Positions 1-64,000 of a stretch of 64,000 nt of DNA are shown in pieces. This DNA comes from Tortispora ganteri (lineage: Eukaryota): positions 62,001 to 126,000 of the forward strand of contig PPNB01000016.1 of the NCBI GenBank assembly GCA_003707115.1, read 5' to 3'. The notes under the pieces are model-generated. The model did no database searches. It was not told the DNA's origin and saw only the letters and a program-made list of their open reading frames with translations. A program made the translations under genes and the position numbers. How positions within the stretch are numbered: position 1 is the stretch's first letter; the number at the start of each line of letters is the position of its first letter.

Positions 1-340
1 TCAGTTTGGCTAGACTAGGGCGATTAGGAGTTAACCGATTATGGTAATCCAGAAGACCGCGAACGATCAAGGTTTGAACAGGATCGTCAGCAGAAAAGGC
101 ACCGATCTCTTCTTGCTGGACAATACCCGTTTTAAGCGCTAGATCGTACAGATTACGTGACTCTTTATCGTCAAATCCGTCCGATGGCGCATAAAATAGC
201 TCTGTTTTTGAGTTGACTGCACGATTACATCTGTCAGAGTAGAACCAGCATGTGTCGAAGAAGTTAAACAGTTTCAGAGTGATAAACACCAAAATTACCA
301 ACACTGGCAGTGATCGCAGCTTGCGATTTGTGCAAATCAT
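1..340 (-). CDS. GT90 (CAP10/CXT1-like) glycosyltransferase paralog, N-terminal part only; runs off the window
   Basis: Not in the ORF track. Manual translation from ATG at 340: MICTNRKLRSLPVLVILVFITLKLFNFF...RNLYDLALKTGIVQQEEIGAFSADDPVQTLIVRGLLDYHNRLTPNRPSLAKL. This aligns by eye with RRYDLALQKKLLTKEEIGSFASRDPIQELIVLGMLNYDSKL (20479-22452) and EYHLAIEKGLLTTEEIGPFHDHDPVQHLIVRGMLEYHEK (18307-20397). Type II membrane anchor at the N-terminus. Confidence 0.88.
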   Translation of the reverse strand, partial: MICTNRKLRSLPVLVILVFITLKLFNFFDTCWFYSDRCNRAVNSKTELFYAPSDGFDDKESRNLYDLALKTGIVQQEEIGAFSADDPVQTLIVRGLLDYHNRLTPNRPSLAKL

Positions 341-1424
341 CTTAAACAAATTTTTATTGTCCGTCAATTGCCATGATCGAAGCCAGTTCATCGCAAAGGA
401 TCTTGCAGATTCCTAGAATGAAATAAAGAACTAGGCGTTTCAACCAACCGCGTAAAAAGAAATCTACTCAATACTACGTTTTAGTTGTTATAGTAACGGT
501 TCCTGATTTAAGTACTTATTACAGTTTCTTGTGATAACAAAAGCTCGCAATGCTGCACATCCCACCCTGTTTGCAACAACCGCTAGATAAACCGCAATGT
601 TTAATGCTTCTATATAGATACTCATAGCCCATAATATTGTTGTAGGGACGGCGATTTGAGCGCTAGAAACTATGAGACTCGGCCGAATATGCATATATCG
701 CTTGGGAGTTGAAAAATAACTTTTTAAAGGACCAAATTGCGGGTGAGTGCCAATAGGCTACAGATAGGGAAAGGATCCCCGATTGTGTTTTGCATATCGA
801 ATTACGAGATATTCACATTTGGCCTCACCACATTGCCATTCATTGAATATATATGAATGATTCATTTACGCTATTACAATAGATTGTTTTTTAGTTATTT
901 TAAAGTCCTCATTATGACTTTTTGAACACATTGTGGTAGTGTTCGCAGTCACACGATAAGCTTTCCAAACAACGAGTTATCGCATTAGGATTGTCAAAGA
1001 TTAGAAATAAACCAATTAAAACCCGTTTTGCGACCTGTAAGTTGTATTTATCCCAAATCGGTAAAGTTTCCTTTTTACCACCCGTCGGCGCTCACTTTTT
1101 CCCTTCAGTTGCAGATACGGGCATCTCCGTTAGACTTGCAATATAAACTTCAGTTGAAAAGTTCCCTCTCCGACTAAGAGCGAATTTTCTCTTCTATTTA
1201 CTATCTATTACTTGCCGCTTCGCCTGCTTGAGGGAAATACTTGGCACTTTTCTAAAGTTGAATCTCAGATTTTTTTTTTCCTTCATTAACTAGATTTTCG
1301 CCTATCTTAAGCTTGCATTCGCAGTATCTTGTTACTTTCTTTTCATGATATCAGCTATCGTATCTATCTAACTTGCTCGATCTATACCGCTTATATTGCT
1401 GCTTTATTTATCTGACACTATTCG

Positions 1425-3164
1425 ATGCCTCATCATACAGAAGTACCCACTACTAAAAGAGCTATTCAGATTGCTTGCGCCGTCATATACTGCGTCCTCG
1501 CTGGTGGTATCGTCTTCGGCTTTGCCGCTTTGAAACCTGTACTTATAGCCGAAGGAGTTTATCACTCCGAATGTACTCCACAAGAAATTGAGGACCAGGT
1601 CCCTGTTTGTGCCGAGCAGGAAATTCGCCTTAACATCATCTTCACCTGCGCAGCAGTTCTCACCAATGTCGGCGCTCTTTTCGTCGGCAGAATCCTTGAT
1701 ACATATGGCCCGAGAGCTTCTGGTATTATTGGCGCTTTTCTTCTAGCCATAGGCTCTTTATTCATGGCTTTTGCTTTCCAAATAACAATCATTGATGCCT
1801 ACCTCGTTGGCTACCTATGCCTCGCTCTCGGTGGCCCATTTGTCTATATCTCCTCTTTCCAGCTATCTAACTCTTTCCCGCACATGTCAGGCACTGTGTT
1901 AGCAATGATTACCGGTGCCTTTGACGCTTCATCCGCCGTATTCTTTGTCTATAGACTCATTTACGAAGGCACTAATGGCTCCTTCTATCCAACAAAATTC
2001 TTCCTTTGCTACCTAATCGTCCCTGCCTTCATCCTGATAGTACAACTCTTCGTCTTGCCTAAAGATTCTTACAAGACCGGCCCCTCTCCTGCTGCAGCTG
2101 CCTCTGCTGTCACTGAAACTGAAGCAGCTAACGAAATTGGTGACAGACCGACCCACCCGCACAACATTCCAGTTGCTAATATCTCCAAGGAAGAAATCAA
2201 CTGGAACGCCGGTTTTGCTGCTATTTCTAAGTCCCCTTCTAATGCTGTCGTTCATGCCATCAATATGGACATTGAACCTGTCGACGAGTGCGGCGAATAT
2301 GACGTCGCTACCGATATCGAAGACGAACCTCAAGCTTCTGCTAGCGAAACTACCGGTCTTTTACGCGAGAATCGCCAATCTGTTACGTTTGGTTCCACTA
2401 CTAACTTCTCTGATAACGCTTCCACGCACCATCGTCGTCAAAGCACTATGCAACGACGCCACTCTGTTGTCTTGGAACGGAAGATCCATTCTTCAGGAGT
2501 CTGGGGTATTATGCACAACATGCCTATTAAGAAGCAGATCTTGAGCGCTTGGTTTTTCCTCATCATGTTCTTCACAACTCTGCAGATGTTGCGTATCAAT
2601 TATTTTGTGGCTTCCATTAGAACTCAGTACACTTTCTTATTTGATAGCTTCACTAAAGCTGCTAGCCTTAATGGCTACTTCGATATCGCCCTACCTGTTG
2701 GAGGACTCATTGCTGTACCTTTTATAGGTCTGGTATTAGACAACTTTAGTACTTTTACTGCTATCAGTGCACTTGTACTAACTGCCACAGTTATTGGAGT
2801 ACTGGGCATCTTGCGAAACCCAATCGCGGCCTATGCTGGTGTCACGATGTTTGTTGCTTACAGACCTTTCTACTATACGACTATGTCGGATACTACCGCT
2901 AAAGTCTTCGGGTTTGAAACTTTCGGCACTATCTATGGTCTTATTTTCAGCTTTGCTGGTCTATTCAACTTTGTTCAAACTGGACTCGACAGACTCACTT
3001 TGAACGTATTTAATCACGACCCGCGTCCTGTTAACTGTGCTCTCATGGGACTTGTTATTCTATTTGGTGGTGCCCTTATGATCCATATTAAGGCTCAAAG
3101 CGTGAAACTCCGTCGGTCTATTCTTGAAAGAGAAGCTGGATCAACCCCTGCAAGACATTTGTAG
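1425..3164 (+). CDS. FMP42: MFS transporter, FMP42/SLC43 (LAT3)-like
   Basis: 579 aa with about 12 hydrophobic segments and a large central loop. Motifs GIVFGFAALKPVL, GRILDTYGPR, ITGAFDASS and QMLRINYF are typical of Fmp42. Confidence 0.85.
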   Translation: MPHHTEVPTTKRAIQIACAVIYCVLAGGIVFGFAALKPVLIAEGVYHSECTPQEIEDQVPVCAEQEIRLNIIFTCAAVLTNVGALFVGRILDTYGPRASGIIGAFLLAIGSLFMAFAFQITIIDAYLVGYLCLALGGPFVYISSFQLSNSFPHMSGTVLAMITGAFDASSAVFFVYRLIYEGTNGSFYPTKFFLCYLIVPAFILIVQLFVLPKDSYKTGPSPAAAASAVTETEAANEIGDRPTHPHNIPVANISKEEINWNAGFAAISKSPSNAVVHAINMDIEPVDECGEYDVATDIEDEPQASASETTGLLRENRQSVTFGSTTNFSDNASTHHRRQSTMQRRHSVVLERKIHSSGVWGIMHNMPIKKQILSAWFFLIMFFTTLQMLRINYFVASIRTQYTFLFDSFTKAASLNGYFDIALPVGGLIAVPFIGLVLDNFSTFTAISALVLTATVIGVLGILRNPIAAYAGVTMFVAYRPFYYTTMSDTTAKVFGFETFGTIYGLIFSFAGLFNFVQTGLDRLTLNVFNHDPRPVNCALMGLVILFGGALMIHIKAQSVKLRRSILEREAGSTPARHL

Positions 3165-3544
3165 TTTGATTCTAAAGAGCTACACTTTTCCTTATCTGTA
3201 AATTTTATATCCATGAATTCTGCCGATACTTAGTAGCATTACCTAAATTAAACAATAAGGTATGTTGTACATATATCTCGTAGACTACGGGAAAAATTAT
3301 CACACACACCAAAATCATTGTAAAAAACAAATTTGTGAGGGAAATATGAATGGGTAAGAACAAACCAAAATAAACCAATCAGCAGTGAAAACTTATTCAA
3401 GTACCAAAAAAAAAACATTTGATAAAAAGAGATATTATGGCAAACATGATATTAGCAATCGTAAACACAACGCCAACTAACAGATTCCATATAGTGGTGC
3501 TCTTATTTCAGTATATAACTCTGGCGATAACCACAATAACTCCT

Positions 3545-4932
3545 TTATTCAGCACCAGAACGAGTTCTCTCCACAAATTCCTCTTGTGTTAAATATTCTT
3601 CATCCCATTGCTCAATACTGGGCTTTTGCCCGTCAACAAATGGAGAAATAGACAGTATCTGCTGCTCTTGTTCTTCTGGAGTTTCGCCGTCAATAGTCTT
3701 CGCCAAAATAAAAGGGACAGCGCCTTCAGCGTTAGAAGGATTCCGTTTAAAGTAACGAGAAGTAATCTCAATGCCTTGCTCATCACGCTCCTTGGCTTCT
3801 TTGCGCTGCTGCTCTTCAATCTTGTACTTCTCATCGGTAGCTGTTGTATGGTCACGATTAGCGAGAGCATCAGTGACGTGTTTCCAAAGCCTTCGCGATT
3901 CTCTTGGATGCTGCTCTTTTATGGGTCTTACCTTTGGGAAAACAGGCTGCTCAGTAAAAGTGTCAAACAGAACATTAGTCTGATTTGTGCGAAGATCCTT
4001 GTAAGTCATAACTTCATTCCATTTGCCAGAAATTTCGAAGTATGCCATACCAGTCGCCTTGTTGTAAATTCTACCCTCAATAGCATTGTAGGTTCCCGAA
4101 ATGAATCCCTTTGTCTTAAATTCAATATCTCCCACTAGATTGGAGTTGGCCTTGGTTATGAACGAATGGTCACCTAGCTCATACTTCAACTTGCCAAAAA
4201 GTATTCCACGGGCATAGACGTTGGGCTGGGTTAGATCATACGATTCAGGGTGCCCATCGGCATCCAGGCGATCGGTGAATGAAAGGGTGGCAATACCTTC
4301 CATAAGTGAAGCTGCTGAGTTACCTAAGAACCTCGATTTGGGGAGTAGAACACCATCCACGCGAATATGATTAGAAGGGTTACAGTAGAAGTAAGCCGAC
4401 ATAGGTGGATGGTGCGAAGTTTGCTCCGCAAGGTAATATGATCTAGTTCCATCAGGCATATCCCAGTAGCAAGTGAAGAATTCGTTGAGAATAGGATTGA
4501 GAGGCTTCTTCACAGCCTTAGGCGCGATGTGCCAACCTGATAAGTACCATTTTACTACCTTAAGCATTCTAAATAGTTCATCATTTTCGGCATGCGCATC
4601 TAATAGTAATTGCGGATGACAGAGCTGATTAGTAATTCGCTCTAGCATAGACTTGCGTTCTAAGATAAAGGTGGGCAGAGTTATCCTCGAGAGGTCTGAG
4701 CCAGGACGAAGCTGAGTGATAATTCCCATCAAGATATTGTGTTGTTCATCGCCTTCCTCATCTATATCATCCACATTGGCTTTAGCATCTGAAGGGTCGG
4801 TGCTGGCCGGAACGACAGACGTTGGTTCGGGAGATCCTGTGATATGCTTCAAACCTTCTACGAGATGTTAGTCAAAATGATTAATGATTTCAAGGCGAAT
4901 AACGGTTACTTACTTCTCAAAAACTGTGACAT
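3545..4932 (-). CDS. OSH7: Oxysterol-binding protein homolog, OSH6/OSH7 type; 2 exons (4932-4914, 4857-3545)
   Basis: EQTSHHPP OSBP signature, DLSRITLPTFILERKSMLERI and KKPLNPILNEFF. A 56-nt intron 4858-4913 (GTAAGT...GACTAAC...TAG) joins MSQFLRK to GLKHIT in frame. Confidence 0.9.
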
Positions 4933-5233
4933 TGTATTAAATTCAGTGTTATACCTTATCTGAAAAAATTATAACAATGGGGATGAAATTGGCGAAGCGT
5001 GTGATGTATGTGCCCTGCAAAATAATAAAGGGGGCTAAATTGGCGGGTGGGAAAGTAAAAAGGCGGGCGGCGATGGGAGAACCAATACCTGTGCGGGTGG
5101 AAGAGGCCAGCCAATAAGGGTTAACTTTCCGATCCGATCACGATGTGCGGCAGAAAAGAGAGATTAATTTGGCCTTGACAAATCGATCTGGCGACTAAAA
5201 TATTGCAATTGCGTAGAATTCATTGGTATGCAT

Positions 5234-6415
5234 TTATGCAGCTAAGTCAAATAGTAGACAAACATGGTCATCGGACGCAGTGGCAACTTTTCCATCTAAG
5301 AGCACTGCGAAGTCAAATATTCCAGCAGTGTGTCCAGTTCCCTGGAACGTAGATAGACCGGTTCTGGCATCGTATATAGTAAGTATACCGTCCATATTTG
5401 ACACGGCAATCATAGGTGTTGTTCCTAAAAACTGAACCTTTGTTACAGCTTCGATGCCTGCGTTTATAGATTTGCGGAGGCGCCACATAGTGGAATCAAA
5501 TATGAAGACATTGCCAGATACAGAGCCTGCAGCTAAAAGCGGTTGTGATAAGCACCAAGAAAGCGATTCAATAGATGTGTCATCAGGGTTTTGGCCTGGT
5601 TTTGCAGTTTCTATAACATTGAGAACACGTCCTTGCAAACTGAATATCACAATCTTACCGTCGCGTGACCCAGCAGCGCCGATCGACATTTGAGGGTTAA
5701 TCGCGAGAGTGACAATCGACGTCATCTGGCCAGCACGGATATCTGTTCCTGATAGTTTCCAAATTTTTGTCGAAGTAGCTACTGCCCAACAGATAACTGT
5801 TCCGTCTTCTGATGACGAAATGAGCGTTAGATCAGAGCCGGGGAGAAATACTCCAAATGTGGTAGCCATAGTGTGTTCATACAATGTACCTGTTAGCGAC
5901 AGTCCTTCAGCGTCATAATAATACACAGATATTGAACCGTCATTAGTTCCGATCGCAATGTAAGGTTCTGAAGGGTGAAACGTCACCCAGACAATTTCTT
6001 CTAAATCTTCTGAATGAATTAGGTGCCAATCAGAGGTGCTCCACAGAAATGCCTTGCCATTCATGTCAGCGGTGATCAGGAAAGAACCGTCGGGTGAAAA
6101 CCCGCCACTGATCACGCTTTCAGTATGGCCATTAAGTGTAGCTACAAGAGGACAGTCTCTGTTGTCATCCGGTTCAGCGCTCCAGACGTAGGCGATATCG
6201 TCACCGCCTCCAGTGACGACTAAATTGTTAGTCTTATTCGCATCAATAAAAAAGACCGAATCTTTGTGATGGTCGAAACCACCAATCGCGTTAATAGGAA
6301 TGTCATCTTCATCGTCAATATCGCCACCTTCATCAGTTCCAGTCTCGATTACTTCGACGACCTCATCGACTTCACCATCATTCAAAAATTTCTCTTGCGG
6401 GCCTTCGTCTTCCAT
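5234..6415 (-). CDS. SQT1: WD40 protein, uL16/Rpl10 chaperone Sqt1
   Basis: Acidic N-terminus followed by WD repeats (FDHHKDSVF, VTGGGDDIAYVW, GHTESV...TADMNGK). Confidence 0.85.
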   Translation of the reverse strand: MEDEGPQEKFLNDGEVDEVVEVIETGTDEGGDIDDEDDIPINAIGGFDHHKDSVFFIDANKTNNLVVTGGGDDIAYVWSAEPDDNRDCPLVATLNGHTESVISGGFSPDGSFLITADMNGKAFLWSTSDWHLIHSEDLEEIVWVTFHPSEPYIAIGTNDGSISVYYYDAEGLSLTGTLYEHTMATTFGVFLPGSDLTLISSSEDGTVICWAVATSTKIWKLSGTDIRAGQMTSIVTLAINPQMSIGAAGSRDGKIVIFSLQGRVLNVIETAKPGQNPDDTSIESLSWCLSQPLLAAGSVSGNVFIFDSTMWRLRKSINAGIEAVTKVQFLGTTPMIAVSNMDGILTIYDARTGLSTFQGTGHTAGIFDFAVLLDGKVATASDDHVCLLFDLAA

Positions 6416-6861
6416 CGCAGAGTAACGCTTACTAACGAAGGCAAACTCTGTATTGAAATATTCTTACTCAGGCAACGATTAGGGTTTTTTCGCTAAGCTT
6501 GGTTTTTTTTAATGAATTCGGTATATCCATTCCTGCAATCTCTACACCTGGAAATTATGGTCAAGCTTTCTCTGTAGTGAGCCTACTGCTGTGATATATT
6601 TATAGTACAATCTACCGTACTTATCATATATATTTGCTCTAGTATCCTTGGCTGTCCAAAAGGATTCTCAGTAGAAATAGTTACTAGTACCTAAATGGCG
6701 ATTAACCGTCTATGATTGGTTGAGAACTCCCAAAAAACTTATTGCTTCGCAAACTGCCAACACCTCAAACACCCATAACCCCCTTGGATTTCGTTATTAA
6801 TCCCTGTCTTTCGATAGCGCGTCGCTTTTCTCAACGGTCGTTTTACTTTAATTTCCTCCAG

Positions 6862-9800
6862 ATGTTTTTGACATCGTATATACGAAAAATACTTGTATCA
6901 GTGGCTAGAAGCGCATCGGTGCGCCCTATAGAGACTTTAGTGCTGGTGTGTTTAATTACTTCGACAGCGTACTTAGCCCTCCTGAATGTCATTCTACCTA
7001 TAGAGAGCCAAACAGGTATTTACAATACCGTGCATTTGCTCCATAACCCCAGTGCTCCTTCTTTTGAAGTTGTGCACGATGTATCTAAAGTTGCTGCTCC
7101 ACATAAGTATGTCCTTTACGATTTGGACTTCTCGAGCAACTCAAATACTCCACCGCCTCCTCCAAACATCACCGTCGCAGCAGCTGACGTTGGCTCTGTT
7201 ATTGAAAGAAGGTCTACCGGATACGACGTCCTGGTACCAAAGAAGTTTGCTGCTCAGTGGCTAAGTAGCTGCTCAACTATACCCGACCCTCTTTCTAATC
7301 GTGTCTGGAATACAGACTCCTCAAAGCCGATACCGGCTATCTCCCTATTCGGTAGGCAGCTACGCAGATCAGCTGGTGAGTTTGCCGGCCTACTTAAATC
7401 AGCAGACTCTTTTGACATCATTGTAATGGCTCTTGTCTACGTGGCTATGCATATCACATTCATCCAGCTTTTCTTAGCTATGCGAAAACTCGGCTCGAGG
7501 CTTTGGCTTGCAATATCAGCTTTGATCTGTGGTTCATTCGCATTCACATGTGCCACAGTCACTACAATTTACTTCCATGTCCCCATGTCTATCGTTCTTC
7601 TATCTGAGGGCCTCCCTTTCTTGGTAGTCACTGTTGGCTTTCAAAGACAGATATTGTTAACCAAGGCTGTGCTCTCACGCGCAAATGCCAACCAGGACCT
7701 GTCAAGTATTCATATTATTCTTGATGCTGTAAGTGAAGTTGGACCAAGAATATTTTATGATTATGTCCTGGAAATTGTATTATTGGTCCTTGGCTCTAAT
7801 TCCGGTATTGGTGGACTTACTTCCTTCTGTTTCTTGTCGGCTTGGATCTTGGCATATGACTGTCTCTTTTTGTTCACTGCATTTACTGCCACTTTGATCA
7901 TCAAACTGGAAATAAACCGCATTAAGAGATATAACCAAATTGCTAAAGCTTTAGAAGAGGATGGTGTTTCGTCCGATGTTGCTGAACGCGTTGCGCGCTC
8001 AGCTGGAAAACGTGCTCGCTCGTCCTCTCGCTCTAGGCCTAACTCGGGCAATACGGAGACAAAATTAAATATTACAGATAAAGTGGAAACTTCTTTCATT
8101 TCATTCCTTGGAGCTCCTGGGGCCAGTGGCATCTTCAATTTCAAATTGTTGATGTTACTCGGCTTCATAGCGCTGAATGTTTTCAATTTCTGGACTGTCC
8201 CCGTTGATGACATGGTTTCCTCTCCTTCTACTACTTCAAGCGGTCTAACTTCTTCACTTCTTGAATTACCAAAATTGAAGGATCCCGCGTATATCGCTAG
8301 ATTGCTGTCTGTCATTCCGCAAGACTTTCCTGTTTTAATATCTGTTCCGCCAACTATTCACTATGATCTTCTTTCTTCATTTTTTCAGTATGAAAAACTG
8401 CTGGAAATTGTTTCCGAAAGCTGGTCATTGACGCTCGGAAACCCATTAATGACAAAATGGTTTGCAATTGCTTTATGTTTCAGCACCGGCTTAAACATGT
8501 ATTTGTTCAACAGTATTCGATCAAGCTCTTTTGGTGGCATATTCAGACCATCCAGCGCTTTACCTAAAAGTGAAGTTCTGACGAAAGTTTCATCTGAACC
8601 CACGAAAACTGCACAGAAAATATCACCTATTTCAGGACGCCCAGTGTCCTTTACAGCTTCTGATAGTTCGAGTACCTCTTCAGAAGATGACGAAGATGGC
8701 ACAGTCGAGTCTACACGCTCTGTGGAGGAATGTACTCAAATTTTGAAATCTGGTTTAGCTTCGCAACTGAATAACGCAGAAGCTGTTTTATTGGTTAAAG
8801 AAGGCGTTCTCCCATTATACGCCCTCGAGAAGCAACTTGGTGATATGACCCGCGCAGTTGCCGTCAGACGACGTTGTATCGAAATGGATAATGGCCTTCC
8901 GATATCTTCTTCTAAGCTACCGTACATGCACTATGATTATAAACGCGTTTTCGGTGCTTGTTGTGAGAACGTTGTGGGATATATGCCGATTCCGGTTGGT
9001 ATTGCCGGCCCTATTATCATTGACGGTAAAAAATATCCCATTCCTATGGCTACAACGGAAGGATGTCTCGTTGCATCTGCTATGCGGGGTTGCAAAGCTA
9101 TCAATGCTGGTGGTGGTGTTACTACCCGAATTTTAGGCGACGGCATGACCCGTGGTCCGTGTGTGGCGTTCCCGTCGATGGCTCGAGCTGCAGATGCTAA
9201 GATATGGCTTGATTCGGAAGAAGGATTCAAGCTAGTCAAGAAAGCTTTTGATTCCACTTCTCGTTTTGCGCGCTTACAATCTATCAAGACTGCTATAGCT
9301 GGTCATGAATTGTTTATTCGTTTCCGAACCACTACTGGAGATGCTATGGGAATGAATATGATATCTAAGGGTGTGGAACATGCCCTGAATTTGATGGTGA
9401 AAGAATTTGGATTTGATGATATGACGGTAGTTAGTGTTTCAGGCAACTACTGTACAGACAAGAAGGCAGCTGCAATTAACTGGATTGAGGGGCGTGGTAA
9501 GCACGTTGTAGCTGAAGCAATTGTACCAGGTGATATTGTACGGAAAGTTCTGAAGTCAGATGTTGATGCGCTTGTTCATTTAGGAATCAGCAAAAACTTA
9601 GTGGGTAGTGCCATGGCTGGAACCATTGGTGGCTGCAATGCGCATGCTTCGAACTTACTTACCGCTATTTATTTAGCAACAGGCCAAGACCCTGCGCAGA
9701 ATATCGAGAGCAGCAATTGCATTACTTTAATGAACAACTTGAACGGTGATTTGCAGATATCAGTTTCTATGCCCTCAATTGAAGTAGGTACTATTGGTGG

Positions 9801-10095
9801 AGGAACTGTTTTAGAGCCTCAAGGTGCTATGCTTGATCTTCTTGGAGTTCGTGGGCCGCATGCTACTGATCCCGGTGCAAATGCGCGCACGCTGGCGAAG
9901 ATCATTGCCTCTGGAGTGCTTGCCGGAGAGCTGTCTCTTTGTTCAGCACTAGCTGCCGGTCATCTGGTGAAAAGTCATATGATCCACAACCGCTCAAGTA
10001 ATACTGCCTCTAAACCTGCGGCAGTCGTCGAGCCAACACCTGCGGTAGCAGTTACCCCAGACTATAACTGCAAGCTGTATAAGAACGGTACCTAA
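6862..10095 (+). CDS. HMG1: HMG-CoA reductase, class I, with membrane/sterol-sensing domain
   Basis: CENVVGY, PMATTEGCLVAS, TGDAMGMNM, SGNYCTDKK and ELSLCSALAAGHLVKSHM. First ATG is at 6862; the ORF track start at 6742 is TTG. Confidence 0.97.
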   Translation: MFLTSYIRKILVSVARSASVRPIETLVLVCLITSTAYLALLNVILPIESQTGIYNTVHLLHNPSAPSFEVVHDVSKVAAPHKYVLYDLDFSSNSNTPPPPPNITVAAADVGSVIERRSTGYDVLVPKKFAAQWLSSCSTIPDPLSNRVWNTDSSKPIPAISLFGRQLRRSAGEFAGLLKSADSFDIIVMALVYVAMHITFIQLFLAMRKLGSRLWLAISALICGSFAFTCATVTTIYFHVPMSIVLLSEGLPFLVVTVGFQRQILLTKAVLSRANANQDLSSIHIILDAVSEVGPRIFYDYVLEIVLLVLGSNSGIGGLTSFCFLSAWILAYDCLFLFTAFTATLIIKLEINRIKRYNQIAKALEEDGVSSDVAERVARSAGKRARSSSRSRPNSGNTETKLNITDKVETSFISFLGAPGASGIFNFKLLMLLGFIALNVFNFWTVPVDDMVSSPSTTSSGLTSSLLELPKLKDPAYIARLLSVIPQDFPVLISVPPTIHYDLLSSFFQYEKLLEIVSESWSLTLGNPLMTKWFAIALCFSTGLNMYLFNSIRSSSFGGIFRPSSALPKSEVLTKVSSEPTKTAQKISPISGRPVSFTASDSSSTSSEDDEDGTVESTRSVEECTQILKSGLASQLNNAEAVLLVKEGVLPLYALEKQLGDMTRAVAVRRRCIEMDNGLPISSSKLPYMHYDYKRVFGACCENVVGYMPIPVGIAGPIIIDGKKYPIPMATTEGCLVASAMRGCKAINAGGGVTTRILGDGMTRGPCVAFPSMARAADAKIWLDSEEGFKLVKKAFDSTSRFARLQSIKTAIAGHELFIRFRTTTGDAMGMNMISKGVEHALNLMVKEFGFDDMTVVSVSGNYCTDKKAAAINWIEGRGKHVVAEAIVPGDIVRKVLKSDVDALVHLGISKNLVGSAMAGTIGGCNAHASNLLTAIYLATGQDPAQNIESSNCITLMNNLNGDLQISVSMPSIEVGTIGGGTVLEPQGAMLDLLGVRGPHATDPGANARTLAKIIASGVLAGELSLCSALAAGHLVKSHMIHNRSSNTASKPAAVVEPTPAVAVTPDYNCKLYKNGT

Positions 10096-10408
10096 GACAT
10101 ACATCAATATGTTTATTGTTTAATGATGACATTGTGCAAATTCGGCAATGAGCTCCGATCTGTGCGCGCTATGTCTTATCTGTCTCGAACAAAAAGAATA
10201 ATATGCTCTCTTTACGACTTAACTAACTTGTACACAATATTCGGTTAATAGGCGGACGAAACGATATACTGTTACTAATTGGCTATAAAACCCCTAACCC
10301 AAAGCGGCTTAAAACCTTTTTAGACTGTAGAGATTGGCTTTCTGCTACTTTATGCCGAGCGCCCCTTTCGAACGGCGCTATCGAGTAATTTAACTGATCT
10401 AATCAGAG

Positions 10409-12631
10409 ATGAACATGAGCAGCAAATCTTACATGCGAAGTAAGAGCAAGCAGGCATGCGAACAGTGTAGAGCGGCGAAAGTGAGATGTATTCGATCGGA
10501 AAGCTCATATGACAAAGATCCGTGCGATCGATGTATAAAGTTGAGTCAGAATTGTATATACGAAGTACATCGAAGATCACGCACAAAGAAACACAAGAAT
10601 AATGAAGTAAGTGCTCTTTTGCAAGAAATAAATGATCTGAAGCAACAATTACGGGCGAAAGAAGGACTTGCACGTACAAACAGCAGTGAGTCGTTAGATG
10701 CATTGGCGCCTATGCCTTTCACACCGCCAAGCGGGAGCGACCCTTCTACTTTTATATCTGGTATATTACCCTCCTTCACAAAACCGGGCGATTCTCGTCA
10801 GTTTGCGCTGGACGAAAAGCTACAGGATATTCCGGAAGAACTGGTGCAAGGACAGGCTGCCCGACTGACTGGATACATAGGAAGAAATCGTGCAATTTTC
10901 GAAGCTGTTGAACGGTGGGATGTAATATCTTACCGTCATTTTAAGACACATTCATTGCTTACAGATGATCTAATAAGTGAAGGCGGTGCCTATAAGTCTT
11001 TAGAATTATACAAGAAGCATTATTATGCCGCATTACCACTTGTCCGTCTCAATCACTTATCGTTTGAGCAGATGCGCCAGCACTTTCCGCTTACACTCGA
11101 TGCCGTGATACTCGCGGTAGAACGATACGTGTTACCTGATAATAGCGCTGCTGCCCAAAAGCTAGTGTGCGACAACTATGGCCAACTTCTTGCCCTAGAA
11201 GGCGAAAAGAACCTGGACCTTTTGCAGGCGCTAATGATCACCAGCACGTGGTACACATTTCCCGAATTTCACAATAGACTGCGTTTCCACACATTCACAG
11301 CCGCTGCTCGTGTCATATCTGACAGTCTGATGTTACCATCTACAAAGCATATTTCTGTTTTGCTTATACCTTCGTCTCTCGATCCGTTCGAACCTGACCA
11401 TATTGACACTTTCCAGTCAAGTAATGCCAGCTCCAATGGCACCGGAAATATCAACAGCCCGTCAGGCCCCGTGACGAGCCAAATCCCTTCTGTGTCTGAT
11501 AACCAGAAGAATTCACCAGCTATAGATATATCTAGCGACGTGATACATAGCATAAAGCGGCTTCACCTGTCGGTATATGCTATTAACGTGATACTAGCGC
11601 TGCCTTTTCAGCATTCAGTTTGTTGCCAATGGTCAGCAAGCTTGGCTGAATCTTATGATTTTATCAGTGCAAGAAAGCATCTTACGTATGACGACAAAGC
11701 TTTACTCGAATTCATCGATATAGCGAAGTGTGCTGAGCAAATACTTCATACTATGCAGTGCTCTAAACATAAAAGCTCTGTAGTTATGAGCTTTTCAGAA
11801 CAGTATGCTGATGCAGTTGTTCTATGTTTGGCCGAACGTCTCGATCAAAGGAAACCTGTCTATAATAACAGTGAAGTTCTCTTCCTTACTAATCTACTTG
11901 TGCAGTTATCTTCCTATAGGTTCTGCCTTACAGTGCTTTCTGAACGATTACCCGAACACCCTGAAGAATTTGCGACATTTGTTATGTATTCTCGTAAATT
12001 CTATCAGGTTTATTTGCGGGAACTGAAATATTTTAATGAAGTACAGCCATCAGTGCTTACAAGACTACCTACTTTACTATTTGGCCAGAACATTGGTATG
12101 ATGTCGTGCTACGTCTCTTTGAAGCGAATGTTTTGTAGGAAAGCGCCCGAAATATACAACTCATTCAGCGCTTTGCATGCAGAAATTGACAATGCGCTCG
12201 ATCAAATGAGAAATAATATGAATTCACTTAGCGATTCAGATCCTAGATGTCTTCATTTGCAGAAATTTGCGTTCCTTTACCATTTCATCATCGATATCAG
12301 CAAATGGCCAGACAGCTATCCTGGGTCGATTCTTGAACAAGTTGCCGCTGTATTCAAACGCATAAAGCTACAGAATCCTAGAGCAGCGGAACTTGCAACA
12401 GCACATATATACAAATCCACTTGTCTGTCTATTCCGCAGTTTGATACAATTGCACCGACACAGAGCAATGGAACCGTGCCCTCCGAACCGCTACCCGAAC
12501 CGATACCTATGGAAGGAGGCCTTAATAACTTGAATGAACATACGCTTGATTGGCTGCTTTCCGACTTAGATACGTTTGATTTTAAGTCTTCGGAACTGCT
12601 ATTTGGCGGTCAGTTTCCTCAATCCTTGTGA
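10409..12631 (+). CDS. Zn(II)2Cys6 fungal transcription factor
   Basis: ACEQCRAAKVRC...PCDRCIKLSQNC binuclear cluster, a coiled-coil dimerisation segment, a middle homology-like region and an acidic C-terminal tail. Confidence 0.9.
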   Translation: MNMSSKSYMRSKSKQACEQCRAAKVRCIRSESSYDKDPCDRCIKLSQNCIYEVHRRSRTKKHKNNEVSALLQEINDLKQQLRAKEGLARTNSSESLDALAPMPFTPPSGSDPSTFISGILPSFTKPGDSRQFALDEKLQDIPEELVQGQAARLTGYIGRNRAIFEAVERWDVISYRHFKTHSLLTDDLISEGGAYKSLELYKKHYYAALPLVRLNHLSFEQMRQHFPLTLDAVILAVERYVLPDNSAAAQKLVCDNYGQLLALEGEKNLDLLQALMITSTWYTFPEFHNRLRFHTFTAAARVISDSLMLPSTKHISVLLIPSSLDPFEPDHIDTFQSSNASSNGTGNINSPSGPVTSQIPSVSDNQKNSPAIDISSDVIHSIKRLHLSVYAINVILALPFQHSVCCQWSASLAESYDFISARKHLTYDDKALLEFIDIAKCAEQILHTMQCSKHKSSVVMSFSEQYADAVVLCLAERLDQRKPVYNNSEVLFLTNLLVQLSSYRFCLTVLSERLPEHPEEFATFVMYSRKFYQVYLRELKYFNEVQPSVLTRLPTLLFGQNIGMMSCYVSLKRMFCRKAPEIYNSFSALHAEIDNALDQMRNNMNSLSDSDPRCLHLQKFAFLYHFIIDISKWPDSYPGSILEQVAAVFKRIKLQNPRAAELATAHIYKSTCLSIPQFDTIAPTQSNGTVPSEPLPEPIPMEGGLNNLNEHTLDWLLSDLDTFDFKSSELLFGGQFPQSL

Positions 12632-12756
12632 CTGGTCCTTCCTCTGCAAAGTCCCAGAAAACACTTCCTCAAACATTCTACTTGTTGCACCAACACTACT
12701 AGCTCGCTTTTTGTACATTTCTCCCTTTTTTATTATGATTTGACCTTAATAATAAT

Positions 12757-13275
12757 ATGATTTTTTTAGATTTAGCAAGATTATTATTGGGCATGGTTGT
12801 TTTGCTCATTAGCATATCTTATGCGCGCACGGGTTCGCTGACGTGGGGTTGCGAAAGCCGATGGCTATATCCTAGATATGTGATGTTTCGGCTATTCAGC
12901 GGGCCTCAAGTACTCACAGATGACGAACTCGCTTTTTACGATGGCCGAAATGGTTCGCGAATCTTCCTTGCGCTGAACGGCACAGTTTACGACGTGAGCG
13001 CACGCCCAGAAATGTATGGACCGGGAAGCACGTACTCAATGCTCGCGGCACGTGATGCAACAAGGGCTTTCGTGAATGGCTGCATGCGAGATAACGCACA
13101 GCTTACATATGATCTTCGAGGATTAGACCCAGTTAAAGCCGAAGAGATAATACGCAAGTGGAAGGAATTCTTTGACAGCAAACCACGGTACTGGGTGGTG
13201 GGACGAGTGGAGCACGATTTTTCGAAGCTCGACTGTGATCCGCCACCTTTATGTGATCAGCCGACGTATTTCTAA
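12757..13275 (+). CDS. Membrane-anchored cytochrome b5-like heme/steroid-binding protein (MAPR family)
   Basis: N-terminal TM segment, then LAFYDG...IFLALNGTVYDVS...YGPGSTYSMLAARDATRAF MAPR motif. Confidence 0.9.
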   Translation: MIFLDLARLLLGMVVLLISISYARTGSLTWGCESRWLYPRYVMFRLFSGPQVLTDDELAFYDGRNGSRIFLALNGTVYDVSARPEMYGPGSTYSMLAARDATRAFVNGCMRDNAQLTYDLRGLDPVKAEEIIRKWKEFFDSKPRYWVVGRVEHDFSKLDCDPPPLCDQPTYF

Positions 13276-14517
13276 TCGAGAAACTCTAGAAACTCATTTG
13301 CAGTCAGAGGCGCGGTAATTAGTTTAGCAGGCTCGAGAACCAAGCTGGTAGCGGACAGCGTGAGTCTGAACAAACCTTGAGTCACTATACTAAACGTAGT
13401 ATCATTAGTCTGTGATTGCGACAGCCTCTGACGTTTAAACTTGTGGTCGTCAAATTTTGGTTCATTTTCCGGATCTGCATCAGTGAGTCCGGTAGATTTG
13501 TATACTATCGATAACGGTGTGTCTGGTGCCGAATATGAAATGATACTGGCTAGCTTCTCTTGGGTCGATGTAATTTCACTGCACTGTTCTAAGCTGATAT
13601 TTGTAAATGGCCTTGCATACTTCAATGCGTGCTGTTTGTCGACGTAAACAATGAGTCTGCGTGTATAAGTGTCGATATAGCGACGCTTGTAATGCAAAGT
13701 GCAGTCTGGACCGATGCTGATGCAGTCTGGGTACAGGTCAAGCAGACCAAGTGTAATTTCTTCCAACCCGGTAGTGGGATCGATTGTGATGTTGTGTTTG
13801 ACTAGTTTTTGTTCAAGTCCTCTGAAACGATAGTACCTACACTCCTTTTGGAGCGCGTTCCTGTGTGAGTCTGATTGGATATGCAGTGGTTCGTTGCGCG
13901 CAAGTTTGATGAGATCGGAGAAAAGAGCTGCGCTTCTGTTTGTGACTTCTGGTGCCTTCAATACAGGTGGCCGCAACAAAGCGGTGGGGATTTCGTCATC
14001 AGTGAGGCGCGCGTCTTTCACGGGGTGTGCAAAGTAGAAGGCAAAGGCCAGATGAAAGAAGTTCGGTGCATCACCCGGACCATTGAACAGGTCTTTAGAA
14101 ATTTTAAATTGTGAATCACCAATAATTACATATGTTTCTTTCTGTTTGAGAAGCGTGATTAGGTTTCGTAAACGATAATAGAGGGCATCAGCGTAGAGCT
14201 GGAAGAACTCTTCTGCGGTGGTAGCAGCAATATTGTAGCCGCGCAGATAATCAGCTATGATGCTGAATACTCGCGGCGATCTATCGAGTGTAAGAACAGG
14301 CGGGTTCGTAATATTTGTATCAAAGAAATTAGTGAAATAGGAAGGGGCATCTGATGATAAAGATGCGCCACTGATAATTTGTGAGTACTAAGGATCGCTG
14401 CAAGTTGTGTTTTTCGACTTACCTTAACTTGAACGTCTGTTCACCGACTTGGATCGTATAGACTTTGCTGTGTGGTAAAATTTCCGGTATAACTGATTGT
14501 TGTATTGCTTCATCCAT
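13272..14517 (-). CDS. BTB/POZ-domain protein, YLR108C/YDR132C-like; 2 exons (14517-14423, 14370-13272), 397 aa
   Basis: The ORF track gives only the 3' part. Manual reading gives MDEAIQQSVIPEILPHSKVYTIQVGEQTFKLS|GASLSSDAPSYFTNFF...LDRSPRVFSIIADYLRGY. A 52-nt intron 14371-14422 (GTAAGT...TACTCAC...CAG) keeps the frame. A second BTB-like unit is present (NRSAALFSDL...ECRYYRFRGLEQ). Confidence 0.88.
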
Positions 14518-14518
14518 A

Positions 14519-15435
14519 ATGGGTAAAAGTAGTAAAGATAAGAGAGACTTGTACTATCGGTAAGTAGAAGGGAGGAGCTAAGTATGAAGTGCGAAAAGAG
14601 GGTGGTGCTAACAACAATTATCAGCAAGGCCAAAGAAAACGGTTGGCGTGCACGTTCGGCGTTTAAATTATTGCAATTAAATGAAGAATTTGATTTGTTT
14701 AAAAATGTTACAAGAGTTGTCGATTTGTGTGCCGCTCCGGGTTCCTGGTCACAAGTGCTCTCACGTCAAGTCTATGAAAATTGTTCCGAAGATAATAAAC
14801 CAATCATCGTTTCTGTTGATTTGCAACCTATTGCCCCTCTTCCTGGTGTAATAACGCTTCAGGCTGATATAACGCATCCAAGTACTCCGGGGAGGATTGT
14901 AGACTTGTTTGAAGGCAAACTAGCTGATCTAGTGGTATCTGACGGTGCTCCTGATGTTACCGGCTTGCACGATCTTGACGAATATGTCCAGGCACAGCTT
15001 ATTCTTGCTGCTGTCAAACTTGCCACCGGTCTTCTCACACCTGGAGGCACATTTGTTGCTAAAATATTCAGAGGCAGAGATATCGATCTTATGTACGCAC
15101 AACTAGGACTGCTTTTCGAGAAAGTCACTTGCGCCAAACCGCGCAGTTCTCGCCTTTCTTCGCTCGAGGCTTTTGTCGTCTGTGAGAACTACATCCCACG
15201 ACCAGGCTGGTCGCCTTTAGATCTTCCTGCTGTCGGTCAAGACCTCTCGTTACAGCCTGTCTCTGAAAGAAGTGTAGCTCCGTTCCTTGCATGTGGCGAT
15301 CTCAGCTCTTACGATGCCGATGCTACGTACACGCGACCACCTTCTTCGACAAGTCTAGATCCTGTACAGGCACCAACGGCGCCGCCATACAAACACGCCC
15401 TGGACCTACGACGATCAGGTAAGCTCCACGGATGA
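14519..15435 (+). CDS. TRM7: tRNA (C32/N34) 2'-O-methyltransferase; 2 exons (14519-14559, 14625-15435)
   Basis: The spliced N-terminus [32 protein letters not shown] matches the conserved Trm7 start. 65-nt intron 14560-14624 (GTAAGT...TGCTAAC...CAG). Motifs [14 protein letters not shown] and [14 protein letters not shown]. Confidence 0.95.
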
Positions 15436-15510
15436 ACTGTATACGTACTCAATTTACGCTAATCATTCAATAGGTCATCGTTATTTGGTCTATGCGGACA
15501 TTTGAGTCAT

Positions 15511-16638
15511 CTATGCGATCTTTTTGCTCGCAGATGTGAATCCAATACCCTTTACTGAAATCATAAGGTCATTACTTTCTGTGTCTTCATCGTCGCTATC
15601 GGCATCGCTATCGTCTATGGGGCCCTGAGACTCTTTGATGATAATCTGCTGGCCTGTGAATGCGTATATATCGCGTAACAGCTGCACGGTCTTGTCATCG
15701 ATCACGTCCCGACCAACTCGAATCCGTCCAACATCTTCTTTCCCTAGTATCATGAACGTCAAAGCTAGAGCAATCTGATTTCTTCCGACAACGCCACCAA
15801 GTGAGATATCATACAAGAGTTGCTTAGCAACTTTTTCACCGAGATCTTCTGGCACCGCCCCAGCTGCGCCAACGTCTTCTGTGGAATAGCACCAGCCGGA
15901 TTTAGTTTCTGCCACTAAAAGTATACCGTAGCCGGGCGATTTGCCGGCGTCTTCACCGCGAGCTACATCTGAGTATATAAATGTTTCGCATTCCGTTACT
16001 TTCAGCACCTCCCTGGCGGCATTGATCATCCTGTTGACGATAGTGGGGCTTACTCTCGTTGAGTATGCAATACCCCTTATTTTGAGTATTTTAGGAGTAG
16101 TTGTAGCATGTAGTGTCTTGGGCTGCAATACCAGATGTGGGGCAGAAAAGACAACTTCACCTCCTCCAAGTGGTGGTGATCCACGACGCACTATACGCAA
16201 TTCCATCCGATCTATTCCAAACTTTTGCACAACTGGAAATAGTGACGTACGAATCATATCAACTGAATTGTCGATCTCATTCGATGATACGCCAGTGAAT
16301 GTGATTTTCATAGCAGTTTTGCAAAATGGTGCTAGGTACAGCATAGGTTCTAGAAAATAGCCTATACCGCGAGACGTAGGACAAGTGTGGTTATGGGTAC
16401 CGCCAATAAGCATTCCGGGACGGTAAATAACAGTTGTACCTGTATAAGAAATATCTACGACACTGCCGTTAGTAATACGATCAAGCAGTCTGATGAATGA
16501 TATTTCATAGTCTTTTAAACCTGGTTCGAGAAGATCGGAGCGGATTTTCTCGACTTTCAATGGTTTTCCCAGTAAAGTGGCTAGCACCAATCTCTGACGA
16601 AGATATTCATGACCTTGAAATGTCAACATCGGCGCCAT
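15511..16638 (-). CDS. RCL1: RNA 3'-terminal phosphate cyclase-like protein (18S rRNA processing)
   Basis: LRQRLVLATLLGKPLKVEKIRSD, PGLKDYEISFIRLL, RRGSPPLGGGEV and KIRGIAYSTRVSP. Confidence 0.95.
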   Translation of the reverse strand: MAPMLTFQGHEYLRQRLVLATLLGKPLKVEKIRSDLLEPGLKDYEISFIRLLDRITNGSVVDISYTGTTVIYRPGMLIGGTHNHTCPTSRGIGYFLEPMLYLAPFCKTAMKITFTGVSSNEIDNSVDMIRTSLFPVVQKFGIDRMELRIVRRGSPPLGGGEVVFSAPHLVLQPKTLHATTTPKILKIRGIAYSTRVSPTIVNRMINAAREVLKVTECETFIYSDVARGEDAGKSPGYGILLVAETKSGWCYSTEDVGAAGAVPEDLGEKVAKQLLYDISLGGVVGRNQIALALTFMILGKEDVGRIRVGRDVIDDKTVQLLRDIYAFTGQQIIIKESQGPIDDSDADSDDEDTESNDLMISVKGIGFTSASKKIA

Positions 16639-16814
16639 TATTAAGAATTTTTATAGGAAAAAAAAAAGAATAGCACAATATATAGTACAACAGCTAAGAA
16701 GGTGAAGAAAAAAAATACCAATTTCTCGAGAAAAGGTGTTTCCCGTTTAGGAAAGTCCCAAGTTGGCTCTAAGGTACACATGCAAGTTTGTCAATGATTT
16801 GACCAGTTATTGAG

Positions 16815-18056
16815 ATGATCGTCACTAAAAAGATCAGTCGGGTGTCTGTTACAATTATTTGTATAATTTGTAGTTTATGGTTGATTCAATTGTTGGCTTC
16901 AGAGTACAGTGTAAGGGTATTGGTGGCAGATATAGGAGTGGAAGACTGTCCGAGGGCAGAAGTATTACCGGATATCGGGTCATTGTCGATAGAGCACGTC
17001 AAAATCGAAGAAGCGTTTTATTATGAGCTGAAAGAATTCTCTATAGACCAGAAAGCACCTGAAATAGAGTTAAATTACCAAATATTCAAGCCGGAACCAG
17101 TCTATGAGCATGGAGAACTTGTTGAGAAGCCTGAACCAAGCAAGATTCTAGTACTGACGTCTGCCGATTTCGGCGGGAACAATGCTGCTATTCCAGATTT
17201 GCACAAATACATCACAATCAACAGAATAGAGTACTGTGGTGTTCACAATTACAGCTATATGTACTTTAACCACTCAGGTGAAGACTTGCGGGGTAGACAC
17301 AGAAGTTGGGGTAAACTACCTGGTCTACGAGCAGCAACTCGCTTGTTCCCAGACCACGAATGGATATTGTTTCTGGATGCAGATATAGTCATCATGAACC
17401 CTTCGTACGGTCTATCAAACTACATTCTTCATCCGCAAGTGTTGGCTAAGCGGCTGTGCTATGGATGCGCCTGGATGGACAACAACCAGATTGCGACGGC
17501 TTTGAAGTTCGGAGAAGAAGGAACAGTCGATCTGTGTAACATTGATATAATCATATCGAACGACAGAAACGGGCTTAACACCGGGTCTTTCTTTCTCAGA
17601 AACAACAAATTCGGCCGTTGGTTCATAGATATGTGGGATAATGAGTTGTGGGACAATTGGCACTTGCATGATCAGCCGACCTTAAGCCGGCTGATTCTCA
17701 TGTACCCATTTATAAGGAGACATGTTGGTCTTGTCCCGCAGAGATTGTTGAACGCGTACTACTCTGGTGAAAAATCTGAGAATTTTAGGCCAACGGACTT
17801 TTTAGTACATACTGCAGGTTGCTGGGTGAGGAACGACTGTGCAAAGCAGTTCTTTCGGGCCTGGACAGAACGCGAAGTTGTACGCACAGGCAGGCAACTT
17901 ACACGAGAAGAAAAGAAGCTTTATATGAAAAAGGCGCGTGAATGGGATCTTGTAACGTATACTCGAAGTCAGGGAAACCACAAAGTGAAGCATCCACCAG
18001 TGTTCGATCCGGTTGGCGAGATCAAAGATTACCAGAGGCACAAGTATATCATATAA
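16815..18056 (+). CDS. GT34 family glycosyltransferase (Mnn10/Mnn11/Gma12-like)
   Basis: Type II TM anchor; NRIEYCGVHNY, SWGKLPGLR...EWILFLDADIVIMN (DxD), GLNTGSFFLRN, VPQRLLNAY and DFLVHTAGC. Confidence 0.88.
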   Translation: MIVTKKISRVSVTIICIICSLWLIQLLASEYSVRVLVADIGVEDCPRAEVLPDIGSLSIEHVKIEEAFYYELKEFSIDQKAPEIELNYQIFKPEPVYEHGELVEKPEPSKILVLTSADFGGNNAAIPDLHKYITINRIEYCGVHNYSYMYFNHSGEDLRGRHRSWGKLPGLRAATRLFPDHEWILFLDADIVIMNPSYGLSNYILHPQVLAKRLCYGCAWMDNNQIATALKFGEEGTVDLCNIDIIISNDRNGLNTGSFFLRNNKFGRWFIDMWDNELWDNWHLHDQPTLSRLILMYPFIRRHVGLVPQRLLNAYYSGEKSENFRPTDFLVHTAGCWVRNDCAKQFFRAWTEREVVRTGRQLTREEKKLYMKKAREWDLVTYTRSQGNHKVKHPPVFDPVGEIKDYQRHKYII

Positions 18057-18306
18057 CGAAGTTGAGTATCAAACTTATCGGTCGCCATATTCATCTCACA
18101 ATTAATGATAATCCATAATAGAATTCATAGAGTATAGCTCAAGGAACATTTGCTATAAAATATAGTCAGTAAATAAGTAAATTACATACAAGATGTGATT
18201 GGTTGCTCAGTTTGTTGCTAAGGGATATAAGTAGAGCTTATTTAAACTCATATAATGATTAGTAGCAGTACCAATTTATTTGTCGCGTTGTCAACTATTC
18301 TCGGCA

Positions 18307-20397
18307 ATGGCACTACCACCATTCAGTGTCTCGCCTAAAAGAGTTTTTTTTACACTTCTGGCCTTTGGTGCGGTCCTGGTGTTTTATAATTCTTTGACTC
18401 TTTCTCCAGGTATATCATATCCGGACTACAAGTACTTCAAGGACTCCTTTAAGAGCAAGTATAATACCTCTTCGATCCAGGCCATATATGCGCCAGCTTC
18501 CACGGATTTTAGCAGTACTTCGACTTCTTCATCAGCTATAGCTCTTCCTTCTATAGAGAAAAATGTTCCCGAGCATAATGCGGCTCTTGCAGAGTACCAT
18601 CTAGCTATAGAAAAAGGTCTGTTAACCACCGAAGAGATTGGCCCCTTTCATGATCACGACCCCGTACAACACCTCATAGTGAGAGGTATGTTGGAGTACC
18701 ACGAGAAATCAGCACCATATCAGCCATCTCTACACGAATTGACAACCCAATATATTAAAACTCATGGACGTCTGCCTCCCCCAAACTTCGATAAGTGGTA
18801 TGAATATGCACTCCGCGCGAATGTGCTAAACTTCACTGATTTCGACAGAATCTACGACGATCTACGTCCCTTTTGGGGTGTATCACCAGCCAAAATGCGC
18901 GGTGATATATACAGGCTTTGTGAAGACGGCGGATTCGCGGTTGTTGATATCGACGACCATGCTGCGAAAATCGTAGGCAAGGCAGCTTCATTCGGTGAAG
19001 TGCCGTGGAGACCAGAAACTTTCATAAGAACGATTCAGTCTTTTATTGATTTTCTTCCAAATATGAGAATACCTTTGAGCCTTACAGATGAGCCCCGCGT
19101 CATGGTATCTTTTGACGATATCGTCAAACTTAACGCTGTTGAACAGTCTTCGCGACGTATACCGTTGAACCATTCCAACCAATTTACTACCTACAAATAC
19201 ACTGACTCTCCAGATTCTGACATCATCCAATATGCACCATTGACGTGGATGGCAGAACGCGGCGATCCATTCCATACAATGTTGGGTAATGCATGTCCAC
19301 CTGACTCACTAGCGCGTGCAGCAGATCAGCCTGATATAGCACGCGAGAAAGCTAGTAAACGCTATTTAACTTCGCTAGGCGGTTTTGTTACTGATTTCAA
19401 TGCCTCCATGGATATGTGCACAATAGATCCATACGCCAGATACCTGCACGGTTACCTTCAGTATCCAACAACGTCTCATGTTTCGTCTGAACTTCTCCCT
19501 GTTTTCTCTGAATGCAAACTCAATGTTCAGAATGATATCCTTTATCCGGCAAATATGTATTCCTCACATGCGGAGGCTTATACTTACAATCCCAGTAAGG
19601 ATTTCAGCTTCTTTGAGAAAAAGAATATAGCGATCTGGCGTGGCGCTCCTTCCGAAGGAGAGAATGTCAAACCTCTACTGGACAGCTTTCAAAGGCACAG
19701 ATTAGTCCGCTTGTTCAATTCCTCATTAGTATCTGAAAATGGGCTTTCACGCTACGGCCATATCTGCAGCCCGAACGAGTCGTCTGATCACTTAAATATT
19801 TCTGAACTCTGTTACACAGACCCTCATGACTTTCTCGAAAGATACACTGAGATCGGATTTACCGAACTAGGATGGTGTTCTGCTGATGATCCTGATTGTG
19901 ACGTAGAAGATCAGCACAGACACTACCGGGTGTTGAACACGATCCCATTTGCAGAGGTTCTAGAGTATCGGTACTTGATTGATCAGGACGGAAGATCTTT
20001 CTCTGGAAGGTTTTTGCCCTTCCTGCGCAGTCTCTCTCTAGCATTCAAGTCTACTATTTTCCGCGAGTGGCACGATTCCAGACTGATTCCGTGGGCACAT
20101 TTCATTCCTTTTGATATTACGTTCGATGAACTCTTTGCGCTTGTCGCTTACTTTGTTGGAATTGATGAAACCTCTACGCCGCGTACTAGTCTAGGTAAGA
20201 AAATAGGTGAATTAAGCCAATCTTGGGCTACACGTGTTCTGCGACTAGAAGATATGGATGTTTACAAATTTCTCTTGTTGTTGGAGTACGGCCGTCTACT
20301 GGATGATAACAGAGAAAACATTGGCTATGTTCCAGATGGTTTTGATCTCTCTGCGTATGTTACGCCGAATGATATGGAAAAAAGTGAAGTATTCTGA
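18307..20397 (+). CDS. GT90 family glycosyltransferase (CAP10/CXT1 beta-1,2-xylosyltransferase-like)
   Basis: TM anchor; HGRLPPPNFDKWY, FDRIYDDLRPFWG, DEPRV, WRG, YRYLIDQDGRSFSGRF, KSTIFREWHDSRLIPWAHFIP and LLLLEYGRL. First ATG is at 18307. Confidence 0.9.
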   Translation: MALPPFSVSPKRVFFTLLAFGAVLVFYNSLTLSPGISYPDYKYFKDSFKSKYNTSSIQAIYAPASTDFSSTSTSSSAIALPSIEKNVPEHNAALAEYHLAIEKGLLTTEEIGPFHDHDPVQHLIVRGMLEYHEKSAPYQPSLHELTTQYIKTHGRLPPPNFDKWYEYALRANVLNFTDFDRIYDDLRPFWGVSPAKMRGDIYRLCEDGGFAVVDIDDHAAKIVGKAASFGEVPWRPETFIRTIQSFIDFLPNMRIPLSLTDEPRVMVSFDDIVKLNAVEQSSRRIPLNHSNQFTTYKYTDSPDSDIIQYAPLTWMAERGDPFHTMLGNACPPDSLARAADQPDIAREKASKRYLTSLGGFVTDFNASMDMCTIDPYARYLHGYLQYPTTSHVSSELLPVFSECKLNVQNDILYPANMYSSHAEAYTYNPSKDFSFFEKKNIAIWRGAPSEGENVKPLLDSFQRHRLVRLFNSSLVSENGLSRYGHICSPNESSDHLNISELCYTDPHDFLERYTEIGFTELGWCSADDPDCDVEDQHRHYRVLNTIPFAEVLEYRYLIDQDGRSFSGRFLPFLRSLSLAFKSTIFREWHDSRLIPWAHFIPFDITFDELFALVAYFVGIDETSTPRTSLGKKIGELSQSWATRVLRLEDMDVYKFLLLLEYGRLLDDNRENIGYVPDGFDLSAYVTPNDMEKSEVF

Positions 20398-20478
20398 TAA
20401 CTGTTACATAAAGTCATTATTCACGATATTTACGACCAAAACACGAATACAATAAATATATATGTAGAGGCAGATATT

Positions 20479-22452
20479 TCAATCGTGGTTATATTCTAGG
20501 AACTGAGAAATATCGAAATTTTTCGGCAAGAATCCAATTGAATCTCGGTTATCATCCAATAAGCGCGCATATTCAAGCAGAAGAAGAAACTTGTAAGTAT
20601 TCATATCCTCTCTTCGAATAGCTTTGTTTACCCAATTTTGGCTGTTCTCACCTATTTTCTTCGCCAATGCAGTTCGCGCAGGTGCACCATCGCTATACCC
20701 TGTAAAATAGGCTAAGGAAGCAAAAGCTTCCTTAAATTCGATGTCAAAAGGTACAAAATTAGCCCAGGGAATCAGCCTTGAATCGTGCCATTCACGGAAA
20801 ATTGTCGACTTGAATGCAAGTGAAAGGCTCTGCAAAAACGGGATAAATCTTCCGGAAAATGTTTTCCCGTCAACGTCAAACAGATACTTGTATGTGAACG
20901 TTTCCGCAAATGTAGTTTGACTTTTCATTTCAAATTGGTTATATTGTTTTTCTATGCAAGATTTGTCTTCAGGTGGGCACCACCCAATTTCAGTAAACCC
21001 GATATCGGTATATTCATTGAGGTATTGTCGTGGATCTTCGGGATAACACAGATCGTCATTAGAATAGTTACAAATGTAACCATACATAGACAATCCATTC
21101 TCAAAAACATGAGACGAATTGAAAAGGTTGATAAGTCTATGGCGCTGGAAGCTATTCCAATTATGGGCATTGCCTAGACCTTCCGAAGGCACACCTCTCC
21201 AAATAGCTTTGTCTTTCTTTTGTTCAAAATTTGTGTCATGTTCAGGAGTATATGTATACCTTTCATCGTCAGTAAAATACATATTCGCAGGGTAGAGGAT
21301 ATCATTGTTAACACTGAGCTTGCATTCTGAGAAAATAGGGATTAGCTTCTGAGATACAGCTGTGCTACTTGGTGCAATAAGATAACCATTTAGACGCTTA
21401 GCTAAGTGTCCGATTGTGCAGATATCTGAAGAGATGTTAAAATTATACACAAATCCGCCTTTCGGTGTGAGATACTTAGCGGATGGAGAATATTCTTCGT
21501 CAAAGACAGGTGAAGAAGGCGGACACGCTGTAAGCATAACATCAAAAAGAGGGTCACCACCATCACGCATCCATATAATTGTTGTGTTATTGTACTCATC
21601 ATCCGATGGGTGATTAGATGTTGTGTGGAAGTTATTAGAAGGGTTTTCAGTGATTGTGCGTGAATTATGCTCGACTTTGTTAAGTCGCTCAATGTCATCA
21701 AATGGAACTATAACTCGAGGCTCATCACTGAGATTGAGAACAATCTCCATATCGGGAAGATGATTTATAAATGAGGAAATAGAATTTATAAACGTGTGCG
21801 CTCGCCAATGTGTTACAGGGTGAGCCTTCTCATAGCCTTCCATCGCAGCTTTATGAGAAGAAATTTTGATGACAGATACTCCGGACTCATTGTACAATTT
21901 TGCTACAGTAGCGCGAAGTTGTGCTGCAGGTATACCCCAAAATGGGCGTAAGTCATTGTATATTTGGTCAAAATCAGTAAGATCCAACACATTCATTTTC
22001 TTAGCATAAGCATACCACTTGTCAAAGTTTGGAGGTGGGATCCTGCCATGTTTGCTAATGTACCAATTTGTAAGATCTTCTAAAGAGAAGTGTTTAGGAT
22101 GCAATTTGCTATCGTAATTAAGCATACCAAGAACAATTAACTCCTGAATGGGATCGCGTGAGGCGAATGATCCTATTTCTTCTTTAGTCAACAGCTTCTT
22201 TTGCAAAGCCAGGTCATATCGTCTATGTTTATCTTGTCCTTGTGCATCTGGTCTATATTTTAAATGTTGGTTCTGAGCGCCCTCTGATGCCTCTACAATA
22301 GTGTCATGCTGAAACCGTGATAGAGGATGAAACTCCAGGAACCCAAAATTGAACAGTAACAGCATGCAATTACATAGAATGACGAACGCAGTAACAACAT
22401 GAAGTCCTCGATGGTTCTTAATTTTCGACAGACCCGCTGACCAGTCAACCAT
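20479..22452 (-). CDS. GT90 family glycosyltransferase (CAP10/CXT1-like), paralog of the adjacent gene
   Basis: Same motif set: HGRIPPPNFDKWY, YKYLFDVDGKTFSGRF, KSTIFREWHDSRLIPW and LLLLEYARL. Confidence 0.9.
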   Translation of the reverse strand: MVDWSAGLSKIKNHRGLHVVTAFVILCNCMLLLFNFGFLEFHPLSRFQHDTIVEASEGAQNQHLKYRPDAQGQDKHRRYDLALQKKLLTKEEIGSFASRDPIQELIVLGMLNYDSKLHPKHFSLEDLTNWYISKHGRIPPPNFDKWYAYAKKMNVLDLTDFDQIYNDLRPFWGIPAAQLRATVAKLYNESGVSVIKISSHKAAMEGYEKAHPVTHWRAHTFINSISSFINHLPDMEIVLNLSDEPRVIVPFDDIERLNKVEHNSRTITENPSNNFHTTSNHPSDDEYNNTTIIWMRDGGDPLFDVMLTACPPSSPVFDEEYSPSAKYLTPKGGFVYNFNISSDICTIGHLAKRLNGYLIAPSSTAVSQKLIPIFSECKLSVNNDILYPANMYFTDDERYTYTPEHDTNFEQKKDKAIWRGVPSEGLGNAHNWNSFQRHRLINLFNSSHVFENGLSMYGYICNYSNDDLCYPEDPRQYLNEYTDIGFTEIGWCPPEDKSCIEKQYNQFEMKSQTTFAETFTYKYLFDVDGKTFSGRFIPFLQSLSLAFKSTIFREWHDSRLIPWANFVPFDIEFKEAFASLAYFTGYSDGAPARTALAKKIGENSQNWVNKAIRREDMNTYKFLLLLEYARLLDDNRDSIGFLPKNFDISQFLEYNHD

Positions 22453-22838
22453 CTTGTGTAGAGCTTATAATCACACTGAATAGGTGATTCGTCTAACTCG
22501 GCAACTTGAAAGTTTTAAAATAGTAATTACCCGGGAGGGTTTATGACTTTACCCTACGTCCAAGAAACCAAAGTTGAACGGTTCAACTGTCGAGATGAAT
22601 GTGATACAAGCTGCATCAATAATCATTAAAAGAAATGACAAAAATATTGCAAGTATATTTTTCATATATTAAACGAAATACATATATCGTATATGTTTAA
22701 TTGCTGTGTTTCATGTCAATTAATAAACAATACAAGAAAAGATACTTATCCCTTATTGGTTCAACTTTAAATCGAACCGCAACTGGTGCAAATAAGATCT
22801 AGCTTCAAGAATACTTGCAAACCTTCAATTATCGAACC

Positions 22839-25436
22839 ATGGAAGGAACGTCTGCGATAGCCAAGAAGAAACGGACGTCTAAGACGTTCAAATGTACTCA
22901 TCCAGGATGTAATAAAGTGTTTAATCGACTTGATTACCTTGAACGGCACGCTATGAATCACTTAGCTGTTCGGCCGTTTAAATGCACTATTTGCGATCTA
23001 GCATTTACTCGCAAAGACCTTCTCCGTAAACACACATTGTCTAAATCACATATGACGCGGTTCAATGAATTTCAAGGTCAAAATAACATTCTTCCTAATG
23101 GTTCTACTTTTGTATCACCGAGCAACAGTTCAAATGTCGCCAATAACTCTTCATTCGCCCAAACCTATCACACCACAACTCCTTCAGACAACCTATCTCG
23201 CCAGAACTACTCCACTAGTGGGTCTTACGACGATAAGCAAGTACGATCAAACTCTATACCTTTTCCACTCGCCCGCGATTCTATCCCGAGCCAGGACGAA
23301 GACTTACACCAGCTCTTCTTTGACGTCACCAATGGTAAACACGGTAATCCTCCCCCATCAAACGCGCCCCCGGTTTCTAATCCTTATTTGGACCCACAGG
23401 TCGAGAATCCAACTCTCCATTTTGATATAAGTTTGGCAGATAACTATGCATGGTTGTTTAATGAATCCGCTTATGACAGTTCCTCCACAAGGAGTGATGA
23501 AGACACATACAAGCAAACCACATACCCATTCTCAATGAACACTCCTTCAATCGATCCTTTCTCTCTTCCGTTTGCTGACCTGCCTTCAGATGATATAGAA
23601 TCGAATCAGATCTTAGACTTTGTTGACGGCGGTATTGTCGAAAATGAGTATTATGCTCCCCCTATCTTGCTTAGTCAGGAACGTCTCATCGATCAACCTA
23701 CCGCAGAACGCATCATAAAGTTCCTCAGCGTTATTCCTGGTGTCTCTGATCGCCTTTATCTTCTTGATATATCTCATCTGAACAGCTACCTTATACTGTA
23801 CTTTGAAAAATTTCACACGCTTTACCCGTTCCTCCACCTGCCGACCTTCTACTCCTACAACACACAGTCAGCGGTCTTGGTCGCAATGATCACTATAGGT
23901 ATGAATTACTACGAGGATCCGGACGCCTATTACCTGGCAGTCGCTATACACAGACGTTTCAGAAGCATCATTATCATTCTGATAGAAGACCAGCCTCGCG
24001 TGCCCCTTTGGATCATTCAGACGTTGCTCCTTGCTAATTATTTCGATAGAATGTTTGGAACTAACATACAATACGATATGGCACAGGTGTTCCATTCGTC
24101 TAATGTCACTCTTATGAGATTCTCCGGGTATCTTTCCCCTATGCCTACTCCACAAGTCGACGCTAAACACGACCTCAACTTGCTAGAAATGCAATGGGTT
24201 AACTGGGTCGAATATGAGTCTACGAAACGTGCTGTTTTCTTTATGCTTATTTCTGACACTCTTCATGCCACTTTGTTTAAAAATCCGATCTCTATGTCTC
24301 TGTTTGAAGTCCCTTTCGAGCTCCCTGAACATGAATCACTATGGAACGCTGCCTCCGCACAGCAGTTTCTTTCCATTAAGGAACAAATACTTGCTAACGA
24401 AAGACGAATGTCCGCTAATGCGAGTTCTATGGATAAACAGACCCATAATGCTTCATTCTTAAGTTTACTGCGCCGCTTGATTAATTACGGCTCGTTCCAA
24501 AAGGGCACAGCAATAGACTATTCTTCTAAGTTGTCACCGTTATCGCGTCTTATTCTTCTACACGGCTTACTTAATATTTATTGGGATATGCAATATCGAG
24601 GACTTCTTGATATTGGACTCATTTCTGACAAGCGTATGGAATTACTCTCGGGAAAAATAAAAACGGCACTTCAAAACTGGAAAGCTTCTTTTGACTCTTA
24701 CTTGTCTACAAACACATTTGGAACAACACTCTCAAGTCAAAGTGATCTTCTTTATTTTATTAATCCTATTTGCACGTTATGTTGGACCTCGTATCAGATG
24801 GGACTCACTGCCATGCATTCTGATTCGCTAACATTGCGCACGTACGCCGGTGCTCCTCGAGTCATGGGCAGAGCAGTGCGCCTTGACGAACGAAAACTAT
24901 CGAAAAAGAAAGTCATTGAGTGGTGTCACTCATACGACGGCCGTGTTGCTGCCTGGCAAGCTAAAGAGTTTTTCCGTGTGGTACTCAAAGTGCCTTCTCT
25001 TCTCAGATTGGTCTCATCGCTCTACTGGAGTCTTTATATCTGCGCCCTCACTCTGTGGTGTTATGAGTTTGGCCATATAGATACATTAGAAGAGTCCAAT
25101 AAACCCCGAACTACCGGTACACATGCTGCAGCTTCGTCAAAAGCAGCTGAGTTTTGCACTACGTTGTTTCGCAAGTATCTTCTAGCTGATGGTAATATTG
25201 ATGTATCGCTAGCCCGAAAGGATGCGCTAGCTTATATCAGGCTTATCAATGTTGATAATGACGAAAAACTAGACGTTCCAACCCCTGATTTAGAAACGCG
25301 CACAGAGCGCGCGAAACTGGCAGTCGGCCTACTCACCTACACTTACAGCATTCTCAAAAACGTCAAATGGGGAACTGTAGGAGTAGGACGTTATGTTATC
25401 GAACAGTTACTGTACGGCTCAGATTTTGCCTTTTAG
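22839..25436 (+). CDS. C2H2 zinc-finger transcription factor with a fungal-specific TF (MHR) domain
   Basis: Two C2H2 fingers (CTHPGC...ERHAMNH; CTIC...RKHTLSKSH), then YFEKFHTLYPFLHLPTF and WVEYESTKRAVF. First ATG is at 22839. Confidence 0.9.
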   Translation: MEGTSAIAKKKRTSKTFKCTHPGCNKVFNRLDYLERHAMNHLAVRPFKCTICDLAFTRKDLLRKHTLSKSHMTRFNEFQGQNNILPNGSTFVSPSNSSNVANNSSFAQTYHTTTPSDNLSRQNYSTSGSYDDKQVRSNSIPFPLARDSIPSQDEDLHQLFFDVTNGKHGNPPPSNAPPVSNPYLDPQVENPTLHFDISLADNYAWLFNESAYDSSSTRSDEDTYKQTTYPFSMNTPSIDPFSLPFADLPSDDIESNQILDFVDGGIVENEYYAPPILLSQERLIDQPTAERIIKFLSVIPGVSDRLYLLDISHLNSYLILYFEKFHTLYPFLHLPTFYSYNTQSAVLVAMITIGMNYYEDPDAYYLAVAIHRRFRSIIIILIEDQPRVPLWIIQTLLLANYFDRMFGTNIQYDMAQVFHSSNVTLMRFSGYLSPMPTPQVDAKHDLNLLEMQWVNWVEYESTKRAVFFMLISDTLHATLFKNPISMSLFEVPFELPEHESLWNAASAQQFLSIKEQILANERRMSANASSMDKQTHNASFLSLLRRLINYGSFQKGTAIDYSSKLSPLSRLILLHGLLNIYWDMQYRGLLDIGLISDKRMELLSGKIKTALQNWKASFDSYLSTNTFGTTLSSQSDLLYFINPICTLCWTSYQMGLTAMHSDSLTLRTYAGAPRVMGRAVRLDERKLSKKKVIEWCHSYDGRVAAWQAKEFFRVVLKVPSLLRLVSSLYWSLYICALTLWCYEFGHIDTLEESNKPRTTGTHAAASSKAAEFCTTLFRKYLLADGNIDVSLARKDALAYIRLINVDNDEKLDVPTPDLETRTERAKLAVGLLTYTYSILKNVKWGTVGVGRYVIEQLLYGSDFAF

Positions 25437-25604
25437 TTTATTTTTGATATATGTATACTAGCGTGAGCAATATAATATAAGGAGAGGGAGATACATAAGT
25501 AGAAACTACACAAAGAATAGAGTAAAGGACCATGCAGGATAAACATAGGAGTTTTCTTGCCTAATAGAGAACAATTATGAATACACTTGTGTTACAAACA
25601 GCGC

Positions 25605-28193
25605 TTAATCAACAATGGCAGACTCGACCGCAGAACGGGTTTTTTCCTCTCCTCTGGGTCCTGAGGATGTAACACTAGGTATTCCATCAGCAAAGAACAA
25701 AGGCATTTCTCCTTCTGCTTTAGTTAACGGCTGAATGTCACTGCCAGCACCAAAACTGCCTGTAGGGCGACGATACTGGGAACTACCCCTGGATTTAGAG
25801 ACAGATCCCGCTCGTTTCATCTTTAGGACGTCAGCAGGGATATCTGCATCTTCGGGCGCTCTAGCAGCGCCAATTCCATAATCTGGTTCCTCGGACGCGT
25901 GGTACGTTTGCGTGAGACGTCTTTCAACCTCAGGCGCAACGTGTGAGTCAACAGGCTCGAAATCTTGGTCATAGGGTAATGTAGAATTAGTAGGTTTCTT
26001 CAAATCATAAGACAATAAAGAAAGTTGGTCCATGTCTTTAGGAGCAGGGACAATAAGCTGGTCACCAGGACTTGCAGTTCCTTCCTGAAATATAAGACTA
26101 CGACGCTCGGCTGAGGCGTGACTGTCGACTTTCTCAAGCAATGGCAAAACAGTTCCTTTGGCTCCTAAAGCACCTGCAGTAGAATTTTCAGCAATTGCAC
26201 TTGAGCTACCCACCCCATTGGCCACAGAATTTTGCTCAGCATCGGCGTTAACAGGTGCCTCAGTAGTGACAGTAGGAATAGTGGCATTGTCAACATCATC
26301 GATAATGTTCAAGCTCTCTTTAACATGACCTGGGACAACAGCAGGAACACCTTTATTCTTGACAATAGTCAGCGCCAAACGTTCACTTATTGACATTGAC
26401 GTGAGAGCAGCGATATCGTTAAACCATGCAAGCATCTCAGCCCGGTTGTCCGCCCTAAAAACCCAATTATGGCCTTTATGTACAACACCATCATTCTTGG
26501 CGTATACAGTAAACCTCTGGGAGGAGGCCGATGCATCTGCATAATCTTGAACAGAACATTCATCCAGATTCAGAGACATGACAGGGACAAGATCTTTTAC
26601 TCGGTCGTTGGTCTTAAACTCATGCAGGTGAGTTCTGGTAAGCACGTACCAACCTCTAGTATAAGATTTGAGGTACTTAGACCGACGCTCTAGATAACCA
26701 CAACGCACCTCAAGAGTTGATGGATGGTCTTTACCAACGTAAACAAGTTCAGATAATTTACGCGGGGGCAAATCAGGATTCATAAAGTTTGGATCACTGT
26801 GAACAAGGTGATCCCATTCCGTGCAAGGGTCTGAACCAACAAATCCTTCCTGGTAGGACTTTATTTGGGCGAGCATAGCAGCAGCTATTTCATCGCCGGA
26901 TTTGACAACAGCATCAAATGCAGCCTGAAGTTCAATGACGACAATCTTTTCCAGTTCACGGCCTGATTCTTCCACATTCAGATATGCCTCACGTAAATAG
27001 GTTTCTTCATGAATATGGCGAGCAAGCTGTCGATCAACAGCGAGACGGCATACAAAGGGATCAACTCTGGCGACGGTATTAGAAGACTTCAGAGACTTGA
27101 TAGCACTTTGGAGTGCCGATAATTCCCTTGCAGTACCAGCCTGCTCCTTTGCAATAGAGGTTTTAAAGTCGCCTGAAACAGATTTTATTTCCTTTATCTT
27201 ACCATGAAGGTCATGGCGGAGGTCATCAAGGCGAGGCAGGATGACCTCATTGATTTCATGGGCAACTCTGCCTGCAGAAGCAGCACAAGAGCGATGATAT
27301 TGGGCGGTTGCGGTCTGGACATCGCGCAGGCCGCCTTTATCAGCAGCCATGAAGCCAGCTTCATCAAGGCCAGTGAATACAAGGGCGTTTTCGAGACGGA
27401 GATGAGAGCGAGAAATGTCCTCTTGTGAGGCAGCGAAATGAGAAAGGTAGCTAGATACCGCTTTTATTATTTTTCTCCATGTGGAGAATCTTGACGCAAG
27501 AATTTCTGTAGGGTTACCGTGGAGCGGAACGGGTGAGAACAATGCGTCAGTTAACTCAGGGAACTTGCCATCCTGGGCAGTGACGGGTGGCCTGTTCGTA
27601 TCAGTGAGGACCGATGACCTGTCAGCTTGTGAGGGGGGCATTGGATAAGAATGTTGAGTGGAAAAGGCAGTTAAATAAGAGCTGACAAAGGAAGATGCGG
27701 TTTGGTGATAGTATAAAAAGCTTTGTGAACCTTTTGGCAAAAAAAAAGAAGGGGTTAGTGTCGGAAACCAGATTAAAAAGGGCGCTATCCTAAAGCAAGA
27801 TTTGAGTTTGTTGTTTACGGCTACCTCCTTTTCTTAGGCAGCAACGCGATCGGCAGACGGTTGAGTTAAGCAAGATATAAATTGTAAGTAGACAAGAAGG
27901 AGAATACAATGTAGCAATTAGTAAACAATAGTTTAATCAATGCGCAGACGAATGTATGCGTGATAACAATGAGATGCAGCTAGGCTACTGGGATGTATAG
28001 GTAGGTGTAGAGAAAGGAATAGTGGTAGGGTTAGGGAGGGGGTGGAAAAGCTGGGCTGGATGGATGGAAAAAACAGTAAGGAATTACCGTAATAGGAAAT
28101 AGCAACGAAGGAAAAATCACGTGACTTACCTTTAGCTGTAACTGCTTCGGTAGATACTGTAGCCAAGCTGGCTGCAGAGCAGCCGAGGTTCAT
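25605..28193 (-). CDS. SLM1: BAR-like + PH domain phosphoinositide-binding protein (Slm1/Slm2 family). Possible upstream exon 28193-28130; alternative start at ATG 27641
   Basis: LASRFSTWRKIIK helical domain and PH domain GYLERRSKYLKSYTRGWYVLT...HNWVFRA...MLAWFNDI. A putative 399-nt intron 27731-28129 (GTAAGT...CACTAAC, polypyrimidine tract, AAG) joins a 21-codon exon in frame. The 5' structure is less certain than the family call. Confidence 0.8.
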
Positions 28194-28451
28194 TTCGCTG
28201 TATAGCTGTCAAACTGCGTAGCTCTAAGATGACAATTCAAAGCACAATTGAGGTGCTGCCACAGGGCTAGCAGCGGTTAATACGGATGCAATGCTACGAT
28301 CAGAAAGGATGATGTCAGAGCAGTTCGCAGGGAGTAGTTATACGAATTACTTTCTAAGGTTAGGGTTAAAACAGGAGCATTCGTTTAGAACATAGTCACA
28401 TGGTGAGAGTGTAGTTTATGGGAAATTGTAGGGCTGTGAGTGGGGTCATGT

Positions 28452-28883
28452 TTAGTCGTCAAGTACTAGGAATGTGCCTTGACGGAATTTATCATCATTG
28501 TATACGCTTTGACCTACTTCCCAGCCAGGTACATCTTTCATGATTTCCTTCTCTTTGGCCAAGCGGATGTAGTGCTTGCGTACAAGATCTCTATCGAGTT
28601 CTGCGGAAAGGGCAGGAAGAAGATAAATACGGGACCAGGTCTTTTCGCGTTCCAATTCACGTCGTTCTTCTAGGCCTTTGTAGTGGCGATAGAAGCCGTA
28701 TGCTGATATGGCGCCAATAATGGCTAAAACTGTAGAGGGTCTAAATCCTCGAGCCGGTAGGTTTCGCTGGCGGTCAGGTTAGCTATATACTTCAGAATAT
28801 ATGTAAACAATGCAATGTGCAAAACTTACCCTCCATTGAACAGGCTCGTAACCTCCTTTCGGTGGAAGATCTTGACCTGGCAT
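28452..28883 (-). CDS. NDUFA13: Mitochondrial complex I accessory subunit NDUFA13/GRIM-19 (NB6M); 2 exons (28883-28830, 28766-28452)
   Basis: Spliced product MPGQDLPPKGGYEPVQWR|RNLPARGFRP...EREKTWSRIYLLPAL...IMKDVPGWEVGQSVY. 63-nt intron 28767-28829 (GTAAGT...AGCTAAC...CAG). Confidence 0.93.
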
Positions 28884-29091
28884 AGCTATTTTATGTCTAT
28901 TATGATGGTAAGAAGGAAGGCCTTGAAAGGGTTATTAGCAATTTAAGAATGGGAGAGCTAGTATTGGTTGATAGGGGGTACAGATGGGGTTATTAGGGCT
29001 AACTGGTAAATATGTGATTTACGCAGACTAGTTTTCGTACACAGTCATTCTCAAGAACTTATAGTGCTATAATTCTTTAACCTATTAAAAT

Positions 29092-29964
29092 ATGACGCTT
29101 GAAAATTTGATGGAAAGGCATCCGGGCATGTCAAAAAACGCTTGGAAGAGGTATTTGAAGGAAAAGCGGTGGGAAGAGACAAAGGATCAACGGCGAGAGC
29201 AACGCAAAGAGAAATTACGCTTAAAGAAACAAGAACGAAAACAGCAACAGGCCAACTTGAATGAAGCCAATAATATCGATAGCACTGTAATTCAACATCG
29301 CAATAGACCTGGAAGAAGGGTATTAGAACCCGATGATTTTGCTCCCTATACGCTGGTAATTGACTGCGCATTTGATGAACTAATGATTCCTAAGGAGGTG
29401 GTATCGCTTAGTGCGCAGATTGTCCGTGCATATTCAGAAAATCGCAAGATTGAACACCCTCTACATTTATCAGTCACTTCTTTCAATGGCAGATTAAAGG
29501 AGCGGTTCGAAACTAATATGAAAGGCTCCTACACGTTGTGGAAAGACATCACATTCAGTTCTGACCCTTATGAGATTCCCGAAGACAAATCGTCGTTAGT
29601 ATACTTGTCATCAGACTCTCCACATATAATAAACGCGCTAGAACCCAACAAAACTTATATTATAGGAGGCATAGTTGACAAGGGTCGTTATAAAAATCTT
29701 TGTCTCGACAAGGCAACGAAACAAGGAATAGCAACTGCAAAACTTCCCATATCAGAGTACATTGAGGTCTCTGGACGAAAAGTATTAACTACAAACCATG
29801 TAGTAGAAATTCTGTTAAAATGGTCCGAACTAAAAGATTGGAAACAGGCTTTCATGGCAGTTATACCACCTCGCAAGATTAAGACGCAGCAAGAAATTCC
29901 GGCTAACGTACTCACACCCGAGACCAGATCCGAGAATGAAGCTGAAAACAATACCACTGAATAA
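29092..29964 (+). CDS. TRM10: tRNA m1G9 methyltransferase
   Basis: MSKNAWKR...W, VIDCAFDELM, VYLSSDS, YIIGGIVDKGRYKNLC and RKVLTTNHVVEI. Confidence 0.95.
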   Translation: MTLENLMERHPGMSKNAWKRYLKEKRWEETKDQRREQRKEKLRLKKQERKQQQANLNEANNIDSTVIQHRNRPGRRVLEPDDFAPYTLVIDCAFDELMIPKEVVSLSAQIVRAYSENRKIEHPLHLSVTSFNGRLKERFETNMKGSYTLWKDITFSSDPYEIPEDKSSLVYLSSDSPHIINALEPNKTYIIGGIVDKGRYKNLCLDKATKQGIATAKLPISEYIEVSGRKVLTTNHVVEILLKWSELKDWKQAFMAVIPPRKIKTQQEIPANVLTPETRSENEAENNTTE

Positions 29965-29971
29965 AAATATC

Positions 29972-31510
29972 TTAGAAATCTAATCCCTCAGATTCGCGTG
30001 AACGTTTAAGCGATCGTTCAGCTTTATGCTGTTCATTATAGAACTTTCGGAAGTAGTCAACGTAAGGGCGTAAACTAGTGTTTTCATAGGTATTTTCAGA
30101 AGCGCGTTTTTCTTGCACTTCTTTTAAAAGCTCAGTGGCGATAGGTACTGAGCTAGGGTCGAATGTATCGATCTGGTCTGTAGGTATTGGCACGCAGATT
30201 TTCTGAGTCTTCGGATGTATGCAAAAAGGAGATTTTAACAAATGGTTTAGTTTCGTCGAAACATTCTCATCAAGACGCGGAGATAAATAGTAGAACATGA
30301 TATCTTGTTTCGCTTCAAGCAAAGCGTTTCTGTCAAGAGTCTTTAAGTCTTTTGATTTCGCAATTTCGTCGATATCCTTCCATTTAGCTAAACTTGAGCG
30401 ACCAGGCTCATCGAGCCATTTTTGTTTAAGTCGTTGCTGGAATGGGCCATTATTTGGTAGTCTAGAAAGTAGCTGCTTTTCTGTACCTGGGGCCTCCCAG
30501 GGATTTTGGCCTTGAAGAACGACAGGTACAAAGTTGGATTTCAAGATTTCCAGAGTATGACTAAGCATAGGATGCAGCGGACGAGGAAGCTTGAGCTTAC
30601 CTTGACTTACTCCACGGAAGATGTTGACGTAGTCAACAATGCTGCGTCGTGCACTGTCCGAGAGGAAGCGCGCGCGGTAGTCTGATATCCATGCATGAAC
30701 GCCACGACGGCCTGAGAATACCCATAGAATGAATTTGAAACCAAAGTCGTGACGAAGAACAGAATCAATAACATGCATGGCAACTCGAACGAATCCCCAG
30801 CACTTATGGCAGATATCTGTTCCTGAGCAGCAGGATCGGATCTCGTCGTAATCTGTCATATCGATATCAAAGATAAGCTCTTTTTGTATTGGCTGAATTG
30901 ATTCTTTCTGGTATTTAGCGCGGTTTATAAGATCGATCGAGTATACAGGTCCAATCTCAAACCGCGCTGGATTAAGAAAAGATACTTCCTTCTTGAATGA
31001 TTCTGGTGTTTCGTAGCTGCGGTAGCGAGTGTACGCGCCATTATGAAGTTCCATGGCAATTTCGCGCTTGCTAAAATCGGGAGTCGGGTCAGGAGCATGG
31101 TTGAGCCACTGAAAAACAGGTCTGAAGGGAAACAAGTGCTTGTAATACATACTAGTAATATTTTCAAAGTCCTGTGGTAAAGGTTTAGATCTCATAACAG
31201 GTACAGGCCTAGCTGGCGTTACTGGTGTAGCTGCAACAGGTGTAATCAGGGCAGGTACAGCTGCAGCAGGCGATTTTGGCTGTACACTTTTGTTTAATTG
31301 TGAGTTTGATGCGCTTGCGCCTTGGAATATACGTAAGTCATCCAAATCCATATCATCAAAGACACCGTCATCAATATCGAAGTCGTCAAAGTCGTCATCT
31401 TTAGTGCCCCTATTAACCGGAGACGTTACCGGTGAACCTGTTGATGAAGAAGGAGGTTCAAGAGTCATTTGTGCAATTTTTGATTGAGAGTTTGGAGAAA
31501 CTACTGGCAT
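29972..31510 (-). CDS. PRI1: DNA primase small (catalytic) subunit
   Basis: KELIFDIDMTDYD, WVFSGRRGVHAWI and NHLLKSPFCIHPKT. Confidence 0.96.
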   Translation of the reverse strand: MPVVSPNSQSKIAQMTLEPPSSSTGSPVTSPVNRGTKDDDFDDFDIDDGVFDDMDLDDLRIFQGASASNSQLNKSVQPKSPAAAVPALITPVAATPVTPARPVPVMRSKPLPQDFENITSMYYKHLFPFRPVFQWLNHAPDPTPDFSKREIAMELHNGAYTRYRSYETPESFKKEVSFLNPARFEIGPVYSIDLINRAKYQKESIQPIQKELIFDIDMTDYDEIRSCCSGTDICHKCWGFVRVAMHVIDSVLRHDFGFKFILWVFSGRRGVHAWISDYRARFLSDSARRSIVDYVNIFRGVSQGKLKLPRPLHPMLSHTLEILKSNFVPVVLQGQNPWEAPGTEKQLLSRLPNNGPFQQRLKQKWLDEPGRSSLAKWKDIDEIAKSKDLKTLDRNALLEAKQDIMFYYLSPRLDENVSTKLNHLLKSPFCIHPKTQKICVPIPTDQIDTFDPSSVPIATELLKEVQEKRASENTYENTSLRPYVDYFRKFYNEQHKAERSLKRSRESEGLDF

Positions 31511-31543
31511 TTTAATAAAGGTTCACGTAGAAAATCTCTGTGA

Positions 31544-31601
31544 ACGCGACGCGATCAGTATGGGAGAAGTCAGAATTAGCGTGGCGCGTTCCTAGGCGCG
31601 T
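31544..31601. promoter_or_regulatory. Cluster of four MCB-like elements in the divergent PRI1/SLD2 promoter
   Basis: ACGCG at 31544 and 31549 and CGCGT at 31585 and 31597, within a 147-bp intergenic region between two S-phase genes. Confidence 0.7.
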
Positions 31602-31657
31602 TCACAGTACACATCTCCCAACTAGTATAATACACGCAAAACGGCTATTCCGACTAT

Positions 31658-32446
31658 ATGGACCTACTAAGAAGAGAGCTAAAGACATGGGAAAAGGATT
31701 TCAAGAAGAAACATGGCAGAAAACCAAACAAAAATGATATACGGTCGGACAAGGCGATTGCTTCACTTTACAAATCATATAGTGATATGAAGCGTGAGCC
31801 GAAGAATAAGATATTCAATGAAACACCTACTAAGCTAATCGGCCAAGTTGTCGGCCCAACACCGGATTTGAAAGGTCGCGTACTTAGTATATTTGATATT
31901 GAGTCATCTTCGAATCATATTGACTCAAACTCTGACTCAGATATTGCCAGTTCCACTCCTTGCGGCGCAAATGTCACTACCCCCGTCAAGTCTAAACATA
32001 TCTCGAATATGGACGAAACGCCCCTCTACCTGAAGTTCCCTATCGGTAGCTCTCCATCGCCGTTAAAACCACGCTCTAAAGGGTCCCTCAAAGCGCTTTT
32101 AGAACGTGCTCAATCTGCGCGCGAGATGCCGTCGCTCTCTCCAGATCGATCAAGCCCTGTCGAGCCTAACTCTCTCAATATACCCACAAATACTGAATCC
32201 CCTTTTACTTTCACACAACCACTCTTCTCATTTGGGTCAGTAATTGATCCATCTGATCTGTCATATTCGTCTACTGTGCCTACTACTACCCAAAAGGAAA
32301 TCTCGCCCACGAAACCTACCTTCCAAAGAAAAGTCAAGCGCAACAAGCCCGTTCATCGCCTGAAAATTGTGCCTGAAAAGATGTCTAAACCCTCGGCAAA
32401 CTATAGACGTTTAAATATCCGTGGTAAGTTTGCTAAAAGGCGATAG
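31658..32446 (+). CDS. SLD2: DNA replication regulator Sld2/Drc1
   Basis: LRRELKTWEKDFKKKHGRKPNKNDIR...YKSY N-terminus, VGPTPDLKGRVLSIFD CDK-site motif, many S/T-P sites and C-terminal ANYRRLNIR. Confidence 0.88.
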   Translation: MDLLRRELKTWEKDFKKKHGRKPNKNDIRSDKAIASLYKSYSDMKREPKNKIFNETPTKLIGQVVGPTPDLKGRVLSIFDIESSSNHIDSNSDSDIASSTPCGANVTTPVKSKHISNMDETPLYLKFPIGSSPSPLKPRSKGSLKALLERAQSAREMPSLSPDRSSPVEPNSLNIPTNTESPFTFTQPLFSFGSVIDPSDLSYSSTVPTTTQKEISPTKPTFQRKVKRNKPVHRLKIVPEKMSKPSANYRRLNIRGKFAKRR

Positions 32447-32691
32447 CTCCTTTGCTAGGTAAATTGCAAGCATCGCCGATCGATCTTATCGAGATGCCAC
32501 CTTGAAGACTTGCGCAATCATCCACATTACCTGAATTTTACATATATGCTTAATGATCTCTGTCACACACTTAGAAAATATATTATATCTCTATACTGTT
32601 GTTCATGTAGATTGTATTAAGTATTTGCTTGTTCAATCCAGGTAACTATCTCATTTCGTCGCTAGGCAACGACCCGCTACACCCAAACGGA

Positions 32692-32697
32692 ACGCGT
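32692..32697. promoter_or_regulatory. Perfect MCB element (ACGCGT) upstream of SMC4
   Basis: ACGCGT about 70 bp before the SMC4 ATG. Confidence 0.45.
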
Positions 32698-32767
32698 ACT
32701 TCGCCTACTGCTTCCTAGTGTAAACACAAACAACAACATTCCTTAAATCTCAGATTTCACGCTTACC

Positions 32768-35700
32768 ATGGAATCTAATTCTCGCACTTTGGCAGATATT
32801 TCTAATGTTGCCCGTGTTAGTTCTCTCACGCCTGCAAAATTAGATGCACCGGCTGTCGATTTAGATGTAGGAATGCAGTCACTTTCTCCGCTTCCTGCTT
32901 CTAATTCAACAAAGTTTCCCTCCAGTCCTAAAAATCAGACACCTAATAGACAGGCCGACCCTATAGCCGAGCATGATGAAGCAGTAATGACATTAAAAAG
33001 ACCAAAGTTGATTCCTAGATTGGTAATTTCACATTTGGTGCTGAATAATTTCAAATCGTATGCCGGTAAACAGGTCATCGGCCCATTTCATGAATCGTTC
33101 TCAGCCGTCGTGGGGCCTAATGGCTCTGGTAAATCTAATGTTATCGACTCGCTACTATTTGTTTTTGGATTTCGATCGAATAAAATGCGCCAAGCCAAGC
33201 TTTCAGCATTGATTCACAAATCATCGGCTGCTCCAAATTGTAGAGCATGTTCTGTGGAAGTACATTTTCGCGAAGTTATAGATCGCAAGGGCTGCGTTGG
33301 TGAAGCTGTTGACGAAATCCCTGATTCGGAACTCGTCATTTCTCGAACTGTCACTGCCGATAATAAGTCAACTTATTACGTTAATGAAAGATCTAGCTCT
33401 TTCACTCAAGTAACAGATTTGTTACGATCAAAAGGCATTGATCTAGACCATAAACGCTTCTTAATCTTACAGGGAGAAGTGGAAAGTATTGCGCAAATGA
33501 AGCCCAAAGCACAGGGAGATAATGATGACGGTTTACTAGAATACTTAGAGGATATAATCGGCACCTCCAAGTATAGAGATATTATTGCATCTGCTTTAGA
33601 GGACCTCGAAAGAGCGGATAGCGTCGCGGCCGATGCTAACTCTAGGCTAGAGACTGCGCGACATCAGACAGCAAGCCTGAAGGGCGCTCGTGATATCGCT
33701 TTCTCTCGCTTGAAAATGCAGAATGAACTTACGACCGCAAAACATCAGTTATATGAACACTATCTCCTAAAGTCTCAACATGCAACTGATCTCCTTTCGA
33801 AAGTGGTAGCAGAAACCGATAACGATTTGCAAAAATTACGTTCAGAGAATGCAGAGTCAGTTGCAAAATCTACGCAAATGAATGATGAATTAAAACAAGC
33901 AACCGCTGAGCATAGCCATAAGGTCAAAGTCGCAAAAAATGCTTCTTCGCGTGCTTCTAAATTGGAACAATCACTGATCCAGACAAAAGAAAAACTAGCT
34001 CATTTTGAATCTAAGAAAACTAAATCAGAGAAAGCAATGACAGCTGCTCAGCTATCTCTAAACGAAAGCAAATCTTGGATTTCTGAATATTCAGCGGAAA
34101 TAGCGCAGTCTGAGGATACTATAGAAAGCTATTCTGCCAATTTACAGACCGAAAAAGATAAATTGGTGCAAATAAAGCTCTCACTCCGAGACAAAACATC
34201 TGGCTTTAACAAACAAATAGAAGAATGCCAAGCCCGCATTGATCCGCTAAAAACTTCCTTAACTTCTAAAACTGGAGAGATAGCCGTTTTGGAGTCTCAG
34301 ATATCAGCTATTTGTCATTCGCGAGAAAAGAATGAAGCCACTCTTCAGGCTGTGGAAGAAAGGCTGCTTGCACTTGAAAAAGAATTAAAGGAAATCGACA
34401 CAAAGATAGAAAAATCCAATCAAGAACTTGAAGAGACTAATTCTATCCTGAAAATTGCTGAAACTCAATGTGCTAATGCCCAAGAAGGCTACCAGAAACT
34501 ACGAGATGAGCTTTCAGGACTTAGACAGAAACGAGATGAAGCGAAATCATCACTGCACACTGAAGAATCTCGAGGAATAATCATCTCTTCGCTGCTGAGA
34601 CTGAAAGAGTCAGGAAAATTGCCTGGTATATTGGGGCGTTTAGGCAGTTTAGGTTCCATTGATGATAAATATGACATTGCCGTATCAAGTGCTTGTCCCA
34701 GTTTGAATCATGTTGTTGTAGACACTGTTGAAACTGCGCAGCACTGCTTGGAATACCTACGCAAAAACAATCTTGGCCGTGCTAACTTTCTGGTTTTGGC
34801 TAAGTTACCTCAACGCAACACTGCACCGATTAGTACCCCTGAAAATATTCCAAGACTTTTTGACTTAGTTCACTTTGATGACAAAAGATTAGAACCTGCA
34901 TTTTATCACGTTTTAGCAGACACGTTGGTGGCTCAAGATCTTTCACAGGCTAATAGAGTAGCATATGGGGCTAAACGCTTTAAAGTTGTTACACTGCAAG
35001 GGCAGGTTATTGATAAAGCGGGTACTTTATCTGGCGGTGGCACCAAAGTTTCAAAAGGATTGCTAAAGAAACGATTGAATGACTCTTCAAGCTCCTCGGA
35101 TGTCAATGTTCAAACTGTGAAACGTCTAGAAGAGGAAACTGCAACCCTAGAGAAGCAGTTTGAGAATGGAGGAAATGCCCTTAAACAAATGCTTGAACAA
35201 TTTGAACAGCTGAAATTGAAGAAACCAAACCTTGAAAGTGCATTAAAACGGTTAGCTCTTGATAAAACTAATGCTCAACGCAACATTTCTACGGCCATTA
35301 AGGAAAAAGAAGAAATACAAGCTCAGTTTAGCCCTGATTCATTTTCGGAAGACGATGCGCGCTTAGTTCAGCTCAAAAGTAGTAAAGAAAAGCTTGAGAA
35401 GGAGACGTGTAAGCTCTCCGCTGAAATCTCTACAGTACAGGAAACTATCTCGGAACTAGAGGAGAAGATTCTTGAAGCTGGTGGTGCGAAACTAAGAACT
35501 CAACAAGCAAAGGTAGACGATATGGTTTCTAGGTACGAATTAGCTTCTGAGAAGCTTGTGTCTAGCAAAAAATCTTTAAGAAAGGCCGAGCTAGATTCTG
35601 GAAGGCATCAGAAAACCATTGATCGCTTGGAGCAGGACTTGTCCAAACTTGAGCAGGAAATGGAAGAGTCTAAGAAAGCACTGGAAGAAGGATCTTCGCA

Positions 35701-36760
35701 ACTTGCTGAGGCGCATGCTGAGGCGGATAAGCTAAATGGCGAAGTTTTAGAGCATGAAGGGAAAATAGAGACGCTACGTTCAGAAATTGACGAGTTGACG
35801 TCTATGCTCGAAGATTTTGCTACCAAGGAGTATGAGTTAACTGAGAAGCAGGCACGGTGCCAAAAAGAGCTTGAAGAAAGTGTGAAAGCTTGCCAAACAC
35901 ATGTTAAGAAGATTGAAAATCTTGTGCTTCATAATCTGCGACATTATGAAGTGCCTGAGATGGCAGTTAACTCTCAAGGCCAGAATGCGCAAGATAGCAA
36001 TTATGCTAGCGCTGAAGAAATGGAAGAGGATATTTATTTACCGCATTATAGTGCTGATGATGTGGAATCATTTGATGTTGGTATGCTAAAGACGAAAGCA
36101 CATGCTCTGGAAGTAGAATTAGGCTCGCAGCCAGTTGCGTTTAATGCTCTTACTGATTACAAGCAAGCAGCCTTAGTTGAGCAAGCTAGACGGAAAGAGG
36201 TTGAGCAAGCTATTTCGTTACGGGATGAACGCAAAGAGTATGCTGAGAATCTTAAAAGTACAAGGTTGACTGAATTTATGGCTGGATTTGAGGCTATATC
36301 CGACAAGCTCAAGGAGATGTATCAGATGATTACGTTAGGTGGCATGGCTGAGCTGGATTTAGTTGACAGTTTGAATCCATTTTCAGAAGGCATTTCGTTT
36401 AGTGTTATGCCACCTAAGAAAAGTTGGAAGAACATTTCTAATTTGTCAGGAGGTGAAAAGACGCTGAGTTCTCTAGCCTTAGTTTTTGCATTACATCACT
36501 ACAAACCTACTCCCTTGTATGTGATGGATGAGATTGATGCCGCTCTTGATTTTAGGAATGTTTCTATTGTTGCTAGATATATTCAGCAACGTACTAGGAA
36601 TGCTCAGTTTATTGTAATTTCACTTCGAAATGATATGTTCGAACTATCGAAACGGTTAGTTGGAATCTACAAAGTGAACCATATGACTCAAAGCGTTTCG
36701 CTAGACAATATTCCTATTGAAGAGCTGGAAGAGGGATCAGAAACCCCCCAAGAGTTATAG
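32768..36760 (+). CDS. SMC4: Condensin subunit Smc4
   Basis: NFKSYAG, VGPNGSGKSNVIDS (Walker A), GIDLDHKRFLILQGEVE, hinge GRLGSLG, LSGGEKTLSSLAL and YVMDEIDAALDFRNVSI. Confidence 0.97.
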   Translation: MESNSRTLADISNVARVSSLTPAKLDAPAVDLDVGMQSLSPLPASNSTKFPSSPKNQTPNRQADPIAEHDEAVMTLKRPKLIPRLVISHLVLNNFKSYAGKQVIGPFHESFSAVVGPNGSGKSNVIDSLLFVFGFRSNKMRQAKLSALIHKSSAAPNCRACSVEVHFREVIDRKGCVGEAVDEIPDSELVISRTVTADNKSTYYVNERSSSFTQVTDLLRSKGIDLDHKRFLILQGEVESIAQMKPKAQGDNDDGLLEYLEDIIGTSKYRDIIASALEDLERADSVAADANSRLETARHQTASLKGARDIAFSRLKMQNELTTAKHQLYEHYLLKSQHATDLLSKVVAETDNDLQKLRSENAESVAKSTQMNDELKQATAEHSHKVKVAKNASSRASKLEQSLIQTKEKLAHFESKKTKSEKAMTAAQLSLNESKSWISEYSAEIAQSEDTIESYSANLQTEKDKLVQIKLSLRDKTSGFNKQIEECQARIDPLKTSLTSKTGEIAVLESQISAICHSREKNEATLQAVEERLLALEKELKEIDTKIEKSNQELEETNSILKIAETQCANAQEGYQKLRDELSGLRQKRDEAKSSLHTEESRGIIISSLLRLKESGKLPGILGRLGSLGSIDDKYDIAVSSACPSLNHVVVDTVETAQHCLEYLRKNNLGRANFLVLAKLPQRNTAPISTPENIPRLFDLVHFDDKRLEPAFYHVLADTLVAQDLSQANRVAYGAKRFKVVTLQGQVIDKAGTLSGGGTKVSKGLLKKRLNDSSSSSDVNVQTVKRLEEETATLEKQFENGGNALKQMLEQFEQLKLKKPNLESALKRLALDKTNAQRNISTAIKEKEEIQAQFSPDSFSEDDARLVQLKSSKEKLEKETCKLSAEISTVQETISELEEKILEAGGAKLRTQQAKVDDMVSRYELASEKLVSSKKSLRKAELDSGRHQKTIDRLEQDLSKLEQEMEESKKALEEGSSQLAEAHAEADKLNGEVLEHEGKIETLRSEIDELTSMLEDFATKEYELTEKQARCQKELEESVKACQTHVKKIENLVLHNLRHYEVPEMAVNSQGQNAQDSNYASAEEMEEDIYLPHYSADDVESFDVGMLKTKAHALEVELGSQPVAFNALTDYKQAALVEQARRKEVEQAISLRDERKEYAENLKSTRLTEFMAGFEAISDKLKEMYQMITLGGMAELDLVDSLNPFSEGISFSVMPPKKSWKNISNLSGGEKTLSSLALVFALHHYKPTPLYVMDEIDAALDFRNVSIVARYIQQRTRNAQFIVISLRNDMFELSKRLVGIYKVNHMTQSVSLDNIPIEELEEGSETPQEL

Positions 36761-36872
36761 TTAGAACCGAGATGTGTATATTATTCAGCTAAGATGATTG
36801 TGGAAAATTCTTTTTCTTAATAAAAAGAAAGAAAAGAACCACCGTATTTAGTAGATGCGATGTAATGAAGCT

Positions 36873-38174
36873 CTACATGAGTAGTTTTTGCAAAGATTGC
36901 TGAATAATGATATCGTCGACAGACATCATTGTCTTCTTTATTAGTTCAGTATCAATAGCTGTTGTTTCGTGAACGTATACTGCATCCCTAGAGGGACTGA
37001 TGTCAAGGAACTGTTTAGTGTAAAAGGCAAGGACCTGGTCGATAAGATGTTTCTTAGATGATTGTAAAGCGAACTGTTCAAATGACGGGAATGCAACAGT
37101 GAATGACTCTAAGGTCAAATTTGTTCTGAGAAGATCCATTTTATTAAGGAAAATAATGACAGGTTTGCCAGAAAACCAATGAGAATTAATGATCTGCTTG
37201 TATATCATGAAAGCTTCTTCCATTTGGTTAGTAGAATTGTCTTCCTCAATAACCTGGCTGTATCCAGCAGCATTAGCAATAAATAAAAGCAAATCTACGC
37301 CTTCAAAAGAGTGTATCCATTTTCGTCTTTCGGATCGTTGACCACCCACATCGATCATGCGATAGGTCAAATGGTTTGTGGATTTAGTCGGTTCAAATAT
37401 GGTTTCGTGTATACCTGAGGTTGGCGCCCGCGCCTGGAGGATGTCAAAGTTTGTAGGCATGTATGACTTAGCAAATATTCTCTCAAGGTTTCGATAAAAA
37501 TATACAATATTGTCGTTTATGCCGTAAGAGTAGTACTTGTCGAGTAGAGTCTGAACTGCAGCATCACCGCTGATAACCCGCAGAGCGACGTACAAGTGGC
37601 GGGGCAAATCTTTGTGAGGGTCAGTATAAGAGTACTTCCCATCCACGAGATCTTTAGCCGCTGTTTCGGCGGTTACTGCAGTAAGAGATGTGGAAATGTC
37701 TTCGTTCAATGCAAGAAAGGAGGTTGATTGTACCTTTATGTCATTGGCGAAAGGTATTCGTTGTCTGTTCAAGACGTAGATTATCTTTAGAGTAGAAGTG
37801 ATGAGATTTTCGTATATTACAAGTTTGTATCGCAATCTTTCATGGTCTTTGAACCCAGAAGTATGCAGCAATCTCATCTGCTTAAGCACTGTTGATTTTC
37901 CCGACGCTCCTGGACCAAGAAGCAGGATTTTGACTTGCAGATCATCATCTTGTTTGCGCAAAGAAATTGATCGCGTAATTGACCGATCAATGGAGGCAGC
38001 AAGTGAACGACTGATCGATGAACCTGATGACTCAATAGAAGGAACTATGTCGGGGTTGGGCGGTTCTGATAGATTTCTCCATGGAAATGATGCAGAGTCC
38101 TGTGGTCTAATAGTAGCTAATGCGATAGCTTGATCACCAGGGTTCGGTACTTGATTCAAACAAACACAACCCAT
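36873..38174 (-). CDS. Heterotrimeric G-protein alpha subunit, divergent
   Basis: Start MGC at 38174 (lipidation motif); KILLLGPGASGKSTVLKQM, DVGGQRSERRKWIHSFE, FLNKMD and HETTAIDT. Confidence 0.93.
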   Translation of the reverse strand: MGCVCLNQVPNPGDQAIALATIRPQDSASFPWRNLSEPPNPDIVPSIESSGSSISRSLAASIDRSITRSISLRKQDDDLQVKILLLGPGASGKSTVLKQMRLLHTSGFKDHERLRYKLVIYENLITSTLKIIYVLNRQRIPFANDIKVQSTSFLALNEDISTSLTAVTAETAAKDLVDGKYSYTDPHKDLPRHLYVALRVISGDAAVQTLLDKYYSYGINDNIVYFYRNLERIFAKSYMPTNFDILQARAPTSGIHETIFEPTKSTNHLTYRMIDVGGQRSERRKWIHSFEGVDLLLFIANAAGYSQVIEEDNSTNQMEEAFMIYKQIINSHWFSGKPVIIFLNKMDLLRTNLTLESFTVAFPSFEQFALQSSKKHLIDQVLAFYTKQFLDISPSRDAVYVHETTAIDTELIKKTMMSVDDIIIQQSLQKLLM

Positions 38175-38922
38175 AGAATTTGTACCAGTAAGTGATGAAA
38201 TAAGTAAACAGTAAGAAAGCAAGTTTGCCGCGAGGGCTGATTATTAAGCAGTCTCGAGAGAGGACTTACGCAAATATGACCTTATCTCGGAGTACTAAGT
38301 GAAACTTAATAATAAGGAAATAACTCTAACAATCAACAAAACATAGATCAGCATATCTCAAAAAGGAATAAATTAAGAACATGTCATTTTTGACATTTTT
38401 AGAATAAATATGAGACAATAACCGAATAATAATCGCATCACATTTGCTCATAATGCACTATACCTCATTTTCAAAAGTGTGCTATATTGTATTACTTTAC
38501 GAGGTAATTCCGAACTTCAACGTAATCTTCTTTACCGCTTTCAAAGATGTTTCATCCTTGGCAAATGTTTGATATCCTATCAGAGTTGATGACGCTATTT
38601 CCTTTTTGGTGAGCCAATAGCGAGTACTCTGGTTCATTAAAGTTGTAGAAAAAAAGTATTTAGAACTACGACTCATATCATATAGTTTAAAAAAATCCTG
38701 GCAGTTTATTTTTAAAAAGCTTAAAATGTCTAAGATAGCCGCGACATATAATCGATGTTGTTCAAAATTAAACCAGACAGTCTGTCGGAACTGCTTTAAC
38801 TACCAAAATCATCGATAAATCAGATTGCTCCCTCGTTTATTACTAAACTGATTCACCATATGGTACCCATTGACATAGATTCAAGTGATACAAAATTAGC
38901 TTGATGTCAACTGTATTCGAGA

Positions 38923-40941
38923 TTAAACGTCATCCGGATACTTTAGCTGAATAACGTTCGTCCTGTCAAAAATAGAACGTGCCCGCACATATGGATCTAA
39001 ATCGACATAGTTACAACGAATCTCCCATATTAGCTTCTTTCTTTTCTTAATAAGCTCCGCATCGGGATTCGCGCTTGAAGCATACTTCAAAGTAACTTTT
39101 TCAAGTTCACGCGTAAGTTGATCTCTCTTCTGTTCTAGCGATCGTCTTGTTTTCTCATCCTTTAATTTGTCATCTTCATGTTCTCCAGGTGGTATATATT
39201 GGTATTCATAGTCATCAGACCCACCATCTGACAAAGGCAAATAACTCGGATCGATAAATTTTGCTAAATCAGAACCAGATTTAGTAAAATGAATCTTGGA
39301 TGCTACTACTGGATCTAGCCAGCCCTTCACAACTTTCCAGATTCCTTGGAAAACCCAGGGCGCTTGATGCACAAGACACACTCCGAGTGATTCAGGGTAA
39401 TGTGCTTCAAAGCATTTGATCATATACTTGAGAGGACTATAATCCATATTAGCCAGTCCAAACCCAGTCATGTCAAAAATAACAGTGGCAGTATCTGCTT
39501 CATCTCCTAAACAAAGACGAGTGTTCTCAATAATATAAATGATATACTTATTCATAGATTCCTCTGAATATGCCCCGGATTTATGTAGTCTGACACGTAT
39601 ACGACATACTTGACGTCCAACCTTATCACGACCACGCACAATACACTGCCCTTTTTCAACTTGAGCCATAAAGTCGTCATCGTGCTGTTCAAGTGCACCT
39701 CGTTCTCCTTCCATTGCCAACTTAGAGACATGCGCTTCTTTAAGACGCCAATGCAACGTAGACACAAGCATGATAATGGCTTTGTCGACGTCCCACTTCC
39801 TAGCACGTAAAAATCTCAGAAGCATACCATCAGCATTATCACCCTTAACTAATTCCCAAAAAGCATTACGGAGTTCGCTAGGAGTAAGCTCAGCAACAGC
39901 TTTACGAAAGGCCTTGTGTATCCCATGTTTATCGTTAGACTTAGACATATTAGACCATTGGGATGCCGAGCGCTGAGTAGGTAGATAGGGTTGTTTAGCC
40001 GCGTCGGAGTGCGCTTCGATCGCGGTTGTAGCAGTGGTAGCAGAAGATGGCGGAGTAGGGAGAGAACGTTTGTTTTGGACTGAAGAGGATAAGTCTTCAG
40101 TAACTTCCGCTAATGTATGACTCTGGTTGTCTATATGTGCAACCAGTGTTGAAGTGTTATCAGATGTAGTATTGTCAGAGAGGGAGTAGCTCTGCAACGA
40201 TTTCTGCAAGTCGCTTGGCGCAACATTGTAGGTGTCTGATAAGGCATCTTTGGATTTAGATTTCTTTTTTATGTGGAGCTTCCTCCTGAGATAAGAAGTA
40301 AATTTCTTGCGACTTTTCTTGAAGGTGCTTGCGATGGATCGAATAGAATTAGTGGTTGATTTTATAGATGTTGTATCATAAGGGTCCCTTGAAACAGGTG
40401 GCGCCCTTAAAGTCGCGAGATTGCTAAAATGGCGGCCAGTTTGCGGAGAGTCAGTAGATACCGGGGAGGCATCTATAACATCTGTTATATCAAGATTGTA
40501 AACACTATAGTCTCTAGCAGTAACGAATGAAGCAGCGTCATCGTCATCATCGGAGTAAGATTGACTTAGAACAATGACGTTAGAGTGGCTGCTTGAGGCT
40601 ATAGGGGACAAACTATCGGCCTCATCTATTTGAAATAGTTCAATCAGCTTTAGCCATGCTTGTTTTAGAGTTTCTTCCTGTTCTTTTGTCAAATTGTCAG
40701 GTCTGCCAGGCAGATTAGCAACTTTTGCAGGCATCGTGGATTGGGCGGGAGAATCGAAAGATGGAAAACTTAATAGTTTAGGGTGTAATGATACACCTAT
40801 AACTAAGGGGATACCGAGCAGCAGGACCGAACTGGCTCGTTTAGTGGAGATATTTAGCGATCTGTATGTAGAAAAGCCACTTCTGAAATATCTAAAAAAA
40901 GAATTCTGTAATCTGAAGCTAGTGTACAGCCATTCATGCAT
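38923..40941 (-). CDS. CSR1: CRAL-TRIO/Sec14-family lipid transfer protein, Csr1-like; second possible start at ATG 40734
   Basis: PGRPDNLTKEQE, DGMLLRFLRARKWDVDKA, IFDMTGFGLANMDY, KCFEAHYPESLG and WLDPVVASKIHFT. Confidence 0.85.
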   Translation of the reverse strand: MHEWLYTSFRLQNSFFRYFRSGFSTYRSLNISTKRASSVLLLGIPLVIGVSLHPKLLSFPSFDSPAQSTMPAKVANLPGRPDNLTKEQEETLKQAWLKLIELFQIDEADSLSPIASSSHSNVIVLSQSYSDDDDDAASFVTARDYSVYNLDITDVIDASPVSTDSPQTGRHFSNLATLRAPPVSRDPYDTTSIKSTTNSIRSIASTFKKSRKKFTSYLRRKLHIKKKSKSKDALSDTYNVAPSDLQKSLQSYSLSDNTTSDNTSTLVAHIDNQSHTLAEVTEDLSSSVQNKRSLPTPPSSATTATTAIEAHSDAAKQPYLPTQRSASQWSNMSKSNDKHGIHKAFRKAVAELTPSELRNAFWELVKGDNADGMLLRFLRARKWDVDKAIIMLVSTLHWRLKEAHVSKLAMEGERGALEQHDDDFMAQVEKGQCIVRGRDKVGRQVCRIRVRLHKSGAYSEESMNKYIIYIIENTRLCLGDEADTATVIFDMTGFGLANMDYSPLKYMIKCFEAHYPESLGVCLVHQAPWVFQGIWKVVKGWLDPVVASKIHFTKSGSDLAKFIDPSYLPLSDGGSDDYEYQYIPPGEHEDDKLKDEKTRRSLEQKRDQLTRELEKVTLKYASSANPDAELIKKRKKLIWEIRCNYVDLDPYVRARSIFDRTNVIQLKYPDDV

Positions 40942-41293
40942 ATTGTATGAAGGAATTGCGATCGGGAAGGGTGTCTGAAGGCTAATTGTATGCAGAAGGC
41001 GGATCGAGACGAATTAAGCACGAACAATAACGTAAGAATTTCAAGATGTAGCAATTGATATATTCTGGCTTAAGATAGGTATTGCCTCTGTGTGGTAGGA
41101 ATGCAATGTAGTAATATACTAGTCAAAAGCTGAATACCGAAGGATGCAGTGGGAATCTTAAAGTGTGAAGTTGAGATTTATGAGAGTGTGAGGTTTACCC
41201 AATCAACAATACTACACACCGAATAACCCAAAGCAAGAGTTGGCCTCTTCGAGCGAAAATTGGCGTAGAATTCGCACTTAAGGGGCAGGAAAA

Positions 41294-41902
41294 ATGGCTA
41301 AACACTTCTGTTATTACTGCGATATTTATTTATCACATAGTTCGAGATCTGTCAGACGATCGCATAATGCAGGACGACATCACATAAAAAACGTGATTGA
41401 GTATTATAAAAAGCATGCAAATTCAGAAAAAGAAAAAGCTTCGTTAAAAATTATGTCATTAGAAGGCATAAGTCCGATTTTAATTGCTGAATATCTAGAG
41501 AACGGTAATGGTAACAGGATCATTAATAGCAAGCGCATATCGTTCAGTAGCGAAGAAGATATGCGGCAAATGCAGAAACACACAGGATGGCAGGATAGGC
41601 CGCTACAATCACAGCAACCCCAGCGGTACCAGCGGTCTGGACAACAAAGTCAAGGCCAATATAATCAAAATGGCCAGCAAAGACAGGGGCACCGTCAAGC
41701 TCCATGGCAGCAAGGACGACAAGGACAATATGTACATAAACGATCACAAGGGTATCATCAGGATCAGCGGCAAGGTCAACAGCGACAAAGTCAGAACCGG
41801 CCGTATGGCAGTCAGAGGCACGATAACCGTCATGATAGGGGCAACCGGTACGATCACAAACCTCAAGGATCTAGAACGGATCGGTACGGTAAACCGCTAT
41901 AA
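41294..41902 (+). CDS. YHC1: U1 snRNP protein C with a Q/G/R-rich tail
   Basis: [30 protein letters not shown] matrin-type U1C zinc finger. Confidence 0.88.
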
Positions 41903-41928
41903 ATTATAGAAAAGGTTCATATAGTTTA

Positions 41929-42282
41929 CTACCTTCTGACCCTTGGAGGAAAATAGTAACGACATTCTTGGGCAGAGTGTTTATTGCCACACACGTAGCA
42001 TGACTTTCCAGACTCTGGTTTAGGTCTTAGTGGTTTATGACGCAATTTATAGAATTTCCAGCTCTTAGGACACTGTGATTCGTAGTGTTCATTAGATCGA
42101 CACTTCATGCAAGCAAATGCCGATAATCGCTGATGGCAGTCGGTCTTCAGATGGCCTAATTGACCACATCGAAGACACAAATTATTAGGACATTCTGCTT
42201 TTACATGCCCTGTTTTATTACATCTAAAGCATTTAGCAGAATACGTCTTTTTTGGCTGAAAATATCTTTCCTCTGTTGACAT
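41929..42282 (-). CDS. CCHC zinc-knuckle protein, Air1/Air2-like (TRAMP subunit), miniature
   Basis: Three canonical CX2CX4HX4C knuckles plus a fourth variant. RYF precedes knuckle 1, and CPKSWKFY resembles the Air IWRxY motif. Confidence 0.72.
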   Translation of the reverse strand: MSTEERYFQPKKTYSAKCFRCNKTGHVKAECPNNLCLRCGQLGHLKTDCHQRLSAFACMKCRSNEHYESQCPKSWKFYKLRHKPLRPKPESGKSCYVCGNKHSAQECRYYFPPRVRR

Positions 42283-42370
42283 ATCAAAGCAGCGAGAGAG
42301 AAAAAAAAGGGTGGATCACTTTCTATGTGCACATTTTGTAACCCAGTCAATCTGCTTTTCGACTTCACTA

Positions 42371-42640
42371 ATGAACAATGAAGTGCAAGCAGCTATAGAC
42401 GAATATTCCTCATTTGTCAATTATATTTCTGCTAATAATAATTATATATATATAACCACTATAGAAAATACACAACTATCTCTTGAATGCACGTCAAAGG
42501 GCTGGATTTTGTTGTCGCCATCAGATCACACCCCTGATTCGTTCGAAACCATCGAAGCTGTATTGATGCATTTCTCTCCGGCTTTTCAGCTTAAATTTCA
42601 TAATGTTCTATCTAACAAACTAAAAATTCTAATTGATTAA
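42371..42640 (+). CDS. GSKIP/DUF727-domain small protein
   Basis: 89 aa from ATG 42371. IYITTIENTQLSLECTSKGW...FETIEAVLMHFSPAFQLKFHNVLSNKL matches the GSKIP pattern recalled as TLE...G(F/W)...(Y/F)ET..LL..SP.(Y/F)..F...L..KL. Confidence 0.75.
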   Translation: MNNEVQAAIDEYSSFVNYISANNNYIYITTIENTQLSLECTSKGWILLSPSDHTPDSFETIEAVLMHFSPAFQLKFHNVLSNKLKILID

Positions 42641-42643
42641 ATC

Positions 42644-45600
42644 TTATTCAAAGTATTTCTCGATATCGTCTCGCAGTTGCGCCAAAGACCTGTTGTACAT
42701 CCTCTTGCTTTCTGGGTCCAAGACTTCTCTTCCGTTCCTGATTTCGCTAATATCACTATCACTGCTTGTGTCCAACTCCTCTACATAGCTCATAATAAAC
42801 CCAAGGTTCTTCTCCTTTTCGGCCTTCTCCGCTTCCTTGCGCTTCTCGACCTGCTTGAAAATATCCCCCATGTGTGTAGTCATCTCCAGTGTCGCGACTT
42901 CGCTTTTGCCGTCCCCGCGGTAGAGCAACCGAACCCCTCCTGTCGCTTCCGGTGTAAGTTTAACACTGTTAACAAGCGGCGTATCAAGCCGACGTGTCTC
43001 TACAGGCGACTGTGTCAAATTCAATCCTTCTGACATTAGCATTTCCAATTCTTCATCAAACGTGAGAGTTTTCTTTTCTTCAATCTCTTCCGTATCCTCG
43101 AGATCATCAGAAGTCTTATCCACATATGCGAAATTATCTTCTGACCTCAAATACACGCCCTTAATGTTCCTCATGAACTCATTCTTCTCACCAAGCCTTA
43201 TTGCTTTACTCTTTGATGCATTTGCCATCTGCTCCATGACCGGAGACACATCAGCAGGCATCGCAACTTCAAACAGCGAGCGTCGCTTTTTAGATTTTCT
43301 TGCGTTTCGCCCCAAATAAATTGTGTTGTTGAGAACTACAACCTCTTTCTTCTTCACAGGAACTGTTGTGTCGTCAACTAACTTGGCACCAAACCTCAGG
43401 AGTGTTTCGCCAATCTGATACTCCTCCTCTCTCATTAGAGGCGTTTTACATTTCACATAATGAGATATAAGGCTTTGTAAGTCTGTGACAATGTTTTGCA
43501 ACGTATGGTATTCTGTTGAGTTGCTAGAGAGAGTTTCACACGCGGGCTTTAACAAAAACGATAGCAGTCTCAAGCGAAAATGATCATTCCGCCGATCTAT
43601 CTCAGAGTCTTTGGCTGGATCAATAATTCCCTTGGTATGTCCAAATGATAAGCAGCTTCGTAACAACAAGTGCATGGCCTTTTCGGGTAGGCAGTTAACG
43701 CAGTAAAGATGCCCAAAATACTCTGCCAGCGCTAATCGCCGTTGACGCTGCCGACTGTCATTCTGCTGCATGCCTAGTAAAAAGAGCTCGATGCATTCAT
43801 CAATAACACTAGTAACAAAGTCTGCGTGTGTCTCTTTTAGTCCACTCAAGCATCTGGCCGCGTAATTCATTTTGGAAGCACTATAACGATATGGCTTCAC
43901 ATATATCTTGCGCAAAGCTTTAATAGTATCATCACTATTCCAATCCAAGGATCGCTGCACGGTTATTATTTTGGTATAAGTATCTTTGGACAATTCTTGA
44001 TACATCAAATATCTCAGGAACAAGTACGTCTCACTTCGTTTTTTAACATAAACTTTCTCGCGAACAATTGGTTTTGTAGAAGTGATGGCGTACTCAAGTG
44101 AATTTTTGATATGTGCCGGAAATTTAGTCATCTTACGTTTAACAGTTTGGATGATTTCTTCGACAAATTCACCAGTTTCCTTGCGAGAATATAATACTCT
44201 ACCGCAGCCTTCCATTAGAGTGCAGAAAGAGATTATATTTCCCGCGGTAAGATTTATCACAAGTTTTTTCAGGCAGTAAATTATAGCATAATATGGTATC
44301 AACCCAAATTTGACAAATTCAGCAATATATGCGGCGACCCATAATCTTCTAGAATTGAGTGCGCTGATAAGAGGGCGATAACTTAGAGATAAGAAATGCC
44401 GAATTAGAAAATCGAGTACCTTGCTCAGTAGAGAGGGAAAATCCACTTTGAGTAATGCTACGAATCGAGCATGATACTTTACAAGATGAATAGCATGTGA
44501 AGCCTCATCTGTAAGAATCGGGAGTAAATGGTTCGTCAACTTTTTAACTTTCACAGCACTGGCGCGAGCTGCTAAACTATCTGTAGTCAGCATGTTGAGA
44601 TGCGATTGCAAACCTAGAATGATAGACATTAACTCGCTCATTTCCGTTTTTTTCAGACCAGGAATATTTTTTATTATCTCTTGGACATCGATGGATCTCT
44701 TGGTATCCTCTAAATCTTCTATTTCTCCAATGTTGGTCTCAGGACTATTAGTATCCGCTTTTATTAAGTCCAGTATGCTGTCATTCATGTCGTCAGCATC
44801 GTCGGAAACACCAGCAGACCCTTCAGTTTGTTCTAAGTTAAGAGGAGCCGGATGGTAGAATTCAAATTCATCTTCGTCTTCCCAAATAGTGTGATCCATG
44901 ATATTCTCTACATTGGTCGTAGAGTCGTCGTCATTTCTGGATATAGTTATTTTAGCCTGCTCATCGGCACCAATCAAGGATTTATCAGGATAAAACGGCT
45001 TTTCATTCAGCAACAGAGCTAGCTGTTCACCTAATCCTAAAGTCGTCAGAAACTTATTAATTTGATAATCAAAACTATTTTGAGCGCTCGTAACAATGCG
45101 CCCTTTTTTAATAAACAGGTTTCTCAGATCGGAGTTCTTAGAGATCAGGTCTGAAAATGTGTCTTCAAGATGCTTCGTGACGGCTTGATTGTACTGCTTG
45201 ACAATATTTAAAAAGTTGAATTTTTGTTTGTCTGTGACTAAGGTGTTTTCCGAGTCGGTGATGCCTATTCCTAGTATCGATTTCTTGTATGATTTTGCAA
45301 AGTACAGAACGGCTGGCAATAATGAAAAAGTAGAGGTGTCATCCCGCAGTATAGCTCTGAGAACTTCCAAAGGAGAAGGGATATTAGAATCATACTGGAA
45401 TGTAGAGGCTATAACAGGACAGCTATCCGAAGCGATTCCTGAAAAGTCCTGCATAGGCGTGCGTATAATTGCAACCATCCACAGTTCAGTAAAAGCTCTG
45501 AAATAATACTTAAAGGAAGATTCTATGAGCGACTCTGAAGAAACAGATTCGGCGAGCATGCTGTACAAGCCAAGGATAAAAGGATAAGTGAACCCTTCAA

Positions 45601-45901
45601 GGCGTTGGTGAAGCTTTGAGACGATAGATACTGCTGCAAAGAGATCGTCAGCAGATCTGTACTTGCCTATACCATCTACAGTTGCATCAATTATCTCATG
45701 CAGATATCGTTCGATATTCAATGTATCGATCTCAGAGAGTATAGTTGCTTCATTTGCGGCGTTCAGCTGCGAACGCAGTTTTCTAATGAAGACACCGCAT
45801 TTCTTCAAATTAGAGTCAACATTAGTATTCGATTTAATCTTCGCTTCATAAGCAGCAGTATTAGCTTGAATCAGTACAAGGCGCTTTTCATTTCTCGACA
45901 T
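42644..45901 (-). CDS. NMD2: Nonsense-mediated decay factor Upf2 (MIF4G repeats)
   Basis: VDSNLKKCGVFIRKLR, LNIERYLHEI, IVSKLHQR, IWEDEDEFEFY, YIAEFVKFG, LMEGCGRVL and DHFRLRL. First ATG is at 45901; an in-frame stop lies just upstream of the TTG start. Confidence 0.88.
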   Translation of the reverse strand: MSRNEKRLVLIQANTAAYEAKIKSNTNVDSNLKKCGVFIRKLRSQLNAANEATILSEIDTLNIERYLHEIIDATVDGIGKYRSADDLFAAVSIVSKLHQRLEGFTYPFILGLYSMLAESVSSESLIESSFKYYFRAFTELWMVAIIRTPMQDFSGIASDSCPVIASTFQYDSNIPSPLEVLRAILRDDTSTFSLLPAVLYFAKSYKKSILGIGITDSENTLVTDKQKFNFLNIVKQYNQAVTKHLEDTFSDLISKNSDLRNLFIKKGRIVTSAQNSFDYQINKFLTTLGLGEQLALLLNEKPFYPDKSLIGADEQAKITISRNDDDSTTNVENIMDHTIWEDEDEFEFYHPAPLNLEQTEGSAGVSDDADDMNDSILDLIKADTNSPETNIGEIEDLEDTKRSIDVQEIIKNIPGLKKTEMSELMSIILGLQSHLNMLTTDSLAARASAVKVKKLTNHLLPILTDEASHAIHLVKYHARFVALLKVDFPSLLSKVLDFLIRHFLSLSYRPLISALNSRRLWVAAYIAEFVKFGLIPYYAIIYCLKKLVINLTAGNIISFCTLMEGCGRVLYSRKETGEFVEEIIQTVKRKMTKFPAHIKNSLEYAITSTKPIVREKVYVKKRSETYLFLRYLMYQELSKDTYTKIITVQRSLDWNSDDTIKALRKIYVKPYRYSASKMNYAARCLSGLKETHADFVTSVIDECIELFLLGMQQNDSRQRQRRLALAEYFGHLYCVNCLPEKAMHLLLRSCLSFGHTKGIIDPAKDSEIDRRNDHFRLRLLSFLLKPACETLSSNSTEYHTLQNIVTDLQSLISHYVKCKTPLMREEEYQIGETLLRFGAKLVDDTTVPVKKKEVVVLNNTIYLGRNARKSKKRRSLFEVAMPADVSPVMEQMANASKSKAIRLGEKNEFMRNIKGVYLRSEDNFAYVDKTSDDLEDTEEIEEKKTLTFDEELEMLMSEGLNLTQSPVETRRLDTPLVNSVKLTPEATGGVRLLYRGDGKSEVATLEMTTHMGDIFKQVEKRKEAEKAEKEKNLGFIMSYVEELDTSSDSDISEIRNGREVLDPESKRMYNRSLAQLRDDIEKYFE

Positions 45902-47729
45902 TTGTGTCTGAAGTAATAATGACGCGTCTTGGTCACACAACCGGCAATAGGAAAGAGCAGTTTGAGAAGGTTGTTCTTTTTAATAGCAGGTCCCTTCCAC
46001 GCTTTTCCACACTTATTTATGTTCTTCACTGTAATTTCAACAACAGCACTAGATCCTCACGTATATGACGCATATATGTGCTGCAGGGGCAATTATATCA
46101 CTTTTTAGATCACTTCGTGATAGTGATTGTGAGTTGTCAATGCTAAATCAAATACTACGTTGCAGAAAATATAAGAATCTTCCTACTTCAGTAGCACACT
46201 AGCCACACAATCTTGATATATTGCTATATTATAGATTTAAATAATCACTGCTAATTTCGAAAAATTGTCTTTATAGAACCAAATGCAGTCAAATCGGGCA
46301 TCAGATAGTACGCTGAACAATAGCAGAGCAAAGTGAATAAAGCCCGGTATGGAACTTGTAACGGCGCCTCCTATTGGCTGAAAAGATTACGTTGTGTACC
46401 CTTATTCCTAATTTAAACCCCTATCATTGGTCAGATACGTGCGTTGCCCTAAACCCTGACCGAGAAAACGCAAAACCCTAACCTGATTGTCGGTGTTTGT
46501 GATTGGTCACATTTAGGTTAAACCTTAAATTTGTTTTTCTTGCTATTAGTTGGCTAACTTTCAACTGTGTCTGCATTAGTTAAGCGATTGATGTTTATTG
46601 GTCGGTTGTAATTAAGCGACACTTTATTGTACATGCAAGCATATGTTGTGGTATATTACTCTATCTAAGTATAGGATCGAATGATAAAATATCTTTTTTT
46701 TACGTAAGCATAGATTTGCTTCAGTACTGCTCTTTTGAAATCTTTCTGTTGCTTATAAGTGGCGTTAATAGCGTTAATAGTTGAATGCAGAAATTAAGTG
46801 ATCGATTATGCAAGTTGATTGACAATCACAATATATCAAGATCGTACACTAAAACAATGCAATTATTTATTTGAAGTTTCAGTTATCTTGCTGCTACTCA
46901 TTGGTCCAGTATGAAAAGTAATGAGAAAGATCTGAGCCATTGTAATCCATTGTACCTAACATTGTTTCTGCATCGATTTCGTGAGGATATCATTAATTGG
47001 CAATTGATAAAGAGTAATGGCAGTAATCTTGTCTCTGCATATGATATTACACAATGTGGTACAAAAAAGAGTAAATTATATACTGTTAAGGTCCATTACA
47101 ACTAATTACGTGTCTGCATTGCCATCATGGAACATGGTCTTGCTTCAACAGGTTATTGTATATCATAGCAGTAGCTATATTGCCGTATATCATTATAGCA
47201 CTCTTTGTATTCGGTATTACGTAGTCAAATTTTGAAACTAGACGTTCTCACTTAGATTTCGTGTCTTTAGAAAGTTGATTGCTGATATGTAAGAGACACA
47301 AAGAACTTAGACCCCTCTTTGGTATTACACACAATCTTATATAACTCAATGGAACTATTGCACCACTTCCATTACTATTTGGTGCCAAAGGTCTTATTGG
47401 TCGGTTTTCTCATGAATTCCGTAGATCCTGGTCGGTCGAAGAGTGCCTGAAATAACACTTGAGGCCATAGGTGGTCTGTAAGCTGTATATTCAATAGCTC
47501 AAAAGATCAGTAAGCTCCTGTCATTGGTCCTGGGGGTTTTCATCTTTTAGATGAGTACATTCCTATATGCGTTAATTCGCGTTTCGCTTCGCGTTTTTGA
47601 TAAATGACATATTGTCGATCGTAGGGCGTAAAGGTTGTTATGCCAACTTAGGTGCACGGAGCTTTTCATAAAATTGCATGCTTTTTCGAAATCGCAATCT
47701 TCAATTCTTGCTTGATACCACGCAACGAT

Positions 47730-48758
47730 ATGGAAATTCAACTAAAACAAGTAGGCGACTACCATGTACATCTTCGAGATGGTAAGATGCTTGAGCTAGT
47801 TGCTCCAACTGTGAAGGAGAGCGGTGTAGCTGTCGCGTATGTGATGCCCAACCTTGTTCCTCCCCTCACCGCCGTTGACCAGGTTCTTGCCTACAAAGAG
47901 CGGATTTCTGCAGTAGATCCTGATACGGAATATCTTATGAGTTTATATCTGTCTCCGGATATCACTCCCGAAGTGATTGCTGAAGCTGCTAAGGCTGGTA
48001 TTGCCGGCGTCAAATGCTATCCTGCCGGTGTTACGACCAACTCAGATCACGGAGTATCTTCGTATGAGCCATTTTACCCCACCTTTGCCGCTATGGAAGA
48101 GTACGATATGGTACTCAACTTGCACGGTGAAGTACCCTTTAGCCATAATGATGTGACTGTGATGAACGCCGAAGAAAAATTCTTACCTCTGTTGTTACAG
48201 CTCCACGAGCGATTCCCAAAACTGCGAATTGTCCTTGAACACTGCACCACTGCTGCTGCTATTCAAGCGGTTAAAAAATGCGGACCTACCGTTGCTGGAA
48301 CCATTACAGCTCATCATCTATATCTTACAGTGAACAGCTGGGGTGGCAATAGCCTGCATTTCTGCAAACCTGTCGCTAAGACTCCTGCTGACAAGGCAGC
48401 TCTCATTGAAACCGCTACATCTGGTCATCCTCAATTTTTTTTCGGTTCCGACTCTGCTCCGCACCCAGTTGTAAATAAAACGAAACTTACTGGTGCTGCT
48501 GCGGGTGTATTCACCCAGCCCTTTGTGTTGCAATACCTAGCCGAAATCTTTGAAGACCAAGGAAAGCTTGACAATTTGTCTGCTTTTGTGTCGGACAACG
48601 GTGCAGCGTTCTACAAAGTACGCACTCACCCTTCCAAAGACAAGACAGTAACTTTGAAAAAGACTCCAGTAACCATACCTGAAATGCTAGGATCTTCTCC
48701 GGACGGTGTTGTTCCTTTCCGCGCAGGCGAGACTCTTCGATGGTCAGTTTTGCTTTAA
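47730..48758 (+). CDS. URA4: Dihydroorotase, homodimeric type
   Basis: DYHVHLRDG, VMPNLVPP, GVKCYPAGVTTNS, LEHCTT, FCKPVAK and FFGSDSAPH. ATG at 47730. Confidence 0.96.
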   Translation: MEIQLKQVGDYHVHLRDGKMLELVAPTVKESGVAVAYVMPNLVPPLTAVDQVLAYKERISAVDPDTEYLMSLYLSPDITPEVIAEAAKAGIAGVKCYPAGVTTNSDHGVSSYEPFYPTFAAMEEYDMVLNLHGEVPFSHNDVTVMNAEEKFLPLLLQLHERFPKLRIVLEHCTTAAAIQAVKKCGPTVAGTITAHHLYLTVNSWGGNSLHFCKPVAKTPADKAALIETATSGHPQFFFGSDSAPHPVVNKTKLTGAAAGVFTQPFVLQYLAEIFEDQGKLDNLSAFVSDNGAAFYKVRTHPSKDKTVTLKKTPVTIPEMLGSSPDGVVPFRAGETLRWSVLL

Positions 48759-48903
48759 GTGAGTCTCAATAATGTGGAGATGAAGTTGTCTACTACTAGA
48801 TTCCAAAAGAAACTTATACACTTATTATTTATATATCACGTTCAGGGCTTTACTGCTGTTGATTCTACTGTGCTGTGGCTCTTTTATGCAGCTCTTTCTT
48901 GCT

Positions 48904-50427
48904 TTACTGACCTGAGTCGCCCGGAAAACTTTTCTGCCAAACATCTGCAAATTTCTCTTCGAATTGGTGATCGTTGCTTGAGAAGCCTGTACTGCCAGAC
49001 GGTCCTGAATTAGATGCATGTACACTTGCTTCGGCGACTTTCTCCATGTACTCCATATCTGATTCAGATGCAGAAGCATACGGGCTTCTGTTAGAATCGA
49101 ACATGCCATTATAACTCTGTACTTCTGCGTCTTCAGGATACTCGGTATACTCAGTGTGCGAACTGCGGCCGGGTTTTGGAAGCTGGTGTACTATAGCGTT
49201 GTATCGCGGACGTTCGGAATCCTCTGACTCCATAATAGCCTCATCGTGGTCTTCGGAGTAATCTGATAGATGGTTTTCAGGCTCGTATTCTGAGCCGTAG
49301 TCCGAGTTTATATACTCAACTCTTTGCTCGACCTGTGAATCTACTCCATTGTAATGGTCGTGCGAATCGCCGTTCAATCCAAACTTCTTGGAAATCCTTT
49401 TAAACTTGTCGGCTGGAAAGGGAATAGACTTTTTGTTGTATGCATCAGGAAGTGCTCGTTTATTTAAATCTACCTCGTCTTCATTGGGATCTTCAGGATC
49501 ATTGAGTATCGACTGTATGTCTTGCACACCAAGGCCCTTTTTAGATGCAGGCTTGAAGTCTGTCTGCAGGTTTTTAAGCTGCTCTTCAATCTGAGAAACA
49601 AATTCCTTCATAGATTTAGCTTGTTCAGCAGATTTTTTTTTCCAGTCGGGACTGTCTTTTAATGAGTCAGTCTTTTCAGCTAACGCTTCGAAGTTGCTAT
49701 CCATTGTTTTAACAAAATCGTTGTACTCTTTGCCCATTTTGTCGAATTCACTGCCAAACACTTGGCTAATTCTTTCCATGTCTGCATCCAGTTTATCATT
49801 GTTTGGATCTGCTATGAGGTTGGTAGCAATAGTGCCCATACTATTCAACGCGTTCACATAGTACTCGTTCATGTTAGCCTGAAGCTGTTCAGCAACATTG
49901 TCTGAAAGCGCATGGAACCGTTCCTGCTCCCAGTTCTTAAACTCATCGTATGTTCTAATATCTTCAATATTGGCAATCTCTCTGTCAATTTCTTCATCGG
50001 TATACGACGAAATGATATCCTTTATATTGCTGTCGTTGTTGCTGCTCTCTCCGCTGCCCTGCTCCTTGCTCACGGTAGTTTGGCTGTTTTTGTCCTTGAA
50101 AGATTCAATAGTTTTCTGCACACCTGTCTGAATTAGGTTGCTTATATGCTGGACATCTGTTTTCAGGTTTTTCAGGTTCTGGTTTGTCTCTTTGGCAATC
50201 TTGTCTAGACCATCGTGCGTTATATGGATCATTCTCGTCATGTCCTCGCGCAATCGGTCTACTTTCTCTTTGGTGATCTGCTTAAATGGTTGTTTTTGAG
50301 CTGTGGCGTACTGTCCATATCCGTAATTATACTCTATCTGGACTTGACTGGGGTTCTCCGAAGAGACCGGATGCGCCAGTGTCACCGGACCAAGAACGTA
50401 AAGTGCTGCTAGAAGAAGTCTTATCAT
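48904..50427 (-). CDS. Hypothetical secreted protein: helical/coiled-coil core and acidic low-complexity C-terminus
   Basis: 507-aa ORF with signal peptide MIRLLLAALYVLGPVTLA, no TM segment and no family recognised. Confidence 0.75.
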   Translation of the reverse strand: MIRLLLAALYVLGPVTLAHPVSSENPSQVQIEYNYGYGQYATAQKQPFKQITKEKVDRLREDMTRMIHITHDGLDKIAKETNQNLKNLKTDVQHISNLIQTGVQKTIESFKDKNSQTTVSKEQGSGESSNNDSNIKDIISSYTDEEIDREIANIEDIRTYDEFKNWEQERFHALSDNVAEQLQANMNEYYVNALNSMGTIATNLIADPNNDKLDADMERISQVFGSEFDKMGKEYNDFVKTMDSNFEALAEKTDSLKDSPDWKKKSAEQAKSMKEFVSQIEEQLKNLQTDFKPASKKGLGVQDIQSILNDPEDPNEDEVDLNKRALPDAYNKKSIPFPADKFKRISKKFGLNGDSHDHYNGVDSQVEQRVEYINSDYGSEYEPENHLSDYSEDHDEAIMESEDSERPRYNAIVHQLPKPGRSSHTEYTEYPEDAEVQSYNGMFDSNRSPYASASESDMEYMEKVAEASVHASNSGPSGSTGFSSNDHQFEEKFADVWQKSFPGDSGQ

Positions 50428-50578
50428 ATTTCTTCAAAGTGACAGCCCTTGATCAGTTTTACGGTAGTTATATCTTTCAGCTTATTGTCAATACATAAAA
50501 TTACTATTGATGCATAGAACGCAGTATTTAAAGGGTCTTCTTGACACTGGCAGTAGAGGGGCCCAGAAAGACGCATGT

Positions 50579-52831
50579 TTATTCTTTAAAGGGTTCTTCG
50601 CCTAGTAGCTCCTTCAAGGAAAGTGAGCCATCAGATTCTGCAATGCTTTGCAATCGATGTAGCAGTCGCAGAATATCGCTGTGACATATACTCCTGCATA
50701 CTCCTGATATATACTCATTAAACAATCCTTCCAATCCGGCTTTCATTTCATTTTTCTGAGCATTTATTTCGCAACTAGCTTTGTCTTTTCTATCCTGGTT
50801 GCTTTTAAGGGCCTTCTGCTTGTCTTCGTGCCCTTTCCTCTGACCACTACCTTTTTTATGGCCTCTGTGTCGCAACTGTGCATTGATTGACTCTTTTTCA
50901 GAAGTCCTAGAATTTGCCTCTTCATCTTCTTCCACATTCGCAAAAGAAGATTCATCCTCTTCAAGCTCATTGACCTTACTTTCGTGGCCATGATGATAAT
51001 TATCGCGTGAGTTGGCGTCATACCCTTCTAATTCGGCGTCTGCAACTTCTTCAACGGCTATATTAAGCTTCTGGCCAATATTCTTTAAGCATGATCCGCT
51101 ATGAATTTGACGGTTGAGTCTTTGAATTGCATTCACTGTATCAGCCGTTCCACTATCTTTGTCGGACTTATGCTTGTCGGCTTCTTTTTCTTCCTCTTCT
51201 CCTTCTTCTTCTTCTTCTTCCTCTCCTTCCTCTTCTTCTTCCTCATCTCCGTCATTTTCTTCCCCATCATCGTCTTCATCTTCCTCTTCACCTTCATCTT
51301 CCTCCTCATCATCGCCCTCGTGATCATCTCCGTTTTGGAATTCTTCCTCCTCTTCGTCCTCAGTTTCCTTCTCCTTTGCGTTCTTCTCCTTTCTGTGCTT
51401 GTAGCCGTCGCGGTTCACATCCAGTATAGTGCTGTATTGCGCTGCGTGTGAAGTAGTGTAGGCCTTATGTCTGTTAGACAACTGTACAGCAGTCACGCGA
51501 CGATTCTGGCGCTCACTATGCGCATTATCGTCTTTAGATCCATCATATGTAGCGCGATATCGATTCGGTGTGGTGGCAGTCGGCCGCAAACGTTTCGTGG
51601 AGGTCAGTGTGGGCGTGTGCACATGAGTCTCAGAATGTTCAGAAGCATATTCATAACGTTTATCAGTGTAGTTCGGTTTCCTTATAGGACTATGATGACC
51701 AATAGGTTTCCTGGTTTCGTAGTAATAATCGTAGTCATCATCTGTATGGTAATCATAGTGAGTCGTCACAGGGTGGAAATTTGTCGAATAGTACGGTGCA
51801 TCACTGTAGTCGTAATAATCACCTGGAGTAGTGTACCTGTCGAGATCAGTATAATCTGGTGGTAAAGCAAGTATATCGTTTTCCAAATGAGCCAGTTGCC
51901 CGTCAATATACCGCTCAAATACCTTGCCCTTCAGGCGCACAAAAGACAAAGCATTGGACCGTAAGGTCTTCAGTTTCTTTATAAATTTCGTCTTTTCAGT
52001 CACACTTACTCGTCTCTTGCTGCTCTGTTGTACTAACTCAGGCATCAGTTTAGCATCTTGAGACAGAATGTAATATAGAATGGCAGTTTTGAGCTTTCCA
52101 AGGTTGTTCCTCTCCTTTCTAATCTCGTCCTTTAGACAATCATAGAGGTTATAGCCAGAATAGGGAAAAGCACTGCACGCGCAGCTAGAAGGACATATTC
52201 CTCGTTTCCCTACCTCCTTGTCTATCAAACTGACGTCATAAGAGTGCGATAAATTAAAGAAGAACTCAGAACGACGGTTGGCGATCATGTATAGGTCGCT
52301 GTCCATTCTATCCAACATCTTTTTTATTGCATCCCTTCTAGACACTGTAAAATTCTTGAGTTGTTTGTTGGCATAGAATCTAGGATTCTCAGTGCTAATC
52401 TTATGGGCTTTTTTCATCGATGACGCGAGCGCGTAATCTATAGTGGAAGACCACAATGATTCCGAAAGACGGAGTGCAGAACGAAGTTCTTTCGCGAGGT
52501 TTGCATTGAAATTGTCGTTATCCACAGAATTGAAGTCGGATGTTACCAAATAAGAGTCCGAGAACATAGATAAATCATGTGAAGGGGCCGAGCGGAGAAT
52601 TTTCAGGTAGTCACGTTTGAATTCATCGAGATCTAGATCGTTGGAATCTTGGAAGCTTGATAGAATGTCAATAGGGGACTTATAGGTAATGAGAGCATCT
52701 TGTTCAGCAATATCAGTTCCATCATCGTTGTTTGTAAACTGGACAGACGAGGAATGAATCCATTTTGGAAGCCCTAGGAAGGCGTTCGTAGAGCCTGCTA
52801 GTGCTAGCCAAAATATCTTCTGGAAGCGCAT
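50579..52831 (-). CDS. Hypothetical secreted protein with Tyr/Asp/His-rich and poly-Glu/Asp tracts
   Basis: About 750-aa ORF with signal peptide MRFQKIFWLALAGSTNA from ATG 52831; no family recognised. Confidence 0.75.
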   Translation of the reverse strand: MRFQKIFWLALAGSTNAFLGLPKWIHSSSVQFTNNDDGTDIAEQDALITYKSPIDILSSFQDSNDLDLDEFKRDYLKILRSAPSHDLSMFSDSYLVTSDFNSVDNDNFNANLAKELRSALRLSESLWSSTIDYALASSMKKAHKISTENPRFYANKQLKNFTVSRRDAIKKMLDRMDSDLYMIANRRSEFFFNLSHSYDVSLIDKEVGKRGICPSSCACSAFPYSGYNLYDCLKDEIRKERNNLGKLKTAILYYILSQDAKLMPELVQQSSKRRVSVTEKTKFIKKLKTLRSNALSFVRLKGKVFERYIDGQLAHLENDILALPPDYTDLDRYTTPGDYYDYSDAPYYSTNFHPVTTHYDYHTDDDYDYYYETRKPIGHHSPIRKPNYTDKRYEYASEHSETHVHTPTLTSTKRLRPTATTPNRYRATYDGSKDDNAHSERQNRRVTAVQLSNRHKAYTTSHAAQYSTILDVNRDGYKHRKEKNAKEKETEDEEEEEFQNGDDHEGDDEEEDEGEEEDEDDDGEENDGDEEEEEEGEEEEEEEGEEEEKEADKHKSDKDSGTADTVNAIQRLNRQIHSGSCLKNIGQKLNIAVEEVADAELEGYDANSRDNYHHGHESKVNELEEDESSFANVEEDEEANSRTSEKESINAQLRHRGHKKGSGQRKGHEDKQKALKSNQDRKDKASCEINAQKNEMKAGLEGLFNEYISGVCRSICHSDILRLLHRLQSIAESDGSLSLKELLGEEPFKE
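51183..51375 (-). repeat. GAA/GAG/GAT-rich coding low-complexity repeat (poly-Glu/Asp)
   Basis: Encodes EKETEDEEEEEF...GDEEEEEEGEEEEEEEGEEEEKE; (TCT)n runs on the + strand. Confidence 0.85.
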
Positions 52832-53121
52832 TTCCACAAAGGCGAAAGTAAAAGGTCTATGCTAATAAAACAAGTCAACCTGAAATAAAAAGAGCAATAT
52901 AATGACAATGATAAATAATAATATATAATAAAGAATTGAGTGACGTTAAAGGGTCCTAAATGCGCTTGGGGACCATTGTTGTGAGATGAATTTATAAGTG
53001 ACATATTCAGGGTCTTCAGAGTGATCCGATGTTGATTTTCGTATGCGTGTGTTGTTATTTATTTATTGCTTTTTTCTTTTTTGGTGTTCATTTCTTTCTT
53101 CGTTGTTTGCGGCTCAAAGCT

Positions 53122-53862
53122 CTATGTGATATTCCAGGCATCTTCGCAGCCATGACAGAACTTACTGCATGAAACAGCTGCAGAAAGAGAATATTGAGAA
53201 ACAGCAATCTTTTCGTCGACAAACTCGTCTGCAAAGTTATCAGGACCACGGGCCATCGCTCCAACAAATACACACATGCTTTCATCTGGTTCCAAAGTGG
53301 ATACGTAATCGCTGATTTTTTCAACCTTACCGTCCAGCGACAAAGTGATCTTGCGACACTTATGCGGCAAGTGGTCAGTTATGGGATTCTTTATGACTTT
53401 TAATAGCTTTTCGTTAGAGCTCACTGATCTGATATTCAGCTGATGCAATAACTGCACCATCAACCCAGAGAATCGCTTAAACGTTCGCGGTATACGCACA
53501 GATGGGTTAACTTCGATAAGCACGCCCTTGACAGTAGAAATATACACCTGTAACTTTCCAGCTTTATTTATAGGAGAGTCTAGCAGCATTAAAAGACACT
53601 GGTGGGTAATGTCAGGACGCGCTTCAGAAATATCCCGGTTCATTTTCCTAAGCAAACTTTGATGTTCATCGCAGCTTAAAAGCGCATACTTGTCGCCATT
53701 TTTTGACGAGATCTTACAAGCTTCTATCGAAGCATGGCTAAGCACTACAATAAGTCTCTGGGTGTCCTTGTCTTTTGACGACACAGGTTTAGGCTTTTGT
53801 GGAACCAGAGATGGCTCTTTTAATGCAGTTCTGGCAATTTTTCGGGGACGGGGGTCCGACAT
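53122..53862 (-). CDS. EMG1: 18S rRNA pseudouridine N1-methyltransferase Nep1/Emg1
   Basis: [40 protein letters not shown] and VGAMARG. Confidence 0.97.
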
Positions 53863-54179
53863 GAATTTTAAAGGTCAAATATCTGCACAAGTGGTTCCTC
53901 AAATCAAAAAGAATACACAGAATATCAATCAGGATATATTACAGCTCTAATAATATATCTATATAAAATACACAGATATTTGCAGCTGTTTTTCGTCGAG
54001 ATTTCTGATCTAAATAGATATCGAAGACTAATGGAGGAGATCGCAAAAAAAAAAATAGATCGGAAACGACAAAGAGGCCGGGTAATAGTGAACTTAATGT
54101 AGTGTGACTGAGCTTTGAAATCGAACTGGTCTTTTTGGTAGCTTTTTATATTTGCGGCAAGTTTACTCCTATGTGTTAG

Positions 54180-55919
54180 ATGGGTCAAGAAGACAATTTT
54201 GATGATCTAGATGATCTAGACGATTTATCGGACTCTGATGTTGTAAATATAAATGTACCAGTAGTACAATATGAACCTTCTACCCAGCAGAGACTAGAAG
54301 CGGCATTGGGCGAAGTACGAATAGTCAGATCTATACTTGAGAGACAACGACAAGCTCACGAAAAAGAACTACAAGAATTAAAAAATCTAGCTAAATCTAC
54401 AGATGAAGCAAAATCTTCCAAAGTAGCAGAACTACAGTCTGAACTGGACCGGCTGAAAACTGAGTTAGTGTTCATACGGAACGAAGCACAACTCTCTAAG
54501 CACAGCTTCGATCACCAAAAACGCGCTAAACCGGCTACAGCACAATCTACACAAGCTTCTATTTCACATCCTACTGTCCCTGTATCTCGTTCGAGCGAAT
54601 GGGCCTTACGCGACGGCTTCGATGGACTCGCGTTCCCAGTTACACCAAAGAAACCCAGCAAGCGGAAACGCGATTCTATAAATGGTGGCTCGGTTCAATC
54701 AAAATTAACAAGCCCGAGATCCACCTCTAAATCCTCCGTATCAGAATCTACTTCTATATCGGTACCTACAAATTTCGCTAAAGCTATAGACAATCGCTAC
54801 ATCATCGCAGAGACCGTTTTGCATCATCCAAGTGATGACAACGGCAAGCTATTGATCGACGTGCTCACAGACTCATCTGTGCCGGAAGCTCGAGACCTTG
54901 CGCTTTCTCTAACTAAATCCTCTCCAGACTCTTTCTCTATGATTTCTGAAATTTTCAGATCTGGCATCTGCGTGCTAGAACTGCCACCTCGGTTGCCTGT
55001 ACTTGAATACCAGAAATCCATTTTGGGGCTCATGCGCAAACTGGCCATTTTGGATGTCGCAGCTGTTATGGAGTCTTGTGGCCCTGAACTTATTGCTGCT
55101 TGCCGGCAATTAATTGAACAACATTGTATTGGAATTGACGATCTACAGCAGGATACTCCATACGTGACAGATATTAAACGTGAGCTGGGTACGAAAGCGT
55201 TTGAAATGCTCGCTATTGTAGCACATGGTATACGTGAGGACGAGAACCTGATAATCAAGTTCTGGAAGGCGTACACTTTATCGTTTGCTGAGAAGACATT
55301 GTCGAACCAGCTTTCGATAGCGGCAACAAGAGAATCGGTAATCATTCTGGCTACTGGAATTATATCTCAAGGCCTGGGTGAACCAGACTTGGAATTCAAA
55401 ACTAGAAGCGGACTTGAGAGCCGAATAATATCGCGGCTAGTGAAAACACTTGCGGATTCAGTGCGATATATAAGACCCGAAGAGGTATTATCTCTTCTGA
55501 ACCTGCGTCTAGACGTACTGGAAGTCTTGGGGTACATTTTACAGTATATGGGTCCAAACGCACTCGGTATGAACACATCCGTGGTATCGAGACTTGTACG
55601 AAGCATTGCTGCTCATTATGAGATAATGTTACAGTATCGAAATTACAATCAAGAGCTCGCTGCTGTGGCTGGAGAAATTACAGATGTCTCTGTACGACTT
55701 TTGTATTATCTACGAATCCTATGTCCGCAGGCACCACTGGCATCGAACCGCAGGCTGCGACAAACACATAACGAGAATCTATTAGTGATGGCAAGGATAG
55801 GTGTGTGCGAAAAGGCTGGAGAGTTCATTAGCTCTACAGCGATTGCACAAGCACGGGACATGTTAGAAGCGAGCATGACTATGGACGAAGCTGATGCACT
55901 AGACGAGTGCATGAAATGA
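54180..55919 (+). CDS. ATRIP-like DNA damage checkpoint protein (Rad26/UvsD/Ddc2)
   Basis: Acidic start DNFDDLDDLDD, coiled coil GEVRIVRS...LKTELVF, DGFD, TPKKPSKRKR, helical C-terminal domain ending ARDMLEASMTMDEADAL. Confidence 0.72.
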   Translation: MGQEDNFDDLDDLDDLSDSDVVNINVPVVQYEPSTQQRLEAALGEVRIVRSILERQRQAHEKELQELKNLAKSTDEAKSSKVAELQSELDRLKTELVFIRNEAQLSKHSFDHQKRAKPATAQSTQASISHPTVPVSRSSEWALRDGFDGLAFPVTPKKPSKRKRDSINGGSVQSKLTSPRSTSKSSVSESTSISVPTNFAKAIDNRYIIAETVLHHPSDDNGKLLIDVLTDSSVPEARDLALSLTKSSPDSFSMISEIFRSGICVLELPPRLPVLEYQKSILGLMRKLAILDVAAVMESCGPELIAACRQLIEQHCIGIDDLQQDTPYVTDIKRELGTKAFEMLAIVAHGIREDENLIIKFWKAYTLSFAEKTLSNQLSIAATRESVIILATGIISQGLGEPDLEFKTRSGLESRIISRLVKTLADSVRYIRPEEVLSLLNLRLDVLEVLGYILQYMGPNALGMNTSVVSRLVRSIAAHYEIMLQYRNYNQELAAVAGEITDVSVRLLYYLRILCPQAPLASNRRLRQTHNENLLVMARIGVCEKAGEFISSTAIAQARDMLEASMTMDEADALDECMK

Positions 55920-56148
55920 GAATAGTCCAAACCAAACCGAAATCGAAAGAGTATTAACACTACTAATGACTACACTACTAATTAACTGCAATACTTTACT
56001 TTTAGAGACATGACATATCCATATTTAACATACTTCTAACAAAAAAGAAGCACGTAAGTTGAACATTAATTGAGGTAGTAACTCAAGAACGTAAACGTGA
56101 GCGCTCGAACGATAGCTGTTGTTTTTCTTAATAGCAAATTCAATGCAT

Positions 56149-56421
56149 CTAAGCCTCAACAACCTTCTTAGTAGCCTCACCAGTGCGGAAACCGTTTTTA
56201 AACTTTCGTGAAACAAGCTTGAGGTATCGCATACGGCCTGTACCGGTGGTTTTTCTTCTCTTAGCCTTCATGCCCCAGTTATACTTGCGGATCTTAGCAG
56301 CAGGGTATCCGCACGATGAGCAGGTCTTCTTCTGGGCAGACAAAGATCGACGTCCGCAGCGTCGGCACAATATGTGAGATTTGTTGTGGCGTTTACCTAG
56401 CGAAGTGGTACCTTTAGACAT
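56149..56421 (-). CDS. RPL37: 60S ribosomal protein eL37
   Basis: [24 protein letters not shown]...[16 protein letters not shown]...[14 protein letters not shown]; no intron seen. Confidence 0.97.
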
Positions 56422-56585
56422 TTTCTTAGGTGTATGTGGTTCAGTCTAAGTATGTGACTATAAGAAGCTTTAGTGGGTTTCAAATGAGTTGCGTTGTTGG
56501 GATAAAGAAAACAGTCACGTAAAAAATAACGAGCCCTAGTTTGTTGCTATGCGGGTATCTTTTTGGCCCTACATTTTTGACTTCT

Positions 56586-56700
56586 ATCACGTGATCAGCG
56601 TGCTTCGCGCTTTGGGAGCTTAAAGCTCGCGTCGTGTTTTTTCGCATTCCTCTACTCGCGGCCCGCTCCATTCCTTAGTACCGCTGGCCGTTTTGCGCGT
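56586..56700. promoter_or_regulatory. Palindromic E-box (ATCACGTGAT, Cbf1-type) plus CGCG/MCB-like cores in the RPL37/TOS4 divergent promoter
   Basis: ATCACGTGAT at 56586-56595; CGCG at 56606, 56628, 56657 and 56696. Confidence 0.6.
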
Positions 56701-56742
56701 AGGTTCACTTCTATTTTTATATTTAGTTCATTCCTACTGAAA

Positions 56743-58311
56743 ATGAGTCTTTCTGAGAATTTGCTTCCTGCATTTGACCCTGAGTCAGAAAACATTACTC
56801 CAGTGAAGGCCAAACAAAAGCATGAACTCCACCAGGCATTCTATCCCACGCCTGAACCATCTAGTTCTATTGTTGACCATCTGTCACCCACTTCCGGTGC
56901 CTCTGGGACATCAAGAAAGCCTTTAGTTAGCATTACTACTGTTTTGGTTCCTCAAGATGGCCACCGGGTCACTATCGGTCGCTCCTCTCAGTCTTGCACC
57001 TACTCTCTGTCTTGCACTAATCGTCAAGTTTCGCGAGTCCACGTTCGGCTGCAGTACTTGCAATCTTTGCAGGTGCTTAAAGTCGAGTGTCTGGGCTGGA
57101 ACAGCATAGTTGTGCGAACTCGTGACGGCTCAACACAGATCCGACATAATCAATGCGAAGAATTAAAGAACGCAAACGGAGCTTTGATCGACATTCGCGG
57201 CGAACGGGTTGTCGTCCACATTGCTCACCCAGATTCAGATGATACACTCTCTGATATTCCGACACCCGTCAAGAATCACGAAGGTGTGTCCCACAACCAA
57301 GATAAACATCTCCTGTCTTCCTGGCACAGCATTCCTGAACCTCTAGCTGCTCCAGTCCCAGATCCTGCTCTCAAACCTACCACTTTGTCTGCCAATGCTG
57401 CTTTAAAGTCGCCCTCTAATGCTGCGACTATCTCAGTCGATACTTCTGTTACTGTCAGTAACTCTGAATCAGCTCGTCAGTTAAGTAAACCCATTCCAGG
57501 TGCTGGACAGAGACGCAAGGGTACTTCTGCTCCTAATGTCATGGAAGCTGGTTCTCAAAACAAGAAGATTAAAATAGCTCCTATTCAAACTAAGAAGGCA
57601 GATGCAGCACAAATAGAACAGAAGAAGGTAATCCCTGCAGAATCTGAGAAGCCAAAATATGCTGAGAAGAAAGTAAGACATGCTATAAAGAAACCTGCTG
57701 AGGTTTCCGAGACTGGGCAGAAGTCACTCAAAGATTCTAAGAAGTTGAATAATGACCCACCTAAGGCTTTGCAAAAGAAACATATGAAAGACGTTAAGAC
57801 CAATACTACTGATGTTTCTAAAGGCGTTGAGACGAATGATGCTAAAGATGTATCTAAGGACGTTGCTAAAGATATCATTAAGAAAGTTGTTGAGGACAAT
57901 GCTAAGGATACTGGTAATGACATTGCGAAAAATGATGTCAAAGATGATCAGTATGACTTGAATGATGAAACTGAAACGGCTGAGTCTTACGCTACTAATG
58001 TCATTAATCATCTCGCATATTCTCGCTTAGCTTCTACACCATTATCTGCAATCAAGGATTCATTGTCCGTAGATATATCTATATCGGAGTTACAAGATAT
58101 CCTGACCAATACAGCTTGCATTGGTGTTATTCACCGTCAAGGCAAAGACGCCGCTGGTAAACCATTGGAATCCGAGTATTACTATATTCTTGAAAATGAT
58201 AGTGATACCCACCGCCGATTTAATGTGGAGCAGCTCCGAGGACATAGTGGTTTGCGATCTTGCCGTAAGCAACACAAACAGTATTATTGGCGCAAGCCAC
58301 ACAAGCGCTAA
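56743..58311 (+). CDS. TOS4: FHA-domain protein Tos4/Plm2
   Basis: YPTPEPSSS, FHA core IGRSSQSC...NRQVSRVHV...LGWN, C-terminal GKDAAGKPLESEYYY...GLRSCRKQHKQYYWRKP. Confidence 0.9.
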   Translation: MSLSENLLPAFDPESENITPVKAKQKHELHQAFYPTPEPSSSIVDHLSPTSGASGTSRKPLVSITTVLVPQDGHRVTIGRSSQSCTYSLSCTNRQVSRVHVRLQYLQSLQVLKVECLGWNSIVVRTRDGSTQIRHNQCEELKNANGALIDIRGERVVVHIAHPDSDDTLSDIPTPVKNHEGVSHNQDKHLLSSWHSIPEPLAAPVPDPALKPTTLSANAALKSPSNAATISVDTSVTVSNSESARQLSKPIPGAGQRRKGTSAPNVMEAGSQNKKIKIAPIQTKKADAAQIEQKKVIPAESEKPKYAEKKVRHAIKKPAEVSETGQKSLKDSKKLNNDPPKALQKKHMKDVKTNTTDVSKGVETNDAKDVSKDVAKDIIKKVVEDNAKDTGNDIAKNDVKDDQYDLNDETETAESYATNVINHLAYSRLASTPLSAIKDSLSVDISISELQDILTNTACIGVIHRQGKDAAGKPLESEYYYILENDSDTHRRFNVEQLRGHSGLRSCRKQHKQYYWRKPHKR

Positions 58312-58453
58312 TTGTCTATGACTGCATTGTTACCATTATTTATGTACCTGTCACTGATAAAGCGATCGGGGCTGTGCTTGTTTGTTAAATAATGTTCAAC
58401 TATTCTACTAACCACAACATTATTAAATATTACAAATTTAACATACAATAAGC

Positions 58454-58756
58454 TCAATGATTGGATATCAATAGTTTGCGACTTCTAAATGATGAGAGAG
58501 AGACCAACACAATAATCGAAAAAGCCCAGATAGATGCTATAATTATACCTGTAGGATCTGTCAAAACTTCAATCTGCTCTATATATCTTTGTGCTATTGG
58601 TGCTGCAGTTTCACTCAATGTTGGAGCTAAATATGACGTACCAGAAACAGTAATTACAGAAATGCTGCTTGAATGAAGGGTCGTAGTAGGAGCTGGTGTA
58701 GCGCTGGCTAAGATCAAAGAGAAGTCAATGGTCCTCAACTGTCCATAATCTGACAT
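58454..58756 (-). CDS. Small hypothetical membrane protein: S/T-rich N-terminus, one C-terminal TM segment
   Basis: 100-aa ORF with an A-rich context before ATG; GIIIASIWAFSIIVLVSL followed by basic RSRK. It fills the gap between TOS4 and CDS1. Confidence 0.5.
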   Translation of the reverse strand: MSDYGQLRTIDFSLILASATPAPTTTLHSSSISVITVSGTSYLAPTLSETAAPIAQRYIEQIEVLTDPTGIIIASIWAFSIIVLVSLSSFRSRKLLISNH

Positions 58757-59091
58757 ATTTAAAATTCTGTCGAATTTATTAAGTGATTTTATTTATTTAT
58801 AAATATATTTAACTGTGTGTGTATGCGATTGTACTTATACAATCGCATATGAGTTTGCTATTCTTTAGGCAGAGCCTATCTGTGACAAAACCTAAAGCTT
58901 GAACTTACTTAATCAAGTTTGAGAGATTGACCGAAAATCTCACAAAGAGTATCTGAAACACAGGTACTTTTCTTAATCAGCAAAGAATATTATTACGCAG
59001 TTAAAAACCAATCACCATTTTTTGTGGAAGAAAAGCCTTTTGAAGTCTCATGTATGATGTAACGTGAACAAGAAGCTTGCATAGCAAGTAC

Positions 59092-60450
59092 TCAACGAAG
59101 ATAATCCCATGAACGAAGATGCTCAGGAATAACATTCTCAATACAAGAAAATGCAGAATCAGGGATACGTTCAGACACAACAAGATACCTTGAAAGTCCA
59201 GCCAATAGTTCAAGTTGCTGTTCAGCAGTTAACTGTTTCACAGCCTGCTGTAGGAGTACAGAGGCAGTCAAATGGCGGTCCGAAATAAAGGTATCATAGT
59301 ACATAAAAGCAAAGAACCCCATTAAAAATTGACAATCCATACGGTCAGTGATACCGCCATGACCGGGAATAGTGTTTCCAAAATCTTTAATGTGAAAAGT
59401 TCTCTTTAAACCTGAAGCAAAGAATCCACCAAATGGAGCAATCAGCGAAGCAAATGTCGCTAATATTATAGTGTGAAGCTGTATAGGTCTGGCCACAAAA
59501 GTTTCTCTGTGCAATAAATCTCGCAGATAGTGCGGAATAGTGTAGGTATGATCAACAAAAACGGTATTTGGTACACAATTGAGGCCGCTGAAGACATTAG
59601 CACTCAAGTCGGTGACCGGACAAATCATGTATTGATAGCGCGAAAGAATCTCGGAAAGGCCAATGCCGATCAAAACAGTGAAGAACCATGCGCCAATAAA
59701 CCCTTCGACAGTTTTTTTAGGGGATAGTTGGGTGAGAGGTGTTCTTCCAAATGCCATTCCACACAGATAGGCAAAAATATCGTTAGTGATAACGAGCGAG
59801 GCAGGGAGAAAGAACCAATACATGCCATTGAGAATATTTCGGATAACAAAATACGCCTGGCCGACAACCAAAAGCAAAGTCATATGTGTTATACAAAATT
59901 GCGTGAATTGGAAGCGATAATGGCCCTTTTGCAATGACATCACAAAAAACACGAAGCCCATTAGATAAAGGCAGTAACTAATAAACCTGTGGTGGACTGC
60001 AAAAGTGATGAAATATTTATCGACAAAGACAATGTTTTGAAAATAATATAAAACGCTTTCTCCATTCAAGAAAAATACAGTAGTGGCTAGATAGTACCAA
60101 TTTAGAGCTTTGGTAAACGGCAGCTGTTTGTCCAGGCTTGGTTCCGAAGCAATTTGAACAACTTCGCGAAATGTCAATGTCTGTATCAATGCCACAAGAG
60201 CAATCATCCAAACATGACCCGCAAACATAAGAGCAAAAAAACCAGCAATCATTACTAGTGTCCATATAGTTCGCACAATAAAATTCTGTTTTTTCTTTTG
60301 TCGCTCTGCAGTTTCAGCCACCATGGTGGTATCCGCGGACTCCGCCTTGTTTTGACTGTCCAATCTCGCATTCTTTTCGCTCGCAATAGCCCCTACTATC
60401 TCATCTTCATCTATACTCTTACTTGCGGTCTTCTTCAATCGCCTTCCCAT
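59092..60450 (-). CDS. CDS1: Phosphatidate cytidylyltransferase (CDP-DAG synthase)
   Basis: VITNDIFAY, LSPKKTVEGFIG and SGLKRTFHIKDFGNTIPGHGGITDRMDCQ signature. Confidence 0.97.
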   Translation of the reverse strand: MGRRLKKTASKSIDEDEIVGAIASEKNARLDSQNKAESADTTMVAETAERQKKKQNFIVRTIWTLVMIAGFFALMFAGHVWMIALVALIQTLTFREVVQIASEPSLDKQLPFTKALNWYYLATTVFFLNGESVLYYFQNIVFVDKYFITFAVHHRFISYCLYLMGFVFFVMSLQKGHYRFQFTQFCITHMTLLLVVGQAYFVIRNILNGMYWFFLPASLVITNDIFAYLCGMAFGRTPLTQLSPKKTVEGFIGAWFFTVLIGIGLSEILSRYQYMICPVTDLSANVFSGLNCVPNTVFVDHTYTIPHYLRDLLHRETFVARPIQLHTIILATFASLIAPFGGFFASGLKRTFHIKDFGNTIPGHGGITDRMDCQFLMGFFAFMYYDTFISDRHLTASVLLQQAVKQLTAEQQLELLAGLSRYLVVSERIPDSAFSCIENVIPEHLRSWDYLR

Positions 60451-60656
60451 TTTTAATTGTCACAGACAGCGCAATTTTACTATTCGGTCTAGTATTCGGT
60501 AATCTTCTGGTTAGTGCAGTGCGCAACTATTCACTATAGACCTGGTTAATTTGTCACATGAATAGATCTAGTTCTTGGTAGTCATAACAACGAATCCGTT
60601 ATATTACTAGAAAAATTGCGCCTTCTCACTATTACTTATAATCAGAATACAATATA

Positions 60657-60673
60657 TAGATAGATAGATAGAT
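60657..60673. repeat. Short (TAGA)4 microsatellite downstream of the SPF1 stop codon
   Basis: tagatagatagatagat. Confidence 0.6.
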
Positions 60674-60695
60674 TTAGACATCATTAATCTAAATT

Positions 60696-63600
60696 TCAGA
60701 CATTCTTCTTGTATTTCAAGGTTGGTTTGTCGTGGATGGCAATATCTTTGGGCTTGTAATCTGAGAATAGGTTCTTCAATACCAATTCAATACCGTAGCA
60801 CAGCACGAAATCGCCCACAATAGCCGATGTCAAGAGAAACTGAAACGCAGGCGTCATTCTAACTAGTTCAAGTTGCTCGTTTAATTCTAAGCTAAACTCC
60901 GTTGCCCCTGCAAGCGCTAATCCAGCTACTGCAAGTAGACCGTAGAACATTGCCTTGTTTTCACGAAGGCTTTCTCGGAATGGACGACCTTGGTAATTCA
61001 CAGCAAATGTAGAAACATTTTGCGACAACTGAAGCAAATATATCGCTGTATTCAAAAGATTGGGTGAAAAATCACCTTCAAGGTCGACATTGCTGTCCCG
61101 AGGCTCGAGCTTGTATACTTCATTCGATATGAAAATCAAACTGGCAATATGAATAGCAAACTGTCCCAGAACCGAACCAATAATATACTTATTAAAAATA
61201 TTTGGTTGAGGTCTCTCTTCGGAGAGTTTCTCAACGGTCTTAGCCCTAGAGACCGATAAGAAACAAACTGACAAAAGAATGCCAGAGATAGTAGCTTGGC
61301 TGTCGCTGATCTTAATTCCAGCCAGGTACAAGACACTCAAAGAGTAAGCAGAAATCAAGCAGTTCAAAGCCAAAATCTTATACATTTGAATAGTAGCGAC
61401 CAAAGTACTTCTTCCTTGACGAATTATGTGTGTGACCGCTTTGACATTGGCCAGTTTCGAAGTGAAGGGCGCGGCAACAGATGCATCTCCAAGTTTCAAT
61501 GAAGGAGGTTCCCCATCATCCTCTAAAGAGGACATTATCTTGTCTGCGAATGAAGAAGCATTCTCAATGGCGGCTTCCTGCTGATTATTAGTAGCGCCCT
61601 GTACTTTGCTAGCCTCTTCAATTTTTCGGATATCTTCATTCGAAAGTACTACACCTCTTTCTTCAACAGCTTTGCGATAATGAGGGTTTGAGGGACCAGG
61701 AGGATATAAATGAGCAATTAGCTTAGGCACGGATGGAACCGCTTTAGCATTCCATCTCTTCATCATTTGAACTTGCTTGTCATACATTTCCATCATCTTC
61801 TGATTCCTTGCATTCTCATTGATTTTCTTCAAGGAATCTTCAGTGCCATTCAACAAAGCTACACCAACGTGCGCCTGTTTCAGAGCACCAACATCATTTG
61901 TACCATCTCCACACATGAGAGTATAGTAACCGAGTTCTTTAATAGTGTTCAAGATAATTTCTTTCTGGTTAGGGGAGACACGAGCGTATACCCAGGTATG
62001 TCGAACAAGTTTTTTCAAGTGTTCCTTTCCGATAAACTTCGACAGCGCATATCCGGTAAGGCATATGTCGTATTGGTCAAAAATATCAGATTTAATATCC
62101 TCAGAAGGATCAATAGGGATTACCGTCTTCTCGTCAACAGACTTGAATATCAGCTCTGACTTATGACTTTCATCTTCCTCTGGTGCGTCAAGAATAAGAA
62201 CTTCTCTAGTCACAATCTCAACCTCTCGCGCGACATGTACTGCAGTTAATGGGTTGTCACCGGTAATCATTACCGCACGGTGGGATGACTCATTCAACAT
62301 CCTGATGGTTTCTATAGCGTCTGGTTTTAAAGGACAGCTAAAGATCAAAAATCCAGCAAATATGAGTTTGCTTTCCACCTCTTCACGATTTATATGGTTA
62401 ATATCATGTGTGGTTAAGTTTGAAGGTAGGTATTTGTAAGCAAGTGCAAGAACACGGCTTCCTGAGCGAGTGTAGCTCTTATATACATCCTCGTAAAAAT
62501 GAGGAACATCGACTAGCATTTTCTGAATAGTTTCTGGGGCTCCCTTGACGCTAGCCAGTTTCTTGTCTTCGACAACCGAAATGGTACTCGAGCGTTTAAG
62601 TGCAGATGAAAACTGAAACCTGCGTTTGATTTTAATCTTGCGCGAAGAGCCCGATTTTTTCGAAGAAGATAAGGCGGTATCAGGGACGACAGTATCACTG
62701 TGTTCAAGTTTCCATTTAAGAGATTTCAAAGTATTTTTCTCCATTGGGTCACCGACAATTTCTCCATCGTCTAAACGTACCAAAGCGTGAGCAGATGCAA
62801 GTACATTCAAAGTGGCTAGAGGAACCTCAGCAGCGTCAACCAATTTTGAAGGATCATTATGGTTCGTACCAGCAACACCTTCAACTACCAAGTCTTCAGA
62901 AGTCAAAGTACCTGTTTTATCAAAGCAACAAACGTCGAGTCTACCAGCAAAAGGAATTCTAAAAGGCTCCGTGCAGAAAATAGCAAATTTACTCAATGCA
63001 GCCAATGAGCTGTTCACAGCAAGTGTAAGTTCCATCGGCAATTCAGGAGGAACAACAGATGTTATGATAATAACACAGTATAATAGAAGTTTAGAGCGCT
63101 TTCGGTCATTACGAACACCTTCATTCCAAACATACCAACTGGCTGCAATCGCAAATATAAGCAGAAATAAAATAAACAATAGAGCTTCAGTATTGTTGGC
63201 TGATACTCGCTCAGTAGAGAATATCATCGTCCTTATAAGAGAACCTTGACTAGTTTCAAAGCCTGTTTTGGTGACAATGGCGACAGCGCCAGAATCAGGG
63301 GGGTTAGGCACCGCGCAATTGTCGTCGTCTTTAGGTTGTTGTGTCACTTGCAAGACCTTTGTGCCACTATATAGCACCGAATTTTTATCGAGACCTTCTA
63401 TGTCAATAGAAGCATCAGTAGGGCGAAGTGCGATAGACTCCTTCAGCAGGGGAGTCGACTCACCTGAAAGCATGGCTTCATTCACAATAGCGGATCCATG
63501 AAGAATGATCATATCGCAGGGGACAGCGGAGTCGTCCTTTGTGCGAGTGACTGATATGATGTCATTAGGAAGAATTTCATCTGAGTGTATTAGAGTCCAT

Positions 63601-64000
63601 GCACCTTTACGATAAACATAAACTTCAAAGGGTTGTATATTCATTGATCGAAACTCCATGGTGGTTCGCTGTCTTTGCCAAACAACGGTGGATTCAAACG
63701 CCACGAGCATAAAGAGAGTGAACACAGAGAATTTCCATTGTTCGTCTAGACACCAGAGACCAACGCAGAATATCTGAAACACAAAAAAGGGAGCCACTGC
63801 GTGTTCACGGAATAGTTCTGAGAATGTGGGTACAGGGACGTCAAAAGTGTTCTTGCCGTAAAGCCTGACTGCAAGTTCAGTGTCGTCCAAGCCTTTTGCA
63901 GTGAGTAGATCTCCTATTTTAGGAGCATAATCTATAGGGTAAACAGGAGGAGCAAAACTCTTTGTGTCCGGGTTGTAAACAAAACGACGACTCTGAAAAA
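60696..64000 (-). CDS. SPF1: P5A-type ATPase Spf1; 5' end lies beyond the window
   Basis: SVVPPELPMEL, CFDKTGTLT, LSGESTP, MITGDNPLTA, MCGDGTNDVGALK and NYQGRPFRESL. The frame stays open to the window edge (FQSRRFVY). Confidence 0.96.
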   Translation of the reverse strand, partial: FQSRRFVYNPDTKSFAPPVYPIDYAPKIGDLLTAKGLDDTELAVRLYGKNTFDVPVPTFSELFREHAVAPFFVFQIFCVGLWCLDEQWKFSVFTLFMLVAFESTVVWQRQRTTMEFRSMNIQPFEVYVYRKGAWTLIHSDEILPNDIISVTRTKDDSAVPCDMIILHGSAIVNEAMLSGESTPLLKESIALRPTDASIDIEGLDKNSVLYSGTKVLQVTQQPKDDDNCAVPNPPDSGAVAIVTKTGFETSQGSLIRTMIFSTERVSANNTEALLFILFLLIFAIAASWYVWNEGVRNDRKRSKLLLYCVIIITSVVPPELPMELTLAVNSSLAALSKFAIFCTEPFRIPFAGRLDVCCFDKTGTLTSEDLVVEGVAGTNHNDPSKLVDAAEVPLATLNVLASAHALVRLDDGEIVGDPMEKNTLKSLKWKLEHSDTVVPDTALSSSKKSGSSRKIKIKRRFQFSSALKRSSTISVVEDKKLASVKGAPETIQKMLVDVPHFYEDVYKSYTRSGSRVLALAYKYLPSNLTTHDINHINREEVESKLIFAGFLIFSCPLKPDAIETIRMLNESSHRAVMITGDNPLTAVHVAREVEIVTREVLILDAPEEDESHKSELIFKSVDEKTVIPIDPSEDIKSDIFDQYDICLTGYALSKFIGKEHLKKLVRHTWVYARVSPNQKEIILNTIKELGYYTLMCGDGTNDVGALKQAHVGVALLNGTEDSLKKINENARNQKMMEMYDKQVQMMKRWNAKAVPSVPKLIAHLYPPGPSNPHYRKAVEERGVVLSNEDIRKIEEASKVQGATNNQQEAAIENASSFADKIMSSLEDDGEPPSLKLGDASVAAPFTSKLANVKAVTHIIRQGRSTLVATIQMYKILALNCLISAYSLSVLYLAGIKISDSQATISGILLSVCFLSVSRAKTVEKLSEERPQPNIFNKYIIGSVLGQFAIHIASLIFISNEVYKLEPRDSNVDLEGDFSPNLLNTAIYLLQLSQNVSTFAVNYQGRPFRESLRENKAMFYGLLAVAGLALAGATEFSLELNEQLELVRMTPAFQFLLTSAIVGDFVLCYGIELVLKNLFSDYKPKDIAIHDKPTLKYKKNV

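Follow-up and report, generated by a model that had tools for sequence, protein, structure and literature searches.

Start codons one base apart in the divergent TRM7 and BTB genes of the budding-yeast relative Tortispora ganteri, and a predicted crossing of their transcription starts

Bidirectional gene pairs are defined by 5′ ends lying less than 1 kb apart (the available part of PMC2648788). In a human head-to-head overlapping pair, two protein-coding genes on opposite strands have facing 5′ ends, and their leaders are sense and antisense to each other, with possible interference; the overlap occurs in particular long isoforms, and non-coding DNA is ample. In S. pombe, the promoters of the divergent genes msh3 and dph3 are thought to overlap, and changes made to one gene can perturb its neighbour; the available part of PMC5668335 gives a distance of 268 bp between their ATGs, all of it 5′ UTR. 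In Encephalitozoon cuniculi, an intracellular parasite with a genome of 2.9 Mb, gene density is very high, regulatory signals and transcript ends are placed inside neighbouring genes, and 120 of the 129 apparent head-to-head overlaps of coding sequences disappeared after start-codon correction (PMC2803860, in the part available). A full-text search of the literature found no account of divergent genes in a eukaryote whose start codons are separated by a few bases, nor any work on transcription in Tortispora, and the part of PMC3730340 at hand gives no value for a minimum divergent spacer.

We report here on such a pair, found in a stretch of 64,000 nucleotides of a T. ganteri contig, hereafter the window. 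It consists of TRM7, on the plus strand, and of a BTB gene of the YDR132C family, on the minus strand. The pair and its neighbours are as follows (positions in the window).

12757 to 13275, plus strand: cytochrome-b5-like gene (Pfam Cyt-b5, E=5.3e-9); the stop codon (13273-13275) shares 2 nt with that of the BTB gene
13272 to 14370, minus strand: BTB exon 2, including the stop codon (13274-13272); BTB_2 domain (C-terminal half) and remainder of the protein
14371 to 14422, minus strand: predicted BTB intron (52 nt, phase 2), GTAAGT ... ACTCAC ... AATTATCAG; 97-148 nt upstream of the TRM7 ATG
14423 to 14517, minus strand: BTB exon 1 (95 nt), with a sole in-frame ATG (14517-14515) and the conserved IPEILPH motif; the BTB fold begins here with its first strand
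14518, no strand: spacer base A, in the local sequence CCAT-A-ATGG
14519 to 14559, plus strand: TRM7 exon 1 (41 nt), with the ATG (14519-14521) and the conserved Trm7 N-terminus
14560 to 14624, plus strand: predicted TRM7 intron (65 nt, phase 2), GTAAGT ... GCTAAC ... AATTATCAG; 43-107 nt upstream of the BTB ATG
14625 to 15435, plus strand: TRM7 exon 2, including the stop codon (15433-15435); FtsJ methyltransferase domain
15511 to 16638, minus strand: RCL1-like gene of the RNA 3′-phosphate cyclase family (Pfam RTC, E=6.4e-50; RTC_insert, E=8.9e-30)
14371 to 14379 (left arm) and 14616 to 14624 (right arm), no strand: perfect inverted repeat of 9 nt, at the 3′ ends of the BTB and TRM7 introns

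The two genes are adjacent, on opposite strands, with ATGs at 14517 (minus) and 14519 (plus), which makes them a bidirectional pair under the above definition, and an extreme variant of the known head-to-head overlapping pairs. They differ from the human pair in that only 1 bp separates the ATGs, so that any leader would be antisense to a coding exon or an intron of the partner, and in that the overlap is deduced. Compared to the 268 bp of msh3-dph3, a single base leaves no DNA dedicated to a promoter or a leader. The resemblance to E. cuniculi lies in the density of genes, in a relative of budding yeasts this time, and, unlike most of the overlaps annotated in that parasite, the TRM7 and BTB starts are fixed by homology, as described below.

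Direct reading of the sequence gave CAT at 14515-14517, A at 14518 and ATG at 14519-14521, and the head-to-head arrangement with one base between the start codons, as announced in a preliminary description of this DNA, is thus confirmed. As a result of the one-base spacer, the A at position −3 of each ATG is the middle base of the start codon of the partner; a G is found at +4 for both. The window has nine further divergent pairs, whose first methionine codons are 147 to 1828 bp apart, as computed from uncurated coordinates and leaving aside one doubtful pair (42282/42371), and the 1-bp spacing is an outlier among them. The genome is nevertheless very compact: ORFs of at least 100 codons cover ∼85% of the window, and, among convergent genes, the stop codons share 2 nt in one case and are separated by 7 nt in another. 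The RCL1-like gene, upstream of the BTB gene and on the same strand, has its stop codon 75 nt from that of TRM7. Ancient synteny of the two genes was not detected, as none of 80 fungal metagenome loci containing a BTB orthologue had a Trm7-like gene (E≤1e-5), the upstream flank reaching at least 1 kb in 55 of these loci, at least 2 kb in 46 and at least 5 kb in 34.

The TRM7 product is, from its homology, a tRNA 2′-O-methyltransferase of the Trm7/FtsJ family: the FtsJ domain (Pfam PF01728, E=4.5e-52) is matched over profile positions 1-181 of 181. The predicted spliced product has 283 residues, the same length as the Trm7 protein of T. caseinolytica, the budding yeast that gives the closest database match, with which it is collinear, and the two are 95% identical over exon 2. 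Its beginning is the MGK.SKDKRD-type N-terminus common to the 4 Trm7 orthologues fetched, which agrees with the start proposed initially. Upstream of this ATG, inspection by eye showed an in-frame stop at 57 nt and no intervening ATG. We also considered, and rejected, a further TRM7 intron near 15419-15473, since the unspliced frame ends like the T. caseinolytica protein and both proteins have 283 residues.

The BTB gene is predicted to encode a YDR132C-like fungal protein with a BTB_2 (T1-type BTB/POZ) domain. Homologues numbered 323 at E≤0.001, several of them named after YDR132C by their sources. Exon 2 alone matched Pfam BTB_2 (PF02214) with E=1.2e-6 over profile positions 44-89, while in the T. 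caseinolytica orthologue the match covers positions 3-91, from residue 13. Exon 2 is 86% identical to this orthologue, and exon 1 agrees with the T. caseinolytica model at 18 of 22 N-terminal residues. The N-terminal block IP.ILPH ... IQ.G ... SSDAPSYF is collinear with 17 aligned homologues, and the alignment is gapless at the exon junction. The spliced product has 397 residues, of which the only methionine is the first. Upstream of its ATG the frame is open only to 14553, with a stop at 14556-14554 and no further ATG, so that the claim that exon 1 has no other in-frame methionine before the conserved motif stands. Of 69 other fungal loci, 67 likewise have an in-frame ATG in the same open frame, just 5′ of the motif. 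From these comparisons both start codons are fixed by homology, and both genes, with intact ORFs and the above identities of 95% and 86% to the T. caseinolytica proteins, are most likely functional.

Each gene was said to have an early short intron with a common 3′ end, and this holds. Both predicted introns have GT-AG ends and a branch-like site, their removal restores frame and homology, without splicing a stop is met immediately, and both end in AATTATCAG. The window contains two copies of this 9-mer and no others, a count which is unremarkable (0.94 copies expected, and at least 2 in 26 of 100 shuffles). Of the 19 occurrences of its 7-nt core in the window, none but the two described here falls in the 250 nt before any of 29 starts, which gives no enrichment at other promoters. 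The near-identical ends could reflect a common origin, one intron being a copy of its counterpart, or else a shared upstream motif that is read on the strand of the partner. Of 76 other fungal loci, 62 have no interruption at the site of the BTB intron, the position of which appears therefore to be lineage-specific. Six candidate introns of 52-75 nt were counted in the window, only some of them verified by homology. Purines make up 72% of the TRM7 intron, read on its own strand, versus 35-54% in five other candidate introns of the GTAAGT type.

We then considered what DNA might serve as leader and promoter. The ATG-free run upstream of the start is 156 nt for TRM7 and 290 nt for BTB, compared to a median of ∼114 nt for 26 other starts, and the chance that a random position reaches such runs is 7.4% and 0.83%, respectively. 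Leaders are thus possible on both strands. When the encoded proteins were held fixed and synonymous codons resampled, the depletion in upstream ATGs was not significant (TRM7 leader, P of 0.045-0.14; BTB leader, P of 0.29-0.44). In the 120 nt preceding the BTB ATG, pyrimidines amount to 72% on the BTB strand, the highest value among 28 starts, in part because the Trm7 N-terminus encoded there is conserved and rich in Lys, Arg and Asp. No TATA(A/T)A element is present on either strand between 14100 and 14950. A scan for promoters and terminators of the bacterial type, irrelevant to a yeast, gave no result, and scans of the whole window against Rfam (gathering thresholds) and for tRNAs gave no matches.

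With both starts fixed, the leader and promoter of each gene must lie inside the partner gene, unless the mRNAs are nearly leaderless. This alternative was already put forward in the preliminary description; its premises and its logic hold, but it omitted a third option, discussed below. On balance we think it probable, judging from the sequence, that the head-to-head arrangement of TRM7 and BTB is genuine and both genes functional, with no intergenic DNA and with transcription starts that cross inside one another. The TRM7 mRNA would start in exon 1 or in the intron of BTB, and the BTB mRNA in exon 1, in the intron or early in exon 2 of TRM7. Crossed in this manner, the two 5′ leaders would be mutually antisense over some tens of bases, and the pre-initiation complex of each gene would be assembled on transcribed DNA of the other. 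The A at −3 and the G at +4 would offer a good context to scanning ribosomes on either strand. Lastly, the BTB gene does not have the long N-terminal extension of many relatives, and may have lost it; this loss is probably what made the two starts abut. Counting against this arrangement are the non-significant depletion in upstream ATGs, the lack of a TATA element in the region scanned, and the fact that crossed promoters would lead to polymerase collisions, and would call for low expression or alternating use. The transcriptional interference that had been evoked between the two genes is, for its part, pure conjecture.

The two short 5′-proximal introns would be the sole non-coding DNA of the unit, and would be located ∼40-150 nt upstream of the ATG of the partner. 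Being non-coding and so positioned, they are the likeliest home of core-promoter or leader sequences. That they might double as promoters had been suggested at the outset, and the pyrimidine-rich region upstream of BTB, the purine-rich TRM7 intron, the lineage-specific position of the BTB intron and the like ends of the two introns do hint faintly in this direction; the lack of a TATA element in the region scanned, of motif enrichment and of a significant ATG depletion speaks against it. A stronger version, in which each intron serves the partner gene as a promoter or leader module, and was kept (or, for BTB, gained at a lineage-specific site) because it contains that partner's core promoter or leader, seems to us doubtful. 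If true, the pair would form a symmetric, self-contained two-gene cassette of 2.2 kb without intergenic DNA.

Other explanations of the locus have to be weighed against crossed starts. Both genes might be transcribed outwards from a point-like bidirectional zone at the junction, with 5′ UTRs of a few bases and hardly any overlap. Such nearly leaderless mRNAs would suit the very compact genome and the A at −3 and G at +4 of both ATGs, and 5′ UTRs of less than 7 nt were mapped by RACE in E. cuniculi (PMC2803860, in the part available). Other genes of the window, in contrast, have normal-looking spacers, of at least 147 bp, and ATG-free leads with a median of ∼114 nt, and comparison by eye of the sequences immediately upstream of the listed starts revealed no common motif. 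Very short leaders are poorly translated in budding yeasts. The pre-initiation complexes would, moreover, still sit inside the partner gene, and we regard this explanation as unlikely. The omitted third option is that the BTB mRNA could come from far upstream, either from a minus-strand non-coding first exon near the spacer between TRM7 and RCL1 or from read-through of RCL1, and have TRM7 spliced out, the acceptor lying just 5′ of the ATG at 14517. TRM7 would then be nested within a 5′-UTR intron, and only the TRM7 promoter would be inside the BTB gene. RCL1 is directly upstream and on the BTB strand, a donor-like GTACGT is found at 15448, in the 75-nt spacer between TRM7 and RCL1, and a branch-like TACTTAC precedes AG acceptors at 14555-14554 and 14549-14548. 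This TACTTAC is, however, nothing but the 5′ splice site of TRM7 in reverse complement, and the intron required would measure ∼900 nt, versus 52-75 nt for the six candidate introns of the window, which makes the nested arrangement quite improbable in our opinion.

It may also be that the BTB start is mis-assigned, the true N-terminus being encoded by an unseen upstream exon and the ATG at 14517 being internal or intronic. N-terminal leads are very short in some relatives, and extensions of up to ∼130 residues are found in many. The public T. caseinolytica model, partial at both ends, begins exactly at the conserved motif, a point matched in the window by a possible acceptor that would open an exon at 14492; further partial public models likewise begin near the motif, which fits models limited by homology. 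No plausible upstream coding exon was found among 14 donor-like sites scanned, most of them non-consensus. All combinations that keep the frame would need introns of 487-1758 nt, against 52-75 nt for the candidate introns of the window, and the one consensus-like donor outside the RCL1 ORF, GTACGT at 15330, an intron of 823-838 nt. Given, in addition, that start and motif share an exon in 67 of the 69 fungal loci mentioned above, a mis-assigned start is very unlikely. Finally, the junction might be an assembly error, or result from a recent, private deletion of the intergenic region that silenced one of the genes, and its nearly palindromic sequence lends some colour to this. Both ORFs are nonetheless complete from the first codon, and for a mis-join to fall precisely where two start codons meet would be most surprising; the BTB ORF runs uninterrupted for 397 codons, with 86% identity to that of T. 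caseinolytica, and TRM7 is a conserved housekeeping gene. We attach hardly any weight to an artefact or a dead gene.

Crossed starts between two functional genes remain, then, the reading that we prefer. For annotation, the consequence is that such starts will escape gene callers which forbid touching or overlapping models, or which count on a promoter between genes. If real, and if both genes are expressed, the TRM7-BTB pair would represent a natural limiting case, in a relative of budding yeasts, in which polymerase II promoters and 5′ leaders are contained wholly within the exons and introns of the partner gene. It would permit tests of how crossed starts coexist, of whether short introns can function as promoters, and of how far coding sequences tolerate a second, regulatory reading.

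Direct reading of the window places CAT at 14515-14517, a single A at 14518 and ATG at 14519-14521, confirming that the start codons of the YDR132C-family BTB/POZ gene (BTB, minus strand) and of the tRNA 2′-O-methyltransferase gene TRM7 (plus strand) are one base apart, as stated in the preliminary description. The early short intron assigned there to each gene, of 65 nt in TRM7 and 52 nt in BTB, was likewise read in the window. The two genes are organised as follows.

From ATG 14519-14521, plus strand: TRM7 exon 1, 41 nt, ending at the GTAAGT donor (14560)
14560-14624, plus strand: TRM7 intron, GTAAGT donor and GCTAAC branch site
14625 to stop codon 15433-15435, plus strand: TRM7 exon 2, FtsJ domain
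From ATG at 14517, minus strand: BTB exon 1, 95 nt, ending at the GTAAGT donor (14422)
14422-14371, minus strand: BTB intron, GTAAGT donor
14370 to stop codon 13274-13272, minus strand: BTB exon 2, second half of BTB_2

The spliced TRM7 product is 283 aa long. Its FtsJ domain is complete in exon 2 (Pfam, E=4.5e-52), which shares 95% identity with Trm7 from Tortispora caseinolytica (also 283 aa), and the N-terminal motif encoded by exon 1 also opens 4 of the 4 orthologues fetched, in agreement with the earlier match to the Trm7 N-terminus. Because the orthologue N-termini match, and because the frame is closed by a stop 57 nt before the ATG with no other ATG in between (read by eye), the TRM7 start is unambiguous.

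The spliced BTB product has 397 aa. Taken by itself, exon 2 has a Pfam BTB_2 match confined to the second half of the domain (profile positions 44-89); the T. caseinolytica orthologue covers positions 3-91, from residue 13, and its N-terminus shares 18 of 22 residues with the translated exon 1. An intact BTB fold thus requires exon 1, which places the start upstream of where that fold begins. Exon 1 had been said to hold no alternative in-frame Met, and this was borne out: the sole Met of the spliced protein is residue 1, and no ATG occurs in the 12 further open codons upstream, up to the stop at 14556-14554. All frame-compatible options for upstream coding exons were enumerated on the minus strand to 16700, with 14 donor-like sites. 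The compatible combinations were rejected, as all require introns of 487-1758 nt versus 52-75 nt locally (six candidate introns in the window). Half of them are the ORF of the RCL1-like gene (minus strand, beyond TRM7) itself, and the sole candidate outside that ORF to have a consensus-like donor, GTACGT at 15330, would require an intron of 823-838 nt.

Among 80 fungal metagenome loci encoding BTB relatives, the match reaches the IP.ILP motif in 69, and 67 of these have an in-frame ATG directly upstream of the motif in the same open frame, so that a start in the same exon is the norm for the family. The median distance from the motif to the nearest such ATG is 39 codons, with only 4-17 codons in a few loci; the 9-codon lead of BTB is short without being unique. 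ATG 14517 is thus very probably the BTB start, and homology gives good support to the models of the two genes as well as to their start codons. The public T. caseinolytica BTB model (P0003) is partial at both ends and begins exactly at the conserved motif, so that neither its true start nor the distance to TRM7 is annotated.

In the CAT-N-ATG configuration, the A at −3 of each ATG is the middle base of the other start codon, and a G directly follows ATG on both strands. One base is the shortest spacer giving both strands this favourable context of A at −3 and a following G. The arrangement is an outlier even in its own compact genome (42% G+C in the window, with ∼85% of it taken up by ORFs of at least 100 codons), since the nine other divergent pairs keep start spacers of 147, 176, 255, 317, 352, 386, 446, 1033 and 1828 bp, taken from uncurated first-Met coordinates and one intron-corrected start, a doubtful pair (42282/42371) being omitted. 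The largest gap in the window, 1.8 kb between divergent genes (45902-47729), is without ORF of at least 100 codons. Tandem spacers are as short as ∼125 bp (12631 to 12757). Downstream of BTB, its stop (TAG, 13274-13272) overlaps by 2 nt that of a convergent cytochrome-b5-like gene (plus strand, TAA 13273-13275), so that the 3′ UTRs of the two must enter each other's coding sequence. At 29962-29974, the stops of a tRNA m1G methyltransferase gene (plus strand) and a convergent DNA primase small-subunit gene (minus strand) are 7 nt apart. A small minus-strand gene (ORF 28452-28778) has, within 28767-28836, a candidate 7-nt first exon, with ATG 28836-28834, followed straight by a candidate 63-nt GTAAGT ... 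GCTAAC ... CAG intron. No tRNA and no Rfam family was found in the whole 64 kb.

Once both starts are fixed, the pair could have any of three architectures, and the mechanistic reasoning of the preliminary description, with promoters inside the partner gene or almost leaderless mRNAs, is logically sound as a prediction. Near-leaderless mRNAs initiated at the junction are possible; 5′ UTRs of <7 nt are described in the highly compacted genome of Encephalitozoon cuniculi (PMC2803860). Possible too is a BTB mRNA coming from far upstream, by same-strand read-through from RCL1 or by splicing across TRM7; this third option requires an intron more than 10 times the local norm. We lean towards crossed start sites, where each leader would be antisense to the first exon or intron of the partner, because the other genes of the window look ordinary (spacers of at least 147 bp, ATG-free leads of median ∼114 nt), and because the ATG-free leads of TRM7 (156 nt) and BTB (290 nt) are at least as long as theirs, a length that is not significant when the protein sequences are kept constant (P=0.045-0.14 and 0.29-0.44). 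With crossed start sites, the introns, 43-148 nt upstream of the partner ATG, would occupy the expected place of leader or core-promoter sequence: the BTB intron lies 97-148 nt upstream of the TRM7 ATG, and the TRM7 intron 43-107 nt upstream of the BTB ATG.

Non-coding DNA within the 2.2-kb unit is limited to these introns. Their common 3′ end, already noticed, is a perfect 9-nt inverted pair, and a second inverted pair, of 11 nt (91%), comprises their 5′ splice sites. Global alignment of the two scores 9.0, the highest of the 15 pairs among six candidate introns (next, 5.5); 0.45% of 2000 interior shuffles reach this score, a value that overstates the case because shuffling destroys the branch site. 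The 9-mer itself is not enriched in the window (2 seen versus 0.94 expected, at least 2 in 26 of 100 shuffles). Purines account for 72% of the TRM7 intron on its own strand, against 35-54% in five other GTAAGT-type candidates. Of 76 other fungal loci, 62 show no interruption at the BTB intron site, and 49 of these 62 have an apparent break, seemingly an intron, eight codons further downstream; the position of the BTB intron is therefore lineage-specific, which points to a gain or shift in this lineage.

The earlier proposal that the introns double as promoters drew mixed evidence: composition, the lineage-specific site and the likeness of the introns speak weakly for it, but motif enrichment, TATA elements and the significance of the ATG-free leads do not. 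On the BTB strand, pyrimidines make up 72% of the 120 nt preceding the BTB ATG, more than at any other of the 28 starts compared (61-68% at about ten other genes), in part because the Trm7 N-terminus is conserved and rich in Lys, Arg and Asp. The 7-nt core of the 9-mer has 19 copies in the window, without enrichment upstream of other starts; only the two of the pair are found in the 250 nt preceding any of 29 starts. No TATA(A/T)A was found on either strand of 14100-14950. The case for introns acting as promoters is weak and partly contradicted, and it seems improbable that each intron houses the promoter of the partner gene, the BTB intron having arisen or persisted for this purpose.

Both proteins find their best matches in T. 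caseinolytica NRRL Y-17796 (identity 86% for BTB, 95% for TRM7), and the second-best BTB match has 45% identity, so that the window must stem from a close relative of that species. Both T. caseinolytica orthologues are listed with a longest contig of 2,610,682 nt, which fits linkage but does not prove it. No Trm7-like gene was found in the flanks of the 80 fungal BTB loci (upstream sequence of at least 1 kb in 55 and at least 2 kb in 46), and the adjacency is not ancient.

A full-text literature search returned no case among eukaryotes of divergent genes whose start codons are separated by a few bases, an absence that is not proof, and nothing on transcription in Tortispora. Divergent pairs whose promoters overlap are known in yeasts; as described in PMC5668335, the Schizosaccharomyces pombe pair msh3-dph3 has probably overlapping promoters, with 268 bp between ATGs compared to 1 bp here. 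For E. cuniculi, 129 apparent CDS overlaps (head-to-head or head-to-tail) are reported, of which 120 vanished on correction of start codons (PMC2803860), a caution that does not apply to TRM7/BTB, as homology fixes both starts. The pair is an extreme form of an already known arrangement rather than a new kind.
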